Positions 1 through 64,000 are shown, counted from the first letter of the stretch. The stretch: DNA of 64,000 bases from an uncultured delta proteobacterium (GCA_963737905.1 CAVTUQ010000038.1:64001-128000), one strand, 5' to 3'. The notes: generated by a model from the letters alone, not told the origin. Numbers and translations: made by a program.

Positions 1-589
1 GCGTCCGAATTAGCACCGGGTGCAACCCGACCTTACCAGCAGCGGTCAATTCGTAATCTTCTCCATCGGCGATGTAGAGGCAAGTTTCAGGCATGACGCC
101 GAGGCGCTCGCAAGCGAGATGATAAATCCGGGAGTCCGGTTTTTTAAGGCGTTCTCGGCTAGAAAAAATTGCTGTATCAAATAAATCAGCAAAAGCTGTT
201 TCCTGCCAGAGAATCGGGATTTCGATGGAACAATTGCTGAGGAGGCCTATTTTATAACCCTGGTTCTTCAGTTCGCTGGGCGTATTGATGGCATGCGGCC
301 TGGGTTGCAGCGCCTTTCGGATGTATTGCATGCGAATCTCAACTGTTCTCTCAATCTGTTCCGCTTGCGGGCTCGCTTTCATGGCGTCGCAAACATATTC
401 GATATTGGCTTCCACACTGTCGAAGACACCGATAATTCGCATCTTCGCCGTTTGCCCCCAAAACTGCATAAATTGCTCATAGGGCACGCTAAGGGCCGCG
501 GCCATCTCCTGATGCATATGGCCTACCGAGGATCCAAAGTCATCCACCAATGTCCCAAATAAATCGAAAAAGACCGCCTTAAATTTCAT
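1..589 (-). CDS. HAD-family hydrolase (3' end runs off the window)
   Basis: Manual translation from ATG at 589: MKFKAVFFDLFGTLVDD (HAD motif I), GLLSN (motif II), KKPDSRIY and CLYIADG (motifs III/IV). Not in the ORF track because no stop codon lies in the window. Confidence 0.85.
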   Translation of the reverse strand, partial: MKFKAVFFDLFGTLVDDFGSSVGHMHQEMAAALSVPYEQFMQFWGQTAKMRIIGVFDSVEANIEYVCDAMKASPQAEQIERTVEIRMQYIRKALQPRPHAINTPSELKNQGYKIGLLSNCSIEIPILWQETAFADLFDTAIFSSRERLKKPDSRIYHLACERLGVMPETCLYIADGEDYELTAAGKVGLHPVLIRT

Positions 590-604
590 GTGACTTGCCG
601 ATCG

Positions 605-1994
605 TCAAGGTCGCTCCGCGCGCGCCGCCTTAATCTTTGGTCCGTTCGGCGTATCTTCGATTTCGTATCCAGCCTGCCTCACTTGCTCACGCAAGGCATC
701 CGCATCCTTCCACTGTTTTGAAGTGCGTGCCTTCTCGCGCTCTGCCACAAGAGCCATTATCTCCGGCGGTATGACCGCCTCTTCCGGTTGCCATTCTGCT
801 AATCGCAGTCCCAATACTCGGTCAAACTGTAATAACGTGGCCTTTTTCGTTGCAGGGGACAAATCGTCTTTCACCAACTCCCACACTACTGCCAGTGCGC
901 GCGGCATGTTCAAGTCTTCGTTGATCTGCTCTTTAAATCGATTCACGTAGGTCAGATCACCTTCACCGGGCTGTCCCCAGTCATGCGTTGCCGTCCGTAA
1001 GCGTTGCAACGCTGTGGCGGCTGCATCGAGCGCCTCCCAGGTAAAGCTCAGCTTTGCTCGATAATGAGCGCCCAGGCAAAAGTACCGATATGCCAGCGGA
1101 TCATATCCCTGATCGATCAAGGTCTGCGTGCGCAAAAAGTCCCTGGCTGATTTCGCCATCTTCGTTTGCTCGAAAAGCAAAAAATGACCATGCATCCAGA
1201 AGTTGGCGAGACGCGTGCCGTGGCAGGCTTCGGTCTGGGCGATTTCATTCGTGTGATGAACCGGACACATGATCTTCACCGCCGCAATGAATGTCAAAAA
1301 AAGTACCCAGGTATTTAGCTGACATAGCCGAACATTCAATGTGCCATCCGGGAAAGCCGACGCCCCATGGGCTATCCCATTCCATCTGGCGCTTTTGATC
1401 AGGCGGACTAAATTTCCACAGAGCAAAGTCTGTCGAGTTGCGCTTTTCTCCCTTGTCAACGCGCGCTCCGGCACGCAGGCCGCTGGTATCCAGCCGGGCG
1501 AGGTGCCCATAGCCGGGGAGATGGGATGTGTCAAAATAGATCCCGTCGGATGTGCGATAAGTGAAGCCCTTTGATTCGATGCACCGGATCATTTCGATCT
1601 GCTCTGGAATGTGATGGGTCGCCCTGGACCAAATCGTCGGTTCAAGAATATTGAGCCGCGTCAAATCTTTCTTGAACTCCAGGGTGTAATAGTCGGCAAT
1701 TTCCCACGCGGATTTTCCAGCGCGGCGAGCGCCCACCTCCATTTTATCCTCGCCGGTATCCGCGTCCGATACCAGGTGGCCCACATCGGTAATGTTCATT
1801 ACATGCTTGACTTTGTAGCCGTTGAATTCGAGTACCCGACGAAGGATATCTTCAAAAACATAGGTGCGCAGATTGCCGATATGCGCGTAATCGTAAACGG
1901 TCGGACCACAGGCATAGATGCGGACTTCGGCGGGATCGAGAGGTTCAAAATCACGCAGGCTGCGCGTGTATGTGTCAAATAATCGTAGGGTCAT
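605..1994 (-). CDS. cysS: Cysteine--tRNA ligase (one apparent frameshift near 1265)
   Basis: [13 protein letters not shown] and [13 protein letters not shown] in ORF 1245-1994; [10 protein letters not shown] and KMAKS in ORF 605-1534. Removing one base restores GGEDHVPVHHTNE. Confidence 0.93.
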
Positions 1995-2038
1995 AAGTCG
2001 CTCATCTCATTGCCACTAGACCACCGGGATTTAGAAGC

Positions 2039-3976
2039 TTATGCTTGAAGGTTCTCTATGTTCACCGGCTCTACAGAATCGGCCAATTTAAAACCAAAGA
2101 CCTTCGAGTAGAAATACAACTCCGCTTCAAGGACCCGCTTGATATTCTCTGCTTTTCGAAAACCGTGCTGCTCGCCCTCGAAAGTGAGGTAAGCGACGGG
2201 TAGCTTCTTAGCGCGCATGGCCTCAACCATCTTCTCCGCTTGATTGGGCGGAACAACTTTGTCCTCTAACCCTTGGAAGAGAATCATCGGACAAGACAGG
2301 CGGTCAGTGAAATGAATCGGCGATCGTTCCACGTAGAGATCACGCCGTTCCGGGTAAGGGCCGATCAGGGTGTCGAGATAGCGCGACTCGAACTTATGGG
2401 TGTCTTTTGCCAGAGCTTCCAAATCACTGATCCCATAGTGGCTGGCGCCGGCTTTGAAAGTGTCACGGAAGGTCAGCGCACAGAGTGTCGTGTAGCCACC
2501 CGCGCTTCCGCCACGAATCGCCAAGCGATTGCCGTCAACAAATCCACGCTCGACAAGATAGCGCGCGCCATTGACGCAGTCATCGACATCGACGATACCC
2601 CACTTACCCTTGAGCCGTTCTCGGTATTCACGCCCGTAGCCCGAGCTGCCGCCGTAATTTACGTCGAGTACGGCGATCCCGCGGCTAGTCCAGTATTGGA
2701 TTGAATACTTCAGTGATGCGGAGCTCGACGAGGTCGGCCCGCCGTGGCTCATGACTACCAGCGGCGGTTTTTCGTTCGCCGGCGCGGCGTAATCCCGATT
2801 CCGCGGCGGATAGAAATGGCCATGAGCGGTAAGACCGCCCTCCGTTGGAAACTCAATGGCTCGGGGATTGGTGAGGTATCCGGCATCGACAACTCTTTCT
2901 CGTGATCTCCGTAACACCTCCAGCTCTCTCGTAGCCAAATTTAGTGAGACGATTGACGTCGGCTCAGTCGATGACGCGCCGATGAAAACGACGCGGTCAT
3001 CAGTGGCATGGACTTGAGAGATCGCGGTGAAGGGAAGTTCGATGTCATCGAGCACTCTGGTTAAGGTGTCCAGTGTAGCCAGGTAATCACGGCCGTTTTT
3101 AGTGTAGCTGCAGACGATCCGTCTGGCGGATGCAAATCCGTAAAGGGCAGAGGAAAAGACCCACTGAGGCTGGCCAAACTCGGCATCCATTGGACATAGG
3201 GGTTCGACTTTTTCATCTCGCCACCGGTAAATGTTCCACCACCCCGAGCGGTCAGAACCAAAGTACAGGGTGCCGTCCGGCGACCATTCCGGCTGGAAAA
3301 TGGATTCATTGACACCGCCGGCGACTCGCACCGCTTCGACTATCGATCCGTTTCCGGTTAATTTGCCCACCCAAAGCTCCGTCCCATCCCACGGCATATT
3401 GGGATGGTTCCAGATCAGCCAAGCCAGCCGCGCGCCATCTGGACTAAGGCGTGGCGAGGAGTAAAAATCATTTCCTGAGACCAGTATCCGTCCTGCGTTT
3501 TCTACCTGGAGGTCGATGCTCACCAGAGTATTGATCGCCTCCCCGTGACCGGTATGGTCCTCGCGTACGCAGAAAAAAAGATTTCGCCGGCGGTCGATCA
3601 CCGCGTCGGCATAACGCATGTCTGCAGCTGGGGTCAAAGTCTTAGGTTCCGACCCCGGCTGTTGAACATAGAGACGCTGGTCGGCGAAATTCGAGAAGAC
3701 AATGGTCCCGTCTGAAACGGAGTAGTCGCCGCCGCCGTATTCGTGCACACGCGTGCGGGCATTGAAGCCGACGGGCGGCGTCATGTCCGTCACCCGTCCA
3801 TCCGGCGAACGGCAAACAATGACCTTTCTCCCGCCTTCTTGAGATCGCCGCTCGATCCAATAGATATCGCCGTCGTCAAGCTTTACCTGTTCAAGTCCAA
3901 CTTCGCCCGCCGCGACGATGTCGGCGGTAATCGGCGACTTCCAGGATCCGTAAGCGGCCACATTTGGATATGCCAT
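2039..3976 (-). CDS. S9 family peptidase (dipeptidyl aminopeptidase/acylaminoacyl peptidase type)
   Basis: [10 protein letters not shown]-terminus, HGGPT, GGSAGG nucleophile, DKVV and EQHGF triad motifs. Confidence 0.92.
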
Positions 3977-3997
3977 ACGCCGTTTCAGAGTTCCTTT

Positions 3998-6631
3998 CTA
4001 AGGAGCGGTCGTTTCTTGCGTCGCTAAGGCCGCATTCACTTTGAATTGTCCCTCCGGGATAAGCTCCTCAGTTAGCACGGCGGAGGGGGCGTTGGTCACC
4101 GATAACAGATCGCCCAAGACGGAGCGAATGGCGTCCAGTGTTTTTGCCGAACCGGTGATCTTTAGCTCGCGCAACGGAGTTTTGACGCTCACCTTGGCTT
4201 CACTTTTGATTCTACGCACTTCAAAAAGCACTTTCACTGCTGCCCCGTATGGATCTTCCTCCAACGGAAGGCCTACGTCCGCGAGTTCGTCCATCGTTGG
4301 CCACGAGGCAATGTGAATCGACTGTTCTCTGCCATGCGAGGTGGCAAACAGCCAGCTCCACACTTCTTCCGTAATGAAGGGTAGATAGGGAGCGAACAGC
4401 CGCAACTGTACTGACAGCACAATTTTGAGCGTCGCCAAGGCCGAACGTTTGCCCGGTGTCGATTCAGCGCTGTAGGCGCGAACCTTGACGAGCTCGAGAT
4501 AGTTGTCACACAGGTCGGACCAGAAAAAATCTTCAATGACCTGAAGCGCACCGGCGAACTCGAAAGTCTCGAATTCCTTCCCGGCTCTACGCACCGTCTC
4601 CCGCAGGCGCTCGATAAAGCTCTGATCAAGGGGCTCGGTAATATCTCTCGGATTCAGCGACATCAGATCTTGGCCCAAGAGATGACCCGCGACGAATTTA
4701 GCGGCATTGAAGAGTTTGATCCCCAAGCGTTTCCCATTGCTGAAGACGGCTTCGTCATACGCGGTGTCGACTCCGAGACGGGCGCGCGCGGCCCAGTAGC
4801 GCACGGCATCGCTGGAATACCGCTCCAACAGATGGTTGGGTGTGATGACGTTACCGCGGCTCTTCGACATTTTCTTGCGGTCCGGATCGAGGATCCACCC
4901 ACTGATAACGATGTTGTGCCAGGGTACGGTTTGCTCATGGAGATAGGCTTTGACGATTGTATAGAACGCCCAGGTCCGGATGATCTCGTGGCTTTGCGGA
5001 CGGATATCCATGGGAAACAGTTTGCGGTGCCGCTCGGGATCGTCGGCCCAATGACTTGCAATCTGCGGGGTCAACGAACTCGTGGCCCAGGTATCCATGA
5101 CATCGGGATCGCCGATGAAGCCGTTGGCTTGGCCACGTGTCGCCTCCGCGAATCCAGGTGCAGGCTGGGCGAGCGGATCCACTGGAAGTTGGCTCAGGTC
5201 CGGTAAGATGGGTTGATCGTAGCGGGGTTGCCCCCGCTCATCCAATCGATACCAGACTGGAAATGGCACGCCGAAGTAGCGCTGCCGGCTGATGCTCCAA
5301 TCCTGATTGAGTCCTTCGACCCAGTTTTCATAGCGCGATCGCATGAACGACGGGTGCCACTGGATACGCGCACCTTGCTCGAGTAGAGCTTTTTTCTTGT
5401 CCAATAACCTGACAAACCACTGGCGCGTGGAGATGAATTCGAGCGGTCGCTCGCCCTTCTCGTAAAATTTTACGGCATGCTCGATACGCTGAGGCTCTTG
5501 GGTCAATGGCGGGCCGAGTCCTGGAAGAGCGCTGCCTCTTTCCTCGCGGAGAAGATCAGTGATGGCCTTCCTCGCTTGCTGGACGTGTTTCCCTTGCAAC
5601 CCCTCGTAGAACGCGTTGGCCGCATCTGGATCGAGGCTTTCCCATCCTGGGGAGCCGAACTGCAGGGGTATAAGCCGGCCGTCTTTGCCGATAATTTGTC
5701 GCAGCGGCAGATCGAACTGTCGCCACCACTCCACGTCGGTGGCATCACCGAAGGTGCACACCATGAGAATGCCGGTGCCTTTTTCGATACTTGCGCGCTC
5801 ATCGGCAAGGATCGGTACCGGAACGCGGAAGAGTGGTGTAACGGCGTTTTTGCCGAAGAGCGCCTGATACCGCTGGTCGTCCGGATGAGCCACAACAGCG
5901 ACGCAGGCAGCTAATAACTCGGGCCGCGTTGTCGCGACGACAAACGAACCGCCGCCTTCGACACCGAAGCGGATATGATGGAATGCCCCTGTGAGCGGCC
6001 GATCTTCGACCTCCGCCTGCGCGACCGCAGTTTGAAAATCCACATCCCATAGAGTCGGCGCTTCGGTGGCGTAGGCGTGTCCCTCTGCGAGCAGCTTTAA
6101 GAAGCTGAGCTGAGACGTCCTTCGGCAATGATCGTCAATCGTTGCATACTCTTGCTCCCAATCGATCGACAGTCCGAGTTGCTGCCACAGCTCCTGGAAA
6201 GCTTGCTCGTCGATTTGCGTGAGCTGCCGGCAGAGCTCGATGAAGTTGGGCCGGCTGATCATTTCGGGAGGTTCCTTTGGGTTACTTCGGGGTTTGAAAT
6301 TTGGCACGTAAGGGAGGTAGGGATCGCAGCGAACGTTGAAGAAGTTCTGCACCCGCCGTTCGGTGGGCAAACCGTTGTCATCCCACCCCATGGGGTAGAA
6401 GATATTCATTCCCGCCATGCGACGCTGGCGCACGATCAAATCCTGATGGGTGTAGCTGAACACGTGGCCGACATGGAGGGAACCGCTTACGGTCGGCGGC
6501 GGAGAGTCCACAACGAAAGACTCGGCCCGAGGGCGCGCCGGATCCCAGCGATAAATTCCCATTTCCTGCCATCGAGTGCGCCATTTGCTCTCGACTTCTT
6601 TGGGCACGTATTGTTTCGGCAGTTGGATCAT
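3998..6631 (-). CDS. valS: Valine--tRNA ligase, type 2-like (no C-terminal coiled coil)
   Basis: PPPTVSGSLHVGH (HIGH), GWDDNGLPTE, ATTRPE, DWSISRQR, KMSKS. Confidence 0.95.
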   Translation of the reverse strand: MIQLPKQYVPKEVESKWRTRWQEMGIYRWDPARPRAESFVVDSPPPTVSGSLHVGHVFSYTHQDLIVRQRRMAGMNIFYPMGWDDNGLPTERRVQNFFNVRCDPYLPYVPNFKPRSNPKEPPEMISRPNFIELCRQLTQIDEQAFQELWQQLGLSIDWEQEYATIDDHCRRTSQLSFLKLLAEGHAYATEAPTLWDVDFQTAVAQAEVEDRPLTGAFHHIRFGVEGGGSFVVATTRPELLAACVAVVAHPDDQRYQALFGKNAVTPLFRVPVPILADERASIEKGTGILMVCTFGDATDVEWWRQFDLPLRQIIGKDGRLIPLQFGSPGWESLDPDAANAFYEGLQGKHVQQARKAITDLLREERGSALPGLGPPLTQEPQRIEHAVKFYEKGERPLEFISTRQWFVRLLDKKKALLEQGARIQWHPSFMRSRYENWVEGLNQDWSISRQRYFGVPFPVWYRLDERGQPRYDQPILPDLSQLPVDPLAQPAPGFAEATRGQANGFIGDPDVMDTWATSSLTPQIASHWADDPERHRKLFPMDIRPQSHEIIRTWAFYTIVKAYLHEQTVPWHNIVISGWILDPDRKKMSKSRGNVITPNHLLERYSSDAVRYWAARARLGVDTAYDEAVFSNGKRLGIKLFNAAKFVAGHLLGQDLMSLNPRDITEPLDQSFIERLRETVRRAGKEFETFEFAGALQVIEDFFWSDLCDNYLELVKVRAYSAESTPGKRSALATLKIVLSVQLRLFAPYLPFITEEVWSWLFATSHGREQSIHIASWPTMDELADVGLPLEEDPYGAAVKVLFEVRRIKSEAKVSVKTPLRELKITGSAKTLDAIRSVLGDLLSVTNAPSAVLTEELIPEGQFKVNAALATQETTAP

Positions 6632-6740
6632 GAAATATCCTCAAACCAATATTAACCGCTCAGGGGCGCTGTTGGCTAGTAGCGATATGGAGACGACGAA
6701 AGTAGTTCAGTCGAGAGCTCAACGGACAAAAATGCGAAAC

Positions 6741-7892
6741 CTATGCTTGTTGGCTTGCGGTGAGTCTCAGCAATTGCCGCGCATTTCCATGCAGCATAGC
6801 GGCTCGTTCCGCATCCGTGCAAGTCATCTGTTGGATCTTTTCGGCCGCCATCGAGTCGCCGAGATCGTAAGGATAATCAGTTCCGACCATTACGTGATCT
6901 GCGCCGACCATCCGCTTTAAGTATTCGACGGTTTCAATTCGATAGACCAAATTGTCGAAGTAGAGGTTCTTTAGATATTTGCTGGGTGGTTGCGCGGCGG
7001 GAAGGGGACGGCGTTCAAGGCTCCTCGCAAAGTTATTGTCGAACCGACCCAGATGATAAGGAAAAAAGCCGCCGCCGTGCAGCAGCGCGAGCTTCAAGTT
7101 TGGAAAGCGATCGAACACGCCGCTGTAGATCATGTAACCCACCGACAGGGTCGTATCGGCGGGATTGCCGCAGACCGTGCGCAGCCCAAAGCCGCCCATT
7201 TTTTCATCGCCCGCAATCCACTCCGGATGCATGATCATCAAGACGTCGAGCTCCTGGGCCTTCGCCCAGAACGGATCGAAGTCTTGATTGTCGTAGTATT
7301 TGCCGACGACGTTGGAAGCGATGGTCACTCCGGACATCTTAAGGTCGCGAATGGCGTGATCCAGGACGCGGGCGGCGCGCGGTGGATCCTGGAGCGGCAC
7401 GGTTGCGATACCGGTGAAGCGGGTGGGATGGCGTTTGACCAAATTTTGAATTGCCTCGTTATAGAGTTTACACCAGGATTCACCGCGCTGGCCGTCGAGC
7501 TCGTAGCCCACGGCACTGGTTTGAACTTCGACGGTGGCGATGGCGATATTTCCCTGATTCATGATCTCCATGCGCTTTTCGACTTCCACGAGACGCGGAT
7601 CCAAGCTGAGCCGGTTACCCTTGGGGAAACGTATCGCGCCATTCGCTTGCCGGCTGTCCTTGGGCGGGATGAATTCAATGCCCAGCGCCTTCCCGTGGTT
7701 CTTAATCTCTGTGAATAGCTCGGGGGCAAAATAGTGATGGTGGATATCGATGGCACGCTCTGCGCTCGCCGCGCCGTTTCGAGCGCCGTTCATCGAAGCG
7801 CAACCGGACAAGAGCCCGGTTGAAACTACAGCGGTTTTACTCGCAAACTTTAGAAAGTCGCGTCTGGAAATTGTCAACAACTCTTTGTCCAT
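6741..7892 (-). CDS. Amidohydrolase_2 family protein (ACMSD/decarboxylase-like) with Tat signal
   Basis: SRRDFLK twin-arginine motif, IDIHHH, MHP, HGGG, GTDYPY. Confidence 0.88.
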   Translation of the reverse strand: MDKELLTISRRDFLKFASKTAVVSTGLLSGCASMNGARNGAASAERAIDIHHHYFAPELFTEIKNHGKALGIEFIPPKDSRQANGAIRFPKGNRLSLDPRLVEVEKRMEIMNQGNIAIATVEVQTSAVGYELDGQRGESWCKLYNEAIQNLVKRHPTRFTGIATVPLQDPPRAARVLDHAIRDLKMSGVTIASNVVGKYYDNQDFDPFWAKAQELDVLMIMHPEWIAGDEKMGGFGLRTVCGNPADTTLSVGYMIYSGVFDRFPNLKLALLHGGGFFPYHLGRFDNNFARSLERRPLPAAQPPSKYLKNLYFDNLVYRIETVEYLKRMVGADHVMVGTDYPYDLGDSMAAEKIQQMTCTDAERAAMLHGNARQLLRLTASQQA

Positions 7893-8076
7893 GGCGTACC
7901 TCCTGTCCGGGTTTTGGAAACGTTAGTATCAAGAATGATGTCAATTGCAAGGGATTTCTGTTTGAGATTGTCGGCGCTGGATTAGCTTGCTCATTCAATC
8001 CTGTCAATGGTAGCATTCTCAGAGATTTTGCTTGAACGAATAAGTGGAGTGATTTCTTCGCCCGCTGAGGAATGCG

Positions 8077-10028
8077 ATGTCTGAATTTCAATTTGGTGGC
8101 GATGTCGTTTGGCGGCCGAGCGATGAGCTCGTCGCAGGGAGCCGGTTAAAAAAATTCATGGAGGGGCATGGCATCGCGAGCCTCGAAGAATTGCAGCGGC
8201 GCTCCACGGAGGACATCGAATGGTTCTGGACCGCCGTGCTCCGAGAGCTTGGAATTGAATTTTACGAGCCCTACGAGCGGATTCTCGATACCTCACGCGG
8301 CATTGCCTGGTCACGCTGGTGCTGCGGCGGAAAAATGAACATCGTCCATAACTGTCTGGAGAAATGGAAAGGGACGCCGGTTGCGCGTCGCGAGGCGATC
8401 CGTTGGGAAGGAGAAAATGGCGAGACTCGTACTCTCACCTACGAAGAACTGATCACGAGGTTTGCCGTTTGGCTGAACGCGCTCCAAGCGCTCGGCATGG
8501 AGAAAGGGGGATGTGGCGGCGCTCTTCATGCCCATGATGCCTGAGACCGTCGCAGCATTGTTTGCTGTGATCAAACTCGGCGGGATCATTCTTCCGTTGT
8601 TTTCCGGCTATGGCGCTGCGGCGGTGGCCGAACGCTTGCGCGACAGCGAGGCAAAGTTTCTGTTTACCGTCGATGGATTTTACCGGAGAGGTCAGCATGT
8701 ACTCCTAAAATCTGTTGCCGACGAGGCTGTTTCTGCTTCATCGGTCCAGCATGTCCTTGTTCTTAAGCGGCTTGGGATTTCGATTCCGTGGACTCCGGGC
8801 CGCGACTTGTGGTGGCATGAGGTAGTCGGGCGACAGAGCGAGGAAGCAGAAACGGAACGAACCGACGCTGAAGATCCCATGATGCTCATTTACACCTCGG
8901 GGACGACCGGCCGGCCTAAGGGCGCCGTTCACACCCACTGTGGGTTTCCGATCAAGGCCGCCCAGGACATGCTGCTTGGCTTCGATGTTCGACAAGAAGA
9001 CGTTCTTTACTGGGTGACGGACATGGGATGGATGATGGGGCCGTGGGAGGTTTTCGGCACAACCCTGCTCGGTGCGACAATGGTTCTTTACGAGGGTGCT
9101 TTGGATTTTCCCGGACCGGATCGTTTGTGGTCGCTCGTCGAGCGCCATCGGGTGAGCATTCTCGGCGTCTCGCCGACGTTGATTCGGAGTCTGATGCGTC
9201 ACGGAATCGGCCCGGCGGAGCAGCATGATCTTTCAAGCTTGCGCATCCTCGGCTCCACGGGCGAGCCTTGGAATCCCGACCCGTGGCTCTGGTATTTCCA
9301 CACCGCCGGTAAAGGACGCCTCCCGATTATCAACTATTCCGGCGGTACTGAGACTTCGGGGGGCCTGGTCATGGGGAACGTTCTCACGCCGCTCAAGCCT
9401 TGCGCTTTTTCGGGACCGGTACCCGGTATCGCTGCCGATGTTGTAGATGAGGAAGGGCTTTCTGTGCGAGGCCAGGTTGGTGAGCTCGTTGTCCGCAAGC
9501 CATGGATCGGTATGACGCGCGGGCTTCTGGAAAGATCCGGAGCGTTATTTTCAAACCTACTGGAGCCGGTTCCCCGATGTTTGGGTTCACGGCGATTGGG
9601 CTGCGGTCGATGAAGATGGCCTCTGGTACATTCTGGGTCGCTCGGACGACACGATCAAAGTCGCCGGAAAGCGACTCGGCCCCGCCGAAGTTGAGTCCGT
9701 GCTCGTCGGCCACCCGGCTGTGAGCGAAGCAGCGGCCATCGGCGTCCCTGATCCGCTCAAAGGCGAGGCTCTGGTTTGCTTCTGCGTCTTGAAGCCGGAA
9801 AGTAAGGCGAGCGAAAAGCTGCGCGAAGAATTGCGCGCGATGGTGGCCGAGCAACTTGGCAAGCCGCTCAAGCCGGAAGTCTTGAAGTTTATCGACGATC
9901 TGCCGAAGACGCGCAACGCCAAGATCATGCGGCGTATCATCCGGGCGAGTTACCTGGACCAGGACCCGGGAGATCTCTCTGCGCTAGAAAATCCGCAGAG
10001 CGTGGAGGCTGTGCGCAATGCAATATAG
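8077..10028 (+). CDS. Acetyl-CoA synthetase-like AMP-binding acyl-CoA ligase (several apparent indels)
   Basis: ACS-type N-terminus, [30 protein letters not shown] and [11 protein letters not shown] spread across three frames. Shifts near 8450-8510 and 9520. Confidence 0.85.
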
Positions 10029-10074
10029 CGTCCTGTCTCGGAAGTTCATTAACGGATTCCTAGACCGGTTGTAT

Positions 10075-10137
10075 CGTCATGCCCGCGAAAGCGGGCATCC
10101 AGAATTCTTTGAAATTCCTGGATTCCGGCTCGCGCTA
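10075..10137. repeat. REP-like palindromic element, left part
   Basis: CGTCATGCCCGCGAAAGCGGGCATCCAG hairpin followed by CCAG...CTGGATTCCGGCTCGCGCTA. Confidence 0.7.
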
Positions 10138-10265
10138 AGCGCGGGCTGACATCTGGATACCCGAGTGGGCGGTATTTGTCGGGAGAAATAGATGTCGGCA
10201 GAAAAGATTGACAAAGCGCAGCTTGTTAAAAGATATTGTTCCAGGCTGGCCGCGCCTTGCCGAAC

Positions 10266-10961
10266 TCATCGAACTAGCCCGTTGGTTGAGCGACCCCGGC
10301 TCGTCTTGATTCTTTCATAAAACCTAATGTCTTCAGCTAAATAGTCATGAAGGATGGATATTAGCTGGTCGTTTGCCCCTATTGCATCTACTTCCGATTG
10401 GTAGTCTGGACACTTGTTGAAGTTTTCCCTAGATTCAGCGACGGGAAACGAGAATAGCTGAGAGAGTGCCCGCATATCCTCTGCAAAACTGTCCAGGAAT
10501 CCTATAAAGTCAAATTGATTCATGTCTACGCCGCCAAAATAAGTCCGCGAGAGGAGATATCTGATTGTGGGCAAGCGGATGAAATCGGGTAAAGTCAAAT
10601 GATTGTCACGCACGTAACGGAACAAACCGTGCCCCTTGTCAAAAGTTTTCCAAAAGTAATAAATCGAAATTACGTTATCTACCGGATGCCTTAAGAAAGT
10701 AATTTTCTTAGCGCATCTTACAAACTCATATTTCGAGGGGTGGAAATGACCGTGGATGACCTTCACGCCCGGTGGCCAACCGACCCCGCGCGCCTTTCGG
10801 CGACACCCTTCAGGGTCCAAGCTGTAATGGCTGCACGGGTCTGCCGGGTCATCTAGATAGTCCTGATAGACCGCGTCTTTACCGTAAGCCATGACGAGGG
10901 ATTGAAGGAGTGAACTACCACCCGCCTTCGGAAAATGGACTGAAATTATTTCTACTCGCAC
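10266..10961 (-). CDS. Sulfotransferase-family protein
   Basis: HFPKAGGSS (5'-PSB-like) and FLRHPVDNVISIY (3'-PB-like) motifs. Visibly more AT-rich than its neighbours. Confidence 0.75.
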   Translation of the reverse strand: MRVEIISVHFPKAGGSSLLQSLVMAYGKDAVYQDYLDDPADPCSHYSLDPEGCRRKARGVGWPPGVKVIHGHFHPSKYEFVRCAKKITFLRHPVDNVISIYYFWKTFDKGHGLFRYVRDNHLTLPDFIRLPTIRYLLSRTYFGGVDMNQFDFIGFLDSFAEDMRALSQLFSFPVAESRENFNKCPDYQSEVDAIGANDQLISILHDYLAEDIRFYERIKTSRGRSTNGLVR

Positions 10962-11696
10962 CCTATCGTTCCTTTCCTACCACAAATCTCGTCAACGGCC
11001 CTTCGCAGGGTTACGATTAAACAGAACGAAGCCTCAATTGTCTCTGATGAGCAACCGTTGTGCCAGTCGAGAATCGTAACCTGGGCGGTTGACTCCTCAG
11101 CAAATTCAAAACTATACGCCGTCTCCAAGAACGAGCGGAGGGAAATTGGTCTCGAACGGAGTGTTCAAACAGATACGGTGCGTGTGGAAAAAGACACCTC
11201 TCCCATGCTCAAAGTAATCGAGGACAGTTGGATTCTCCATTTGCCTTGCCAAAAAGGCCCTCGGCCTCCTAACCATCGGCCTGAGGACGTACCTTTCCGG
11301 AAAGTCGGTGTCGCGGATCATCACAGATGTCGCAGCACTGGTTGCCCATGGGACGTCGAACAGGCCACTTCAGGGGACACGGGTTCACGGTGCTCGCCCA
11401 GTCGCTGAGCGGAAGCGTTAGCCGCCTGATTCATTTTGTAGCATATGGGGAGCAATGTAGTTTGAGATCATTGGGGGAAATCGAGGGTGTCGAACCGATC
11501 GCTATTTGGGGATCGATTCGGGATATTGCGCGGCAAGGGAAACGCTACGGGACTGGTTGTTGGCCGAAAACTGAAGGGGATGCTAGGTTCGTCTAACGAA
11601 ATAGCACCCTCAATCGAGCTGGGAAACACCGGTACGAGGCTCACGGGATCGGGAAAGTAAAAATTTAAAATCAAGGAATTTTTGGACTGGCGCACA

Positions 11697-11800
11697 TGCA
11701 GCAGCCCAAAAAACAGTTTGCGATCTGCGTTGGGAACGAAGGGGCTGAAGATCTAGAGACCAGGAAGATTTACCAGATTCTTCCCCATACGCGCACCAAG
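11697..11800 (+). pseudogene. 5' remnant of a small hypothetical protein gene
   Basis: Reads MQQPKKQFAICVGNEGAEDLETRKIYQILP, which resembles a small conserved protein family recalled from memory (FAICV.N.G..L..RKIY.ILPD). Similarity ends just before the REP-like hairpin. Confidence 0.45.
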
Positions 11801-11805
11801 ATGGG

Positions 11806-11853
11806 TGGATTCCGGCTCCCGCTAGCCCGACTGTGATCGGGTTGGCCGGAATC
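11806..11853. repeat. REP-like palindromic element, right part
   Basis: TGGATTCCGGCTCCCGCTA (18/19 identical to 10119-10137) closed by GCTAGCCCGA...TCGGGTTGGCCGGAATC. Confidence 0.65.
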
Positions 11854-11967
11854 AGGCTGAATTATTCAACTGATTTTGAGGAATCCAGAAAAAGCCGTGA
11901 CTGGACACTCCGATGGAAACCATTCGGAGTGACAACGTTGGGCAGGCAGTCCGATTGGGGGTATCCA

Positions 11968-12918
11968 GTGCCGACATTCTTTGCCGTTTTCCTCGCTATT
12001 TTTATTTTTCAGGACTTGGCGCATGCGGCAGATAGGATCAGGATTGGATTTGCTCCAGGAGCCAGTTCTACCCCTTTCCCGCTAGCGCAGAAGAAAGGAT
12101 TCATGAAAGAGGAAGGATTTGAAGCCGAGATCATTCGGATGTCTAGCACAGTGGCAGCGGTAGCGCTGGCCAGCGGCGAAGCCGACTATGTTACCGGCAT
12201 GAGTGCTATACGGGGAGCGATCCAAGGGCTGCCGCTTAAAGTCATTGCTTCCTATATACAAGGTAGCTCACAGACACTCGTGGCCCGTGGTGATCTCAAA
12301 TCCGTGAGAGAGCTGAAGGGAAAAACAGTTGTGATCGGGACTCCTGGGGGTAGTCCTGATCGCCATGCGCGGCTAATGCTCAAGCATTTTGGCCTAGAGC
12401 CGGATAAAGACGTAAAGTTCGCTTCGGGAGGTCTTACCGAAGGCCGTCTTGCTCGTCTGCAGCAGGGGTTAATCGATGCAACGGTAGTCCCGGTCCCCCT
12501 CGATCTTCAGGCAAGGAAGTTGGGATTAAACGTCCTTGCGCGGGCCTATGAGATATTCACCTACCCCGAGGGCGGTCTGATAACTACGACAAAGAAAATC
12601 AGAGAGAAGCCCGACGAGGTTAAGCGAGTTATCAAAGCAGGTATTAAGGCCAGCCGCTATATCAGGACAAATCGCGACGGGACGATTCAGTTTCTGATGG
12701 AGTGGCAGAGGATCGATAGGGATATAGCCACTGGGACATACGAGTATTTATCGAAAGCCATTAATTACGATGGAAGCCTGTCAGAAAGCGGCTTTCGCCT
12801 GATAATCGAGGAGATTAAAGAGCTAGCCAAGGTAAACCGCGAGGTTGCCTTAGGTGACGTTGCGGATCTTTCGATTCTCAGAGAGGCGCAGAAGGAGCTT
12901 GGGATTAAGGAGAATTAA
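11968..12918 (+). CDS. ABC transporter substrate-binding protein, NMT1/THI5/SsuA-like
   Basis: Signal peptide from GTG 11968 (ORF called from 11833), RIGF, ALASGEAD, ELKGK, C-terminal DLSILREAQKELG. Confidence 0.85.
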   Translation: MPTFFAVFLAIFIFQDLAHAADRIRIGFAPGASSTPFPLAQKKGFMKEEGFEAEIIRMSSTVAAVALASGEADYVTGMSAIRGAIQGLPLKVIASYIQGSSQTLVARGDLKSVRELKGKTVVIGTPGGSPDRHARLMLKHFGLEPDKDVKFASGGLTEGRLARLQQGLIDATVVPVPLDLQARKLGLNVLARAYEIFTYPEGGLITTTKKIREKPDEVKRVIKAGIKASRYIRTNRDGTIQFLMEWQRIDRDIATGTYEYLSKAINYDGSLSESGFRLIIEEIKELAKVNREVALGDVADLSILREAQKELGIKEN

Positions 12919-13008
12919 GTCTTTCTCATCTCGTTGCGCAAGTCTACGGTCTCTGCGTCACCCGCTGTGGCACGGTAATGACGGTGAAAGATGGCGGCTT
13001 CACCCATT

Positions 13009-13809
13009 CTAGATGAACTCCCGAATCGCTTTGTGTGCCGCATCGGGATTTGTCGCCAGGTAATGATGACCCTCCCCCGGTAGCACTACGAGCTTGGCAT
13101 TGGGAATTTCTCGCGCGAGCTCGTGGGCAGCGTGCCAGTGAGTTTTATCCGTCGCGCCGTGTTTTTCGTCGTCACCAACGAGCACGAGCGTGGGGACCCG
13201 GATCTCCTTCAAGCGCTCCGTGTGGTCATGTTCCTGGCGCGCCAGCACAAAGTGAAGATAGTTCTCCAGCGGCGCGATGCCGGACATCCTGACCTGGAGA
13301 AACTTTTCGATCAGATCGGGATGGGCCGCTACGAATTCTCTAGTCCATCCCGTTTCAATCGTGTGCTGACGAATGTAGGCCTCGAAACCCAAGCGAACCA
13401 TGTCGCGGCACATGGCAAGAGGAATACCTTTTGCTCCCGGATGAGAAGAGCCGCTGGAGGCAAGGATAAGTTGCTTAACCTTGTTCGGATGATCCAGGGC
13501 TAGCAGTTGAGCGACCACGCCACCCATGGAATGCCCGCAGACGACCGCTTGTTCCGCGTCCAGATGATCGAGGATCGTCGCGGCGTCATCGGTGAACATT
13601 TTGATTGAATATTTCTGCACCGCTTTGCTTGATTTGCCGGTGCCGCGGTAGTCAAAGACAATGACTTTGTGGTCCTGAGAGAACTCACGCACTTGATGAA
13701 ACTTCCAGGCTTGGTGATCGAGACCGGTTACACTACAGAAGAGAAATGGCGGGCCGTCGCCGTGGACTTCGTAATACATCTCGGCGTCTTGAACTTTTAG
13801 GTGAGGCAT
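13009..13809 (-). CDS. Alpha/beta hydrolase
   Basis: DYRGTGKS, GHSMGG, GEGH. Confidence 0.9.
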   Translation of the reverse strand: MPHLKVQDAEMYYEVHGDGPPFLFCSVTGLDHQAWKFHQVREFSQDHKVIVFDYRGTGKSSKAVQKYSIKMFTDDAATILDHLDAEQAVVCGHSMGGVVAQLLALDHPNKVKQLILASSGSSHPGAKGIPLAMCRDMVRLGFEAYIRQHTIETGWTREFVAAHPDLIEKFLQVRMSGIAPLENYLHFVLARQEHDHTERLKEIRVPTLVLVGDDEKHGATDKTHWHAAHELAREIPNAKLVVLPGEGHHYLATNPDAAHKAIREFI

Positions 13810-13885
13810 GGTTTTTACCCTCCGGGTTTATTTCTGCTGGCACGCTTTTCTTCGAGGGACGCAAACGGTTTGCGGTCGACACTGC

Positions 13886-14932
13886 CTATTTGACGCTTAC
13901 ACCTTGCGCGGCGTAGGCCCGGTCGATGAAGCCGCTTTCATCGAGCTTACGCATGATGCGATTATCGATCACATCTTCGACTTTGATCTCACCGACTTTC
14001 GGAGTTCGGAGCTTCAACATTCGCTGCACGTTGCGCAGGCCTTCCAAAGAAGCAAATGGTTTGCGATCGACGCCAACCAGCAGATCCTGATATCCGTCCT
14101 CTGCGCCTGCGGCGTCCGTTCTGAGCCGACGCGCCAGTGTTTTAAGGACGGACGGTTTATTTTTGGGAGCAAGAGCAAAGGCGAGGGCTTCAATCTCCGC
14201 CTTTAAGTAACTCTCGACAATGTCCGGTCGCTGTTGTAGGAACGTGTGCGGCGCGATCATAGCCTGGCCGACGATGCGTTGGTTCAAATCCGAATATTCG
14301 CCGAGGACCGTGAACCCTTTCTGCTTGAGTCGCCGGCTGAATACCCCATCGAGCACCGCGGCGTCGACAATTCCCGTTTCAACGGCTTGGACTTGGACAC
14401 TTTGATCGCCGACGACTTGCAACAAAATCTTATCGCGTTGTGGCTCCAGCCCGAAGTGTTCAAGCCAGAGCAGCGCGCCCATCCAGGTCGTGCCCCCTAT
14501 GCTCGTAAGGCCGAATGTTTTGCCGCGCAAATCCTCGGCGCGTTTAATGCTGGGCCGCGCGATCAGGTCATAGGTGTTATGGCTGGAAAAAGTGGCCACG
14601 AGTTTAAAATCGTAACCGCCGCCAACGGCTGCGAGCATTGCGCTCCCGCCGCTGCGGCCGAGCTGCATGTCACCCGACGCGAGACCGGCCACCAACGTCG
14701 GCGCGCCGCGCAGATAAACTGGTTGGGCGTCGAGGCCGTATTTGGCAAAGAGCCCTTGCTCTTCGGCGATCCAAAGAGCGGAGATGCGAGCATTCAACGC
14801 GGCGTAGCCAACGATCAACTTGAAAGGCGCGGAGGCGGCGTAGGAAGGAGCGTCACAGGTCACGAGGATAAAAGCAGTAACGATGCATCCCAAAATCCAA
14901 CTCATGGCTACCCTCATGGATGAATGAATCAT
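13886..14932 (-). CDS. ABC transporter substrate-binding protein, NMT1/SsuA-like
   Basis: Signal peptide, FAKYGLD, DLRGK, C-terminal LDESGFIDRAY. Confidence 0.88.
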   Translation of the reverse strand: MIHSSMRVAMSWILGCIVTAFILVTCDAPSYAASAPFKLIVGYAALNARISALWIAEEQGLFAKYGLDAQPVYLRGAPTLVAGLASGDMQLGRSGGSAMLAAVGGGYDFKLVATFSSHNTYDLIARPSIKRAEDLRGKTFGLTSIGGTTWMGALLWLEHFGLEPQRDKILLQVVGDQSVQVQAVETGIVDAAVLDGVFSRRLKQKGFTVLGEYSDLNQRIVGQAMIAPHTFLQQRPDIVESYLKAEIEALAFALAPKNKPSVLKTLARRLRTDAAGAEDGYQDLLVGVDRKPFASLEGLRNVQRMLKLRTPKVGEIKVEDVIDNRIMRKLDESGFIDRAYAAQGVSVK

Positions 14933-15053
14933 TACTCTACCCCGTTCTCAGCATAGATCCGGCCAATATAACCGCAGCGTGATCGTTCAGGCTGGGACAA
15001 AAAATTAAGGTCAAAAAGATAAACGAGAGTCTCATGGTATGACTTGGAAACAT
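14932..15053 (-). pseudogene. Internally deleted substrate-binding protein gene (signal peptide joined to C-terminus)
   Basis: MFPSHTMRLSFIFLTLIFCPSL, then in another frame GYIGRIYAENGVE-stop, matching the tails of the flanking SBPs (GFIDRAYAAQGV, GFFDRLYAEYGIK). Its TAA overlaps the next ATG (TAATG). Confidence 0.6.
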
Positions 15054-15066
15054 AATACGGCAAATG

Positions 15067-15907
15067 TCAACTGTCGAACTGCGCCAGCCACTGATAGATG
15101 ATCTCGACAATCTCCGCCGTGTGCTTATTGTAAAAATGATTGCCTCCGTCGACCAGCTTATAGATTGAGTTGGCACCCGCGGCAGCGACCAGCTCTTCGC
15201 GCGTATTCATGAAAAAACTTGGGCTCGGCGCTGCCGACGATGGCGAGCAAGGGGCAGCCGAGCCGCTTTGCGTAGGGACGGCAATCGTTGCGATCGTCTT
15301 TGCCGTATTTGTCCAAATGTGTACGGGCGGTAAAGATTCCCGGTGTGGCACCCACGGCGACGGACAATAACTCTTCACCCCTGCTCTCAGCGACCATAGT
15401 TTCAGCTCTTTCTATGGTTTCGCGAAACCCGGGCTGCCGGGAAATCCGCTCGGAATAGAATTGCTTTGGGGCGGAGCAAGACACGATGCTGACCACGTCC
15501 GCACGTTGGCGCGTGCCCTGGTAGATGATCGATTTGATAGCTCCCAAACTATGGCCGATGAGCACGAAGCGGCGATAGCCTTGCTTTTCGAGGTAATTCA
15601 AAGCCCCGTCAAAATCGAATAAGCAGTCGTCAAGATTTTCGTAAGCCGACCCGCCGAATTTAGTTAGATTGCCGACGCGGGCAATCCAGTCGTGGCCGCG
15701 GGTATTGATCACAAAGCAATGGTAGCGGCGTTGCGCCAGCTCCTGCCCGAAACTCGCCAACGGCGGCAAATAAAAATTCATCGCTACGCCGTGAACAAAC
15801 ACCAGTGCAAGATCCGAGCGTTCCTCTGGCGGCGTGAAGAGCAGGCCGTGGAGTCTCTCGTTGTCGGCGGTTTTGAAACTACAGAGTTGCGTGTGGATGC
15901 TCATCAA
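15067..15907 (-). CDS. Alpha/beta hydrolase (DUF1749-like; apparent frameshift near 15195)
   Basis: VHG, TRGHD, GHSLG; the C-terminal VDGGNHFY is in the other frame (ORF 15067-15378). Confidence 0.8.
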
Positions 15908-15935
15908 TGGTTTTTGCTCATTTCGTCTTGCGCTA

Positions 15936-16970
15936 TTATTTTATTCCGTACTCGGCATAGAGGCGATCGAAGAAGCCGCTGTCATCGATTTTCTTCAAGA
16001 CGCTTGAATCGACGAGGTTTTCTACTTTGACATCGCCGATGCGGGGATTTTGGCTTTTCATGAGACGCTGCAGGATTTTGAGCCCATCCATCGAAACGTA
16101 GGGTTTGCGGTATTCTTCCAGGCGGATCAAGGTGAAAACATCTTGATAGGCGCCCTCCGCGGCGGAAAGATCGCTTAGCTTGAATTGTTTGCTAATGGTC
16201 TCTAGCACGGCGGGTTTGTTCTTGGGCCCCGTGATAAATACCATGCTTTCGATAAGGGCCTTGAGTACGCTCTCTAGAGTGTCGGTGTTTTGCTGGAGAT
16301 AAGGTTTTTCCACGAGGACGGTCATCCCCACGGAAGGTAGCCTTGTTTGCTCACACCGCCCCAGGACCACGAATCCCTTCTCGGCCAACCGGCGGCTCAA
16401 AAAACCCGGGACGACGGTGGCGTCGATGCGGCCGGTTTCAAGGGCCTGGCTTAGAATCGTCACATCACCAATGACGATCATCTGAATATTGTCACGCTTT
16501 TCATCCATACCAAAGTGCTCGAGCCAAACCGTAGCCGTTTTCCACACGCCGCCGCCAATGCTCTGGATGCCGAAGCGCTTGCCGCGCAAATCTTTCGGAC
16601 TATTGATTCCCGGTCGGGCGACGAGATCTAGGTTTTCTCGGCTGCTCAAGCTGGCTACCATCTGTAACTCTTTGCCGCCCACCGCCGCGGCGAGGGCTGT
16701 CGTTGCGCCGCCGTAGGCGATTTGGGTATCGCCTGATGCGAGAGTGGCAATCTGCGCCGGGTTGCCGCGCACCCAGACGACTTTGGATTTAATGCCGTAT
16801 TTGCCAAAGAAGTTTTGACGTTGGGCAACCCAGAGGGGGATTGCCGACGTGCTCATGCTTGCATGGGTGATGATGACTTCGGCCGGAGCGGCGAACAGCT
16901 CGGCTCTAGCGGTCAAGACCAAAACGATCGAAAGCAAGCTTGCGCGCACCATCCTGACAGCTCGCTTCAT
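15936..16970 (-). CDS. ABC transporter substrate-binding protein, NMT1/SsuA-like
   Basis: Signal peptide, FFGKYGI, DLRGKRFG, IDDSGFFDRLY. Clear paralog of 13886-14932. Confidence 0.88.
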   Translation of the reverse strand: MKRAVRMVRASLLSIVLVLTARAELFAAPAEVIITHASMSTSAIPLWVAQRQNFFGKYGIKSKVVWVRGNPAQIATLASGDTQIAYGGATTALAAAVGGKELQMVASLSSRENLDLVARPGINSPKDLRGKRFGIQSIGGGVWKTATVWLEHFGMDEKRDNIQMIVIGDVTILSQALETGRIDATVVPGFLSRRLAEKGFVVLGRCEQTRLPSVGMTVLVEKPYLQQNTDTLESVLKALIESMVFITGPKNKPAVLETISKQFKLSDLSAAEGAYQDVFTLIRLEEYRKPYVSMDGLKILQRLMKSQNPRIGDVKVENLVDSSVLKKIDDSGFFDRLYAEYGIK

Positions 16971-17104
16971 GGGTCACCTCCGACGTTTGTTGGGCAAGTT
17001 ACCGAACCGGTTAAGGATTTGGAGAATATAGCCGCAATCGATTTGTTCCGGCAACATAAAAAATGAGGGTTGTGTGGCGTGTAGGCTCGGGGGCGTCTCG
17101 GTTC

Positions 17105-17150
17105 TTGACATTTCTAATCAACTTACTTAGGATCGGTTACCTAGTAAAGG
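17105..17150 (+). promoter_or_regulatory. Putative sigma70 -35 box upstream of the Rrf2 gene
   Basis: TTGACA at 17105-17110 followed by AT-rich sequence; the -10 box is not canonical. Confidence 0.35.
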
Positions 17151-17161
17151 CACGACGACTT

Positions 17162-17596
17162 ATGAAGGTCAGTTCAAAAGGCCATTACGGATTACTTGCT
17201 CTAGCCGAGCTTGTCGACAATTACAAACTTCGGCGGGCCGTACAGGTGAAGGAAATCGCCAAGAACCAGCAGATACCCCCCGAGTACCTGGGGCAGATTA
17301 TGGTCTTGTTGAAGCGGGGGCGGCTCGTTCACGGCTCACGCGGGCCTGCGGGGGGTTATATACTCGCCCGTCCTCCGGAGACGATTACGGTTAGAGAGGT
17401 GTTGCATGTGCTCGAGGGGCCGTTGGTGGGGATCGATCTACGGCCGGGCACACATGGCAGGGGAATGTCTCCGGTGACCCAGCGGTTGGTCGAGACCTGG
17501 GCACGAGGCGTCAAAGCGATGGAGAACATTCTCGACGAAATGACCTTGGCTGAGTTGTGTAAACCGGAACCGGCGGCGCTGATGTACTACATTTGA
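17162..17596 (+). CDS. Rrf2 family transcriptional regulator (CymR-like, lacks the IscR three-Cys motif)
   Basis: MKVSSKGHYGL, EIAKNQQIPPEYLGQI, SRGPAGGYILARPPETIT. Confidence 0.92.
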   Translation: MKVSSKGHYGLLALAELVDNYKLRRAVQVKEIAKNQQIPPEYLGQIMVLLKRGRLVHGSRGPAGGYILARPPETITVREVLHVLEGPLVGIDLRPGTHGRGMSPVTQRLVETWARGVKAMENILDEMTLAELCKPEPAALMYYI

Positions 17597-17676
17597 AAAA
17601 TTTTTGGCGGTATTTCTGACTAAATAAATTTGAAAAGTCAGGTTCAAGCCAAACTCTGAGTCAAAGGAGATAGGCC

Positions 17677-19971
17677 GTGGAAAAAAGCCCTACCTGGAAA
17701 GAAAAGGTCGCCGAGAAAATACCGCCGGAACTGGCGCGGGAGATCGACATCTTCGAGCAACAAATGGAGCTCCGAAAGCAGGGGAAGATCGACGAAAAGG
17801 TCTTTGCCGAGACTCGCTTGCGGCGCGGCATCTATGGGCAGCGTTATGATAATGGACAGCGGCACGACGGCAAACGCATCCAGAAGCTCAAACTTCCAGC
17901 GGACGTTATCAAGGGACCGGATACACTATGGGACGCGCCGGGCATGATGCGCATCAAGATTCCGTTTGGCGGGCTCAATCCGGAACAACTGGAGGTTCTC
18001 GCGGAGCTGTCGGAGGAATATGCGGATGGTGTCTCCCATGTGACTACCCGCCAGGACATTCAATTTCATTTCGTCCACATTGACGACACGCCTTCGTTGA
18101 TGCGCCGTCTCGCGGCTGTTGGAATCACGACGCGGGAAGCCTGCGGCAACGTGGTCCGTAACGTGACGGCTTGCCCCTTGGCGGGCATCTGCCGCGACGA
18201 AACCTTTGACACGACGCCTTATGCCAAAGCCTGCTCAAGGTTCTTGCTGGGGCACCCCGATACACAGGACTTTGGCCGCAAGTTTAAAATCGCCTTCTCG
18301 GGTTGCCAGCAGCATCCCTGCGGTCTGGTGACCATGCATGACATGGGCGCCATCGCCAAGACGAGAATCGTCGACGGCAAGGAAAAGCGCGGCTTCGCGG
18401 TTTACGTCGGCGGCGGTCTCGGCTCAGTCCCGTACAAGGCGAAGTTGTTCGATGAATTTCTGCCTGAAGAAGAGCTCTTGCCGATATCCCAGGCTATCTC
18501 GCGGGTGTTCGCGCGTTTGGGTGAAAAACGGAATCGCGCCCGGGCACGGGTGAAGTTTCTCATCGCGAATCTTGGCATCGATGAGTTTCGCAAGCTCGTT
18601 CTGGCAGAGCGCCAAAAGCTGGCCAATGATCGACGCTGGACGGCCCACCTGGCATCGGTTAATGACCAAACGGAAGAGCCGCTTAAACCCGGAGTAAGCT
18701 TGAACGGCAGCGAACGGCCGGAAGGTTTCGATGCCTGGTACGCCACCAATGTATACAGGCAAAGGCAACCCGGATATGTAGCCGCCACGGTAACCTTGCC
18801 GTTGGGTGATGCCAGCGCCGACCAATTGCGGGCGCTCGCCGACATCGCCCGGCGTTTCGTTAAAGATACGATACGCACCACAGTGGAGCAAAACATTCTC
18901 TTCCGTTGGGTAAGCGAGGCGGACCTGCCGGAGTTTTACCGAGCGATCAAAGCCATCGGTCTCGGCGCGCCGGACGCGGCTACTATCGTAGACGTCACGG
19001 CCTGCCCGGGCACGGATACCTGCAAATTGGGAATCGCGTCGTCCCGCGGTCTCGCACGGGAGTTGCGCTATCGATTGGGCGAGAAGAGCTTGCAGCTCGA
19101 TGAAGCGGTGAAGAATCTGCGCATCAAAGTCAGCGGCTGCTTCAATTCCTGCGGCCAGCATCACATCGCCGACATTGGCTTTTACGGCATCAACCGCAAC
19201 GTGAAAGGATTTCAGGTGCCCCATTTCCAGGTGATTCTCGGCGGAAAGTTTCATGACAACGCCGGTGAGTATGGTGTTCCCATTGGCGCCGTTCCGTCCA
19301 AGCGGATACCGGAGGCGGTGCTATCGATCACTGAGTACTATGTGCGCAAGCGTCTGAAGGACGAACGCTTCCAGGATTTCGTCCGGCGCATCGGCAAAAA
19401 AGAGATCAAAGACTTGTTGGAGGATTTGACCAAAATTCCCGACCACGACGTGGATCGCGCCTACTACAGCGATTGGGGCGACCCCCGGGAGTTCACTCTA
19501 GCGGACATGGGAATCGGTGAGTGCGCCGGCGAGGTGGTGAGCCAGGCTGAGTTTACTCTGGCTGCCAGCGAACGCGAGTTGTTCGAGGCGCAGTTGCTCT
19601 TGGATGGCGGTCGGCCAGAAGAGGCCGCGAAAACGGCGTATGCTTCTATGGTGCGCGCTGCGCAAGGGTTGGTCAAGGCGCAAGATCCCGCCATTTCAGA
19701 AGATGAAAATCAAATTCTCGCCGAGTTCACCAGACGCTTTTACGAAACGCAGCTCTTCTGGGACAAGTATGCCGGCGGAAAATTCGCCGAGTACATGTTC
19801 AAGGCCAAGGAATTTGTCGGGGCGGGCAAGGCCGTGGATGCCGATCGCGCCGTACAATTGGTGCAGGAAGCGCAGTTGTTCATCGACGCGGCGCATGATT
19901 GTCACAACAAGCTGCGCGGCGGCGTGGCGAACGGAGTGAAGTTGGATAACGTTGCGCAACCCAGCGCTTAG
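17677..19971 (+). CDS. Nitrite/sulfite reductase (siroheme, 4Fe-4S) with C-terminal extension
   Basis: RLRRGIYGQR, HVTTRQDIQ, TACPLAGIC, SGCQQHPC, TACPGTDTC, SGCFNSCG. Lies in a cys/siroheme gene context. Confidence 0.92.
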   Translation: MEKSPTWKEKVAEKIPPELAREIDIFEQQMELRKQGKIDEKVFAETRLRRGIYGQRYDNGQRHDGKRIQKLKLPADVIKGPDTLWDAPGMMRIKIPFGGLNPEQLEVLAELSEEYADGVSHVTTRQDIQFHFVHIDDTPSLMRRLAAVGITTREACGNVVRNVTACPLAGICRDETFDTTPYAKACSRFLLGHPDTQDFGRKFKIAFSGCQQHPCGLVTMHDMGAIAKTRIVDGKEKRGFAVYVGGGLGSVPYKAKLFDEFLPEEELLPISQAISRVFARLGEKRNRARARVKFLIANLGIDEFRKLVLAERQKLANDRRWTAHLASVNDQTEEPLKPGVSLNGSERPEGFDAWYATNVYRQRQPGYVAATVTLPLGDASADQLRALADIARRFVKDTIRTTVEQNILFRWVSEADLPEFYRAIKAIGLGAPDAATIVDVTACPGTDTCKLGIASSRGLARELRYRLGEKSLQLDEAVKNLRIKVSGCFNSCGQHHIADIGFYGINRNVKGFQVPHFQVILGGKFHDNAGEYGVPIGAVPSKRIPEAVLSITEYYVRKRLKDERFQDFVRRIGKKEIKDLLEDLTKIPDHDVDRAYYSDWGDPREFTLADMGIGECAGEVVSQAEFTLAASERELFEAQLLLDGGRPEEAAKTAYASMVRAAQGLVKAQDPAISEDENQILAEFTRRFYETQLFWDKYAGGKFAEYMFKAKEFVGAGKAVDADRAVQLVQEAQLFIDAAHDCHNKLRGGVANGVKLDNVAQPSA

Positions 19972-19986
19972 TTCGTTTTCAAAACA

Positions 19987-20565
19987 ATGGAACTGCAAAA
20001 GATCAACGTAAAGGTTTTTACCGCGGAGCCCAACAAGGTTTCGTTGACGGACTTTATCGATGTCTTTCACGGCTGGATTCAAGCCACAGACGGCGTCTAC
20101 CACGACGTTGCCGACTACAGCCATATGCAGGCCGGTCCGGGGGTCATCTTGGTGGCCGAGGACGCCAACGTCGGTATCGACGAGACCGGCGATCGGCGCG
20201 GGCTTCTCTATAGTCAAAAAAGTAAACTTAGCGGGTCGAACCTGGAGAAATTGAGCACCGTATTGCGGTCTGCTTTGGAAAATTGCCGGCGGTTGGAGCA
20301 AGAGCCGGCGCTGGACGGCAAATTGAGATTTGCGGGGAATCAAGTGGAGATTTCGGTCAATGACCGTTTGCTTGCGCCGAATATTAGCGAGACTTTTGAG
20401 GAGCTCCGGCCCGAAATTGATTTCTTGGCGCGGCGCCTCTATTCCAGTACGAATTTTACTTTGCGCCAGAACCGGCAAGATCCAAGACATCGGTTGAACG
20501 TGATCCTTAGCACACCGTTGTCATTTGAAACGAAAACATTGTTGAACAATCTACAAGCGATTTAG
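19987..20565 (+). CDS. Hypothetical protein co-transcribed with the sulfite reductase
   Basis: Intact 192-aa ORF 15 nt after the reductase; contains FHGWIQ and [14 protein letters not shown]. Confidence 0.75.
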
Positions 20566-20572
20566 CAGAGCA

Positions 20573-20791
20573 ATGAACCTCGCGAGGAGCTACGACGACG
20601 TGTGGGATTACATACGAAAAAACAATGTCCCTTACAATCGCCTTCATAAACAAGGCTATCCCAGCATCGGCTGCGCTCCCTGCACGCGGGCGGTGAACCC
20701 AGGAGAGGATCTCCGTGCGGGCCGCTGGTGGTGGGAAAATCCGGATACCAAAGAGTGCGGGCTGCACGTGAGCGCGGAAGCGAAGGTCTAA
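20573..20791 (+). pseudogene. cysH: Truncated APS/PAPS reductase (C-terminal ~67 aa only)
   Basis: [33 protein letters not shown] and KECGLH; the N-terminal catalytic part is absent. Confidence 0.85.
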
Positions 20792-20795
20792 AAGC

Positions 20796-21425
20796 GTGGG
20801 TTACTATCCCGTTTTTCTCGAAATGAAACAGCGTCGTTGCGTTGTCATCGGCGGCGGAAGAGTCGCAGAAAGAAAAGTCGAAGGACTCGTGGCCGCCGGA
20901 GCACGCGTGACTATTATCAGCCCGGCGATTACGGAGGGACTACGGCGTTTGCTCACGCAAGGCGCGATCCGCCACTTGGCGCGCGAACAACGCTCAGGCG
21001 ATCTGGCGGGTTACGAGCTGGCCTTTGTCGCCATGGATGATCCGGAGTTGAATGTAGCGGCGTGCAGGGAGGCGCGCTCGCGATACGTTTGGGTGAATAG
21101 CGCAGACGACCCGGCGCAATGTGATTTTATCTTGCCGGCGGTGATTCGGCGCGGCGACCTAGCGGTGGCACTTTCGACCGGCGGCGTGAGTCCAGCAGTG
21201 ACTCGCGCCATCCGCGAGGAGCTCGACGAGTACCTGACGGCGGACTACGCCGGGTTTGTTCAGATAGCAGGCGAGGTGCGCAGAGAGCTGCGGGCAAGGT
21301 CCGTTTTTCCAGATGCGAGCGCATGGAACCGGGCGCTGCAGGGAGACTTCCGTCGCTTGGTTAAGGAGGGACAACCAGGGCAAGCGAAAGAGCTTTTGCT
21401 GGAAACGTTAGGAGCCAAACCATGA
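20796..21425 (+). CDS. Precorrin-2 dehydrogenase/sirohydrochlorin ferrochelatase (CysG N-terminal/SirC-like)
   Basis: YYPVFL, VIGGGRVAERKV, VNSADDP..CDFILPA, STGGVSP. Confidence 0.9.
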   Translation: MGYYPVFLEMKQRRCVVIGGGRVAERKVEGLVAAGARVTIISPAITEGLRRLLTQGAIRHLAREQRSGDLAGYELAFVAMDDPELNVAACREARSRYVWVNSADDPAQCDFILPAVIRRGDLAVALSTGGVSPAVTRAIREELDEYLTADYAGFVQIAGEVRRELRARSVFPDASAWNRALQGDFRRLVKEGQPGQAKELLLETLGAKP

Positions 21426-22219
21426 GGACGGGCAAAGTCTATCTCGTCGGCGCGGGGCCGGGGGATCCGGGCCTGATCACGGTCCGCGGGTTGCAGTTGC
21501 TGCACAGCGCTCAGGTGATCGTTTACGATCAGTTGGTGAACCCTGCGCTCCTTGAAGAGACGCCGTCCACGGCCATCAGGATTTTTGTCGGCAAGCAAGC
21601 CGGACGCCATTGTATCGCTCAGGAAGAAATCAACCAGATACTCATCGACCATGCCCGGCTGGGTCACGAGGTTGTGCGACTCAAGGGCGGCGATCCTTTC
21701 GTTTTTGGTCGCGGCGGGGAAGAGGCGGAGGCGCTGTCTGATGCAGGGATCTGCTTTGAAATCGTCCCAGGTGTCAGCTCTGCGGTTGCGGTGCCGGCCT
21801 ACGCCGGTATTCCGATGACTCACAGAAAGTTCGCGTCGTCTTTCGCCGTAGTGACGGGACATGAAGCGCATAAGGGGAAATCCGCCGTGGACTGGGGCAA
21901 GCTGGCCACAGCGGTGGACACGCTCGTTATCTTAATGGGGCTGCACAATCTGCCGGCCATCGTGGCCAGGCTCATCACTCACGGCCGGTCGCCGGAAACT
22001 CCTGCAGCGGTCATTCGACGGGGAACCACCTCTGAGCAAGAAACGGTGATCGGGACCCTCGCGGATATCGTGGAGAAGAGCGCGTCGCTCGAGGCGCCAG
22101 CGTTGATCGTTATCGGTGAAGTGGTTGAGCTGAGAAACCAACTCGACTGGTTCTCTCCCGACACGGATTCTCCAGAGGAAACATGGTCGTCGGGCGAAGA
22201 AGAATTCATCGGCATCTAA
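21422..22219 (+). CDS. cobA: Uroporphyrinogen-III C-methyltransferase
   Basis: GKVYLVGAGPGDPGLIT, RLKGGDPFVFGRGGEE, GIPMTHR. Confidence 0.95.
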   Translation: MRTGKVYLVGAGPGDPGLITVRGLQLLHSAQVIVYDQLVNPALLEETPSTAIRIFVGKQAGRHCIAQEEINQILIDHARLGHEVVRLKGGDPFVFGRGGEEAEALSDAGICFEIVPGVSSAVAVPAYAGIPMTHRKFASSFAVVTGHEAHKGKSAVDWGKLATAVDTLVILMGLHNLPAIVARLITHGRSPETPAAVIRRGTTSEQETVIGTLADIVEKSASLEAPALIVIGEVVELRNQLDWFSPDTDSPEETWSSGEEEFIGI

Positions 22220-22239
22220 TATTTTGATTAGGCATCGTT

Positions 22240-22510
22240 ATGGAAACAACTTTCAACTTTGATTCAAACAGATATACACCGCGGGCACTGGGATTCAGGA
22301 TGAAGTCACGCCTCCCGGCCACCGAGTTTAGCCGCCCCGGCGATGGCTCACCTGGAGGCGCTGGAGAGCGAATTCGACATTGCCCGAGTCGATGTCAAAG
22401 CACAGCAACCCTTTGTCATTGACAGCTACGCGCGCAACCGCTCCACGGGGAGTTTTATCGTCATCGACGAGAATACCCATAGCACCGTCGCTGCCGGCAT
22501 GATCGTTTAG
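22240..22510 (+). pseudogene. Chimeric remnant of sulfate adenylyltransferase genes (cysD N-terminus fused to cysN C-terminus)
   Basis: 22343-22510 reads MAHLEALESE (like the CysD HLxxLExE start), then FDIARVDVKAQQPFVIDSYARNRSTGSFIVIDENTHSTVAAGMIV-stop (CysN C-terminus). The original start may be ATG 22240, with a +1 shift near 22331. Confidence 0.75.
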
Positions 22511-22542
22511 CGGTGTCCTCAGGAAGCCGCGGTAGGTCATGA

Positions 22543-23418
22543 GTGCCCTTTAGAATGGCTGTCGCCATGGAAACGAACTCCCGAACCGGCCTGCAAGGAC
22601 TTAGAATTATTTCTTTTGAAAGCCGTCGCGCAAAAGAGATGGCGGAGTTGATTCGCCGTCACGGTGGTGAGCCCATCGTCGCGCCGTCCATGCGCGAGGT
22701 GCCTCTCGCCGAAAACAACGCTCCATTAGAGCTTTTCCAAAAAATAGAAGCCAGACAGATCGATTTGGTTGTCCTGCTCACCGGAGTCGGCACGCGAACC
22801 ATGGTGGATGCGCTCGCCATTCACTATTCACGGGAACGGATCGCGTCGCTGCTCGGTAGCGTGACCCTTCTGGCTCGGGGACCGAAGCCAGTTGCGGCGC
22901 TGAAAGAGCTGGAGTTGCAGCCGGCGTTTACGGCGCCGGAGCCCAATACTTGGAAAGAAGTGCTCGCGGTTCTGGATTCCAATGTCCCGCTCAAGGGAAA
23001 GCGCATCGCCGTTCAAGAATACGGCATTACCAATCAGGAGCTACTCTCCGGACTAGAGGCGCGTGGCGCCGAAATATTGCGGGTGCCGGTGTATCGCTGG
23101 GCGTTGCCGGAGAATATCGCTCCCCTACAAGCCGCCATCCGCGAGATCGTAGAAGCTCAAGCCGATGTCGTCGTCTTTACGAGCGCGACCCAAGTGGAAA
23201 ACGTCTTCCAATTGGCACAACAAGATGGATTGGACGCCAAGCTGTCCAAAGCCTTGGTACAACCTTTAGTCGTTTCCATCGGCCCAGTGTGCAGTGAGGC
23301 TCTAGCACGCTTCGGCCTCAAGCCCGACTTCGAACCTCGGCATCCCAAGATGGGCTTTATGATCGGTGAATTGGCGGCCTCGGCGCAGAAGCTGTTGAAT
23401 GCGAAGCGCCAAAATTAG
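22543..23418 (+). CDS. hemD: Uroporphyrinogen-III synthase
   Basis: ESRRAKEMAELIRRHGG, ARGPKP, VYRWALP, FTSATQV, SIGPVC. Confidence 0.85.
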   Translation: MPFRMAVAMETNSRTGLQGLRIISFESRRAKEMAELIRRHGGEPIVAPSMREVPLAENNAPLELFQKIEARQIDLVVLLTGVGTRTMVDALAIHYSRERIASLLGSVTLLARGPKPVAALKELELQPAFTAPEPNTWKEVLAVLDSNVPLKGKRIAVQEYGITNQELLSGLEARGAEILRVPVYRWALPENIAPLQAAIREIVEAQADVVVFTSATQVENVFQLAQQDGLDAKLSKALVQPLVVSIGPVCSEALARFGLKPDFEPRHPKMGFMIGELAASAQKLLNAKRQN

Positions 23419-23546
23419 ACGCCCGATCACTGTCGCTCTCCTTCATCTATCGACTGAAATCCGCGACCCAATCCATGAAAAAGCTTGACTGGCGGAACGT
23501 TTGCAAATATGTGTCTGCCTGATCACCCAGGTAAATTGGAGCCATC

Positions 23547-25202
23547 ATGCGTGTTGCAGACGCGGTTGTTGATATCTTCAGGTCGGAGGGAGTTAAATTC
23601 GTCGCTGCCTTGCCGGGAGACGACATACTCCCGTTGTTCGACGCTTTCCACGAAAAGAACGATATCCCATTGATTCTCACGCGCCACGAACAGGCCACGG
23701 TCTTCATGGCCGATGGCTACGCTCGGAGCTGCGGCGAGCCAGGCGTGGCGATGGTGACCAAAGGGCCGGGGCGATGCAATGCCATGACAGCTATTGTCAA
23801 TGCTTTCACGGACTGCGTGCCTCTTGTCGTTATCTTCGGTCACAGCTCTCGAAAGCAACTCGCCAAAGGGATGCTGCAAGAAGTACCGTACCTCGATACG
23901 TTCCAAACCGTGGCGAAATGGACGTTCAGCATTCCTTCGCCGGAGCGCGTGCCGGAGGTATTTCGCCGCGCCTTTACCTTGGCGCGCTCAGGTCGCCCGG
24001 GGCCGGTGATCATCGAGATCCCGCAGGACATCAGCATGGCGCAGGCCGACATCCCTCCTTATACCCGGACCCGCCGCGTGCGCTTCGGTCCCGATCCTTA
24101 TGACATCGACAAATTGCTTGAGCTGATGCGCGAGTCGATGCGGCCCCTGATATACGTGGGACGCGGGGCACTCTGGTCAGGTGCGACGGAGGATCTCGTC
24201 AGGGTTGCCGAAGCGTTCGCGCTTCCAGTGATGGCGACGCTTCCTGCCAAGGGTGCCATGCCCGAGGACCATCCCTTATGTCTCGGCCTCGGCGGTTACC
24301 CGCGCGCAGTTTACAGCACGGGGCAGTCAAAGAAATTCGCCGAGGAGGCGGATCTGGTCATTGCTTTGGGTTGCAGTTTTCGGCAGCACGCGACTTCCAA
24401 TTGGCTGCCTAAGCCGGCCCACGCGAAGCTCGTCCAAGTGGACATCGATCCGGCCGAACTGCACAAGAATTACGCCGCGGACCTGGTCATGCTTTCCGAT
24501 CTCAAACTCTTCTTGCAAGCGCTGCTCCAACAAGGCACTCAAAAACTGGGCGGGTGGCGCAAAGGGATGAACAGAGTCGTGGCCGAAGAAATTAGCGAGC
24601 TCAAAAAGCAATGGATGGATTCCTGGAGCCAACGGCTGACTTCCGATGAAGTTCCCATAAATCCCTACCGCGCGTGTTGGGAACTGACCAACTGCCTCGA
24701 TCGCCGCAATTCGATTCTCTTGCACGACGCCGGCGTCACGCGCGCCTACGTCTCGCACCATTATGAAGCGCTGTTTCCTAATGGCTTTATCGGCTTCGGC
24801 GGCACCAGCGCTATGGGCTGGTCCACGCCCGCGGCCATGGGCGCGAAACTGGCCCATCCAGATAAGACCGTCCTCAATGTCACGGGTGATGGCTCCTTCG
24901 GTTTGACCGGCATGGAGATCGAGACTGCAGCGCGTAACGACATCCGGACTCTGACGGTAATCTTGAACAACCAAAGTCTCGGTGCCAGCCGGGAGACGCT
25001 TCACGAGCGTTTTAAGGGACACGAAATCGGCATCTCGCTCAGAGGCGATTACGCGGCGGTGGCGCGAGCGCTTGGCGCTTATGGCGAGCGGGTCGAGCAG
25101 CCGCATGATTTGCGGCCGGCTTTAGGCCGCGCACTCGCGCACCCCGGGCCGGCATTGTTGGAGGTTGGCGTGAAACCGTTGGAACCGAGACCGTGGAGGT
25201 AG
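23547..25202 (+). CDS. Thiamine pyrophosphate-binding enzyme (acetolactate synthase-like superfamily)
   Basis: RHEQATVFMADGYAR, GRPGPV, GDGSFG...NN TPP motif. Confidence 0.92.
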   Translation: MRVADAVVDIFRSEGVKFVAALPGDDILPLFDAFHEKNDIPLILTRHEQATVFMADGYARSCGEPGVAMVTKGPGRCNAMTAIVNAFTDCVPLVVIFGHSSRKQLAKGMLQEVPYLDTFQTVAKWTFSIPSPERVPEVFRRAFTLARSGRPGPVIIEIPQDISMAQADIPPYTRTRRVRFGPDPYDIDKLLELMRESMRPLIYVGRGALWSGATEDLVRVAEAFALPVMATLPAKGAMPEDHPLCLGLGGYPRAVYSTGQSKKFAEEADLVIALGCSFRQHATSNWLPKPAHAKLVQVDIDPAELHKNYAADLVMLSDLKLFLQALLQQGTQKLGGWRKGMNRVVAEEISELKKQWMDSWSQRLTSDEVPINPYRACWELTNCLDRRNSILLHDAGVTRAYVSHHYEALFPNGFIGFGGTSAMGWSTPAAMGAKLAHPDKTVLNVTGDGSFGLTGMEIETAARNDIRTLTVILNNQSLGASRETLHERFKGHEIGISLRGDYAAVARALGAYGERVEQPHDLRPALGRALAHPGPALLEVGVKPLEPRPWR

Positions 25203-25244
25203 GGGGATACGAACACTAGCACGTGGATTTGGGGGAACTTTGAC

Positions 25245-26486
25245 ATGCTTTACAATCGCGATCGTTTATTCGCGCTAATGGATAAATACGATTTGGCAGG
25301 CGTCGTCGCGGCGACGCCGGAGAACGTCTATTATTTGAGCGGCCACGCTTCGTGGAGCCAGAACGGCTACCGCTATGGCGGCTCGCAGGTCTATGTGGTT
25401 TTCCCGCACGACACTGCGCAATCGCCGGCGTTACTTATTCCCGGCGGCGACGTCGGCTATGCGGCCTTGGATGAAGTGTGGCTCAGGGAAGTCTACACTT
25501 ACGGGCGCCCGCGCAAGCACCACGTTTCCGACATGGAGAAGTTATCTTTAGAAGAAAGACGCACGGTGGAAATCACCCAAGGGGAACCTAAAGGGCCGAC
25601 GGCGGAGAAAGCGCTTGCCCAGTTGATCAAAGACAAAGGCATGGGCCGAGGTCGGATCGGCATGGACCACTTCGGGATTCCTCTGACGATCTACGAAACG
25701 ATTCGATCGTTTCTGCCGGAAGCCAAGCTGCAACCGGCATCGAGTTTTTTCCGCTATGTGCGCATGATCAAAACGCCCGGCGAAATTCAGAGGTTGCGGG
25801 AGTCGGCCGAGCTCAACGAACAAGCGATCAATACTATGCTGAGGGCCGCGAAACCCGGGGTGAGAGAGAGCGAGCTTGCCGGGATCTACAAAGCTGAGAT
25901 AGCAAGAGCCGGCGGGCAGGTTTACTGGATGCATATGGCCGTCAGCCGCGGCGGCAACTTTCCCGCCATCAAAGATAAAATTTTGCAGGAGGGCGATATC
26001 TTCCGCGTCGACATGGGTTGCTCCATCAATGGCTACCATGCGGACGTTTGCAAATCCGGCTGTGTAGGAGCGGAACCGACCGATGAGCATCGCAAGCGTT
26101 ACGACGCCGTTCAGGCGGGGGTGCTGAGATCGGTGGAAGCGCTCAAACCCGGAGCGCGACCGCAAGATCTCTACGAAACCATGGTTCAGGGAGTGCGCGC
26201 GGCGGGAATTCCGAACTATTCAAATTTCTTCCTGGGGCACACTATCGGTCTCGAAGCGAGAGAATTTCCGTTCTTGATCGGGCCTGCAGAGGAAGTGAAT
26301 GATCCATTCCTGCCCAACACGACCAACATTCCTATGGAGCCCGGCATGACGGTTAACCTGGAAGCCTCCAGTCACGAAGTCGGTTGGGGCACTGTGCAAG
26401 TCGAATACACGTTGGCAGTAACGAACAATGGCCACGAACATCTGATCAAGCCGGACCAGAAATTGTTCACCTTGCCGTTACGCTGA
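25245..26486 (+). CDS. M24 family (Xaa-Pro peptidase/creatinase-like) protein
   Basis: PENVYYLSG, RMIKTPGEI, DMGCSINGYHAD, GHTIGL, NLE, VEY. Confidence 0.88.
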   Translation: MLYNRDRLFALMDKYDLAGVVAATPENVYYLSGHASWSQNGYRYGGSQVYVVFPHDTAQSPALLIPGGDVGYAALDEVWLREVYTYGRPRKHHVSDMEKLSLEERRTVEITQGEPKGPTAEKALAQLIKDKGMGRGRIGMDHFGIPLTIYETIRSFLPEAKLQPASSFFRYVRMIKTPGEIQRLRESAELNEQAINTMLRAAKPGVRESELAGIYKAEIARAGGQVYWMHMAVSRGGNFPAIKDKILQEGDIFRVDMGCSINGYHADVCKSGCVGAEPTDEHRKRYDAVQAGVLRSVEALKPGARPQDLYETMVQGVRAAGIPNYSNFFLGHTIGLEAREFPFLIGPAEEVNDPFLPNTTNIPMEPGMTVNLEASSHEVGWGTVQVEYTLAVTNNGHEHLIKPDQKLFTLPLR

Positions 26487-26680
26487 CTAGGGTCGGTGGG
26501 GTCGCCGCGAGGCGCGGCACCTGCTCCGACACCAACGAAAGCCTGCTCCGAATAGATGGCCAGGGACGCCATCTCGTACTTATCCAACTTTTCTTGCGCC
26601 AGCAGGTTGATTCTTGCGCATAGCTTGATAAAGATTCTCAGAACCAGTTTATTGCAGCCACAAGAGGGGAGGGTGCTACG

Positions 26681-27340
26681 ATGAGAGCAAGTATTTTTTC
26701 AATGGGTGCAATTGTACTCACCGCGTGCCTAGTTACCACTGCCGCGCACGCCGATATGCAAGATGACATCAACCAGGCTGTTTCGGTTCTTGATCACTTC
26801 CAGGCGATCCCTGAATCAGCAATTCCGGATGTGATCCTGCGCGAGGCGAAAGGCCTGGCAATCCTTACTGTCACAAAAGCTGGATTCGTCTTCAGTGGCA
26901 GAGGCGGGACCGGCATTGTCGTTGCGCGAACGGAGAAGGGTTGGAGCGGTCCCTCGGCAATCGGCGCGGGAGGGATGGGATTCGGCTTTCAGGCTGGGGC
27001 TCAAGTCTCTGAGCTCGTGTTTGTCCTCAACACTCCTGATGCCGTCGTCGCGTTCGCGAAAGGGGGTAACGTCACCCTCGGGGGCGCCATGAGCTTAGCG
27101 ACGGGTCCCGTGGGACGTGACCTCGAAGGCAGCATGACCCTGGGGGCGGTTATATATACTTATAGCCGAAGCCAAGGATTATTCGCCGGCGTTTCCTTGG
27201 AGGGTACGGTAGTCTACACCCGGGACGAGGCCAACGCGGAATTTTACGGTAAACCGGTCCAGTCAAGAGAGATTCTCTCGGGCAGCATAGCGCCGCCGGC
27301 CGGTGCAGAGAAGTTGCTAAAGTTTCTCTCCAAATACTGA
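26681..27340 (+). CDS. Exported SYLF/Ysc84 lipid-binding domain protein
   Basis: Signal peptide, KAGFVFSGRGGTG, GFQAG, YSRSQGLFAGVSLEG. Confidence 0.9.
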   Translation: MRASIFSMGAIVLTACLVTTAAHADMQDDINQAVSVLDHFQAIPESAIPDVILREAKGLAILTVTKAGFVFSGRGGTGIVVARTEKGWSGPSAIGAGGMGFGFQAGAQVSELVFVLNTPDAVVAFAKGGNVTLGGAMSLATGPVGRDLEGSMTLGAVIYTYSRSQGLFAGVSLEGTVVYTRDEANAEFYGKPVQSREILSGSIAPPAGAEKLLKFLSKY

Positions 27341-27347
27341 GCGCAGC

Positions 27348-27785
27348 TCAGAATCCCATTCTGGATTTCTGGTTTTCATACAAGACCTTCATCAGCTCGG
27401 CGCACTCCGATGTGGACATGAGCTTCTGCCATGACGGCAGATTGTTACCTACTCGGTCGGTGAGAACCGCGTAATCGTTAAGGACTGTCATGAGAATTTC
27501 TCTTACCGGACCATTTCTCAGTTCTGGCTCATTGACAAGTTTTTTGTACAATGCCTCATCGAGAACATGAGCGTCAAAAGTTTTACCGCCGCCGCTTCGA
27601 ATCTGAAAATCATACTGTGAGAGTAACTGCTCCAATCCGTTTACGTATCCCAACACAAAGATTTCTCGAATATCCTTGTCTGATGCCATCCATTGTCGGC
27701 CCGTGATTTCTGTCATAGTCTGAGCCGAAGCTGAGGCTGCCCACGCTAAAAATGCGGCGGGCACGATAAGGTTTCTAATCTTCAT
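27348..27785 (-). CDS. Hypothetical exported protein
   Basis: GGAG before ATG 27785; signal peptide ending ASA-Q. Confidence 0.65.
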   Translation of the reverse strand: MKIRNLIVPAAFLAWAASASAQTMTEITGRQWMASDKDIREIFVLGYVNGLEQLLSQYDFQIRSGGGKTFDAHVLDEALYKKLVNEPELRNGPVREILMTVLNDYAVLTDRVGNNLPSWQKLMSTSECAELMKVLYENQKSRMGF

Positions 27786-28169
27786 GCGACTCTCCCTCCG
27801 GCTTGTGATAAGAGCATCGGATGTGCCATTAGGCAGAACCGGCAAATATGGAGTATGACGGACGGTTCAAGAACTAGCGGTAAACTCCGCTGTGAGGTGG
27901 TAGAGGTAGAACTGCCTTCTGTTGGCTATCCGGGTGCGTTTTAGCCCGACGGTTCCCACTTAGGTGATGGCGGGGAGCTTACGCGGAGTTTGATTGTTGA
28001 CAGTACGCTCTACGCACGATAGCTTCGCGTTGCTCGTAACACGCGAGTCCCATAACGTGGCTCTTTGGCGTCTATTAGGTACTCTTGCGTACCCTTGTGA
28101 TGAAATGGCCCGAGGGGTGACGGAAAGTATTCTGGCGGTCAGAGGCTACTTCTGAAAGGAAGGTCTACC

Positions 28170-29054
28170 ATGGCGACTATCCACGATATTGTGCAGGTCG
28201 GGGTCGGCGTGCCGGATCGCGAAAGATTCGAGAAATTTGCGCGTGACATGCTGGGATTTCCTGTCGCCAGATCGCCGGACGAAAAGGTCACCTATGTGAG
28301 GCCGGATCACTATCAGCATCGCATTGCAGCAAGTGCGGCTTCGGAACCGGTTCTGCGCTATATCGGATTTGACGTCGGAGGGCCTGAAGAGCTTGCCGAG
28401 TGGGAGACGAAGCTCACAGCCGAAGGGATCGATTGGCGCCCCAGCACTCCGGAAGAGTGTGTCGAACGACATTTGACCGATTTTATCGAATTCAAGGACC
28501 CCGATGGACACCGTCTAGCTTTGTCGTATGGCTTTGAGGTCGACAAAGAGCCGGTGCACTATACCCGTGATCTCAGGGTTCTCCGCTTGGGCCACGTGCT
28601 GCTAACGGTAAAGGATACCCAGCGAACGCATGATTTTTACACCGGTGTGTTGGGCTTTCGTCTGAGTGATTGGGTAATCGTGGACGACAGCGTTCGTTTG
28701 TGCTTCTTGCGCTGTAACGCCCGCCATCACAGTATGGCTTTCGCTCCATGCATGCCAGGCAAGTCTCCGAGGCTGCAGCACGTCATGCTCGAAGTGGAAT
28801 CGCTCGATGATGTGATGCGCTCCTATCACTTCCTGCGCATCCACAAGGCACCCATCGGTATGGGACCCGGCCGGCACATCAACTGTCAGACCGTCCATGT
28901 TTATGTCCAAACTCCTGGCGGATTTGCCGTGGAGTTTGGCTGGGGCCACCGCCGTCTCGACGACGTCCTACACCAGCCGGTCGTCTATCCCCCGGGCAGT
29001 CCCATCGATATCTGGGGAGGGGACATCCAGAGCCCGGAATTCGAGCTTGGATAG
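28170..29054 (+). CDS. Two-domain VOC extradiol ring-cleavage dioxygenase (BphC/HsaC-like)
   Basis: LGHV, FLRCNARHHS, LQHVMLE, GRH, YVQTPGGFAVEFG. Confidence 0.88.
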   Translation: MATIHDIVQVGVGVPDRERFEKFARDMLGFPVARSPDEKVTYVRPDHYQHRIAASAASEPVLRYIGFDVGGPEELAEWETKLTAEGIDWRPSTPEECVERHLTDFIEFKDPDGHRLALSYGFEVDKEPVHYTRDLRVLRLGHVLLTVKDTQRTHDFYTGVLGFRLSDWVIVDDSVRLCFLRCNARHHSMAFAPCMPGKSPRLQHVMLEVESLDDVMRSYHFLRIHKAPIGMGPGRHINCQTVHVYVQTPGGFAVEFGWGHRRLDDVLHQPVVYPPGSPIDIWGGDIQSPEFELG

Positions 29055-29089
29055 CACCGCACCCTTCATCATGAACTAGGGAGGAAACG

Positions 29090-30085
29090 ATGAAAACGAT
29101 TCGCTTACTGGGCCTTCTGATTCTCGCTGGCATTCTTATTTCGCCGGCATCCGTGTTCGCGCAGAAAACCGTCGTCGCCTGGACTGCCGTTAGCGCGCTC
29201 AATTCTCCGTATTGGGTCATGAAAGAGGCCGGCTTCTTTAAGCAAGAAGACCTGGACGTAGATTTGATTTATATTCCCAGCTCGGCGACGGTAGCGCAGG
29301 CGATGCTGGCGGGAGAAGTCGCGGTCTCGGCGGCCAATAGCCAAGTCGTAACGGACAGCGGGCTTCAGGGCGGGGATCTTGTGTCGATGGGGGCGATTGT
29401 CAACGTCGTGGCCTTCTATGTCATGGCGGTTCCGGAAATCAAACGCATCGAAGACCTCAAGGGGAAACCCGTCGGTGTAACCCGCTTTGGCGCTTCCACT
29501 GACTTTGGGATAAGGATGCTATTGTCCAAGTATGGACTCGTGGCGGGTCGTGACGTCCCGATACTTCAGATCGGCGGGATGCCGGAGATCGCCAGTGCGC
29601 TCTCAAAGCGGTCGATCTATGCGGCGCCGATGTCATATCCGATGGCTTACGTGGCCGAGCAAGCCGGCGTAAAGATGCTCGCCAATCTCGCGAAGGAAGA
29701 TATTCCGTTCATGCACGTCGGGCTCACCACGACGCGCAAGTTTCTCCGAGAAAATAGAAGCCGTGCCAAAGCGATCCTGCGCGCCTATGGACGCGCGGTT
29801 CATTTCATGCACACCAAGAAGGAAGAAACCAAATCCATCTTCGCCCGCTACACCAAGGTCACTGATCCGGGAATGTTGGAAGGCAGCCTCCAGTACGCCT
29901 ACGACTTTGTCGAGAAAGTCCCTCTGGTGAAGGCCAAAGCTTTTCAGGTGACTCTAGAACAAATTGCCCTGAAGAACCCCAAAGCCAAGCAAGCCAAACC
30001 GGAGGAGTTTTTTGACAATAGCCTTGTGCAGGAACTTGTAAACGAAGGGTTTTTCACGTCGCTTTGGGGGAAAAATCCGTTGTGA
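29090..30085 (+). CDS. ABC transporter substrate-binding protein, NMT1/SsuA-like
   Basis: Signal peptide, EAGFFKQEDLDV, DLKGKPVGVTRFGASTD, EGFF. Confidence 0.88.
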   Translation: MKTIRLLGLLILAGILISPASVFAQKTVVAWTAVSALNSPYWVMKEAGFFKQEDLDVDLIYIPSSATVAQAMLAGEVAVSAANSQVVTDSGLQGGDLVSMGAIVNVVAFYVMAVPEIKRIEDLKGKPVGVTRFGASTDFGIRMLLSKYGLVAGRDVPILQIGGMPEIASALSKRSIYAAPMSYPMAYVAEQAGVKMLANLAKEDIPFMHVGLTTTRKFLRENRSRAKAILRAYGRAVHFMHTKKEETKSIFARYTKVTDPGMLEGSLQYAYDFVEKVPLVKAKAFQVTLEQIALKNPKAKQAKPEEFFDNSLVQELVNEGFFTSLWGKNPL

Positions 30086-30129
30086 GATAAGGCCAAGCGG
30101 CCGGGTCACTAAGCAGAAAGGATCAGGTC

Positions 30130-30672
30130 ATGGGACGCTTGCCAGATGTCGATGAAGGCAAACTCTCTTCGGAGCAGCGACGAATTTACGAGCAAATAAT
30201 GGGCGCCCGTGGCCATATGCGCGGCCCCTTCGCGGTTTGGTTGCGCAACGCTGAGCTCTGCGAAAACACGCTCAAGTTGCAGGAAATGTTTGCTTCACGA
30301 GTGAACGTTGAACGAAGGTTGCTCGAGTTGATGATCCTGATTTCGGCGCGGCTGGCCAGCGCGAAATATGCCTGGTTCATACACGAGCCCCACGCGATTA
30401 AGTTCGGCATCTCACCCGATATCGTCCAAGCCATCCGCGAAGGTCGCACGCCGGAATTCACCTGCGAGGACGAGCGCCTCGTCTATGACATCACCCAGGA
30501 ACTCAGCACCACCCGGTCGCTATCTGAGACAAATTACCATCGCGGCATGGCGATCCTCGGGGAACAGCGAATGGTCGAGCTCGTCAGCGCGATCGGCTTT
30601 TACGTAATGGTTGCGATGACACTAAATGCATTCGCCGTTTCGGTTCCCGAAGGCAAGGAACCATGGGCTTAA
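30130..30672 (+). CDS. Carboxymuconolactone decarboxylase/AhpD-like protein
   Basis: GPFAVWL, ELMILISAR, YAWFIH, VELVSAIGFY..LNAF. Confidence 0.82.
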   Translation: MGRLPDVDEGKLSSEQRRIYEQIMGARGHMRGPFAVWLRNAELCENTLKLQEMFASRVNVERRLLELMILISARLASAKYAWFIHEPHAIKFGISPDIVQAIREGRTPEFTCEDERLVYDITQELSTTRSLSETNYHRGMAILGEQRMVELVSAIGFYVMVAMTLNAFAVSVPEGKEPWA

Positions 30673-30731
30673 GAACGCAATGGTTCAAGTGGGCCCGCGT
30701 GGCATGACGCCGCAGCCTTACCGCACGCGAC

Positions 30732-31973
30732 ATGCCGCAGAACAACAAGTCGAGTCGTTCTCCCTTCCGCCATCGAGACTTTCGTATTTTCTGGACGGGC
30801 TCGTTTTTTTCCAGCATCGGCACCCAATTCACCACGGTGGCGATGGCGTGGCAAATTTACGAATTGACCAACTCACCCTTTCAAATCGGTCTGCTTGGAT
30901 TGGCGCGCGCTCTGCCGCAGATTTTTCTATTGTTGTTCGCCGGACTCCTCGCTGACGCCGTCAACCGTCGCAAACTCATGATATGCACGCAGACGGGACT
31001 CTTCTGGGTCTCGGCGACCTTGGCTATGCTCACCTACTCAGGCATAGCCTCGCCGCAACTGCTTTACATCGCGACGATGTTGCTCGCGCTGTTCAGCTCA
31101 TTGGAGCAGCCTTCGCGCCAATCCCTTATCCCCAACCTGGTGCCGCGCGAGGATCTGGCGCAAGCGCTCGCGCTCCAGGGCACCCAGCGCTATGTGCCGA
31201 TGATCGCCGGGCCGTCGCTGGCGGGCATTGTATTGGCCTTTTTCGGTCCGGCCGCTTGTTACACCATCGACGCTCTGTCGTGGCTCGCGATGCTGCTGGC
31301 CTTGCTGCTCTTAAGAACCAAGATCTCCCAGGGCGGTGGTATGCGGGCGGTTTCGCTCCGGTCCCTTAAAGAAGGGATCGGTTTTGTGTGGGGACATGGG
31401 ATCATTCTGCCGTTGATGCTGTTGGATTTCGGGGCGACTTTCTTCGGCAACGTTCGCGGGCTATTGCCGATATTCGCGCGCGATATTCTATTCGTCGGCC
31501 CCACAGGACTCGGCGCGCTTTATGCCGCCAGAGCCGTGGGCTCGGTCTGCGCGGCCGCGGCCATGAGTCTTCGCGGCCCGGTGCGGCGCAGCGGCCTGTG
31601 GGTATTTATCGGTGTCGCTATTTACGGGGTTGCGACGGTTTTATTCGCCTATTCCGGCATGTTTTGGTTTTCCGTATTGATGCTCACTTTGACCGGCGTT
31701 GGAGATACGATCAGCTCGATCCTTCGCGGCACCATCAACCAGTTGCAGACTCCGGACGAGTTGCGCGGCAGGATGTCCTCCATCAATGGCATTTTTACCA
31801 TGAGCGGCCCGCAGCTAGGCCAATTCGAAATCGGAATCATCGCCGCCTGGCTAGGCAGCGAGATGGCGGCGCTGACCGGAGGGCTCGCGTGCTTGGCCAT
31901 TCTAGTCACCGTTTCTGCTATTTTCCCTTACGTAGGTCGCTTCCGGATTCACGCCGAGTTCGCTCCCGAGTGA
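30732..31973 (+). CDS. MFS transporter (MFS_3-like)
   Basis: FRHRDFRIFW, GLLADAVNRRKL, TPDELRGR; many hydrophobic segments. Confidence 0.9.
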   Translation: MPQNNKSSRSPFRHRDFRIFWTGSFFSSIGTQFTTVAMAWQIYELTNSPFQIGLLGLARALPQIFLLLFAGLLADAVNRRKLMICTQTGLFWVSATLAMLTYSGIASPQLLYIATMLLALFSSLEQPSRQSLIPNLVPREDLAQALALQGTQRYVPMIAGPSLAGIVLAFFGPAACYTIDALSWLAMLLALLLLRTKISQGGGMRAVSLRSLKEGIGFVWGHGIILPLMLLDFGATFFGNVRGLLPIFARDILFVGPTGLGALYAARAVGSVCAAAAMSLRGPVRRSGLWVFIGVAIYGVATVLFAYSGMFWFSVLMLTLTGVGDTISSILRGTINQLQTPDELRGRMSSINGIFTMSGPQLGQFEIGIIAAWLGSEMAALTGGLACLAILVTVSAIFPYVGRFRIHAEFAPE

Positions 31974-32050
31974 TCAACAGGAGTTCCTGCCACTAATCGC
32001 GAGAATTTTCCCGAAGGGCGAGAAACCTTCGCTTTGCAGCAGCGGTTCTC

Positions 32051-32080
32051 TTGACACCTTCATTGACCCGGCAATATGAT
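32051..32080 (+). promoter_or_regulatory. Putative sigma70 promoter of the TctC-like gene
   Basis: TTGACA-N18-TATGAT. Confidence 0.5.
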
Positions 32081-32147
32081 CCGCGCGTACGTCCGGCCGA
32101 TAGAGTTGGTTATAACGCCTGGCTCTTAGGCAGTCTGGAGAAACGCT

Positions 32148-33176
32148 ATGACTAGTTTCGCGCTTGCGCTGTTGTTGCTTCTAGCATCGATATCCAACCT
32201 TCAAGCTCAGACTCCTTTTTATCAAGGAAAAACCATCAGGATCGTCGTCGGCAATCTTGCGGGAGATGCCTATGATCTGTGGGCAAGGATCTTCGCCCAA
32301 TATATGGGCAAGTACATCCCGGGGAATCCAAATTTCATTGTGCAGAACATGACCGGAGCGGGCGGCGTGACGGCAGCCAACTATGTTTATGCCGTTGCCA
32401 AACCCGATGGTCTGACGATGGGGACATTCGGTCCGTCGATGTATTTTGATCAACTTTCAGGACGTAAAGAAGTTCAGTTTGACTGGTCCAAGTTCACCTG
32501 GATAGGCACGCCGGAGCAAACCGAGTTTATTTTAGTCATGAGGACGGATAATCCGTACAAATCCATTGAGGATATCCGCAAAGCGGCGGTGCCGCCCAAG
32601 TGCGGTGCCACGGGAACGAGCACTTCCGGCTATTACATCCCGAAGTTCTTGGACGAGGGTATGGGGATCAAATTCAACATCGTCACCGGTTACCCGGGCG
32701 GCGGTGAGATTGATCTCGGCATCGAGCGCGGCGAGTTGCAGTGCCGCAATTTGACGATCAGTACGTATTTTGCGCGCGAGCCCTTTTTAACCTGGCACAA
32801 AAACGGCTTTGTTCGCCCGATCATGCAAACGCCAAAGAAGCGAGATGCAAGAGTTTCCGATGTCCCAACCATTTATGAGTTGATGGACCAATACAAGACG
32901 CCTGAAATTAACCGCCGGGTGGCCACGGTCCTGCTCGCCCCGGCAATTTTTGGCAGGCCCATGGTGGCCACGCCGGGTGTTCCTCCGGACAGGGTAAAAA
33001 TCTTACGTGACGCCTATCACACGTCGCTCAAAGATCCGGCGTTGCTGGAAGAGCTGAAGAAAAGACGATGGGAGGTGGATGCGATCAGCGGGGAAGAAAT
33101 GGCCAATCTGGCGAAGGAGGTGATTTCCCAGCCGCCGGAGGTCATTGAGCGGATGAAGAAACTGCTGGGAAATTAG
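32148..33176 (+). CDS. Tripartite tricarboxylate transporter substrate-binding protein (TctC/Bug)
   Basis: FYQGKTIRIVV, NMTGAGG, KPDGLT, GYPGGGEI. Confidence 0.88.
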   Translation: MTSFALALLLLLASISNLQAQTPFYQGKTIRIVVGNLAGDAYDLWARIFAQYMGKYIPGNPNFIVQNMTGAGGVTAANYVYAVAKPDGLTMGTFGPSMYFDQLSGRKEVQFDWSKFTWIGTPEQTEFILVMRTDNPYKSIEDIRKAAVPPKCGATGTSTSGYYIPKFLDEGMGIKFNIVTGYPGGGEIDLGIERGELQCRNLTISTYFAREPFLTWHKNGFVRPIMQTPKKRDARVSDVPTIYELMDQYKTPEINRRVATVLLAPAIFGRPMVATPGVPPDRVKILRDAYHTSLKDPALLEELKKRRWEVDAISGEEMANLAKEVISQPPEVIERMKKLLGN

Positions 33177-33251
33177 CGCACGACTAAATTCAGTCGTCAG
33201 AATACGTTACGTTTAGCTCCGAGAGTTTGGAATCGGCGCAGTTGTGCGAGG

Positions 33252-34295
33252 CTATAGGATCCGATTGAACCACAGGAGTGATAGCACCGCCGAAATCAGC
33301 GCAATGACGGCTGCCGCCGCAGAAAACAGGGCGCTGATTTCCATGTCCCTTTTTTCCAGTACGAGTTTTGCGCTTAGCGACTGATAGACCTTCTTCAGAT
33401 CGGTTGCGGTGCCCGCGTAAAAATACTCGCCGCGCGTCATATTGGCGACCGCCTTGAGTGTTCCCTCATCGAGGTGGACACGCATGGACCAGCCTTCAAA
33501 GCCGATGGTCTCTCCGCTTGTCGTGCCGATCCCGACGGTGAAGATACGAACGCCGCGGTCGGCGGCCATTTGGGCCGCCTCGATGGTGCTGGGGCCCGTG
33601 GTCCTCTGGCCGTCCGTGAGCAAAATGATGGCGGCGGATGGATAGGAGCCCGGTGGAACCGGCGTGAATGCTGGCTTCTCCGCTTTGCGAGTTTGATCGA
33701 GCGGAACGCCACGCGGAGTGTCCCGCCCATAAATCAACGAGCTGACATCGATACCTGCCTCCGGGAAAATCGTTGCCAGAGAGACGATGATGCCGCTGCC
33801 AATCGCGGTGGCGCGTTGGAGCTGGAAGCGATCGATCGCCGCCAGAATGTCCTCGTGATTGTGGGTGGGCGGCTGCACGAGCGACGCCGTTCCGGCGAAG
33901 GACACCACGCCAATGCGTACATTTGAGGGCTGTTCGGCGACGAAGGCTTTCGCAGCGGCCTGCGCTGCGGCAATTCGATTGGGCTCAACGTCCCTGGCGC
34001 GCATGCTACCGGAGACGTCCATGGCGAGGATAATGGTGAGATGTTGGGATGGCAAGGTGACGACGGCAGCGGGACGGGCGATTGCGACGATCATTACGGT
34101 GAGCGCAACCAGGAAAAGCAGCGCAGGAATGTGGCGCCGCAGTCTCTGGCCCGCGCCCATCGCCTCCTTCACCATGCTCAAGCTGGCATAACTGAGCGCC
34201 GCTTGTTTTTTCCGGCGCAACAGAAAAACGTATCCGGCAACGAGCGCCGGCACCATCAGCAGCAGCCAAAGCATCTCAGGCCACAGAAACTTCAT
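33252..34295 (-). CDS. BatA-like membrane-anchored VWA domain protein
   Basis: DVSGSM MIDAS motif, TAIG, LLTDG; N- and C-terminal TM segments. Confidence 0.9.
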   Translation of the reverse strand: MKFLWPEMLWLLLMVPALVAGYVFLLRRKKQAALSYASLSMVKEAMGAGQRLRRHIPALLFLVALTVMIVAIARPAAVVTLPSQHLTIILAMDVSGSMRARDVEPNRIAAAQAAAKAFVAEQPSNVRIGVVSFAGTASLVQPPTHNHEDILAAIDRFQLQRATAIGSGIIVSLATIFPEAGIDVSSLIYGRDTPRGVPLDQTRKAEKPAFTPVPPGSYPSAAIILLTDGQRTTGPSTIEAAQMAADRGVRIFTVGIGTTSGETIGFEGWSMRVHLDEGTLKAVANMTRGEYFYAGTATDLKKVYQSLSAKLVLEKRDMEISALFSAAAAVIALISAVLSLLWFNRIL

Positions 34296-35184
34296 GTTTT
34301 CCTCTTAAGTGATGCGGCAGGCTTCCGCCCGCCGCCAACTGGCTTCGCCGCTTGCGCAGGTCGGCGAACCGCAGAATTGCATCGACGAGATCGTCGTTGG
34401 TGGACAACTCCAGCGCGTCCACGCCAGCCCGGCGGAATGCCGACCGGAGCTCCTGCTCACGCCGCTCGGCCACCGCTGCGAAACGCTTTCTAAAAGCTCG
34501 ATCATGGGTGTCGACGAACAACCGTTCTCCGGTTTCGGCATCCCGCATCACGAGGAGCCCCAGATCGGGCAATTCCCGCTCCAACGGATCGTAGAGCCGA
34601 ATCGCGATGATCTCGTGGCGCCGCGCCAGATGTGCCAGCGGCTCGGCCCAGCCGGGCGCACTAATGAAATCGGAGACGACGAAAACGAGGGATCGCCTTT
34701 GCATGACCCGAAAAGCGGTCTCCAGAAGATCGCGCAGGTTCGTCGCGGCCGAGTGGGAGCGCTCGGGCCGGGAAAGCAACCTGTGGAGGACGTGGAGCAC
34801 GTGGCGCCGGCCGCTCCGCGCTGGAATCACCGTATCTACGCTGTCGCCGTAAAACAGCGCCCCGATGCGATTGCCGTGACGGGTCAAGAGCCGCGCCAGT
34901 ACAGTGACGAATTCGGTCGACACGGACCGCTTCTTCACCTGGGAGCCGAAATCCACGGAGGGGCTCAGGTCCAGCAGGAACCACGCCGTAACTTCTCGAT
35001 CTTCATTGTAAACCCTCACATGGGGTATCTGGAGACGCGCGGTGACGTTCCAATCGATGTAACGGACATCATCGTGATACTGGTACTCGCGCAGATCGGC
35101 CAGGTCCAGCCCAAAACCGCGAAACAAGGTTTGGTAATCGCCGTGCAGCAGCCCGTCCAGGCGACGAATCACGGTCCATTCCAA
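34276..35184 (-). CDS. DUF58 domain protein (true start probably further upstream)
   Basis: LREYQYHDDVRYIDWNVTAR, DLSPSV, VSDF. Confidence 0.88.
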   Translation of the reverse strand: MEWTVIRRLDGLLHGDYQTLFRGFGLDLADLREYQYHDDVRYIDWNVTARLQIPHVRVYNEDREVTAWFLLDLSPSVDFGSQVKKRSVSTEFVTVLARLLTRHGNRIGALFYGDSVDTVIPARSGRRHVLHVLHRLLSRPERSHSAATNLRDLLETAFRVMQRRSLVFVVSDFISAPGWAEPLAHLARRHEIIAIRLYDPLERELPDLGLLVMRDAETGERLFVDTHDRAFRKRFAAVAERREQELRSAFRRAGVDALELSTNDDLVDAILRFADLRKRRSQLAAGGSLPHHLRGKHEVSVA

Positions 35185-35237
35185 GCGCCGCAGTATGGCC
35201 TCAGCCCCGGGGGCGGCTATGCGTGTGGCTTATCGCT

Positions 35238-35300
35238 GTCTCGGGTTCCGAGTCTCGGGTCTAAACGCGAAACCCGAAACTCTAGACTCGAAACTCCCGA
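35238..35300. repeat. Degenerate 7-mer repeats in inverted arrangement
   Basis: GTCTCGG GTTCCGA GTCTCGG GTCTAAA / CGCGAAA CCCGAAA CTCTAGA CTCGAAA. Confidence 0.65.
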
Positions 35301-35304
35301 TCCG

Positions 35305-36321
35305 TTAGGAGCTGGCAGCGACTTTGACATGGGTCTCCAGCGGCTTATCGGGAGCCGGGATGTGCTGCATGATACGATGGATCAGTTGATCTGACGTCAT
35401 CGCTTCGGCGAGGGCCTCATAGGTTAATACGAGCCGGTGCCGAAATACGTCAGGCACTAGATCCGTCACGTCATCGGGCAAGACATAGGTTCGCCCGCGC
35501 AGGAACGCCAACGCCCGTGCGCCCTCAATGAGATTGATCGAGGCGCGCGGACTCGCGCCGAATGACACGTACTTCGCCAGGTCGCTGACACCGTAGCGAT
35601 CCGGATCCCGCGTAGCGGAGGCGAGCCGCACCGCATGTTGCTTGAGCGCCGGGTCCACATAGACGCTCCGGCACTCGCGCTGCAGCTCGCTCAATTGCTC
35701 TGTCGTGGCCATAGGGACGACATCGTTGGGAACGCCGGTGACCCGGTCGACGATAACGAACTCCTCTTCCTCGGTCGGATACCCGACGAGCACCTTCATC
35801 ATGAACCGGTCCACTTGCGCCTCGGGCAACGGGTAGGTTCCCTCCGTCTCGATGGGATTCTGCGTGGCCATTACCAGGAACGGCTCAGGGACTCGGTGAC
35901 TCTCGCCGGCGATCGTAACTTGGCGTTCCTGCATCACCTCCAGCAAGGCACTTTGCACTTTCGCCGGCGCCCGGTTGATCTCATCGGCAAGAAGAAGATT
36001 GGTGAAGACGGGCCCCAACGAGGTGGTGAAGTCGCCGGTCTTCTGGTTGTAGATGCGAGTTCCCACCAGATCCGCCGGAACGAGATCCGGCGTGAATTGA
36101 ATTCTTTTGAACGACCCGCGAATGGTTCTGGCGAGGGTCTTGACCGTAAGGGTTTTGGCGAGCCCCGGGACGCCCTCGACGAGCAGATGCCCCTGCGCCA
36201 GCACGGCTACCAGCACACGCTCCAGGAAATGATCCTGGCCGACGATGACCTTCTTTACTTCGTAGAGAATGCGCTCCATGAGTGAAGCAATTTCGCTGCG
36301 GCTCGTTTCTTTGTTGTTCAT
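35305..36321 (-). CDS. MoxR family AAA+ ATPase
   Basis: GVPGLAKT, LLADEINRAPAKVQSALLE, ATQNPIETEGTYPLPEAQVDRF. Confidence 0.95.
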   Translation of the reverse strand: MNNKETSRSEIASLMERILYEVKKVIVGQDHFLERVLVAVLAQGHLLVEGVPGLAKTLTVKTLARTIRGSFKRIQFTPDLVPADLVGTRIYNQKTGDFTTSLGPVFTNLLLADEINRAPAKVQSALLEVMQERQVTIAGESHRVPEPFLVMATQNPIETEGTYPLPEAQVDRFMMKVLVGYPTEEEEFVIVDRVTGVPNDVVPMATTEQLSELQRECRSVYVDPALKQHAVRLASATRDPDRYGVSDLAKYVSFGASPRASINLIEGARALAFLRGRTYVLPDDVTDLVPDVFRHRLVLTYEALAEAMTSDQLIHRIMQHIPAPDKPLETHVKVAASS

Positions 36322-36353
36322 ATCTTCCTGCGCGTTGCGTTTTTGCTGTCGGG

Positions 36354-37298
36354 CTAGAACGGCGGTAATCCCACAGCAGCTGCTGCATTCTCGATGGGAA
36401 CCGCAAATCCAATGCCCACGAAAACCCGCTGATTGGTCGGGTTGAGAATGCCGGTGACGATGCCAACGACCTCGCCGTCTAGGGTCACCAGCGGCCCGCC
36501 GGAATTTCCGGGATTAGCCGCCGCGTCGAACTGGATGAGATTCGTCAGCAGGCGCTTCCCTTCCGGGGAGCGGAATTCTCGCCGCAAACCGGACACCACT
36601 CCCGCTGTCACCGAAGGGCCGATGCCGAACGGAAAGCCCACGGCAACGACTTGGTCGCCCAGTTTGAGGTCTGCGGTGGATCGCATGGTGGCCGCGAAAA
36701 GATCGTCGGGTATCGTTTGCGCCTGAAGCACGGCCAAATCGTGCTCCGGCCGTACGCCGGTTACCGTAGCATCGGATTCAAGTCCGTCGGCGAACACAAC
36801 TTGCACCCGCTTGGCGCCGAGCACAACGTGGAGATTGGTGAGGATAGTGCCTTTATCGACGATGACCACTCCAGTGCCAACGCTCTTCTCGGTGTTCTCG
36901 CCGCCGGCTTTGTCAGGTCCTAACCCACGCACCCGAACAATGGACGGCCGAATCACCTCGTACGCCTTCGCTGCGGGTGACGGAAGGGTGTTGGTCTCCA
37001 GCGTGTGAAGCACCGCGGCGCGGATATCTTCCTGGGTGATCGGGCGGGGTGAAGGCGTGATCGTCGCATAGGTAAACAGCAGGAGGAGTGCGAGCAGGCC
37101 GCCGCCGGCGAACCATAGGAGCCGTCCATGGCGTGCGCAGAAGTTTCGCCATGAGAAGCGGTGCGCTTCGCCGGCGACTTGAGCGGACGGCTTTTCGCTT
37201 GTCCGATCGGGTTTTTGGAATGGATCCGGATGATGGGCCGGAGTTGCCCGCCCGGTCATCGACGAACGGCTAGAACTATAAAGCGTTATCCTTTTCAT
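36354..37298 (-). CDS. Membrane-anchored trypsin-like serine protease (HtrA-like, no PDZ)
   Basis: One TM segment, TNLHVV, DLAVL, NPGNSGGPL. Confidence 0.9.
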   Translation of the reverse strand: MKRITLYSSSRSSMTGRATPAHHPDPFQKPDRTSEKPSAQVAGEAHRFSWRNFCARHGRLLWFAGGGLLALLLLFTYATITPSPRPITQEDIRAAVLHTLETNTLPSPAAKAYEVIRPSIVRVRGLGPDKAGGENTEKSVGTGVVIVDKGTILTNLHVVLGAKRVQVVFADGLESDATVTGVRPEHDLAVLQAQTIPDDLFAATMRSTADLKLGDQVVAVGFPFGIGPSVTAGVVSGLRREFRSPEGKRLLTNLIQFDAAANPGNSGGPLVTLDGEVVGIVTGILNPTNQRVFVGIGFAVPIENAAAAVGLPPF

Positions 37299-37639
37299 AT
37301 GTGGCTCATCGGCTCACTCGCAAATGAGTGTTAAAGTAAAAGATATTTATCTTCTATCTATACTAACGCCTGTTAGCTTTAAAGCTATCCCAGTTATTAG
37401 CGACTGTCCAGCGTTAACGATTTGCCGGAACGTCGAGGAACCGTTTGATCGGCGCGGGCCCGCGCCGCCGCTTTAAGCGCCGTATCGCTAAGCCATTCGC
37501 GAGCGGCAGCGGATTGCGTTTCAGGCTTTTCCTTGACACGAATGGAGGAGGGCGATTTTAGTAGGTTTTCTGGATTTCCTAATTTCACAAACGAATTGCA
37601 AGATTTCGGAGATCAGGGGAAAGCTCTTTATAACTCTCG

Positions 37640-38362
37640 ATGAATTATGAATCCACCGCAGACACTTCGCCAAGACAAAATGGACTGGCCATAGCGCTAT
37701 CTCACCTCGATGACCGCGGGTTTGTGGTCATTCCCGCGGTTCTCTCGCAGAGGGCATGTGAAGAGATAACGAGGGTTTATGCCGACGACCGGCAATTTCG
37801 TAGTCGGATCGAAATGGAACACTATGCCTTCGGCAAGGGCGAGTACAAATATTTCGCTTATCCACTACCCTTAATTGTTCAGCAGCTCCGGGATTCCCTT
37901 TATCCCCGTCTTGTGCCCCTCGCCAACGAGTGGCTTTCTCGCCTGGGGAGCAAGAGATCTCGGTACCCTGAAAAGCTATCGGAGTTTAGCGACCAATGTC
38001 ACCGGGCAGGTCAGACACGACCCACACCGCTAATGCTGAAATACGGTGCCGGCGATTTCAATTGTCTGCACCAGGATTTGTACGGCGAGATGGTTTTTCC
38101 TTTTCAAGTCACTTTCTTCTTAAGCCGGCGCGGCAAGGATTTTGCGGGCGGAGAATTTATTGTTGCCGAACAGCGGCCCCGCAGGCAGACGCGGATCGAA
38201 GCGCTTTCGCCAGACCAAGGCGACGCGGTTATTTTTGCAGTTCATCATCGTCCCGTTCGGAGCGCCCGAGGTTACTACCGAGCCAACCTGCGTCACGGGG
38301 TGAGCACCGTTCACTCCGGCGAGAGATACACCTTAGGGATTATTTTCCACGATGCAAAATAA
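37640..38362 (+). CDS. 2OG-Fe(II) oxygenase (DUF2086-type)
   Basis: GKGEYKYF, RPTPLML, LHQDLYGE, RHGVS, TLGIIFHDA. Confidence 0.88.
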   Translation: MNYESTADTSPRQNGLAIALSHLDDRGFVVIPAVLSQRACEEITRVYADDRQFRSRIEMEHYAFGKGEYKYFAYPLPLIVQQLRDSLYPRLVPLANEWLSRLGSKRSRYPEKLSEFSDQCHRAGQTRPTPLMLKYGAGDFNCLHQDLYGEMVFPFQVTFFLSRRGKDFAGGEFIVAEQRPRRQTRIEALSPDQGDAVIFAVHHRPVRSARGYYRANLRHGVSTVHSGERYTLGIIFHDAK

Positions 38363-38393
38363 GGGGAATTCGCGGGATAACGCGTAGTTGCGA

Positions 38394-39338
38394 TTAGTTT
38401 TGGCCCAGCCGCTTCAGTTCGGTGCTGGCTCCGTGGGATTCATAAAAGTTCGACGGGCAACCCTTCTCCGCGGCGCGCAGCAAGGGAATCGCCGCGCTGA
38501 CCTGCGCTCTGAAAAGTCTGGACTCTCCGGCATGGAAATTCGCCGCACACGTCATTTCATTTTTCATCTTGGGATCGGGGTTGTTGGCTGCTGCGAACAT
38601 GGCCTTCTCGTCGATTCTTCCCAGATGAAAATCTATGATAGGCGCGGGCCAACGACGCTCCTTGAGGTTTGCTGCGTCGACCTCTAGATCGCGAGCAGCG
38701 GCTAGAGCGTTACCGATCTTGGCTTCCGCCAGATAACGAAAGAGAATGACCCACGTGTCATCCGGGTTAGATTTCGTGTAGGTCTCAAACATCTCGGCGC
38801 TTTGGGTCATTCGGCCCAGGTAGAAAAATAAGAAACCTTTAGCGCGCTCTGCGGCAAACTTTGGATCTGCCTGCGTCGCCGCCTCGTAATCGGCGAGCGC
38901 CTGTTCATACTGGCGCTTGGCCTCGTATGCCTTGGCACGCCTTATCAAGGCGGGACCATGGCTGGGATTGCGTTTGAGAGCTTCATCGAAGCCGTCGATA
39001 GCACGGTCGTAGTCATTCTTTTCAAAATACGCGCTCCCACGACGATAGAAGCAATCCGCATCGGCCAGACCCAAGCGTATGGCCTGGTCGTAGTCTTCAA
39101 TGGCGCGATCGTAGTCTTTCTTTTTGTAGTAGGCGAAGCCGCGGTGATTGAAGGCAGCGGCAAGCTCTTGATCCGAGATTTCAGTTAGTTGGATAGCCGC
39201 CGTGCAATGATCGATGGCCAGATCAAAATCGTTTCGTTCGGCTTCGACTGCGCACTTGTTAACTTCGCCGTCTGAATGCGCCCGCGCGGCATCTCCGAAA
39301 GCGAGTAATGCAATGAACAACAAAATCACTCTCAACAT
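38394..39338 (-). CDS. Exported TPR protein (NlpI-like)
   Basis: Signal peptide from ATG 39338, repeated RG.AY..K..YDRAI.D.D.A units, WPAPII. Confidence 0.82.
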   Translation of the reverse strand: MLRVILLFIALLAFGDAARAHSDGEVNKCAVEAERNDFDLAIDHCTAAIQLTEISDQELAAAFNHRGFAYYKKKDYDRAIEDYDQAIRLGLADADCFYRRGSAYFEKNDYDRAIDGFDEALKRNPSHGPALIRRAKAYEAKRQYEQALADYEAATQADPKFAAERAKGFLFFYLGRMTQSAEMFETYTKSNPDDTWVILFRYLAEAKIGNALAAARDLEVDAANLKERRWPAPIIDFHLGRIDEKAMFAAANNPDPKMKNEMTCAANFHAGESRLFRAQVSAAIPLLRAAEKGCPSNFYESHGASTELKRLGQN

Positions 39339-39628
39339 GAGGACTCCCATTTGTCTCTGGGGTTTTCGGGTTACCTGTCGATTCGAAGTTTTGAATATGA
39401 GCAACCGATATGCCATCAAACCGGGTGATTTCGGTTTGATGGCCACGCTGCAATTAGAAGTAAGAGGGGAATTTAGCGGAATTTTCTCAGAAGCTGTGAA
39501 ATGGGTGAGGTATCCACCGGTAGACGAAATTGTCCGCTGCCGGTAAGAAACGACCGGATTTGCAGGCCGGGTCGAGGATGAAGGCTAGCTTGATCCGGGG
39601 GAGAAAGAGGGAGCGAGAGCCGCAATTA

Positions 39629-40654
39629 TTAATGCGGTGCGGTCACCGCGAGAGTTAAAATCCTCTGGATCATCCTGGGATACGTGAAGCCCACTTTCAT
39701 GGCAGACTGGGCAAATTCATCATCACGATCCAAGTTCGGATTTGGATTGGCTTCCAGAATTACGATCTCGCCATCCGGGGTGATGCGCAAGTCGATCCGC
39801 CCGTAGCCGCGAATCCGCAGCGCTCGATAGGTTGATCTACAGATCTTCGCTACGCGTTGATGTATGCCGTTCGGCAGCGGTTCGGCAAAAATGTTTTGGA
39901 TGCCCCAGCGCTTGCGATAAGCGTCGTCCCACTTGGCTTTGAACGTCGAGAACTTCGGCTGCCCTTCGGGAACTTCGGAGAAGATCACCTCGCGGTAGGG
40001 AAAGACGCGCAGACGATCGTTGCCTAAAATACTGACGTAAAGTTCCCGTCCCTCGATGTATTCCTCCGCCAGGGCTTCCTGGTTCAGCCGTTCGTGGATA
40101 AAGCGAATCCGTTCTTCGAACCCGGGATCGTTATCGACGAACGAATCCAGCGAAATACCGACGGAGCCTTCTTCTTTGAGCGGCTTGATGAAGAGCGGGA
40201 ATCTGAGTCGCTTGGGTCTCTTGATGCTCGAACCGGGAGAGAAAATAGCAAAGTTCGGAACGCGAATGTCGTGATAAGCCAGGAGTTCCTTGGCCATCCC
40301 TTTGTTCTTACACAATGTCAGTCCCGTGGGGCTTGAGCCGGTATAGGGCACGTCCATCATTTCGAGCAAACCGGCTACGTTCCGATCGTAGGCTGAGACT
40401 TCATTAAAGTGCTCGGTGAGGTTGAAGACGACATCGGGAGGATTGGTTTTGATCTCGTCGATGATCATTCCTGGCTCATCCCACACACCGATGGTCCGAA
40501 CTTCGTGCCCGAGTTTCTTGAGCGCGCTGATGACGTGGGCTTCGGCTGCCCAGTCATCGGTTTTCAATTCCTTGGTGAAATCCTGATCCGGCGGGGGCGT
40601 GCCCGCCGTATCGAACAGGACCAACACTTTGTATCGCTTTTTGGCCCGAACCAT
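39629..40654 (-). CDS. ATP-grasp ligase, D-Ala-D-Ala ligase-like C-terminus
   Basis: VFNLTE, PYTGS, FIKP..EEGSVGI, EEYIEGREL, GYGRIDLR, LEANPNP. ATG at 40654 follows the upstream stop. Confidence 0.85.
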   Translation of the reverse strand: MVRAKKRYKVLVLFDTAGTPPPDQDFTKELKTDDWAAEAHVISALKKLGHEVRTIGVWDEPGMIIDEIKTNPPDVVFNLTEHFNEVSAYDRNVAGLLEMMDVPYTGSSPTGLTLCKNKGMAKELLAYHDIRVPNFAIFSPGSSIKRPKRLRFPLFIKPLKEEGSVGISLDSFVDNDPGFEERIRFIHERLNQEALAEEYIEGRELYVSILGNDRLRVFPYREVIFSEVPEGQPKFSTFKAKWDDAYRKRWGIQNIFAEPLPNGIHQRVAKICRSTYRALRIRGYGRIDLRITPDGEIVILEANPNPNLDRDDEFAQSAMKVGFTYPRMIQRILTLAVTAPH

Positions 40655-40656
40655 GA

Positions 40657-41712
40657 TCAGGAAGCTTTGAACTTGCCGGTCAGACGATAGTGTGAAGCCA
40701 AAGTAGCCAGGTAGGCGGCAATTTCGACGCCGGCAGCGTCCGATCGAAGTCGCAAGTCCAATTCGGAGCAACGCTCCGCCAACGCCCGCAGCAGGCGGTC
40801 CAGTGTGAACTTCGGCTCGCCCGTCCAAGCGGAGACCGCGTTCAGAATCGGTTTTGTCGAGCGACGCAGAAAAGTCGACGCTCGCTCGGTGTTAGGCGAA
40901 GCAGAGGAATCGACAAACAATTTCTTGAGGTCGGCGTCAAAAAAGTCGGGAAACTCCTGCGCATAGGTGTGTCGCCGGCGCTTGTAATAGAGTGCCAATC
41001 GGGATCGAAGCCGGGACGCCTCGCTCATCTTGGTCCTTGAAAAAACCAACGGCGGTTTGCCGGCGAGCTTGGCCATTAGACTATCCACGTACTCCAACTT
41101 CTCCAGGGCCTTCCAATCCTTATACTGTTGCTTCCAGTCCAAATCCGGCGTGAGCCAAATGGCGACGGTTTCAGCGAAATCTTCCTCGGGATGGCTTTGG
41201 GCGTACCAGCCGCCCAGGTGACGCACAAATCGCTTGCTGTAGGGGCGAGCGCGAAAGCTTTCCGAGTATTCCAACGACGGCGGCCCGAATAACTTTTGCC
41301 AGCGGGTTTCTTTTTCCAGCAGATAGGCGTGATTCAGGACATGTCCCATCTCATGGCGCAAAAGGCTCATACACCACGCTTCTGTGCCCCCCTCCACTTC
41401 CATCATCATCTTCTCCTCGAGCCTTTTCAGTCGTGGATGGGCGAGATAAAAGGGGATGGCGATGGTCGCGCAGCCTTCGGGACAAAACCATTCGTCGCCG
41501 AGATAACAGAGGGGCTTGAAGCCGATCCCTTTCGCGGCAAGCTCGCTGAAAAATTTTTGGATCCGCGATTCGAGTTCGGTACCGGCAATTTTGAGTTTCA
41601 GATCGCAGATCCGCATCTGCAGGAGTTCGTCATCGTTCAAGCCTGCCAGTTCCGGCAAAGGAGCCCCCGCCTTCGCCGACTCCGGTTGTTGTTTGCCTTC
41701 CGAGGCGTCCAT
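40657..41712 (-). CDS. Putative zinc-binding metallopeptidase
   Basis: IPFYLAHPRL, RHEMGH (HExxH), YAQSHPEEDFAE. Confidence 0.82.
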   Translation of the reverse strand: MDASEGKQQPESAKAGAPLPELAGLNDDELLQMRICDLKLKIAGTELESRIQKFFSELAAKGIGFKPLCYLGDEWFCPEGCATIAIPFYLAHPRLKRLEEKMMMEVEGGTEAWCMSLLRHEMGHVLNHAYLLEKETRWQKLFGPPSLEYSESFRARPYSKRFVRHLGGWYAQSHPEEDFAETVAIWLTPDLDWKQQYKDWKALEKLEYVDSLMAKLAGKPPLVFSRTKMSEASRLRSRLALYYKRRRHTYAQEFPDFFDADLKKLFVDSSASPNTERASTFLRRSTKPILNAVSAWTGEPKFTLDRLLRALAERCSELDLRLRSDAAGVEIAAYLATLASHYRLTGKFKAS

Positions 41713-41816
41713 CCCAGATATTTTAGCAGAGGGGGCTTAAAGCGGCTACTTAGACGAGATGGAGTGATGGAGTCATAGATGGAACGGCCGTGGTTGACGT
41801 TCGAGCGAGGGTCGCG

Positions 41817-42314
41817 CTAGGGCGCCACCGTGCCGGGTCTCTGCGGTACTTTTCCGTCCAGTTCATCTTCGATATTGCCGTAGATGTAGTAAGGGTTGGA
41901 GACGGATTTGCGATACTCTTCCGGCGGAACGTTACAATAGACCTCTAACTGGTTGCCATCGGGATCGAAGAAATAAATGCTCTTGGCGACTCCATGAAAA
42001 ACAGTATGGCGAATTTTTACGTTGTTTTCTTTAAAGCGGCGATAAACTTCCTGCAACTCAACGAAACTCGCGACTTCGAAGGAGACGTGCTCCATCCCTA
42101 TCTGTTCGGGGTTCGGCATGGGCGCGCCTTCCTTGGCTTCGCGAATCGCCAGCATATGGTGATTATCGACCACGTCGCTGCTGAAAAAGAGCATGCCGCG
42201 ATCATTTTGACCGACCTGGGGAAAACCCAAGACGTCCGTGAAGAATTTCCGCGAAGATTCGAGATTTTTCACTTTCAAAACCAAATGACCGACTCGTTTA
42301 ATTCTAAACGCCAT
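41817..42314 (-). CDS. VOC/glyoxalase family protein
   Basis: GHLVL, HHMLA, EHVSF, YFFDPDGNQLE. Confidence 0.88.
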   Translation of the reverse strand: MAFRIKRVGHLVLKVKNLESSRKFFTDVLGFPQVGQNDRGMLFFSSDVVDNHHMLAIREAKEGAPMPNPEQIGMEHVSFEVASFVELQEVYRRFKENNVKIRHTVFHGVAKSIYFFDPDGNQLEVYCNVPPEEYRKSVSNPYYIYGNIEDELDGKVPQRPGTVAP

Positions 42315-42334
42315 GTTTCTATCCTCCGTTTTTT

Positions 42335-43306
42335 CTACATGGTCAACATGACCTTGCCGAAGTGCTCGCGCCCTTCGAGATAACGCTGAGCGGCGCGGGC
42401 TTCCGCCAACGGAAAGCTTTTGCCGATCACGACTTGAAATTTTTTCTCCTGGATAAGCTTTAAAATATCGTCGAGCTGTTTGAAATCTTCCGGCTTCGAC
42501 TTTAGATAATTGGTAATCGAAAATCGCGTCGCTTTTCGACCGTCACTGAGATCCGGCAGCGGATCCGGAATCGCGCCAAAGGCGCCGCCGATGGAGAAAA
42601 GACGGCCGCCGGGCGCGAGTGCCTGCAAGCTTTTCTGAAAAACTTCGCCGCCGATCATTTCCAACACGACATCAACGCCACGATTGTTGGTGACGCGCAT
42701 GACTTCCGGCAGAAAATCGGTTTCGGAGACGTCGATGGTAACGTCGGCCCCCAGTTGTCGCAGTCTTCGACATTTCTCTTCGCTGCCGGAGGTCGCGACG
42801 ACTTTCGCGCCCAGATGCTTGGCGATTTGGATCGCGGCATTGCCGACGCCGCTGCTCCCTCCTTGCACCAGCAGCCAGTCGCCGGCTTTGAGTTTGCCGT
42901 CCGTCAACAAGCCGAACCACGCGGTAAGACATACGGTGGGCGTTGCCGCCGCCTGGGCCGAGGTGACTCCGTCGGGGACGGGCCGCGCTTCGGAGGTTTT
43001 GGCGACCGCGTATTCCGCGTAACCGCCGAGACTCGGATAGGCAACGACACGCTGGCCTGCTTGGTATTCGTTAACGCCGGCACCTAGCTTTTCGACGGTG
43101 CCGGCGAATTCGCGACCCGGAATGAGCGGGAGCGCATCGGCGGAAATACGATAGGTGCCCTTGCGCAGGCCGAGATCCGCGCGGTTCAAGGACGCCGCTT
43201 CGACTTTGATCAGAATCTCGCCCGCTTTGGGCTCGGGTACCGGGACATCTTCGTATTGGAGAGCGTCTTCCGTGGGGCCGAATTTGTGGATGCGAATGGC
43301 TTTCAT
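42335..43306 (-). CDS. NADPH:quinone oxidoreductase (zeta-crystallin/MDR family)
   Basis: MKAIRIH, LNRAD, PGREFAG, GGSSGVG, HFGKV. Confidence 0.9.
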   Translation of the reverse strand: MKAIRIHKFGPTEDALQYEDVPVPEPKAGEILIKVEAASLNRADLGLRKGTYRISADALPLIPGREFAGTVEKLGAGVNEYQAGQRVVAYPSLGGYAEYAVAKTSEARPVPDGVTSAQAAATPTVCLTAWFGLLTDGKLKAGDWLLVQGGSSGVGNAAIQIAKHLGAKVVATSGSEEKCRRLRQLGADVTIDVSETDFLPEVMRVTNNRGVDVVLEMIGGEVFQKSLQALAPGGRLFSIGGAFGAIPDPLPDLSDGRKATRFSITNYLKSKPEDFKQLDDILKLIQEKKFQVVIGKSFPLAEARAAQRYLEGREHFGKVMLTM

Positions 43307-43562
43307 CGCTTTCGCCTCCTTTAACACTGTATTGAAGAAAGCTTAGACAGGATAACGTCTCTCTGTCAACGCGGAAAAGCTAGAGCACCCGCACGATTCA
43401 CTTTGGTGCTTGCCTCGGTGGAGATAAGCGATTATCCTGATTTCAAATGAACACTAGCCAGCAACAAACCCTGTAGCCCGCCTTCACATCGTTGAAGGCA
43501 GGGTGGTCTGCCTTCTGGATAAGCGCCCCAGTAGGCATTGACCTTCTGGGGCGCTTTTAGCT

Positions 43563-43637
43563 TTGGGGATCGTCTAATTGGTAGGACATCAGACTTTGGA
43601 TCTGAGAATCCAGGTTCGACTCCTGGTCCCCGAGCCA
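43563..43637 (+). tRNA. tRNA-Gln(TTG), intact, CCA encoded
   Basis: Acceptor stem TTGGGGA/TCCCCGA, anticodon arm TCAGA-CTTTGGA-TCTGA, T arm CCAGG-TTCGACT-CCTGG, GCCA end. Confidence 0.96.
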
Positions 43638-43652
43638 TTTCTTGTTCCGTGT

Positions 43653-43693
43653 TTGGGGGTCGTCTAATCGGTAGGACATCAGACTTTGAATCT
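43653..43693 (+). tRNA. 5' half of a second, interrupted tRNA-Gln(TTG)
   Basis: TTGGGGGTCGTCTAATCGGTAGGACATCAGACTTTGAATCT, near-identical to the first tRNA, then diverges. Confidence 0.85.
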
Positions 43694-45148
43694 TGAGACC
43701 CCAAATTCTCAAGAAATTATTTGCACGCGATCAGCGAAGAATTTTGTAGTAAAATCAAACGTAAAAATAATTACTTATAAAAAGTAAACTACTTTTAAAA
43801 ACTAAATTGGAATGTTCTTTGCTTGGATCTAAAATCCACTGGTGTCACCCGGTAACAACCCGGTAACAATAGAGCAGCTGCCAACAAGCTAGATGATTAT
43901 GGCGGTCGGGTAGTGTCTGAGTTTGACCTAAAATGCTGGTCAGTCTTTGCTCGCAGAATCACGGGAATACGATAAGTTTTTTTGATCGTAATATGCTGAC
44001 AGGATAATCACTAGTTTAGAGAGCATCAATGAATCTGCCCAAGGAAGCATGGCCACTTGTCGGAGCGTGTCTGCGGCCCGCTCAACAGAACGTTAACCAT
44101 ATCTCTATCTGTTATTGATCGTCTTTAGACCAAAGGAACGCCCACTGATGCAACCGCGCAAACTCGCGCCAGCGTCCACAAGTAAGTCGATTTTCCCTTC
44201 CCGACGAGCATATTAATACGAAAAACAAGGTTCTTTTTAGCTTGGCGAAAAAGAAATCGGTTTCGTTTAATACGCTCCAGGCTCCCAAGTAGACCAAGGC
44301 GAGTGATGAAGGCTTAAGACTCGCATTGCTTATGACAGTCGTGTCGGTGAGGACAGTCGAAGCGCGATTCACTATTCCCGATATGGAGAGACCCCGGCTA
44401 TTTATCGGATGTGGATCAGGCAAAGAAAAAGAAAATGACTATGAATATCGAAGCATCTACTGGTTTGCTTGGATGGTATCTGGTGGCTTTTGGAGTAACG
44501 TTAGATCTTCACTGAAGCTATTGATAGAACTAACTCATAACTTTGTGCAATCCCGAAAATCGACGCACTATCGAAAACGTTACTCTTCAAGTTATGGAAA
44601 TTTGGGAAGAAAAATGACTCCAAATTGGACGAAGAAAAAATCAAGAACTGAATCTTCGGATGGTCGAGTTTGGACAGATTAAGTTATGCGCTGTGGTCCT
44701 CACAGTTTACAAATGTAATAAGTTACACCATTTAGTGCGCGTGCCTAGGGTTCTTACCATTGTTGATTTTCTTTTTTCCTGTAAATGTTCAGAGCGTAAC
44801 TCCAGTTCTAGCGTAGGAAAGATCTATTATCCTGTGGGTGTGGGAGCCTCCATTTATTACTCTTGCTATAGCCAAACGTGTGTCGTGTGTGTTGAGCATA
44901 CTTGCTTAGCATATTGATTTGAGAGGTAGGTTATTCAGAGTTGCGAAAGCCAACGAACGCGGGTTTTCGAAAAGTAGATTTCGAACGGCTAGATTACTGA
45001 AACCGGGAAAGGGCTAAGTTCGTTAGATTCGGGAAGCCGTTGAGCAAACCATAATTAATAAGAAACCAGCCTGGCCGAAGGTTTGAAAGTCGTGATTTCT
45101 TTTTTTCGTTGCGGCGCGCCGTGGACGACGACCCTACATAAGATAAAC
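43694..45148. mobile_element. AT-rich ~1.46-kb insert splitting the second tRNA-Gln; integrative-element remnant without an integrase
   Basis: Bounded by the two tRNA halves with AATCT at both junctions. Tandem ACCCGGTAACA x2 at 43847-43868. No recognisable intact gene. Confidence 0.75.
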
Positions 45149-45186
45149 AATCTGAAAATCTAGGTTCGAGACCTAGCCCCAAGCCA
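45149..45186 (+). tRNA. 3' half of the interrupted tRNA-Gln
   Basis: AATCTGA-AAAT-CTAGG-TTCGAGA-CCTAG-CCCCAA-GCCA completes the anticodon stem, T arm and acceptor (one C short in the C run). Confidence 0.85.
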
Positions 45187-45408
45187 TTTATACCGATCTG
45201 CAGTCCTGACGCTTAGATTTCACGTCAAGTGATCAACGCCCGTGCCTAGCCGGTAGGCGCGGCTGACGAACTCTCTTGTTTCCCAGATCCGTATTCCCAT
45301 TCGGGCCGGGCACAGGATTCCTGTAATTTGTTTTTGGACTTTTCGCGTCCTCATGTTGACGGGTGAGACGGGCTGGTAGTAGAAGAACGGTAGAGTGGAG
45401 AAGCAGTT

Positions 45409-46457
45409 ATGAGACGATCGTTTCCAGTTATCGATGCTGACGGTCATGTGATCGAGCGGGATCGTGAGTTGAGAGAATTTCTGCCGGCGCCGTATCGCGG
45501 CGTGGAAGGGAAGCGCGAGTATCCGCTCTTTTCTTGGGACGGCTGGGCGCGGGGCGCGCTGTCGCCGCATAAGCGAGAACATCCTGATGCGAAGCTCTGG
45601 ACACGATTCCTCGATGCGACGGAAATCGCCGCAACCGTGCTCTATCCCAACGACGGCCTCAATATCGGTTTGCTCCGTGATGCCGATTGGGCAGTAGCAT
45701 TAGCGCATGCCTACAACGACTGGCTGCACCATGATTTCTTAAGCGTGAGTCCTCGTTTTCGGGGCGTCGCGCTACTCGCGCCGCAAGATCCTACCGAAGC
45801 GGCCAAGGAATTGGAACGCGCGGTAGGCGACCTGGGTATGGCCGGCGGCATGTTGCCGGCAGTATTGAGTCCGATGCGCGGCTACGGGTTGCCCCAGTTC
45901 GATCCGATCTACGCGGCGGCGGAAAAACTCGACGTGCCCATCGCCGTACACGGCGGCGCCGCCGTGGAACTGGGCCTGGACCACATGCCGTCCTTTGCCG
46001 GTGTCTACCCGCTTAGCCACCCGTTTTCACAAATGCAGCAGCTCACCAGCATGATGATTCACGGCGTATTCGAGCGCTTCCCGAAATTGCGCGTCGCGTT
46101 TTTAGAAGCGGGCTGCGGCTGGGTTCCTTACCTGGCGGATCGGTTGGACGAAAGTTGGGAACACCGGATCAACCGCTGGCCGCATCCGACCAAGCGATGC
46201 CCCAGTGAGATCATGCGCGGGGGCAATCTTTACTACGCCTGTGAACAGGGAGGAAAAAACCCTTGCGACGGTGGCCGAGTTGATCGGCGGCGCGCAGCTT
46301 GCTCTGGGCGTCTGATTTTCCCCACGAGCGGCCTTGGGAAGAGTTCAGCGATGATATCGACACGTTAGTTCGCCGCCGCGATCTTCCTGAGAATCTCCCG
46401 CGGCAGATCTTGTTCGAGAACCCGTGCCGGTTCTATAAATTGAAACCGGAAGTCTAG
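45409..46457 (+). CDS. Amidohydrolase_2 family protein (apparent frameshifts near 46250-46300)
   Basis: IDADGHV, AYNDWL, VHG, LEAGCGW; LWASDFPHE...ILFENP.RFY continues in another frame to TAG 46457. Confidence 0.82.
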
Positions 46458-46611
46458 CAGGCTGCTGAAAAAGACTCATATGCTTCGTTGCGCTCAATCG
46501 CCTCGCTCCGTTAAACGTACTGATTAAGTACGCCTCCGCTCGTCGATTCTTCGCGCGCCTCGCCTCTGAGTCTTTTTGAGTAGCCTGCAACAGAATTTTT
46601 CAGCAAGTTGC
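46455..46611. mobile_element. MITE-like inverted-repeat element
   Basis: GCAGGCTGCTGAAAAAGACTCA pairs imperfectly with TGAGTCTTTTTGAGTAGCCTGC, and with a second end TTTTTCAGCAAGTTGC. Begins at the TAG stop of the upstream gene. Confidence 0.7.
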
Positions 46612-46628
46612 GATGCAGCCGTCGAGAA

Positions 46629-46696
46629 GTTCGAGATTCGAGGTTTAAAGAGGTGGGCGAATCAGGACCTTGAACGTTGAACTTTGAACGTTGAAC
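46629..46696. repeat. 7-mer repeats in inverted arrangement
   Basis: GTTCGAG ATTCGAG GTTTAAA ... CTTGAAC GTTGAAC TTTGAAC GTTGAAC. Confidence 0.7.
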
Positions 46697-46723
46697 AGTT
46701 CTTGAATATCAGCGGAGGTAAGG

Positions 46724-47635
46724 ATGCGGGTTTTGATTACTGGAGCGGGTTTGATCGGCACTCATACCGCACGGGAATTGGTCGAGCGAGGCGATGAGGT
46801 CACGTTCTTCGACGTCGCACCCAGGCCGGATTATATCCGGCATGTAACCGGAAAGGACTTGCCCGTGATTCGCGGGGACATCCGCGATGTGCCGGTGCTC
46901 GTGGACGCTTTTCACCAAGCCCGTCCCGAGTGCGTGATTCATCTAGCGGCTTCAGTGGGCGAAGCCAACATCAACAACGTCTACGCGGGCTTTCAAGTGA
47001 ATCTGGTGGCGACCATCAACGTTGCTGAAGCGGTACAGCTGGCCGGTGTGCGCCGGTTGATCCATGCCAGCACTCAGGCTCTCTACCTGGGCGACGATCC
47101 CAAGGAGTTGCTTTACGAGGACTCGCCCCTCGACAGCCGCGGGCGCGTCTACAACGCCTCGAAGCTAGGCTGCGAGCATGTGCTCAAAACCTATGCCGCG
47201 AAGCACAGATTTGAGTTGGCGTTACTGCGGTTTGCGGGGGTTTATGGTTACCATTCGGTTGCTGGCGGTCCCGGCGTCGCCGTGCAAGCGGCGGTGTGGG
47301 ATGCGATGGCAGGCAAACCCGTGGAGCTCAACGTCTACGAGAGTGTCGATTTCATCTACGCCAAGGATCTGGCCAACGGTATCGCTCTCGCTGTGCATAC
47401 GTCGCCTCTGCCTCACCAGGTATACAATCTTGGCAGCGGCACGTTGACCACGGTGGAAGACGTTGAAAAAGCGCTCGGAAAAATATTTCCAGGTGTCCAG
47501 ATGCGCCGTGGGAAACTGACTCCCGCGCGACCGCGGATGGACATCACGCGGGCGCGCTCGGAGCTGGGATTCAATCCCGAGTACAAGCTCGAAGCGGGAT
47601 TGCGCGACTATGTTGCCGAGTTGAAGAAGAGCTAG
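46724..47635 (+). CDS. NAD-dependent epimerase/dehydratase (extended SDR)
   Basis: [24 protein letters not shown]. Confidence 0.9.
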
Positions 47636-47647
47636 GAAATCAGAATA

Positions 47648-47705
47648 AACCGCAAGGAACGCAAAGTGCACAAAATAACAACCAACGACGAAAAACACGA
47701 AGGAG
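47648..47705. repeat. Degenerate 9-mer repeats
   Basis: CGCAAGGAA CGCAAAGTG CACAAAA ... ACGAAAAAC ACGAAGGAG. Confidence 0.5.
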
Positions 47706-47714
47706 AAAAGATTC

Positions 47715-48689
47715 ATGAAGATCGTAGTCATCGATGACTATCAAAACGCGTTTAAAACACTCAAGTGCTATCCCAAGCTGAGCGGCCATGAGGTTGTCGT
47801 TTATACGGACACCGAAAAGGACGTAGCGAAGCTCGCTGAGCGATTGAAAGACGCGGAAGTCGTTGTGCTCACTCAGCAGCGCTCGGCTTTTCCTCGCGCT
47901 TTGATCGAGCGGTTGCCCAAGCTCAAGCTCATTGGCCAAACCGGGCGGGCGGCCGCGCACGTCGACTTGGAAGCTTGCACGGAAAAGGGAATCGTCGTGT
48001 CGGCGGGCGGCTCCGGCAATTCGAACGCTACGGCCGAGCTGACTTGGGGACTCATCCTTTCGGCGCTACGCAATCTGCCGTACGAAGTCAGACGGCTCAA
48101 AGAAGGGCAATGGCAGTCAACCCTCGGCATCGGCATCAACGGCAAGACGCTGGGAATTTATGCCTACGGAAAAATCGGCAGTATCGTCGCCGGCGTCGGC
48201 AAAACGTTTGGCGCGCGAGTCATCTGTTGGGGCCGCGAAGGCTCCACCGGCCGCGCCAGAGCCGCCGGCTTTGAAGTTGCCAAAAGCCGGGAGGAGTTTT
48301 TCGCCGAGGCGGATATCTTGAGCCTCCATTTGCCGCTCAACAAAGATACCCGGGGCATCGTCACGCGTGACGATCTCGCGCACATGAAACCCACGGCGTT
48401 GCTCGTGAATCCTAGCCGGGCGGGGCTGATCGCGAAAGATGCGCTGGCCGATGCGCTCAGAGCCGGCCGGCCCGGCATGGCCGCAGTAGACGTTTACGAA
48501 GAAGAGCCGGTGATCGGCGCGGACCATCCGCTGGTCAAGATGGATAAGGTCACCTGCACGCCGCATCTGGGTTACGTTACCCGCGAAAGTTATGAAGAAT
48601 ACTATGCCGTCGTGGTCGACGACATTCTCGCTTACGCAGGCGGCAAACCCAGCCATGTGCTCAATCCCGAGGCATTAGCAGGCCGCTGA
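47715..48689 (+). CDS. D-2-hydroxyacid dehydrogenase family protein
   Basis: IDDYQ, GIYAYGKIG, LHLPL, NPSRAG, DVYEEEP, TPHLGY. Confidence 0.92.
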   Translation: MKIVVIDDYQNAFKTLKCYPKLSGHEVVVYTDTEKDVAKLAERLKDAEVVVLTQQRSAFPRALIERLPKLKLIGQTGRAAAHVDLEACTEKGIVVSAGGSGNSNATAELTWGLILSALRNLPYEVRRLKEGQWQSTLGIGINGKTLGIYAYGKIGSIVAGVGKTFGARVICWGREGSTGRARAAGFEVAKSREEFFAEADILSLHLPLNKDTRGIVTRDDLAHMKPTALLVNPSRAGLIAKDALADALRAGRPGMAAVDVYEEEPVIGADHPLVKMDKVTCTPHLGYVTRESYEEYYAVVVDDILAYAGGKPSHVLNPEALAGR

Positions 48690-48776
48690 AAAAACATAGG
48701 CTTTGTTGCAGTTCAAAACGTTCAAGCCGTTCAAATCGTTCAAACCGTGCGCCTCTGAGATCTTTTGGAGTACCCT
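48676..48776. mobile_element. Second, degenerate copy of the MITE-like element with (GTTCAAnnC)4 nested inside
   Basis: TAGCAGGCCGCTGAAAAAACATAGGCTTTGTTGC resembles 46455-46495; CGCCTCTGAGATCTTTTGGAGTACCCT resembles 46561-46586; four 9-mers at 48711-48746. Confidence 0.65.
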
Positions 48777-48792
48777 TTGGGGAAGAAATGAT

Positions 48793-49788
48793 TTACTTAA
48801 ACGCGCCCTCTTGGTCCAGCTCCTTCAAGGCGCGTAGATCGACGAAGTCCTCGAACTTGCTGGACTTGGCTTTCGGTTCTTTGCTGAGCTCGTCCAGCAC
48901 CGTCTGAATCCCAGCGGCTGTGGGAAAGGGTCGGCGTGCGAGCACCTGTATGCTCCGCATCGTGGCGTAGTCGATAGTTTCGACATCTTCGGTTCGGAGA
49001 ACCGCTCGAACGACCGCTTTCGCCGCCGGCTGATCGGTCTGCAGCGCGCGGACCGATTCGGCCATACTCTTGATGATAGCTCTCACCATCTTGGGATTTC
49101 GCTCGATGTAGCTGCCCATCATATTCAAAGAAAGAAATGGGTAATCGATCTTGGAATCGGAGAGGTCCGCTACGATGTTAAATCCTTCTCTCTTCGCTCT
49201 GGGAACGAAGTCAGCGGCCATGATGGTTCCGTCCACGGTCCCGCTCAGGATAGCCGCCATGCGGGCGGCAGAGTTGCCGATTTGGAGGACCGTGACATCC
49301 TTGTCCGGATCCAAGCCGCCCTCCTTGAGCGCGAGGTTGCTTTGGAAGTGGGAACCGGAGCCGAAGCGGCTGACCGCAACTTTCTTGCCCTTCAGTTGCT
49401 TGATCGAAGTGATGGCCGGAGCCGTCAGGTAGACATGGTTGAAGCGGTTCGCGATCACTGCCGTGATGCGCATGTCGGCGCCGCGGAGTTTTGCCAACAT
49501 CGCCTCGGAGCCCTGGGAAAAAGAAACGTCGAAGGTGCCGGCGATAAGCGCCTGGTTGAGCAAGGATCCGCTGTTTACGTACACGACTTCGAGGTCGAGG
49601 CCGTTCTTGCGAAATATTCCGGCTCGACGGCCCATCTCGAGAACGTAATTGTTGAGTCCCGTGCCGCTATAACCGAGGCGCATCTTGTCCAGCGTCTGGG
49701 AGCAGGCGGGGTTAAATGAAGCAGCGGCAACCCAGAATAAAGATATCGCAAGAGAAACTGCCACACGAGCGTTGACGTTATGCATCAT
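48793..49788 (-). CDS. ABC transporter substrate-binding protein, NMT1/SsuA-like
   Basis: Signal peptide, GIFRKNGLD, LKGKKVAVSRFGSGS, GLDPDKDV. Confidence 0.88.
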   Translation of the reverse strand: MMHNVNARVAVSLAISLFWVAAASFNPACSQTLDKMRLGYSGTGLNNYVLEMGRRAGIFRKNGLDLEVVYVNSGSLLNQALIAGTFDVSFSQGSEAMLAKLRGADMRITAVIANRFNHVYLTAPAITSIKQLKGKKVAVSRFGSGSHFQSNLALKEGGLDPDKDVTVLQIGNSAARMAAILSGTVDGTIMAADFVPRAKREGFNIVADLSDSKIDYPFLSLNMMGSYIERNPKMVRAIIKSMAESVRALQTDQPAAKAVVRAVLRTEDVETIDYATMRSIQVLARRPFPTAAGIQTVLDELSKEPKAKSSKFEDFVDLRALKELDQEGAFK

Positions 49789-49857
49789 AGCCTCCAGCCG
49801 GTGTAGCTCCCAGTGTCACAAGACTGCATCCTAGCAATCGGAAAGCAAGCTTTCGTC

Positions 49858-50413
49858 TCAAGCCGTTTTTGTCGCACCCCCATGGACTAAGGCAAGCTCG
49901 ATGTCGATATTCTCTTCTTTTTGAATCGCCGCGAAGCGTTCCCGCAGCGCATTGATGTTGATTTTCGTCGGAACCGAAATATCTGCCTCCAGGCGAAAGA
50001 TCGGTGTGCCGCTTACCGGCGCAGCATAGGTTTTGGTTTCCATGGATTCGATGTTGATGCTGAAGCTACTCAAAATGCCGCTTATCTGATAGACGATGCC
50101 GGGATGGTCCATACAGGACGCCGTGAGTGTGTAGGGAAGAAATGATTCCGCCGGCTTTCGGGACGTGGGTGTCTTGATAGCAATGGCCAAGTTGGTCTCA
50201 ATTTCAAGCTCGCGGTAGTGGTTGGCGATCTTGTGAAGACTTTCCGCTGTCGCCGCTGATCAATAGGATCAGGGCGAACTCACTGCAGAAGACGGCCATT
50301 TTACTGTCCTCGATATTGCAGCCGTGGCGGGAAATAAATTCAGAAATTTTTTCCACGAGGCCAATTTGATCCGGTCCGACCGCGGTGAGGATCAGGTGAT
50401 TTCTGTCTGCCAT
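49858..50413 (-). CDS. GcvR-like tandem ACT domain protein (apparent frameshift near 50245)
   Basis: LTAVGPDQIGLV..GCNIEDSKM and DHPGIVYQIS..INIESMET in two frames. Confidence 0.8.
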
Positions 50414-50524
50414 AGACGCTCTTCCTCTGAAACGGATATTAGCCGGACCTGCGGCTAATGTTAAGAGCTTTTTGGTCAATAACAATAGGGCGGCACGGGT
50501 TTCACGCGACGCCGGCCGGCACTG

Positions 50525-52516
50525 TCAATGGGGGTCGGAAAAGGCTTCGTACAATACTTTTCCGGTGGCGTCTTTAGGAACGGGTACCTTCAAAAGCTCG
50601 GCGAGAGTGGGCGCGAAATCGACGATCCGAACACCGGTCAGCCGCTGCCCCGCCCGGACCCCTGGTCCGGCGACTACCATGAGGGTTCGCATTGAAGGCC
50701 TAAGCGGATTGAAGCCGTGCATGCCGTGTGGTTCACGTTTGGCGACGAGTTCCGTAGCGCCAAGTTTTGGATCCGGCTCATAGCCCGGCAATAAGTCTAT
50801 ATAAATGTCGCCCCCGCATTCGCCGCCGATGCCCATAGCGTCTCCTTCGGCACCCGCGTCGTAAACGGCAGTCACGACTTGCCGCTCGCCGTCGTGAATC
50901 TCAAAAAGTAACTCACGAATACGCCGCACCACATTTTCGCGCTCCTCGGGCGGAACGATGCCCCCTTTGCGGTCCGTAGAGTTGATCAGCAGGTAGCCGT
51001 TGTTAATTGCTGGATAGATTGCTTTGGTCCTGGCAAGATCAACACGCCCGCGTTCGTCCACCGCCAACAGGCCTTTTTCTTGCAAAAGCTTGTTGATGGC
51101 AACGAGTCTATGGGTTCCCTCCATGCCGTGATCCGAGATGAGCGCGACAATCGTGTTTTGGGTTTGATGGGTCATTAGGAGACCGAGCAACTCGTCCGAT
51201 AAACGGTAAACCTGTTGCAGAAAAGGACGCAACCGATCGGCAATATCCTGGCGAAAGCCGGAGAGCCCCGGGTCAAGGGAACCCCGCCACATGTGCTCTG
51301 CTTCATCGGGGAACGGCGTGTAAGCAACAAAGAGTTCCCAGGGAAGATCGAGCGCCCATCGGTTGGTTTCAACGAGTTGATGGTGTGCGAAAGAAACCGT
51401 CTCGAGATAACGCGCCTCGGCGGTGCCATCACCTCCTTTCGGAAGGGTGGCGCCGAATAATCCTTGACTGTACAGCGGATGGGCTCCGTTCCCGATGAAA
51501 GCTCTAACGGTGCCGTTGGCGTCGTGCACCAAATCAGGACGAGACATCATCTCACGCATGGGTCGCGTGAAGAAAAGAAGAAAGTCACCGCCGTCGGGCT
51601 TAAGCTCGAATAGCCTCAAATAAACTGTCGCATCACGGCCGTCATTTGTTCTGACATTGATCGGTTTGCTCCAAAAAGGCTGGCCGGCCGGCCCCGCAGG
51701 CTCGCCCTTTAGCTTCGCCTTGACTTCTTTCGCATCTCGAACACCGGCCACGAGCAGCGCATCGTAACCCTTTTGTGGATCTGATGGCTCGTCGACAAAT
51801 AAGCCATAGAGCGTGGATGCACCGATTGTAAAAGTAATTTCCAAGGGAGGAGCGTCACTGGAAGGGAGGTTCTCCCATGACTTCGCTGGTTGTGGCTTGG
51901 AGGTACGGCCGTTGACTATCCCGTCGCGGCCGGCGACGCCACGGTACCCTTGAAAATGGACTCCTCGATCCGACTTGTCGCCACCGAAGGGAACGTGCGT
52001 CACCACGACCCGCCGCCCGACGCGTTCGGCTGATGCCCAGAGGGGCTCCGCTTGCAGAAGGGCGTTGTTAAACGCGCCACTGCTCTCCAGGATCGTAAAT
52101 TGGCTCCGCGGCAGTCGCGGCACGCGGTTGCCGCTGATGCCGGTGATGCTGGGTGGAGCCCCGGTCCACAACGATGCAAACGCTGGGGCCGTTAGGGACG
52201 GAAAAGAGGAAATCACGTCATCAGCGAAAGCCCCGCCCTCGATAAGTTTCGCCAGGTTGGGAAGTTGGCCCGAGCGCAACATCTCATGAACCAAAGCCGG
52301 TACGGCGCCGTCCCAGGCGAGAACGATGGCTTTGGGTGGGGTTTGCGCAGGAACGCGGCTTGGAAAAGCGCAGGCGATAAGCAGCAGCAGAGACAACCAA
52401 GCGATCACTCGGCTATATCCGAGCTTAACGATGGTGTCTCTAACCTGGACACCGGGCGATGACGGCCGAGTTGCGTTTTTTTGGCCCGGATCAGCGGGGG
52501 GATGGTCGTGCTTCAT
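50525..52516 (-). CDS. Alkaline phosphatase superfamily / nucleotide pyrophosphatase-phosphodiesterase
   Basis: LAWDGA, PSLTAP, SDHGM, HGMHG, DFAPT. Confidence 0.85.
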   Translation of the reverse strand: MKHDHPPADPGQKNATRPSSPGVQVRDTIVKLGYSRVIAWLSLLLLIACAFPSRVPAQTPPKAIVLAWDGAVPALVHEMLRSGQLPNLAKLIEGGAFADDVISSFPSLTAPAFASLWTGAPPSITGISGNRVPRLPRSQFTILESSGAFNNALLQAEPLWASAERVGRRVVVTHVPFGGDKSDRGVHFQGYRGVAGRDGIVNGRTSKPQPAKSWENLPSSDAPPLEITFTIGASTLYGLFVDEPSDPQKGYDALLVAGVRDAKEVKAKLKGEPAGPAGQPFWSKPINVRTNDGRDATVYLRLFELKPDGGDFLLFFTRPMREMMSRPDLVHDANGTVRAFIGNGAHPLYSQGLFGATLPKGGDGTAEARYLETVSFAHHQLVETNRWALDLPWELFVAYTPFPDEAEHMWRGSLDPGLSGFRQDIADRLRPFLQQVYRLSDELLGLLMTHQTQNTIVALISDHGMEGTHRLVAINKLLQEKGLLAVDERGRVDLARTKAIYPAINNGYLLINSTDRKGGIVPPEERENVVRRIRELLFEIHDGERQVVTAVYDAGAEGDAMGIGGECGGDIYIDLLPGYEPDPKLGATELVAKREPHGMHGFNPLRPSMRTLMVVAGPGVRAGQRLTGVRIVDFAPTLAELLKVPVPKDATGKVLYEAFSDPH

Positions 52517-52740
52517 TAAAGAAGATTTGATCGATGGTTTTTCCTGCGTGGCAATGGCTTCAGCGTAGCGTTTTCAGGATATTTTCCTGAACACATTCCC
52601 ACGGCACAATGAATGAGCTTGAGAGTAGCCGATGATGAACGATAGTGTCAACGAAGGGGCTTTATTCGTTCCTTGGCGTTCTCCGGAGCACGGCTTGGGC
52701 CCTGGAGAACAATTCCGAAATTATTTAAGATCTTTATCTC

Positions 52741-54831
52741 GTGGCTCCAAATTGCCATGCCCGATATGGAGGCTGCCGAATGGTTAAAAAGATTCCGACT
52801 CGTCTCGAACAACACGGCCACGTGCGGATCGACGACTACTACTGGTTAAGAGAACGTGACAATCCGGAGGTTATCTCGTATCTCAATGCCGAGAATGATT
52901 ACGCGGAAAAGGCGATGGCCCATGCCCAGCCGTCGGAGGAAATGCTTTTCGAAGAGATCAAGGCCCGGTTCAAACCGACGGACATGTCCGTGCCGTACCT
53001 GAGGGATGGATATTATTACTACACGCGCTATGAGGAAGGAAGGGAGTACCCGATCTTCGCGCGCAAGAGGGGCTCGTTAGACGCAGGTGAAGAGATCATG
53101 CTCGATGCCAACGTATTGGCCGCGGGACATGAGTTCTTCGCCATCGGTGGCTGGACGGTGAGCTCGGAGCGAGACCTGCTTGCTTACGCGGTCGATACGC
53201 AGGGCCGAAGGGTTTACACGACCTATTTCAAGAACCTCTCCACGAACGCCATGCTTGCGGATCTCATACCCGAAGTCAGCGAAAACCTCACCTGGGCCAA
53301 CGACAACCGGACACTTTTCTATGCGAAGCAGGATCCGACGACACTGCGAGCCTATCAGATCTATCGCCATGTGCTTGGAAACGATCCGGCTGAGGATCAA
53401 CTGGTTTTTGAAGAAACCGACGAGACGTTTGCAGCCTATGTTTTCAAGACCAAGTCGAAAAAGTATCTGATGATCGTGTCGTCTCATACCCTGAGCCAGG
53501 AGTATCGGTATTTGGAAGCGGGCAATCCCACTGGGATGTTTAACGTTTTTTTGCCCCGGGAACGGGATCATGAATATCACGTGGATCACTACCAGGATCG
53601 ATTCCTGATACGCACCAATGACCATGCCAAGAATTTTCGACTGATGGCCACGGCCCTGGATAAAACTTCAAAAGAGCACTGGCAGGAGATTATTCCGCAT
53701 CGCGACGATGTCTTCCTCGGCGATTTCGAAATCTTTAAAGACCATCTGGTTCTCGAAGAGCGCAAACGCGGCTTGAATCAACTTCGAGTCGTGCCCTGGG
53801 CAGGCGGTGGCGAGCACTATCTGGAATTCGACGAGCCGGCGTACCGGGTGAATGCGGGCACCAATCTCGAATTCGAAACGACCATTTTGCGGTTCGAGTA
53901 CACCTCGATGAAAACTCCGCTGTCGATCTACGATTACGACATGGTAACGCGAGCAAAGATCCTGCTGAAGCGAGAAGAGGTGCTCGGCGGCTTCAATACG
54001 GACAACTATGTGACCGAACGTCTTTACGCTCCGGCGTCCGATGGCACCGAGATCCCTTTGTCGATTGTCTACCGCGAGGGGACCCAAAGGGATGGACAAA
54101 ATCCCTTGCTGCTGTATGGCTACGGCGCCTATGGCCTCAGCATAGATCCGGCGTTTGCGTCGCCGCGTCTGAGCTTGATCGACCGTGGGTTCGTGTACGT
54201 CATCGCCCATGTCCGCGGTGGCCAAGAGCTCGGACGCCGGTGGTATGAGGACGGCAAGCTCTTAATGAAGAAAAACACCTTTACCGATTTTATCGCCTGT
54301 GCGGAATACCTGATCCGCGAAGGGTTTACGAATTCCGGCAAGTTGTTCGCTATGGGGCGAAGCGCCGGCGGTTTGCTTATGGGTGCGATGACGAATATGC
54401 GGCCCGAGTTGTTCAAAGGTGTGGTTGCCGAAGTCCCTTTCGTTGATGTGATTACCACTATGCTCGATCCGTCGATTCCACTCACAACCGGCGAGTATGA
54501 CGAGTGGGGAGACCCCAATCGGAAAGAGTACTACGACTATATGTTGTCCTATTCTCCCTACGACAACGTTGAGGCCAAGGACTACCCAAATCTATTGATC
54601 ACCGGAGGGCTGCACGATTCCCAAGTCCAATACTGGGAACCTGCCAAGTGGGCAGCCAAACTACGGGAGCTGAAGACGGACAAGAATCGGCTCCTTTTGA
54701 AAACGAACATGGACGCTGGGCATGGCGGTGCCTCCGGCCGTTTCAAGAGACATCATGAGACGGCCTTCTCCTATGCCTTTTTGTTGGATCTGGCGGGGAC
54801 AAAGGAGCAAAAGACACCCGTCTCGAGCTAG
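52741..54831 (+). CDS. ptrB: Oligopeptidase B (S9A); start may be ATG 52780
   Basis: DDYYWLR, YGYGAYG, GRSAGG, DSQVQYWEPAKW, AGHGG. Confidence 0.93.
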   Translation: MAPNCHARYGGCRMVKKIPTRLEQHGHVRIDDYYWLRERDNPEVISYLNAENDYAEKAMAHAQPSEEMLFEEIKARFKPTDMSVPYLRDGYYYYTRYEEGREYPIFARKRGSLDAGEEIMLDANVLAAGHEFFAIGGWTVSSERDLLAYAVDTQGRRVYTTYFKNLSTNAMLADLIPEVSENLTWANDNRTLFYAKQDPTTLRAYQIYRHVLGNDPAEDQLVFEETDETFAAYVFKTKSKKYLMIVSSHTLSQEYRYLEAGNPTGMFNVFLPRERDHEYHVDHYQDRFLIRTNDHAKNFRLMATALDKTSKEHWQEIIPHRDDVFLGDFEIFKDHLVLEERKRGLNQLRVVPWAGGGEHYLEFDEPAYRVNAGTNLEFETTILRFEYTSMKTPLSIYDYDMVTRAKILLKREEVLGGFNTDNYVTERLYAPASDGTEIPLSIVYREGTQRDGQNPLLLYGYGAYGLSIDPAFASPRLSLIDRGFVYVIAHVRGGQELGRRWYEDGKLLMKKNTFTDFIACAEYLIREGFTNSGKLFAMGRSAGGLLMGAMTNMRPELFKGVVAEVPFVDVITTMLDPSIPLTTGEYDEWGDPNRKEYYDYMLSYSPYDNVEAKDYPNLLITGGLHDSQVQYWEPAKWAAKLRELKTDKNRLLLKTNMDAGHGGASGRFKRHHETAFSYAFLLDLAGTKEQKTPVSS

Positions 54832-54935
54832 ACGAAGGTCCCCCCCATGTGTGTGCTGGATTTGATGTGCATTCAAGTGAATGCTTTTCTCCGCAAGCCG
54901 GAGGGTTTCTAGAATAGTTGTCGATAGAGCGCGCC

Positions 54936-56656
54936 ATGAACGACAGAAACAGATCGTTATGTCTCCTCATTGTTCTGTGCGGCGCGCTGTACTTTCCTTA
55001 TCTGGGCTCCACGCCGTTTTTTGATAAGGGCGAGCCCAGAGAGGCGCTTGCGGTGCAGGACATCGTCCAACGTGGGGAATGGTTGTTCCCGCTCAAGCGC
55101 GCCACCGCCGTTCCCTCCAAGCCGCCACTGTTTCATTGGTCGGCGGCGTTGGTGTCTGAGATCACGGGAACAATGAATGAAGTTACGATTCGCTTTCCAT
55201 CAGCACTCTACGCCACCTTGGGTGTCTTGGTGGTGTATCTTTTCGGGCGCAAGATCTTCGGTAATCAAGTTGCGCTTCTCGGGGCCGCTATCCTGGCAAC
55301 GACTTCGATTTACGCCGATGAGGCGCTGAACGCGCGCGTCGATATGACGTTGAGTTTTTTTGTTACCCTGAGCCTGGTGCTTTTCTATTCGCTCTATCGT
55401 GGGTTCTTGACCGGTACCTTGTGGTATTACGCGCTCTACATTGTTCTTGGAGTGGGTACCTTGGCCAAAGGTCCTTTGGGTATTTTGCTGCCCGGCCTCG
55501 TCGTGGGCACGTTTCTGGTGGTGAAAAAAAGGTGGGACTGGCTAGCCAGGGTTTGCTTTCATCCGGGTGTCGTTCTGACCGTGATCCTGGCAGTGGGTTG
55601 GTACGGGATTGCGGTAAGCCGCGGCGGGGAAGGTTTTGTGGATCGTCAGCTTCTTCAAGAGAATATCGAGCGCTTTTTTGGCGGCTCTGGGCATAGCCAC
55701 CCCGTCTATTACTATATTCCCTATCTTTTCTCTCAAGGTTTGCCGTGGAGTTTATTTCTACCGTTCCTCCTTTGGGATTCATTCAAGCAGGGTTTTTCAT
55801 CGGATGATGATACCCTGTTTCTGAGGCTCTGGTTTCTAGTCATGTTTGTTTTCTTTTCTATCTCCGTGGGAAAGCGTCCGGATTATCTTTTGCCGTTATA
55901 TCCCGCTTTGTCATTGATGATGGGTGCGTGGTTTTACCGGCAGGGGACGGCAGTTGGGACGAGGAGCGTACTCTATCGCTGTATTGCAATCGTCGCCGGC
56001 TTTACCGCCCTTTTGCTTCTTGTTATCTCGCTGGGAGCAATCTGGAATCATGATTCCGGCTGGTTTCTCGCGTTGATTGAGGGTCTCCTTAAAGAAAAAG
56101 ACCGTGCCAATCTCGTGGTTGTTAGGAATGAGATCGGAGCGATTCGGCTGGTCGTTCGCAGTTGTCTCGCTCTTGTCAGCGGCACTTTGGATCTGGTTGG
56201 GGCGTGACCTTTGGAAGGGCAGAGTGCGCCCCGCTGCCCATCGGCTTGTGTTCATTTCGATACTGCAAGCATTCATCATTCGGGCGATGGTGACGCCGGC
56301 GATAGCTGAGGCGAGGAGTTATCGCTCGTTCATGGAGGCGGTCAATCGGCACGTCGGGGCGAATGGAAAGCTGCATTTATACGGAGCCTTTAACAGCGAT
56401 TCGGTGGTGTTTTATCACGGCGAATCTATTCAAGTGCTTGATGAGTCGCCGGAAATGATCGCCGCGAGGGCGGGCTCGGGTGACGATTACGTCATTATGG
56501 CAGAAAAAGATTGGCGCAGAATTCGGGAGATTAATCCCGGCCTTCCGCTCACCTTTGTTGGAGAGCGAGGGTAAGGGACCCGAAGGGGACACGCGACTGA
56601 TCCTGGTTAGGGCCCAGCGTTCCATGATATCCATGTTTGGATCGTTTGCACCGTAG
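54936..56656 (+). CDS. ArnT/GT39-like membrane glycosyltransferase (apparent frameshifts near 56140 and 56555)
   Basis: DKGEPRE, KPPLFHW, RFPSA, LAKGPLG, KRPDYLLPLYP; C-terminus continues in ORF 56077-56574 and beyond. Confidence 0.82.
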
Positions 56657-56719
56657 GGGTGACGAGACGAAAAGGATTTACGTCCATGCGTGCCTATGGG
56701 GAAATATCAAAAACGCGGG

Positions 56720-58048
56720 TCATCTCGTTGGTTTTTTCTTGAGGTCTTCCCAATGTTTCACCCGTTCCTTGATTTGCTTTTCGTGCCCCGACTCGGAGGG
56801 TAAGTAATACTTTCGCCCTTTGAGATCAGCCGGTAAGTGCTCCTGCTCCACCACATGATCAGGAAAGTCATGAGCGTATTGGTAGTCTTTGCCGTAGCCC
56901 AGTTTCTGCATCAATGGTGTGGGGGCGTTTCTGAGATGTAGGGGAACGGGCAAGGTACCTTTCTCTTCGACATCTTGGGTCGCCGCGAGCAGCGCTTTAT
57001 AGGAAGCATTGGATTTAGGTGCAGTTGCAAGATAGGTCACAGCCTGCGCTAGTGGGATTTTGCCTTCCGGCAGGCCAACAAAATGAAAGGCGTCTTTGGC
57101 TGCCACGGCGACTTGCAGCGCCTGGGGATCAGCATTGCCGATATCTTCCGCTGCAAAGATAATCATGCGGCGGGCAATGAAAAGGGGATCTTCCCCGGCC
57201 TCTATCATTCGCATCATCCAGTAGAGGGCGGCATCTGGATCGCTGCCGCGTAGACTCTTGATAAAGGCCGAAATGACGTTGTAGTGTTCGTCGCCGGCCT
57301 TGTCGTATTGAAGCGGCTTTCGCTGCAAGGCCTCTTGTAAGTGGCTCAGTTCGATTTTGTTTTTTTTATCTTTGCGGGCCAAGGTGGCCGCATTTTCCAG
57401 CGCGCTTAACGCCACGCGGCAGTCCCCCTGAGAGTGTTGAATGACAAACTCACGTGCCTCATCGGCAATCTCAAGCTGCCACGTTCCCAGTCCGCCCGCT
57501 TTGTCCCGGAGCGCGCGCTCGACGATTTTTCCGATGTCGTCGGGCGTAAGCGGATTCAGCACTAAAACCTGACAGCGCGAAAGCAGGGGCGAGATGACTT
57601 CAAAAGAAGGATTCTCTGTGGTGGCGCCGATCAAGATCAGAGTGCCGCGTTCCACGTGGGGCAGGAAGTTGTCCTGTTGGGATTTGTTGAAATGGTGAAT
57701 CTCGTCGACAAAAAGTACGGTGCGCCTGCCGAGACGCCGAAACTCCTCCGCCTCATGAATAATCTTCTTGAGATCTTTGACACCGGAAGTGACGGCTGAG
57801 AAATGAACGCAGGCAGCGCCGGCAGTGCGGGCCAGAATCTGCGCCAGGGTAGTTTTCCCGCTTCCCGGTGGTCCCCATAAAATGAGCGATCGAAGCTCGC
57901 CTGCCTCGGTCAGTTCGCGAAGCAGTTTCCCGTCGCCGAGCAAGTGCTCTTGGCCGACGAATTCATCCAAGGTTTTCGGTCGCATGCGTTCGGCTAATGG
58001 CTCCAAGGGGCGGGCCTGGGCGGATGAATTTAATTCGAACAGCTCCAT
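56720..58048 (-). CDS. rarA: Replication-associated recombination protein A
   Basis: [50 protein letters not shown]. Confidence 0.95.
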
Positions 58049-58151
58049 GATTTCATGGTATCATATTAAAATGATCAGGATGCAACGCAGCCTGAGGGAC
58101 TCTTGTGCAGGTCTAGCCGGGTCTAGATCGGCTGTTTTGAGGTCATAAGGC

Positions 58152-58556
58152 GTGGCGGAAAAATCAGACAACGGCAAAACGCCTTCTGCACAGGGCGCGC
58201 CGAGAACCGTGCTGTTTCCCGACTCCTCAATATCCGGAAAGCTCAGTTACAATTTGCCGGTTCGGATCGATAGCCGCTTCAGTGGTGAGATCAAAGCCAG
58301 TGATCTTTTAGTCGTAGGCGCGAACGCCCAGGTCGATGCCCATATCTACGCCCGCCAACTCCAAGTCGAAGGGAAGTTGGCGGGCACCGTACAGGTGATC
58401 GGTTGCTTCGAAATTATGCCGGGTGGCCAATTCCAGGGTGAGTTCAAAGCCGGAGAGCTCAAGGTTCACCCCGGGGCCGTATGCGAAGGAAAAGGAAAAG
58501 TTCTGGGTCTAGTTGAGGAAGTTGCTCAGTTGCCGGCAGGTCCCTCCTCGCCATAG
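58152..58556 (+). CDS. Bactofilin (polymer-forming cytoskeletal protein)
   Basis: Beta-helix pattern ISGKL..VRID..FSGEI..LVVG..VEGKLAG..GAVCEG. Confidence 0.75.
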
Positions 58557-58882
58557 AGACGCGCTGCCTTACCGGACCGCTCTCGCAGATAATAGAGTTT
58601 GGCGCGGCGCACCTTGCCGCGTGATACGACGTCGACCTTTTCAATGCGAGGCGAATGCAAGGGGAAGATCCTTTCCACGCCGACCCCGTAGGAGACTTTC
58701 CGGACAGTGAAGGTCGCACGGTTGCCTTTGCCGGAAAGAGCGATGACGATTCCCTCGAAGATCTGAGTTCGCTCTTTTTCACCCTCTACCACTTTTACGT
58801 GAACCCGAACGGTCTCACCTGGCCGCAATGAGGGGATCTCTTTCTTGGATTGCTCCGCTTCGATTTGATTCAAGATATTCAT
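58526..58882 (-). CDS. rplS: 50S ribosomal protein L19
   Basis: [35 protein letters not shown]. Confidence 0.98.
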
Positions 58883-58900
58883 GGCTGACTCCTGTGAAAT

Positions 58901-60178
58901 TTACTGACCGCCGAGGAGACGGTCGAACACGATCGCTGCGGCTGATCTCACCGAAAGATGATTATAGTCGGTTGGCCCCTCAATGGCTTCAAGAACATAA
59001 TCTGATCGTGAGAAAATGGTTTCTGTGAGTCCCCATCCCGTGCCCAGAATGAGCAGGAACGGCTGGCTTAACTGTATTAACATGTCTCGGAGGTCCGCGA
59101 AAGAGGTGCGGCTGGCGCCTGGTCGGGCAGACGTGACGATCAACAAAGGTTTCTTCCCACATTCGTGTTCGATGTCAACGAGCACGTCGTCCAGAGTATC
59201 TTTGATGCGGACCAGAGCCAGCGCCTCCTTGCGGGTGACGTTATATTGACTGCCATAGCCCCGTTCCCAATGGTCGATTATCTTGTGGGCGAGCTTTTGT
59301 AGGGCCTTGACCGGCGTGACGACATAAAAGCCGTGAATCCCGTAGGTCCTTCCCGAGCGGGCAATGTCGTGAATGTCCATGTTGGTCACGGCGGTGGTTA
59401 CTACTTGCCTGTTCTTGTCGTAGACAGGGTGATGGAGCAGTGCGACATAGACGGGCGCCCGGATGCCGCTCGCTTTGGCTCTTTCTTCCAGGGTCAGAGT
59501 CGCTTTGACAAGAAGATCGGGACGCCGGTCCATGGTTAGCCGAATGCTCGCTTCCCGTCGCCACTGTCTAATATGCCCGTGATCACCTGAAAGAAGTACC
59601 TCTGGGACCTTCATACCGCGAAAGTCTTCGGGACGAGTGTACTGTGGGTATTCCAGCAGCCCGTTACTGAAAGATTCGTCTCCGGCGGACTTTTCATTTC
59701 CCAAGACTCCGGGGATCAGCCGTGCTACGGCGTCGATCACGACCATGGCGGCGGGCTCACCCCCGCTCAAGGTAAAGTCGCCCACCGAAAGTTCTTCGTC
59801 GACAAAGGACTTAACCCTTTCATCGACACCTTCGTAGCGGCCGCAAACCAAAACCAAATCTTCTTTTTGTGCCAATTCAGCGGCCCTTGCTTGCGTGAAA
59901 ACTGTTCCTTGGGGCGAAAGCAATAGGACTCTCGCCTTGGAACTTTGCGCGCGAATCGCTTCGATGGCCGACACTAAAGGTTCTGGCTTCATCACCATCC
60001 CCTGGCCTCCACCGTAGGGATAGTCATCGGTGACGTGATGTCGGTCGGTCGTAAAGTCGCGTGGATCGACCAGTCGAATGGCGATCAGACCCTTCTCCTG
60101 GGCCTTTTTGAGGATACTGTGACCCAGCGGCGATTCAAACATTTGTGGGAATAGCGTGACGACCGTAAAGTTAAGCAT
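58901..60178 (-). CDS. trmD: tRNA (guanine-N1)-methyltransferase TrmD fused to a second SPOUT domain (DUF2168-like)
   Basis: [21 protein letters not shown] and LEYPQYTRP, then [24 protein letters not shown] and YNHLSVRSA in the same frame. Confidence 0.93.
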
Positions 60179-60207
60179 CAGGTCAGCTACGGCAACCAAA
60201 GCCAGCA

Positions 60208-60720
60208 CTAGAGATCCAAAAGCCCTTCAGGGGGATTGATGGTCATCTTGCCGGCGGCGAAATCGACCTTCTCGATGATTTCTTTTACCGCGGGGATAAG
60301 GTGCTCTTTCAGAGCGCCAGTGACGACATACAGTTCTCCTCCCGGCGTGGACCAAGTTCGAGCGACGACTCCGATGCGCTCTCCTTTGGTATCGAAAACC
60401 TCCAGGCCAATCACCTGATAGTGGTAGTATTCGCCCGATGGCAGAGAATCAAGATCCCGTTCCGCTAGATAGAGGATGGAACCGACCCAAGGTTCAGCAT
60501 CCTCAATCCGATCCACGCCGGATAACTTTACCAAAAATTGACTTTTGTAAGGCCGGCTTTTCTCGATTTCGTGCCTCCGCCGACTCTGCTCTTTCTGCAA
60601 CCAAATTTCCCGGCTGGGGTTGAGAACGGTTGTCAGAGGGTTGTACGGGTTGAGTTTCAGCCAGCCACCGATACCATGGGTGGTGACTATCTCTCCAAGA
60701 GGGACGAACCGCTCGGACAC
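60208..60720 (-). CDS. rimM: Ribosome maturation factor RimM
   Basis: [30 protein letters not shown]; operon position. Confidence 0.93.
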
Positions 60721-60738
60721 GGGTCTGGTGCGGGAAGG

Positions 60739-60975
60739 TTACTTCTCTTCGACAATTTCAAGGACCACCTTGCGGTTGGTTCTTGACGCTGCGGCGTTGA
60801 GAATCGTGCGGATGGATTTTGCCGTTCTACCCTGCTTGCCGATGATGCGTCCCAGATCTTCTTTGGCCACTCTCAACTCCAAAACCGAGGCGGTTTCTCC
60901 TTCGGTCTCTTTGACCTCGACAGCATCGGGATTGTTCACCAAGGACCTTGCCAGGTATTGAACGAGCTCCTTCAT
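60739..60975 (-). CDS. khpA: KH domain RNA-binding protein KhpA
   Basis: DLGRIIGKQGRTAKSIRT, located between rpsP and rimM. Confidence 0.92.
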   Translation of the reverse strand: MKELVQYLARSLVNNPDAVEVKETEGETASVLELRVAKEDLGRIIGKQGRTAKSIRTILNAAASRTNRKVVLEIVEEK

Positions 60976-61001
60976 GAAGGAGGTGACCTCCTGTCCGGGG
61001 A

Positions 61002-61247
61002 TTAGCTTGCTTTTTTCTGGCGCGCCATCAGCTCCGAAACGGTCTGCGTGGGTTTGGCGCCGCGCTTGATCCAGATCTCGACCTTTTCCCGGTTCAGTTT
61101 GACGGCTTCGGCGCTGGCGTTAGGATCGTAGGTTCCCACCTGTTCGATATATCGACCGTCACGCGGAAAGCGCTGGTCGCAGACCACGATACGGTAAAAT
61201 GGCTTTTTCTTTGCTCCATGCCTGCTGAGACGAATTCTTACGCTCAT
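61002..61247 (-). CDS. rpsP: 30S ribosomal protein S16
   Basis: VRIRLSRHGAKKKPFYRIVV, RDGRYIE.VGTYDP. Confidence 0.98.
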   Translation of the reverse strand: MSVRIRLSRHGAKKKPFYRIVVCDQRFPRDGRYIEQVGTYDPNASAEAVKLNREKVEIWIKRGAKPTQTVSELMARQKKAS

Positions 61248-61266
61248 ATTTATCGTTCCTTCTTTT

Positions 61267-62608
61267 CTAATGGAAAGGGTTGGGCATTCGGTTGAACAGG
61301 GATCGGACTCCCAGCTTACTCACCCTTTGCATCATCTTTTTCATCTCCATGAACTGTTTCATTAACCTGTTAATATCTGTGACGGTGGTGCCGCTCCCTT
61401 GAGCAATACGCAGGCGGCGTCGGCCGTTCAGAATCTGCCGGATTGCGCCGCTCTTCAAGGGTCATCGAGTTGATAATGGCTTCCACGCGTTTCATCTCTT
61501 GCTCGGCTTTTTCTGTGTCAACCTGCGATGCCAGTTTCTTGGCTCCGGGAATGAGTTCAAGCAGGCTGCCGACGGAGCCCATTTTTTTTATTTGTTGGAG
61601 CTGAAGCTGGAACTCTTCCAAGGTGAATTGCTGCTTTTGAAAGGCCTGCTGTAGGCGAACCGCTTCTTTCTGCTCGACGTTCTGTTGAACCTTATCGATG
61701 AGCGAAAGCACATCCCCCATGCCGAGGATTCTGGATGCCAGACGATCGGGATAGAAGGGCTCGAGAGCATCGAGCTTCTCCCCCACACCGGAAAAGAGGA
61801 TCGGCTTGCCAACCATCTGCCGAATCGAAAGAGCGGCGCCACCGCGGGCATCGCCGTCCAACTTAGTGAGAATAATCCCTGTGAGATCAAGTTTACCGTC
61901 GAATCCAATGGCCTGGTTCACAGCATCTTGACCGGTCATCGCGTCGGCCACGAAAAGAATTTGATGGGGATGGACGGCACTCTTTATCGACGACAACTCC
62001 TGCATGAGTTCTTCGTCAATGTGCAAACGGCCTGCAGTATCGATCAAGAGGACATCGCAAAACCGCTTCTTTGCTTCCTCCAAAGCCTGTTGGCAAAGGA
62101 CTACAGGGGAGATCGCTGGATCGGAATCATGAACCGGCAGCTCCAGCTCCTCGCCCAGGATTTTGAGCTGATCGATGGCGGCGGGTCGATAGATGTCTGC
62201 CGGAACCAGATAGGGCTTTCTCTTCTTATCTTTCCTTAAATGCCGGGCAAGCTTTGCCAAAGTTGTCGTTTTGCCCGAGCCTTGTAAGCCAACGAGCATG
62301 ATGACCGCCGGAGGGGCGGTCTTAAGGTCGAGCTCCTTATGTTCGCCCCCCAGAAGGCCGATAAGCTCATCCCGAACGATCTTAATGAATTGCTGCTCGG
62401 GGGTGAGACTTTGTAAAACTTCCTGGCCTAGAGATTGGGACTTGACCGATTCAAGAAAATTTTTAACGACCCCGATATGAACGTCGGCCTCAAGAAGCGC
62501 CAGGCGCACTTCCCTGAGGGCGTCATCGATGTTTTTTTCGGTAATCTTTCCCTGACCCCTAAGCCTTTTGAAGGTCAGCTCGAGTTTATCGGTTAGAGAT
62601 TCAAACAT
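61267..62608 (-). CDS. ffh: Signal recognition particle protein Ffh (apparent frameshift near 61437)
   Basis: [29 protein letters not shown]; [15 protein letters not shown] is in ORF 61267-61458. Confidence 0.95.
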
Positions 62609-62657
62609 GCCGTAGGCAGCTAAACTATTATATTTTCAAGGGAAAAAGCACCTGGGA

Positions 62658-62686
62658 AGACTAATATGAAAATCCTCTAGTGTCAA
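62658..62686 (-). promoter_or_regulatory. Putative sigma70 promoter of the ffh operon
   Basis: Minus strand TTGACA-N17-TAGTCT. Confidence 0.55.
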
Positions 62687-62695
62687 GCAGAAGGC

Positions 62696-62744
62696 AAAAA
62701 GAAAGGCCCGTTATGCCTTCAAGATATACCGGCATAACGGGCCT
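62696..62744 (-). terminator. Rho-independent terminator of groEL
   Basis: 14-bp perfect stem AGGCCCGTTATGCC/GGCATAACGGGCCT followed on the minus strand by TTCTTTTT. Confidence 0.85.
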
Positions 62745-62765
62745 GACGTAGTTTAGAGGCCGGCC

Positions 62766-64000
62766 TTACATCATTCCGCCCATACCACCCATTCCGCCCA
62801 TACCACCCATTCCACCTCCAGGAGGCATAGGAGGCATGGCAGACTTCTCTTCCGGCTTCTCTGCGACCATGGCCTCCGTGGTGAGAAGCATGCCGGCTAC
62901 CGATGCCGCGTTCTGCAGAGCCGTACGGACGACCTTGGCAGGGTCGAGAATGCCTGCCTTGAGCAGATCCTCGTATTCCTCTGACGCGGCATTAAAACCG
63001 AAAGCTCCCTTGCCTTCTTTAACCTTCTGCAGAGCGATCGAGCCTTCTACGCCGGCATTGATGGCGATCCGCCGGAGCGGTTCTTCAATCGCTCTCTTGA
63101 TGATGTTGACTCCCGATTTCTCTTCCTCAGGGACTCTGAGCCTTTCTAATGCTGCCGATGCCCTAAGCAAAGCGACTCCTCCACCCGGAACGATGCCTTC
63201 TTCTACGGCGGCTCTGGTCGCGTGGAGCGCGTCCTCGACTCGGGCTTTCTTCTCTTTCATCTCGATTTCAGTGGCGGCCCCCACGTTGATCACCGCGACA
63301 CCGCCGATCAGCTTGGCGAGGCGCTCCTGCAATTTCTCGCGATCGTAGTCCGAAGTCGTTTCCTCGATCTGAGCCCGTATCTGCTTAATGCGCCCTTCGA
63401 GATCGGACTTCTTGCCGGCGCCATCGACAATAGTGGTGTTGTCCTTGTCGACAACAATTCTCTTGGCGCGACCGAGATCCTGCACCGCAATATTTTCTAG
63501 CTTGATTCCCAATTCTTCGGCTATGAGCTTACCGCCGGTGAGGATGGCGATATCCTCCAGCATCGCTTTGCGGCGGTCACCGAACCCCGGCGCCTTGACC
63601 GCAACGCAGTGGAGGGTGCCACGGATCTTGTTGACCACAAGTGTCGCCAGCGCTTCACCTTCGATGTCTTCGGCAATGATGATAAAAGGCTTACTCGATT
63701 TGGCGATCTGTTCCAGGATCGGCAGTAACTCTTTCATGTTGCTGATCTTCTTTTCATTAATCAGCAAATAGGCGTCCTGGAGGACACACTCCATTCGCTC
63801 CGGATCGGTCACGAAATAAGGAGACAGATAACCACGATCAAACTGCATACCTTCCACAACATCCAACGTGGTTTCGAGTCCTTTCGCTTCTTCAACGGTA
63901 ATAACCCCTTCTTTGCCGACTTTGTTCATCGCCTCAGCGATGACATCGCCGATGGTTGAGTCGTTGTTCGCGGCGATGGTGCCCACCTGGGCGATTTCTT
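62766..64000 (-). CDS. groL: Chaperonin GroEL (5' end outside the window)
   Basis: [31 protein letters not shown]-repeat tail. Confidence 0.98.

Follow-up and report, generated by a model that had tools for sequence, protein, structure and literature searches.

The anticodon arm of tRNA genes is the classical attB of tyrosine integrases (PMC4383910; PMC10865867). Integration in a tRNA gene usually involves 30–45 bp common to both partners, with the gene rebuilt, but some actinobacteriophage integrations have cores of 10 or 8 bp, in which case the tRNA is not rebuilt and a replacement tRNA is carried (PMC10865867). The nearest described case is tRNA-dependent lysogeny, as reported for Fionnbharth and Gaia (Guerrero-Bustamante and Hatfull 2024, PMC10865867). 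Both there and at the locus reported here, the inserted DNA overlaps its tRNA target in or close to the anticodon loop, the core is short (10 or 8 bp there, 5 bp here), no tRNA is found at attL or attR, and a further tRNA gene of that isotype covers the loss. The two differ in what was inserted and in what was hit. The described insertions are prophages with a tyrosine integrase, they hit an essential host tRNA and they supply its replacement themselves, whereas our insert holds no integrase, phage gene or tRNA and its mechanism is one that we infer; its target is an accessory gene, covered by host genes that include a neighbour with a changed anticodon.

As in Islander-type islands (Hudson et al. 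2015, PMC4383910), foreign DNA that is comparatively AT-rich has entered a tRNA gene, the displaced 3' piece of which sits at the far end in direct orientation, and relatives retain the empty site. Those islands bring an integrase as well as DNA by which the gene is regenerated; both were looked for in our insert and neither was found, and at 1.46 kb it is far below the usual island size. A third point of comparison is the anticodon shift, whereby a tRNA gene changes isoacceptor through an anticodon substitution (Rogers and Griffiths-Jones 2014, PMC3923123) and which recurred in yeast evolution experiments after the matching tRNA gene had been deleted (Yona et al. 2013, PMC3868979). Next to our insertion, too, a syntenic orthologue has kept its body and its amino-acid identity while changing from CUG to UUG. 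Unlike in those studies (PMC3923123, PMC3868979), ours is one natural event in one bacterial lineage, and the core UUG gene is present. Overall, the insertion into this accessory tRNA gene is real and well bounded, and it represents the rarer, non-reconstructing form of a generally known kind of event.

The interrupted gene and its uninterrupted relatives

The host is an uncultured soil bacterium, and the window (the whole 64-kb stretch of DNA that was analysed) is part of contig C38 (141.7 kb) of a metagenome bin of 6.7 Mb in 46 contigs, with a completeness of 87.5% and a contamination of 6.7%. The features of the locus, in window coordinates and with the strand where one applies, are as follows.

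43563-43637, + strand: intact tRNA-Gln(UUG), copy 1 (ARAGORN; Rfam 59.2 bits)
43653-43693, + strand: 5' part of copy 2, nt 1-41 of tRNA-Gln(UUG) (identity to the G001/G059 genes)
43689-43693: left AATCT repeat, tRNA nt 37-41 (sequence)
43691-43714: terminator-like hairpin opening the left arm
43694-45148: insert, 1455 bp, no intact gene (sequence, homology searches)
43694-43810, + strand: conserved left arm, 117 nt, 27% G+C, 1 mismatch to metagenome contig L018
43847-43868, + strand: tandem 11-mer, ACCCGGTAACA x2, kept in L018 with one change
44145-44173, + strand: 29-nt motif recurring on contig C9 (27/29) and in genome G015 (27/28)
44306-44722, + strand: pseudogene of a 140-aa signal-peptide-like secreted protein (database relatives P0036 and P0037)
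45149-45153: right AATCT repeat (sequence)
45154-45186, + strand: 3' part of copy 2, remaining 33 nt (sequence, tRNA comparison)

ARAGORN called one tRNA in total in the whole window, the tRNA-Gln(ttg) of copy 1. After a spacer of 15 nt follows the 5' part of a second copy, which comprises the acceptor 5' strand, the D arm, the anticodon loop and 3 nt of the anticodon stem 3' strand. It is identical to the intact tRNA-Gln(UUG) of G001 and G059 at 41/41 positions and forms a 93% direct repeat of copy 1. The distant 3' part supplies the end of the anticodon stem, the variable region, the T arm, the acceptor 3' strand and CCA, and equals nt 42-75 of the G001/G059 gene minus one C. An earlier note on this DNA had described an intact tRNA-Gln gene, a 5' half 15 nt further on and a distant 3' half, all of which the sequence confirms. 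The AATCT at both ends of the insert takes in the final two anticodon-loop bases together with three of the stem; the direct repeat is exactly 5 bp, and the bases beyond it on each side differ from the native TTTGAATCTGAAAATC (G001).

We searched 41 related genomes for the site, G000 itself counted, and five gave a match; none of our claims draws on the unpublished genomes G012 and G048. In G021, a relative of another genus, a 15-nt spacer likewise separates tRNA-Gln(ctg) from an uninterrupted tRNA-Gln(ttg) that follows it in tandem. The same CUG+UUG pair, 307 nt apart and likewise uninterrupted, is found in G059, and G001, of the same genus, has a single gene that equals the window's joined halves apart from one C. 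A single hybrid gene occupies the locus in G023, and in G076 and G077 the locus is reduced to a single degenerate gene. That the gene was once whole and was later split thus holds, since it is uninterrupted in G021 and G059 (as a tandem) and in G001 (as a single gene). The earlier note had proposed to look in related genomes for either an empty site or a larger, integrase-bearing version. The empty site is present in these three genomes; a metagenome contig, L018, shares the left junction and continues into other, longer content. In 2/4 soil runs examined, contigs that run from 43688 directly into 45149 were also detected. On the shorter side of the join they extend over just 29 and 25 bases, and several species have this tRNA in identical form, so that these contigs show an intact gene in the soils and not the strain it belongs to.

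When the halves were joined by coordinates in a script, the anticodon arm TCAGA-CTTTGAA-TCTGA was re-formed as claimed, and ARAGORN called a tRNA-Gln(ttg). The call stands but the structure is not a normal one: the acceptor stem is displaced one base upstream (U1.G72) and an extra base precedes the D arm, because one C is missing from the 3' half. The run at 45177-45180 reads CCCC here versus CCCCC in G001, G021, G023 and G059, and the fifth C is present in one contig from each of four soil runs, with a depth, out of the depth at that place, of 8.13/29.4, 4.57/13.4, 6.89/6.89 and 2.74/2.74. The missing C may reflect either a true deletion or a fault of the assembly. Compared with its intact orthologue in G001 (353 aa), the amidohydrolase gene next door contains two insertions of 1 nt, and single-base indels in this assembly, the missing C included, therefore warrant caution. 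At neither junction did ARAGORN or Rfam place a tRNA, in agreement with the earlier note that neither restores one: ARAGORN called none from 43653 onwards, and at the left junction Rfam gave a partial match without the T arm, below threshold (24.0 bits vs a gathering score of 29, E 0.066). The further proposal that excision would regenerate the second tRNA gained no support, as the 3' half as assembled is one acceptor-stem C short; for the same reason, excision would probably not yield a normal tRNA.

Spare glutamine tRNA genes and an anticodon change

The genome contains 44 tRNA genes, including Gln ttg twice and Gln ctg once. The Gln genes other than copy 1 are a Gln(ttg) on contig C13 and a Gln(ctg) on contig C25, and their sequences are quite unlike the split locus. 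Both the C13 Gln(UUG) and the C25 Gln(CUG) are 93–100% conserved in 5/5 relatives tested and hence belong to the core set, which makes the locus in the window accessory. Three intact Gln tRNA genes remain, namely the core UUG gene, the core CUG gene and copy 1, and the loss of copy 2 is tolerated because of them. The tolerance had earlier been ascribed to the tandem duplicate. Redundancy is indeed the explanation, but not the duplicate alone, given the core UUG and CUG genes elsewhere in the genome.

The description of copy 1 as a tandem duplicate likewise needs qualifying. The two genes are in tandem, but copy 1 is not a plain duplicate, as it is the positional and body-sequence orthologue of tRNA-Gln(CUG) in G021 and G059. 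Relative to the CUG gene of these two genomes, copy 1 of the window carries C34->T, T32->C and A71->G; copy 1 of L018 has C34->T as its sole loop change and also A71->G. In the upstream flank, the window and L018 lineages have seven derived changes in common, which makes them sisters, and the C34->T of both lineages is one event. Because the core UUG gene is still present, compensation through C34->T is only hypothetical.

Content of the insert and its metagenome relative

The insert has a G+C content of 42.6% vs 54.5% for the genome and is the lowest-G+C stretch of 1455 bp sampled on contig C38. It is single-copy in its own genome, and depth inside it in soil run X1 is patchy and low. Relatives of its DNA were sought in 89 other family genomes and, at two scored candidates each, in 400 further ones from the phylum, and none was found beyond matches of 24-35 nt; phage and plasmid records held no relative, nor did viral contigs searched with a 26-mer of the left arm. 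No terminal inverted or direct repeats were found: when the initial 80 nt were compared with the final 80 nt in reverse complement, the top match was 10 nt long and AT-rich (p 0.17). Of 12 whole-genome matches to the integrase family PF00589, of which some are broken fragments, 0 lie on the 141.7-kb contig C38. Eight stop-to-stop ORFs of the insert matched 0 Pfam families at E up to 1 and included no transposase-like ORF; a comparison of the insert ORFs with PHROGs returned no family (E 0.25-0.34 only), and none read from a start codon is >118 aa. ARAGORN found no tRNA between 43694 and 45148, and between 43000 and 46000 Rfam matched neither group I nor group II introns at E up to 1. With no PF00589 match on the contig and no Pfam or PHROG family among its ORFs, the insert is integrase-less, as the earlier note had it. 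The accompanying view of the 1.46 kb as a non-autonomous element that can be mobilised in trans is not supported by a sequence that is single-copy, lacks DNA relatives in these searches and has no terminal repeats. The insert is not a discrete mobile element and is best described as a decayed, AT-rich, recombinase-less remnant of foreign DNA.

Some of its parts could nevertheless be recognised. The left arm folds as RNA somewhat more stably than shuffled sequences (z -2.67). Beyond it lies the tandem 11-mer, of which no further copy was found near the right end. We considered whether the 11-mer marks arm-type sites and rejected the idea, as there is no right-end partner and 12 matches in the window compare with 10.1 expected. 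Searches for a recombinase gene, an arm-site pair or an attP-like partner found none. A second rejected candidate was a vestigial replacement tRNA 3' end at the left end of the insert (GAGACC..CCAAA). It aligns with the native 3' part at chance level (shuffle p 0.046, about 0.05, with 69/1395 windows of the insert scoring as high), and there is thus no sign that a replacement fragment was ever present. On contig C9, the 29-nt motif lies in a gene-poor region with an integrase fragment beside tRNA-Met.

By tblastn, the pseudogene match extends over 44314-44722 across all three forward frames with internal stops, and the aligned part is not in the frame of the ATG at 44306. The two database relatives of the ORF concerned are 140 aa long (E 4.5e-5 and 3.4e-4 for the database as a whole) and are encoded on metagenome contigs of 5235 and 6282 nt. 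This stretch, 44306-44722, is a decayed gene and the only recognisable content of the insert. The 140-aa family is tiny, with three clusters. Its similarity to Rap1a immunity proteins (PF18602) is weak and below the cut-off (E 0.026-0.044), with an atlas score of 0.88, so that an affinity to Rap1a is at most a weak lead.

Metagenome contigs were scanned with a 20-mer across the left junction, which returned two loci, L017 and L018. L017 was discarded as a chance 20-mer match inside a coding region. L018, a contig of 1778 nt from an independent data set and another soil lineage, contains both copy 1 and the spacer, as well as nt 1-41 of copy 2 (38/41 identical to the window) and an identical left junction, which renders misassembly of the window unlikely. 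It covers the left junction only, as the contig ends within the islet, of which 1.48 kb is seen; no tRNA was found in that 1.48 kb. The start of its insert matches only the first 208 nt of the window's (43694-43901) and is unrelated beyond. Conservation within this stretch is uneven. The first 117 nt differ at one base (99% identical), whereas the next 83 nt are 83.5% and the host flank 86% identical, and the excess of the left arm over the host flank and the next 83 nt gives a Fisher p of 0.0006-0.002. Meanwhile, the window lineage shows 10 private changes in 163 nt of flank and 0 substitutions in the tRNA halves, for whose 74 nt about 4.5 would be expected by hand calculation (Poisson about 0.01). 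Taken from these comparisons, the pattern would point either to separate recent gains of the islet at one site or to constraint on the arm and the halves.

The cargo of L018 is an ORF of 315 aa that is absent from the window and its genome, with two weak matches only in 90 genomes of the family. Its 35 database relatives are all unnamed, and its predicted structure is all-helical and confident (pLDDT 87.6). Metagenome contigs of 5048 and 6694 nt encode P0001 and P0002, whose identity with the 315-aa ORF is 97% and 91%. Pfam, PADLOC and NCBIfam returned no family, a sequence search of solved structures no relative, and a search of viral contigs no relative; a fold search with Foldseek likewise gave no relative, its lowest E being 0.76 and Csm6 chains having a probability of 0.2 or less. 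The ORF has an Rx4H motif and, as atlas neighbour, a RiboL-PSP-HEPN cluster (0.91), and 0/28 members of its family match HEPN families; a HEPN-like nuclease is accordingly noted as a lead only. Relatives of the 315-aa ORF occur at six genomic loci, at one of which it lies ~150 nt after a tRNA-Lys gene and is itself split; no integrase was present among the eight neighbours scanned there. As the window and L018 share a left end and not gene content, the comparison suggests an islet family with variable cargo.

Origin and meaning of the insertion

We favor the reading that a small foreign islet integrated site-specifically in the anticodon arm of an accessory tRNA-Gln(UUG) gene, without rebuilding it, and later decayed, and we give it a probability of roughly 0.6. 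The crossover or staggered cut would have fallen within AATCT (nt 37-41), and an islet without a replacement 3' half would have left the gene in two pieces. The likely agent is a site-specific recombinase of the tyrosine-integrase type acting on a very short common core, its gene having been lost afterwards or acting in trans. The C34->T change of the neighbour may have made copy 2 dispensable beforehand or may have compensated for its loss afterwards, and the split copy 2 would now be a pseudogene. Both junctions rest on the assembly, and the left one additionally on L018; among 19 sequencing runs, none contained half of the words sampled from this DNA (best share 0.15). A site-specific recombinase is preferred over a transposase because of the position in the anticodon arm, the documented short cores, the lack of inverted repeats and the single copy.

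Transposition is the main rival, and 5 bp is a usual duplication length for several transposon families. In that reading, a DDE-type or similar transposon left a 5-bp target-site duplication and has since lost its transposase and ends or had them replaced. The locus does show an exact 5-bp direct repeat with no identity beyond it on either side. It lacks the other marks of a transposon or insertion sequence, namely terminal inverted repeats (the 10-nt AT-rich match, at p 0.17, being the best), a transposase-like ORF or any Pfam family over the eight ORFs, and further copies, either in its own genome or in the 89 other family and 400 other phylum genomes. Had the ends decayed, the exact duplication would persist, but decayed ends should not stay 99% conserved between two lineages, and we regard a transposon as unlikely. 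An exact 5-bp duplication, considered alone, is what a transposase would leave, and a 5-bp core is shorter than any core in PMC10865867; both observations run counter to our best reading. Illegitimate joining offers another origin, in which stray foreign DNA was captured at a chromosome break through microhomology and no mobile-element machinery took part. It would suit an insert without a mobility gene or end structure and with mixed-looking content (a pseudogene together with a 29-nt motif common to another decayed region). End joining, on the other hand, does not normally duplicate 5 bp on both sides. The base-exact junction of the second lineage, with partly different content, calls for common descent with replacement of the interior or for site specificity, and conservation of the left 117 nt far exceeds that of the host flank (Fisher p 0.0006-0.002). 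Such a capture seems to us improbable.

An assembly artefact, that is, a chimeric contig that set unrelated DNA inside an intact tRNA gene, has to be weighed as well, since the source is a metagenome bin of the completeness and contamination given above (87.5% and 6.7%) and the neighbouring gene carries single-base indels. Yet the halves abut exactly, the 5 bp in common with the insert ends are too little for an assembler to join on, and an identical left junction, followed by 208 nt of this insert, was recovered from a separate data set in L018; an artefact is thus very improbable. Less credible still is a functional interruption, either by a self-splicing intron or as a split tRNA gene joined at the RNA level. 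The position in the anticodon arm and the unmutated halves (0 substitutions vs about 4.5 expected from the flank) would fit it, but no group I or II intron family was detected at E up to 1. The splice-site consensus does not fit either: 0/6 of the cut positions allowed by the repeat start with GUGYG, follow a U or end in G. The complementary flanking sequences of a Nanoarchaeum-type split tRNA are likewise missing, as what follows the 5' half is not complementary to what precedes the 3' half. Moreover, the insert contains a decayed protein gene, and the 5' half in L018 has 3 changes in 41 nt.

A variant of site-specific integration would have the islets still active: a family of tiny islets without a recombinase of their own, made of the 117-nt arm and exchangeable cargo, would be moved in trans by a host or helper recombinase. 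The islets would enter and leave a single accessory tRNA-Gln gene at its anticodon arm, carrying no replacement fragment, and the window and L018 lineages would have gained their copies separately after they diverged. Separate gain would explain the identity of 99% in the arm vs 86% in the flank, the unmutated halves and the empty-site contigs in the same soils. We nonetheless consider ongoing activity doubtful and retain the integration that later decayed as our reading.

The locus does not open a new mechanism; what would lift it above the ordinary is the conserved arm, the unmutated halves and the possible mobility in trans. Annotators may take from it that the 5' and 3' halves of a tRNA gene can belong together even when far apart. 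Among the insertions recently described as destroying a tRNA gene instead of rebuilding it, it is a further, non-phage example, and it points to a route by which a bacterium may absorb such a loss, through spare isoacceptor genes and a one-base anticodon change next door.

Surroundings of the split tRNA pair

Immediately 5' of the tRNA-Gln(UUG) pair, whose second copy is split by the 1,455-bp insert, lies an element of about 155 nt (window 43405-43562) that is conserved at seven loci representing several genera. The element comprises three hairpins, the third of which (43521-43556) resembles a terminator and has a run of Ts behind it. RNAalifold gave -50 kcal/mol for the element, with compensatory changes in 2 of 43 pairs, and an Rfam search at E values up to 1 returned no match. 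The element could be the leader of the tRNA operon or a small RNA not yet described.

On the other side, the split tRNA adjoins an amidohydrolase gene (45409-46457) whose reading frame is broken twice, by one inserted nucleotide at 46247 and another at 46301, as determined against the intact 353-aa orthologue of G001, a relative in the same genus (92% identity). The insertions reflect either real decay or assembly indels. Right behind this gene, a sequence of about 27-30 nt (46451-46480) looks like a short dispersed repeat, near-identical copies being spread by the dozen across the genomes of G001 and G002.

The tRNA-Gln locus in two other relatives

Two tRNA-Gln genes are separated in the relative G059 by 307 nt (L023 1195-1501, minus strand), compared with 15 nt in the window. 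This AT-rich spacer contains internal repeats and represents another small insertion at this tRNA-Gln locus, independent of the one in the window. Another relative, G023, carries a sole tRNA-Gln (L007 1504-1578, minus strand) that combines the 5' part of copy 1 with the 3' part of copy 2, and its acceptor stem has an A7-C66 mismatch because these two parts are joined. It is as if recombination had collapsed the tandem pair.

Sequences linked to the insert on other contigs

The independent metagenome contig L018 shares the left junction and the first 208 nt of the insert, after which it encodes a 315-aa product (603-1550) belonging to a family without a name and with 35 relatives. Invariant W, E, D and W residues and an RHxxVHR stretch characterize this family, and the structure model of the L018 protein is confident and all-helical. 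No match was found in Pfam, PADLOC, NCBIfam or PDB, or by fold; that the product is HEPN-like is only a lead.

A motif of the insert recurs on C9, another contig of the same genome, within a region (1-12000, L051) of few genes and short ORFs only, where we noted the following features:

C9 8308-8336: 29-nt motif common to the insert (window 44145-44173) and C9
C9 11252-11356: integrase fragment, adjoining tRNA-Met
C9 11756-11832, minus strand: tRNA-Met

Overall, this region looks like a further decayed island at a tRNA gene.
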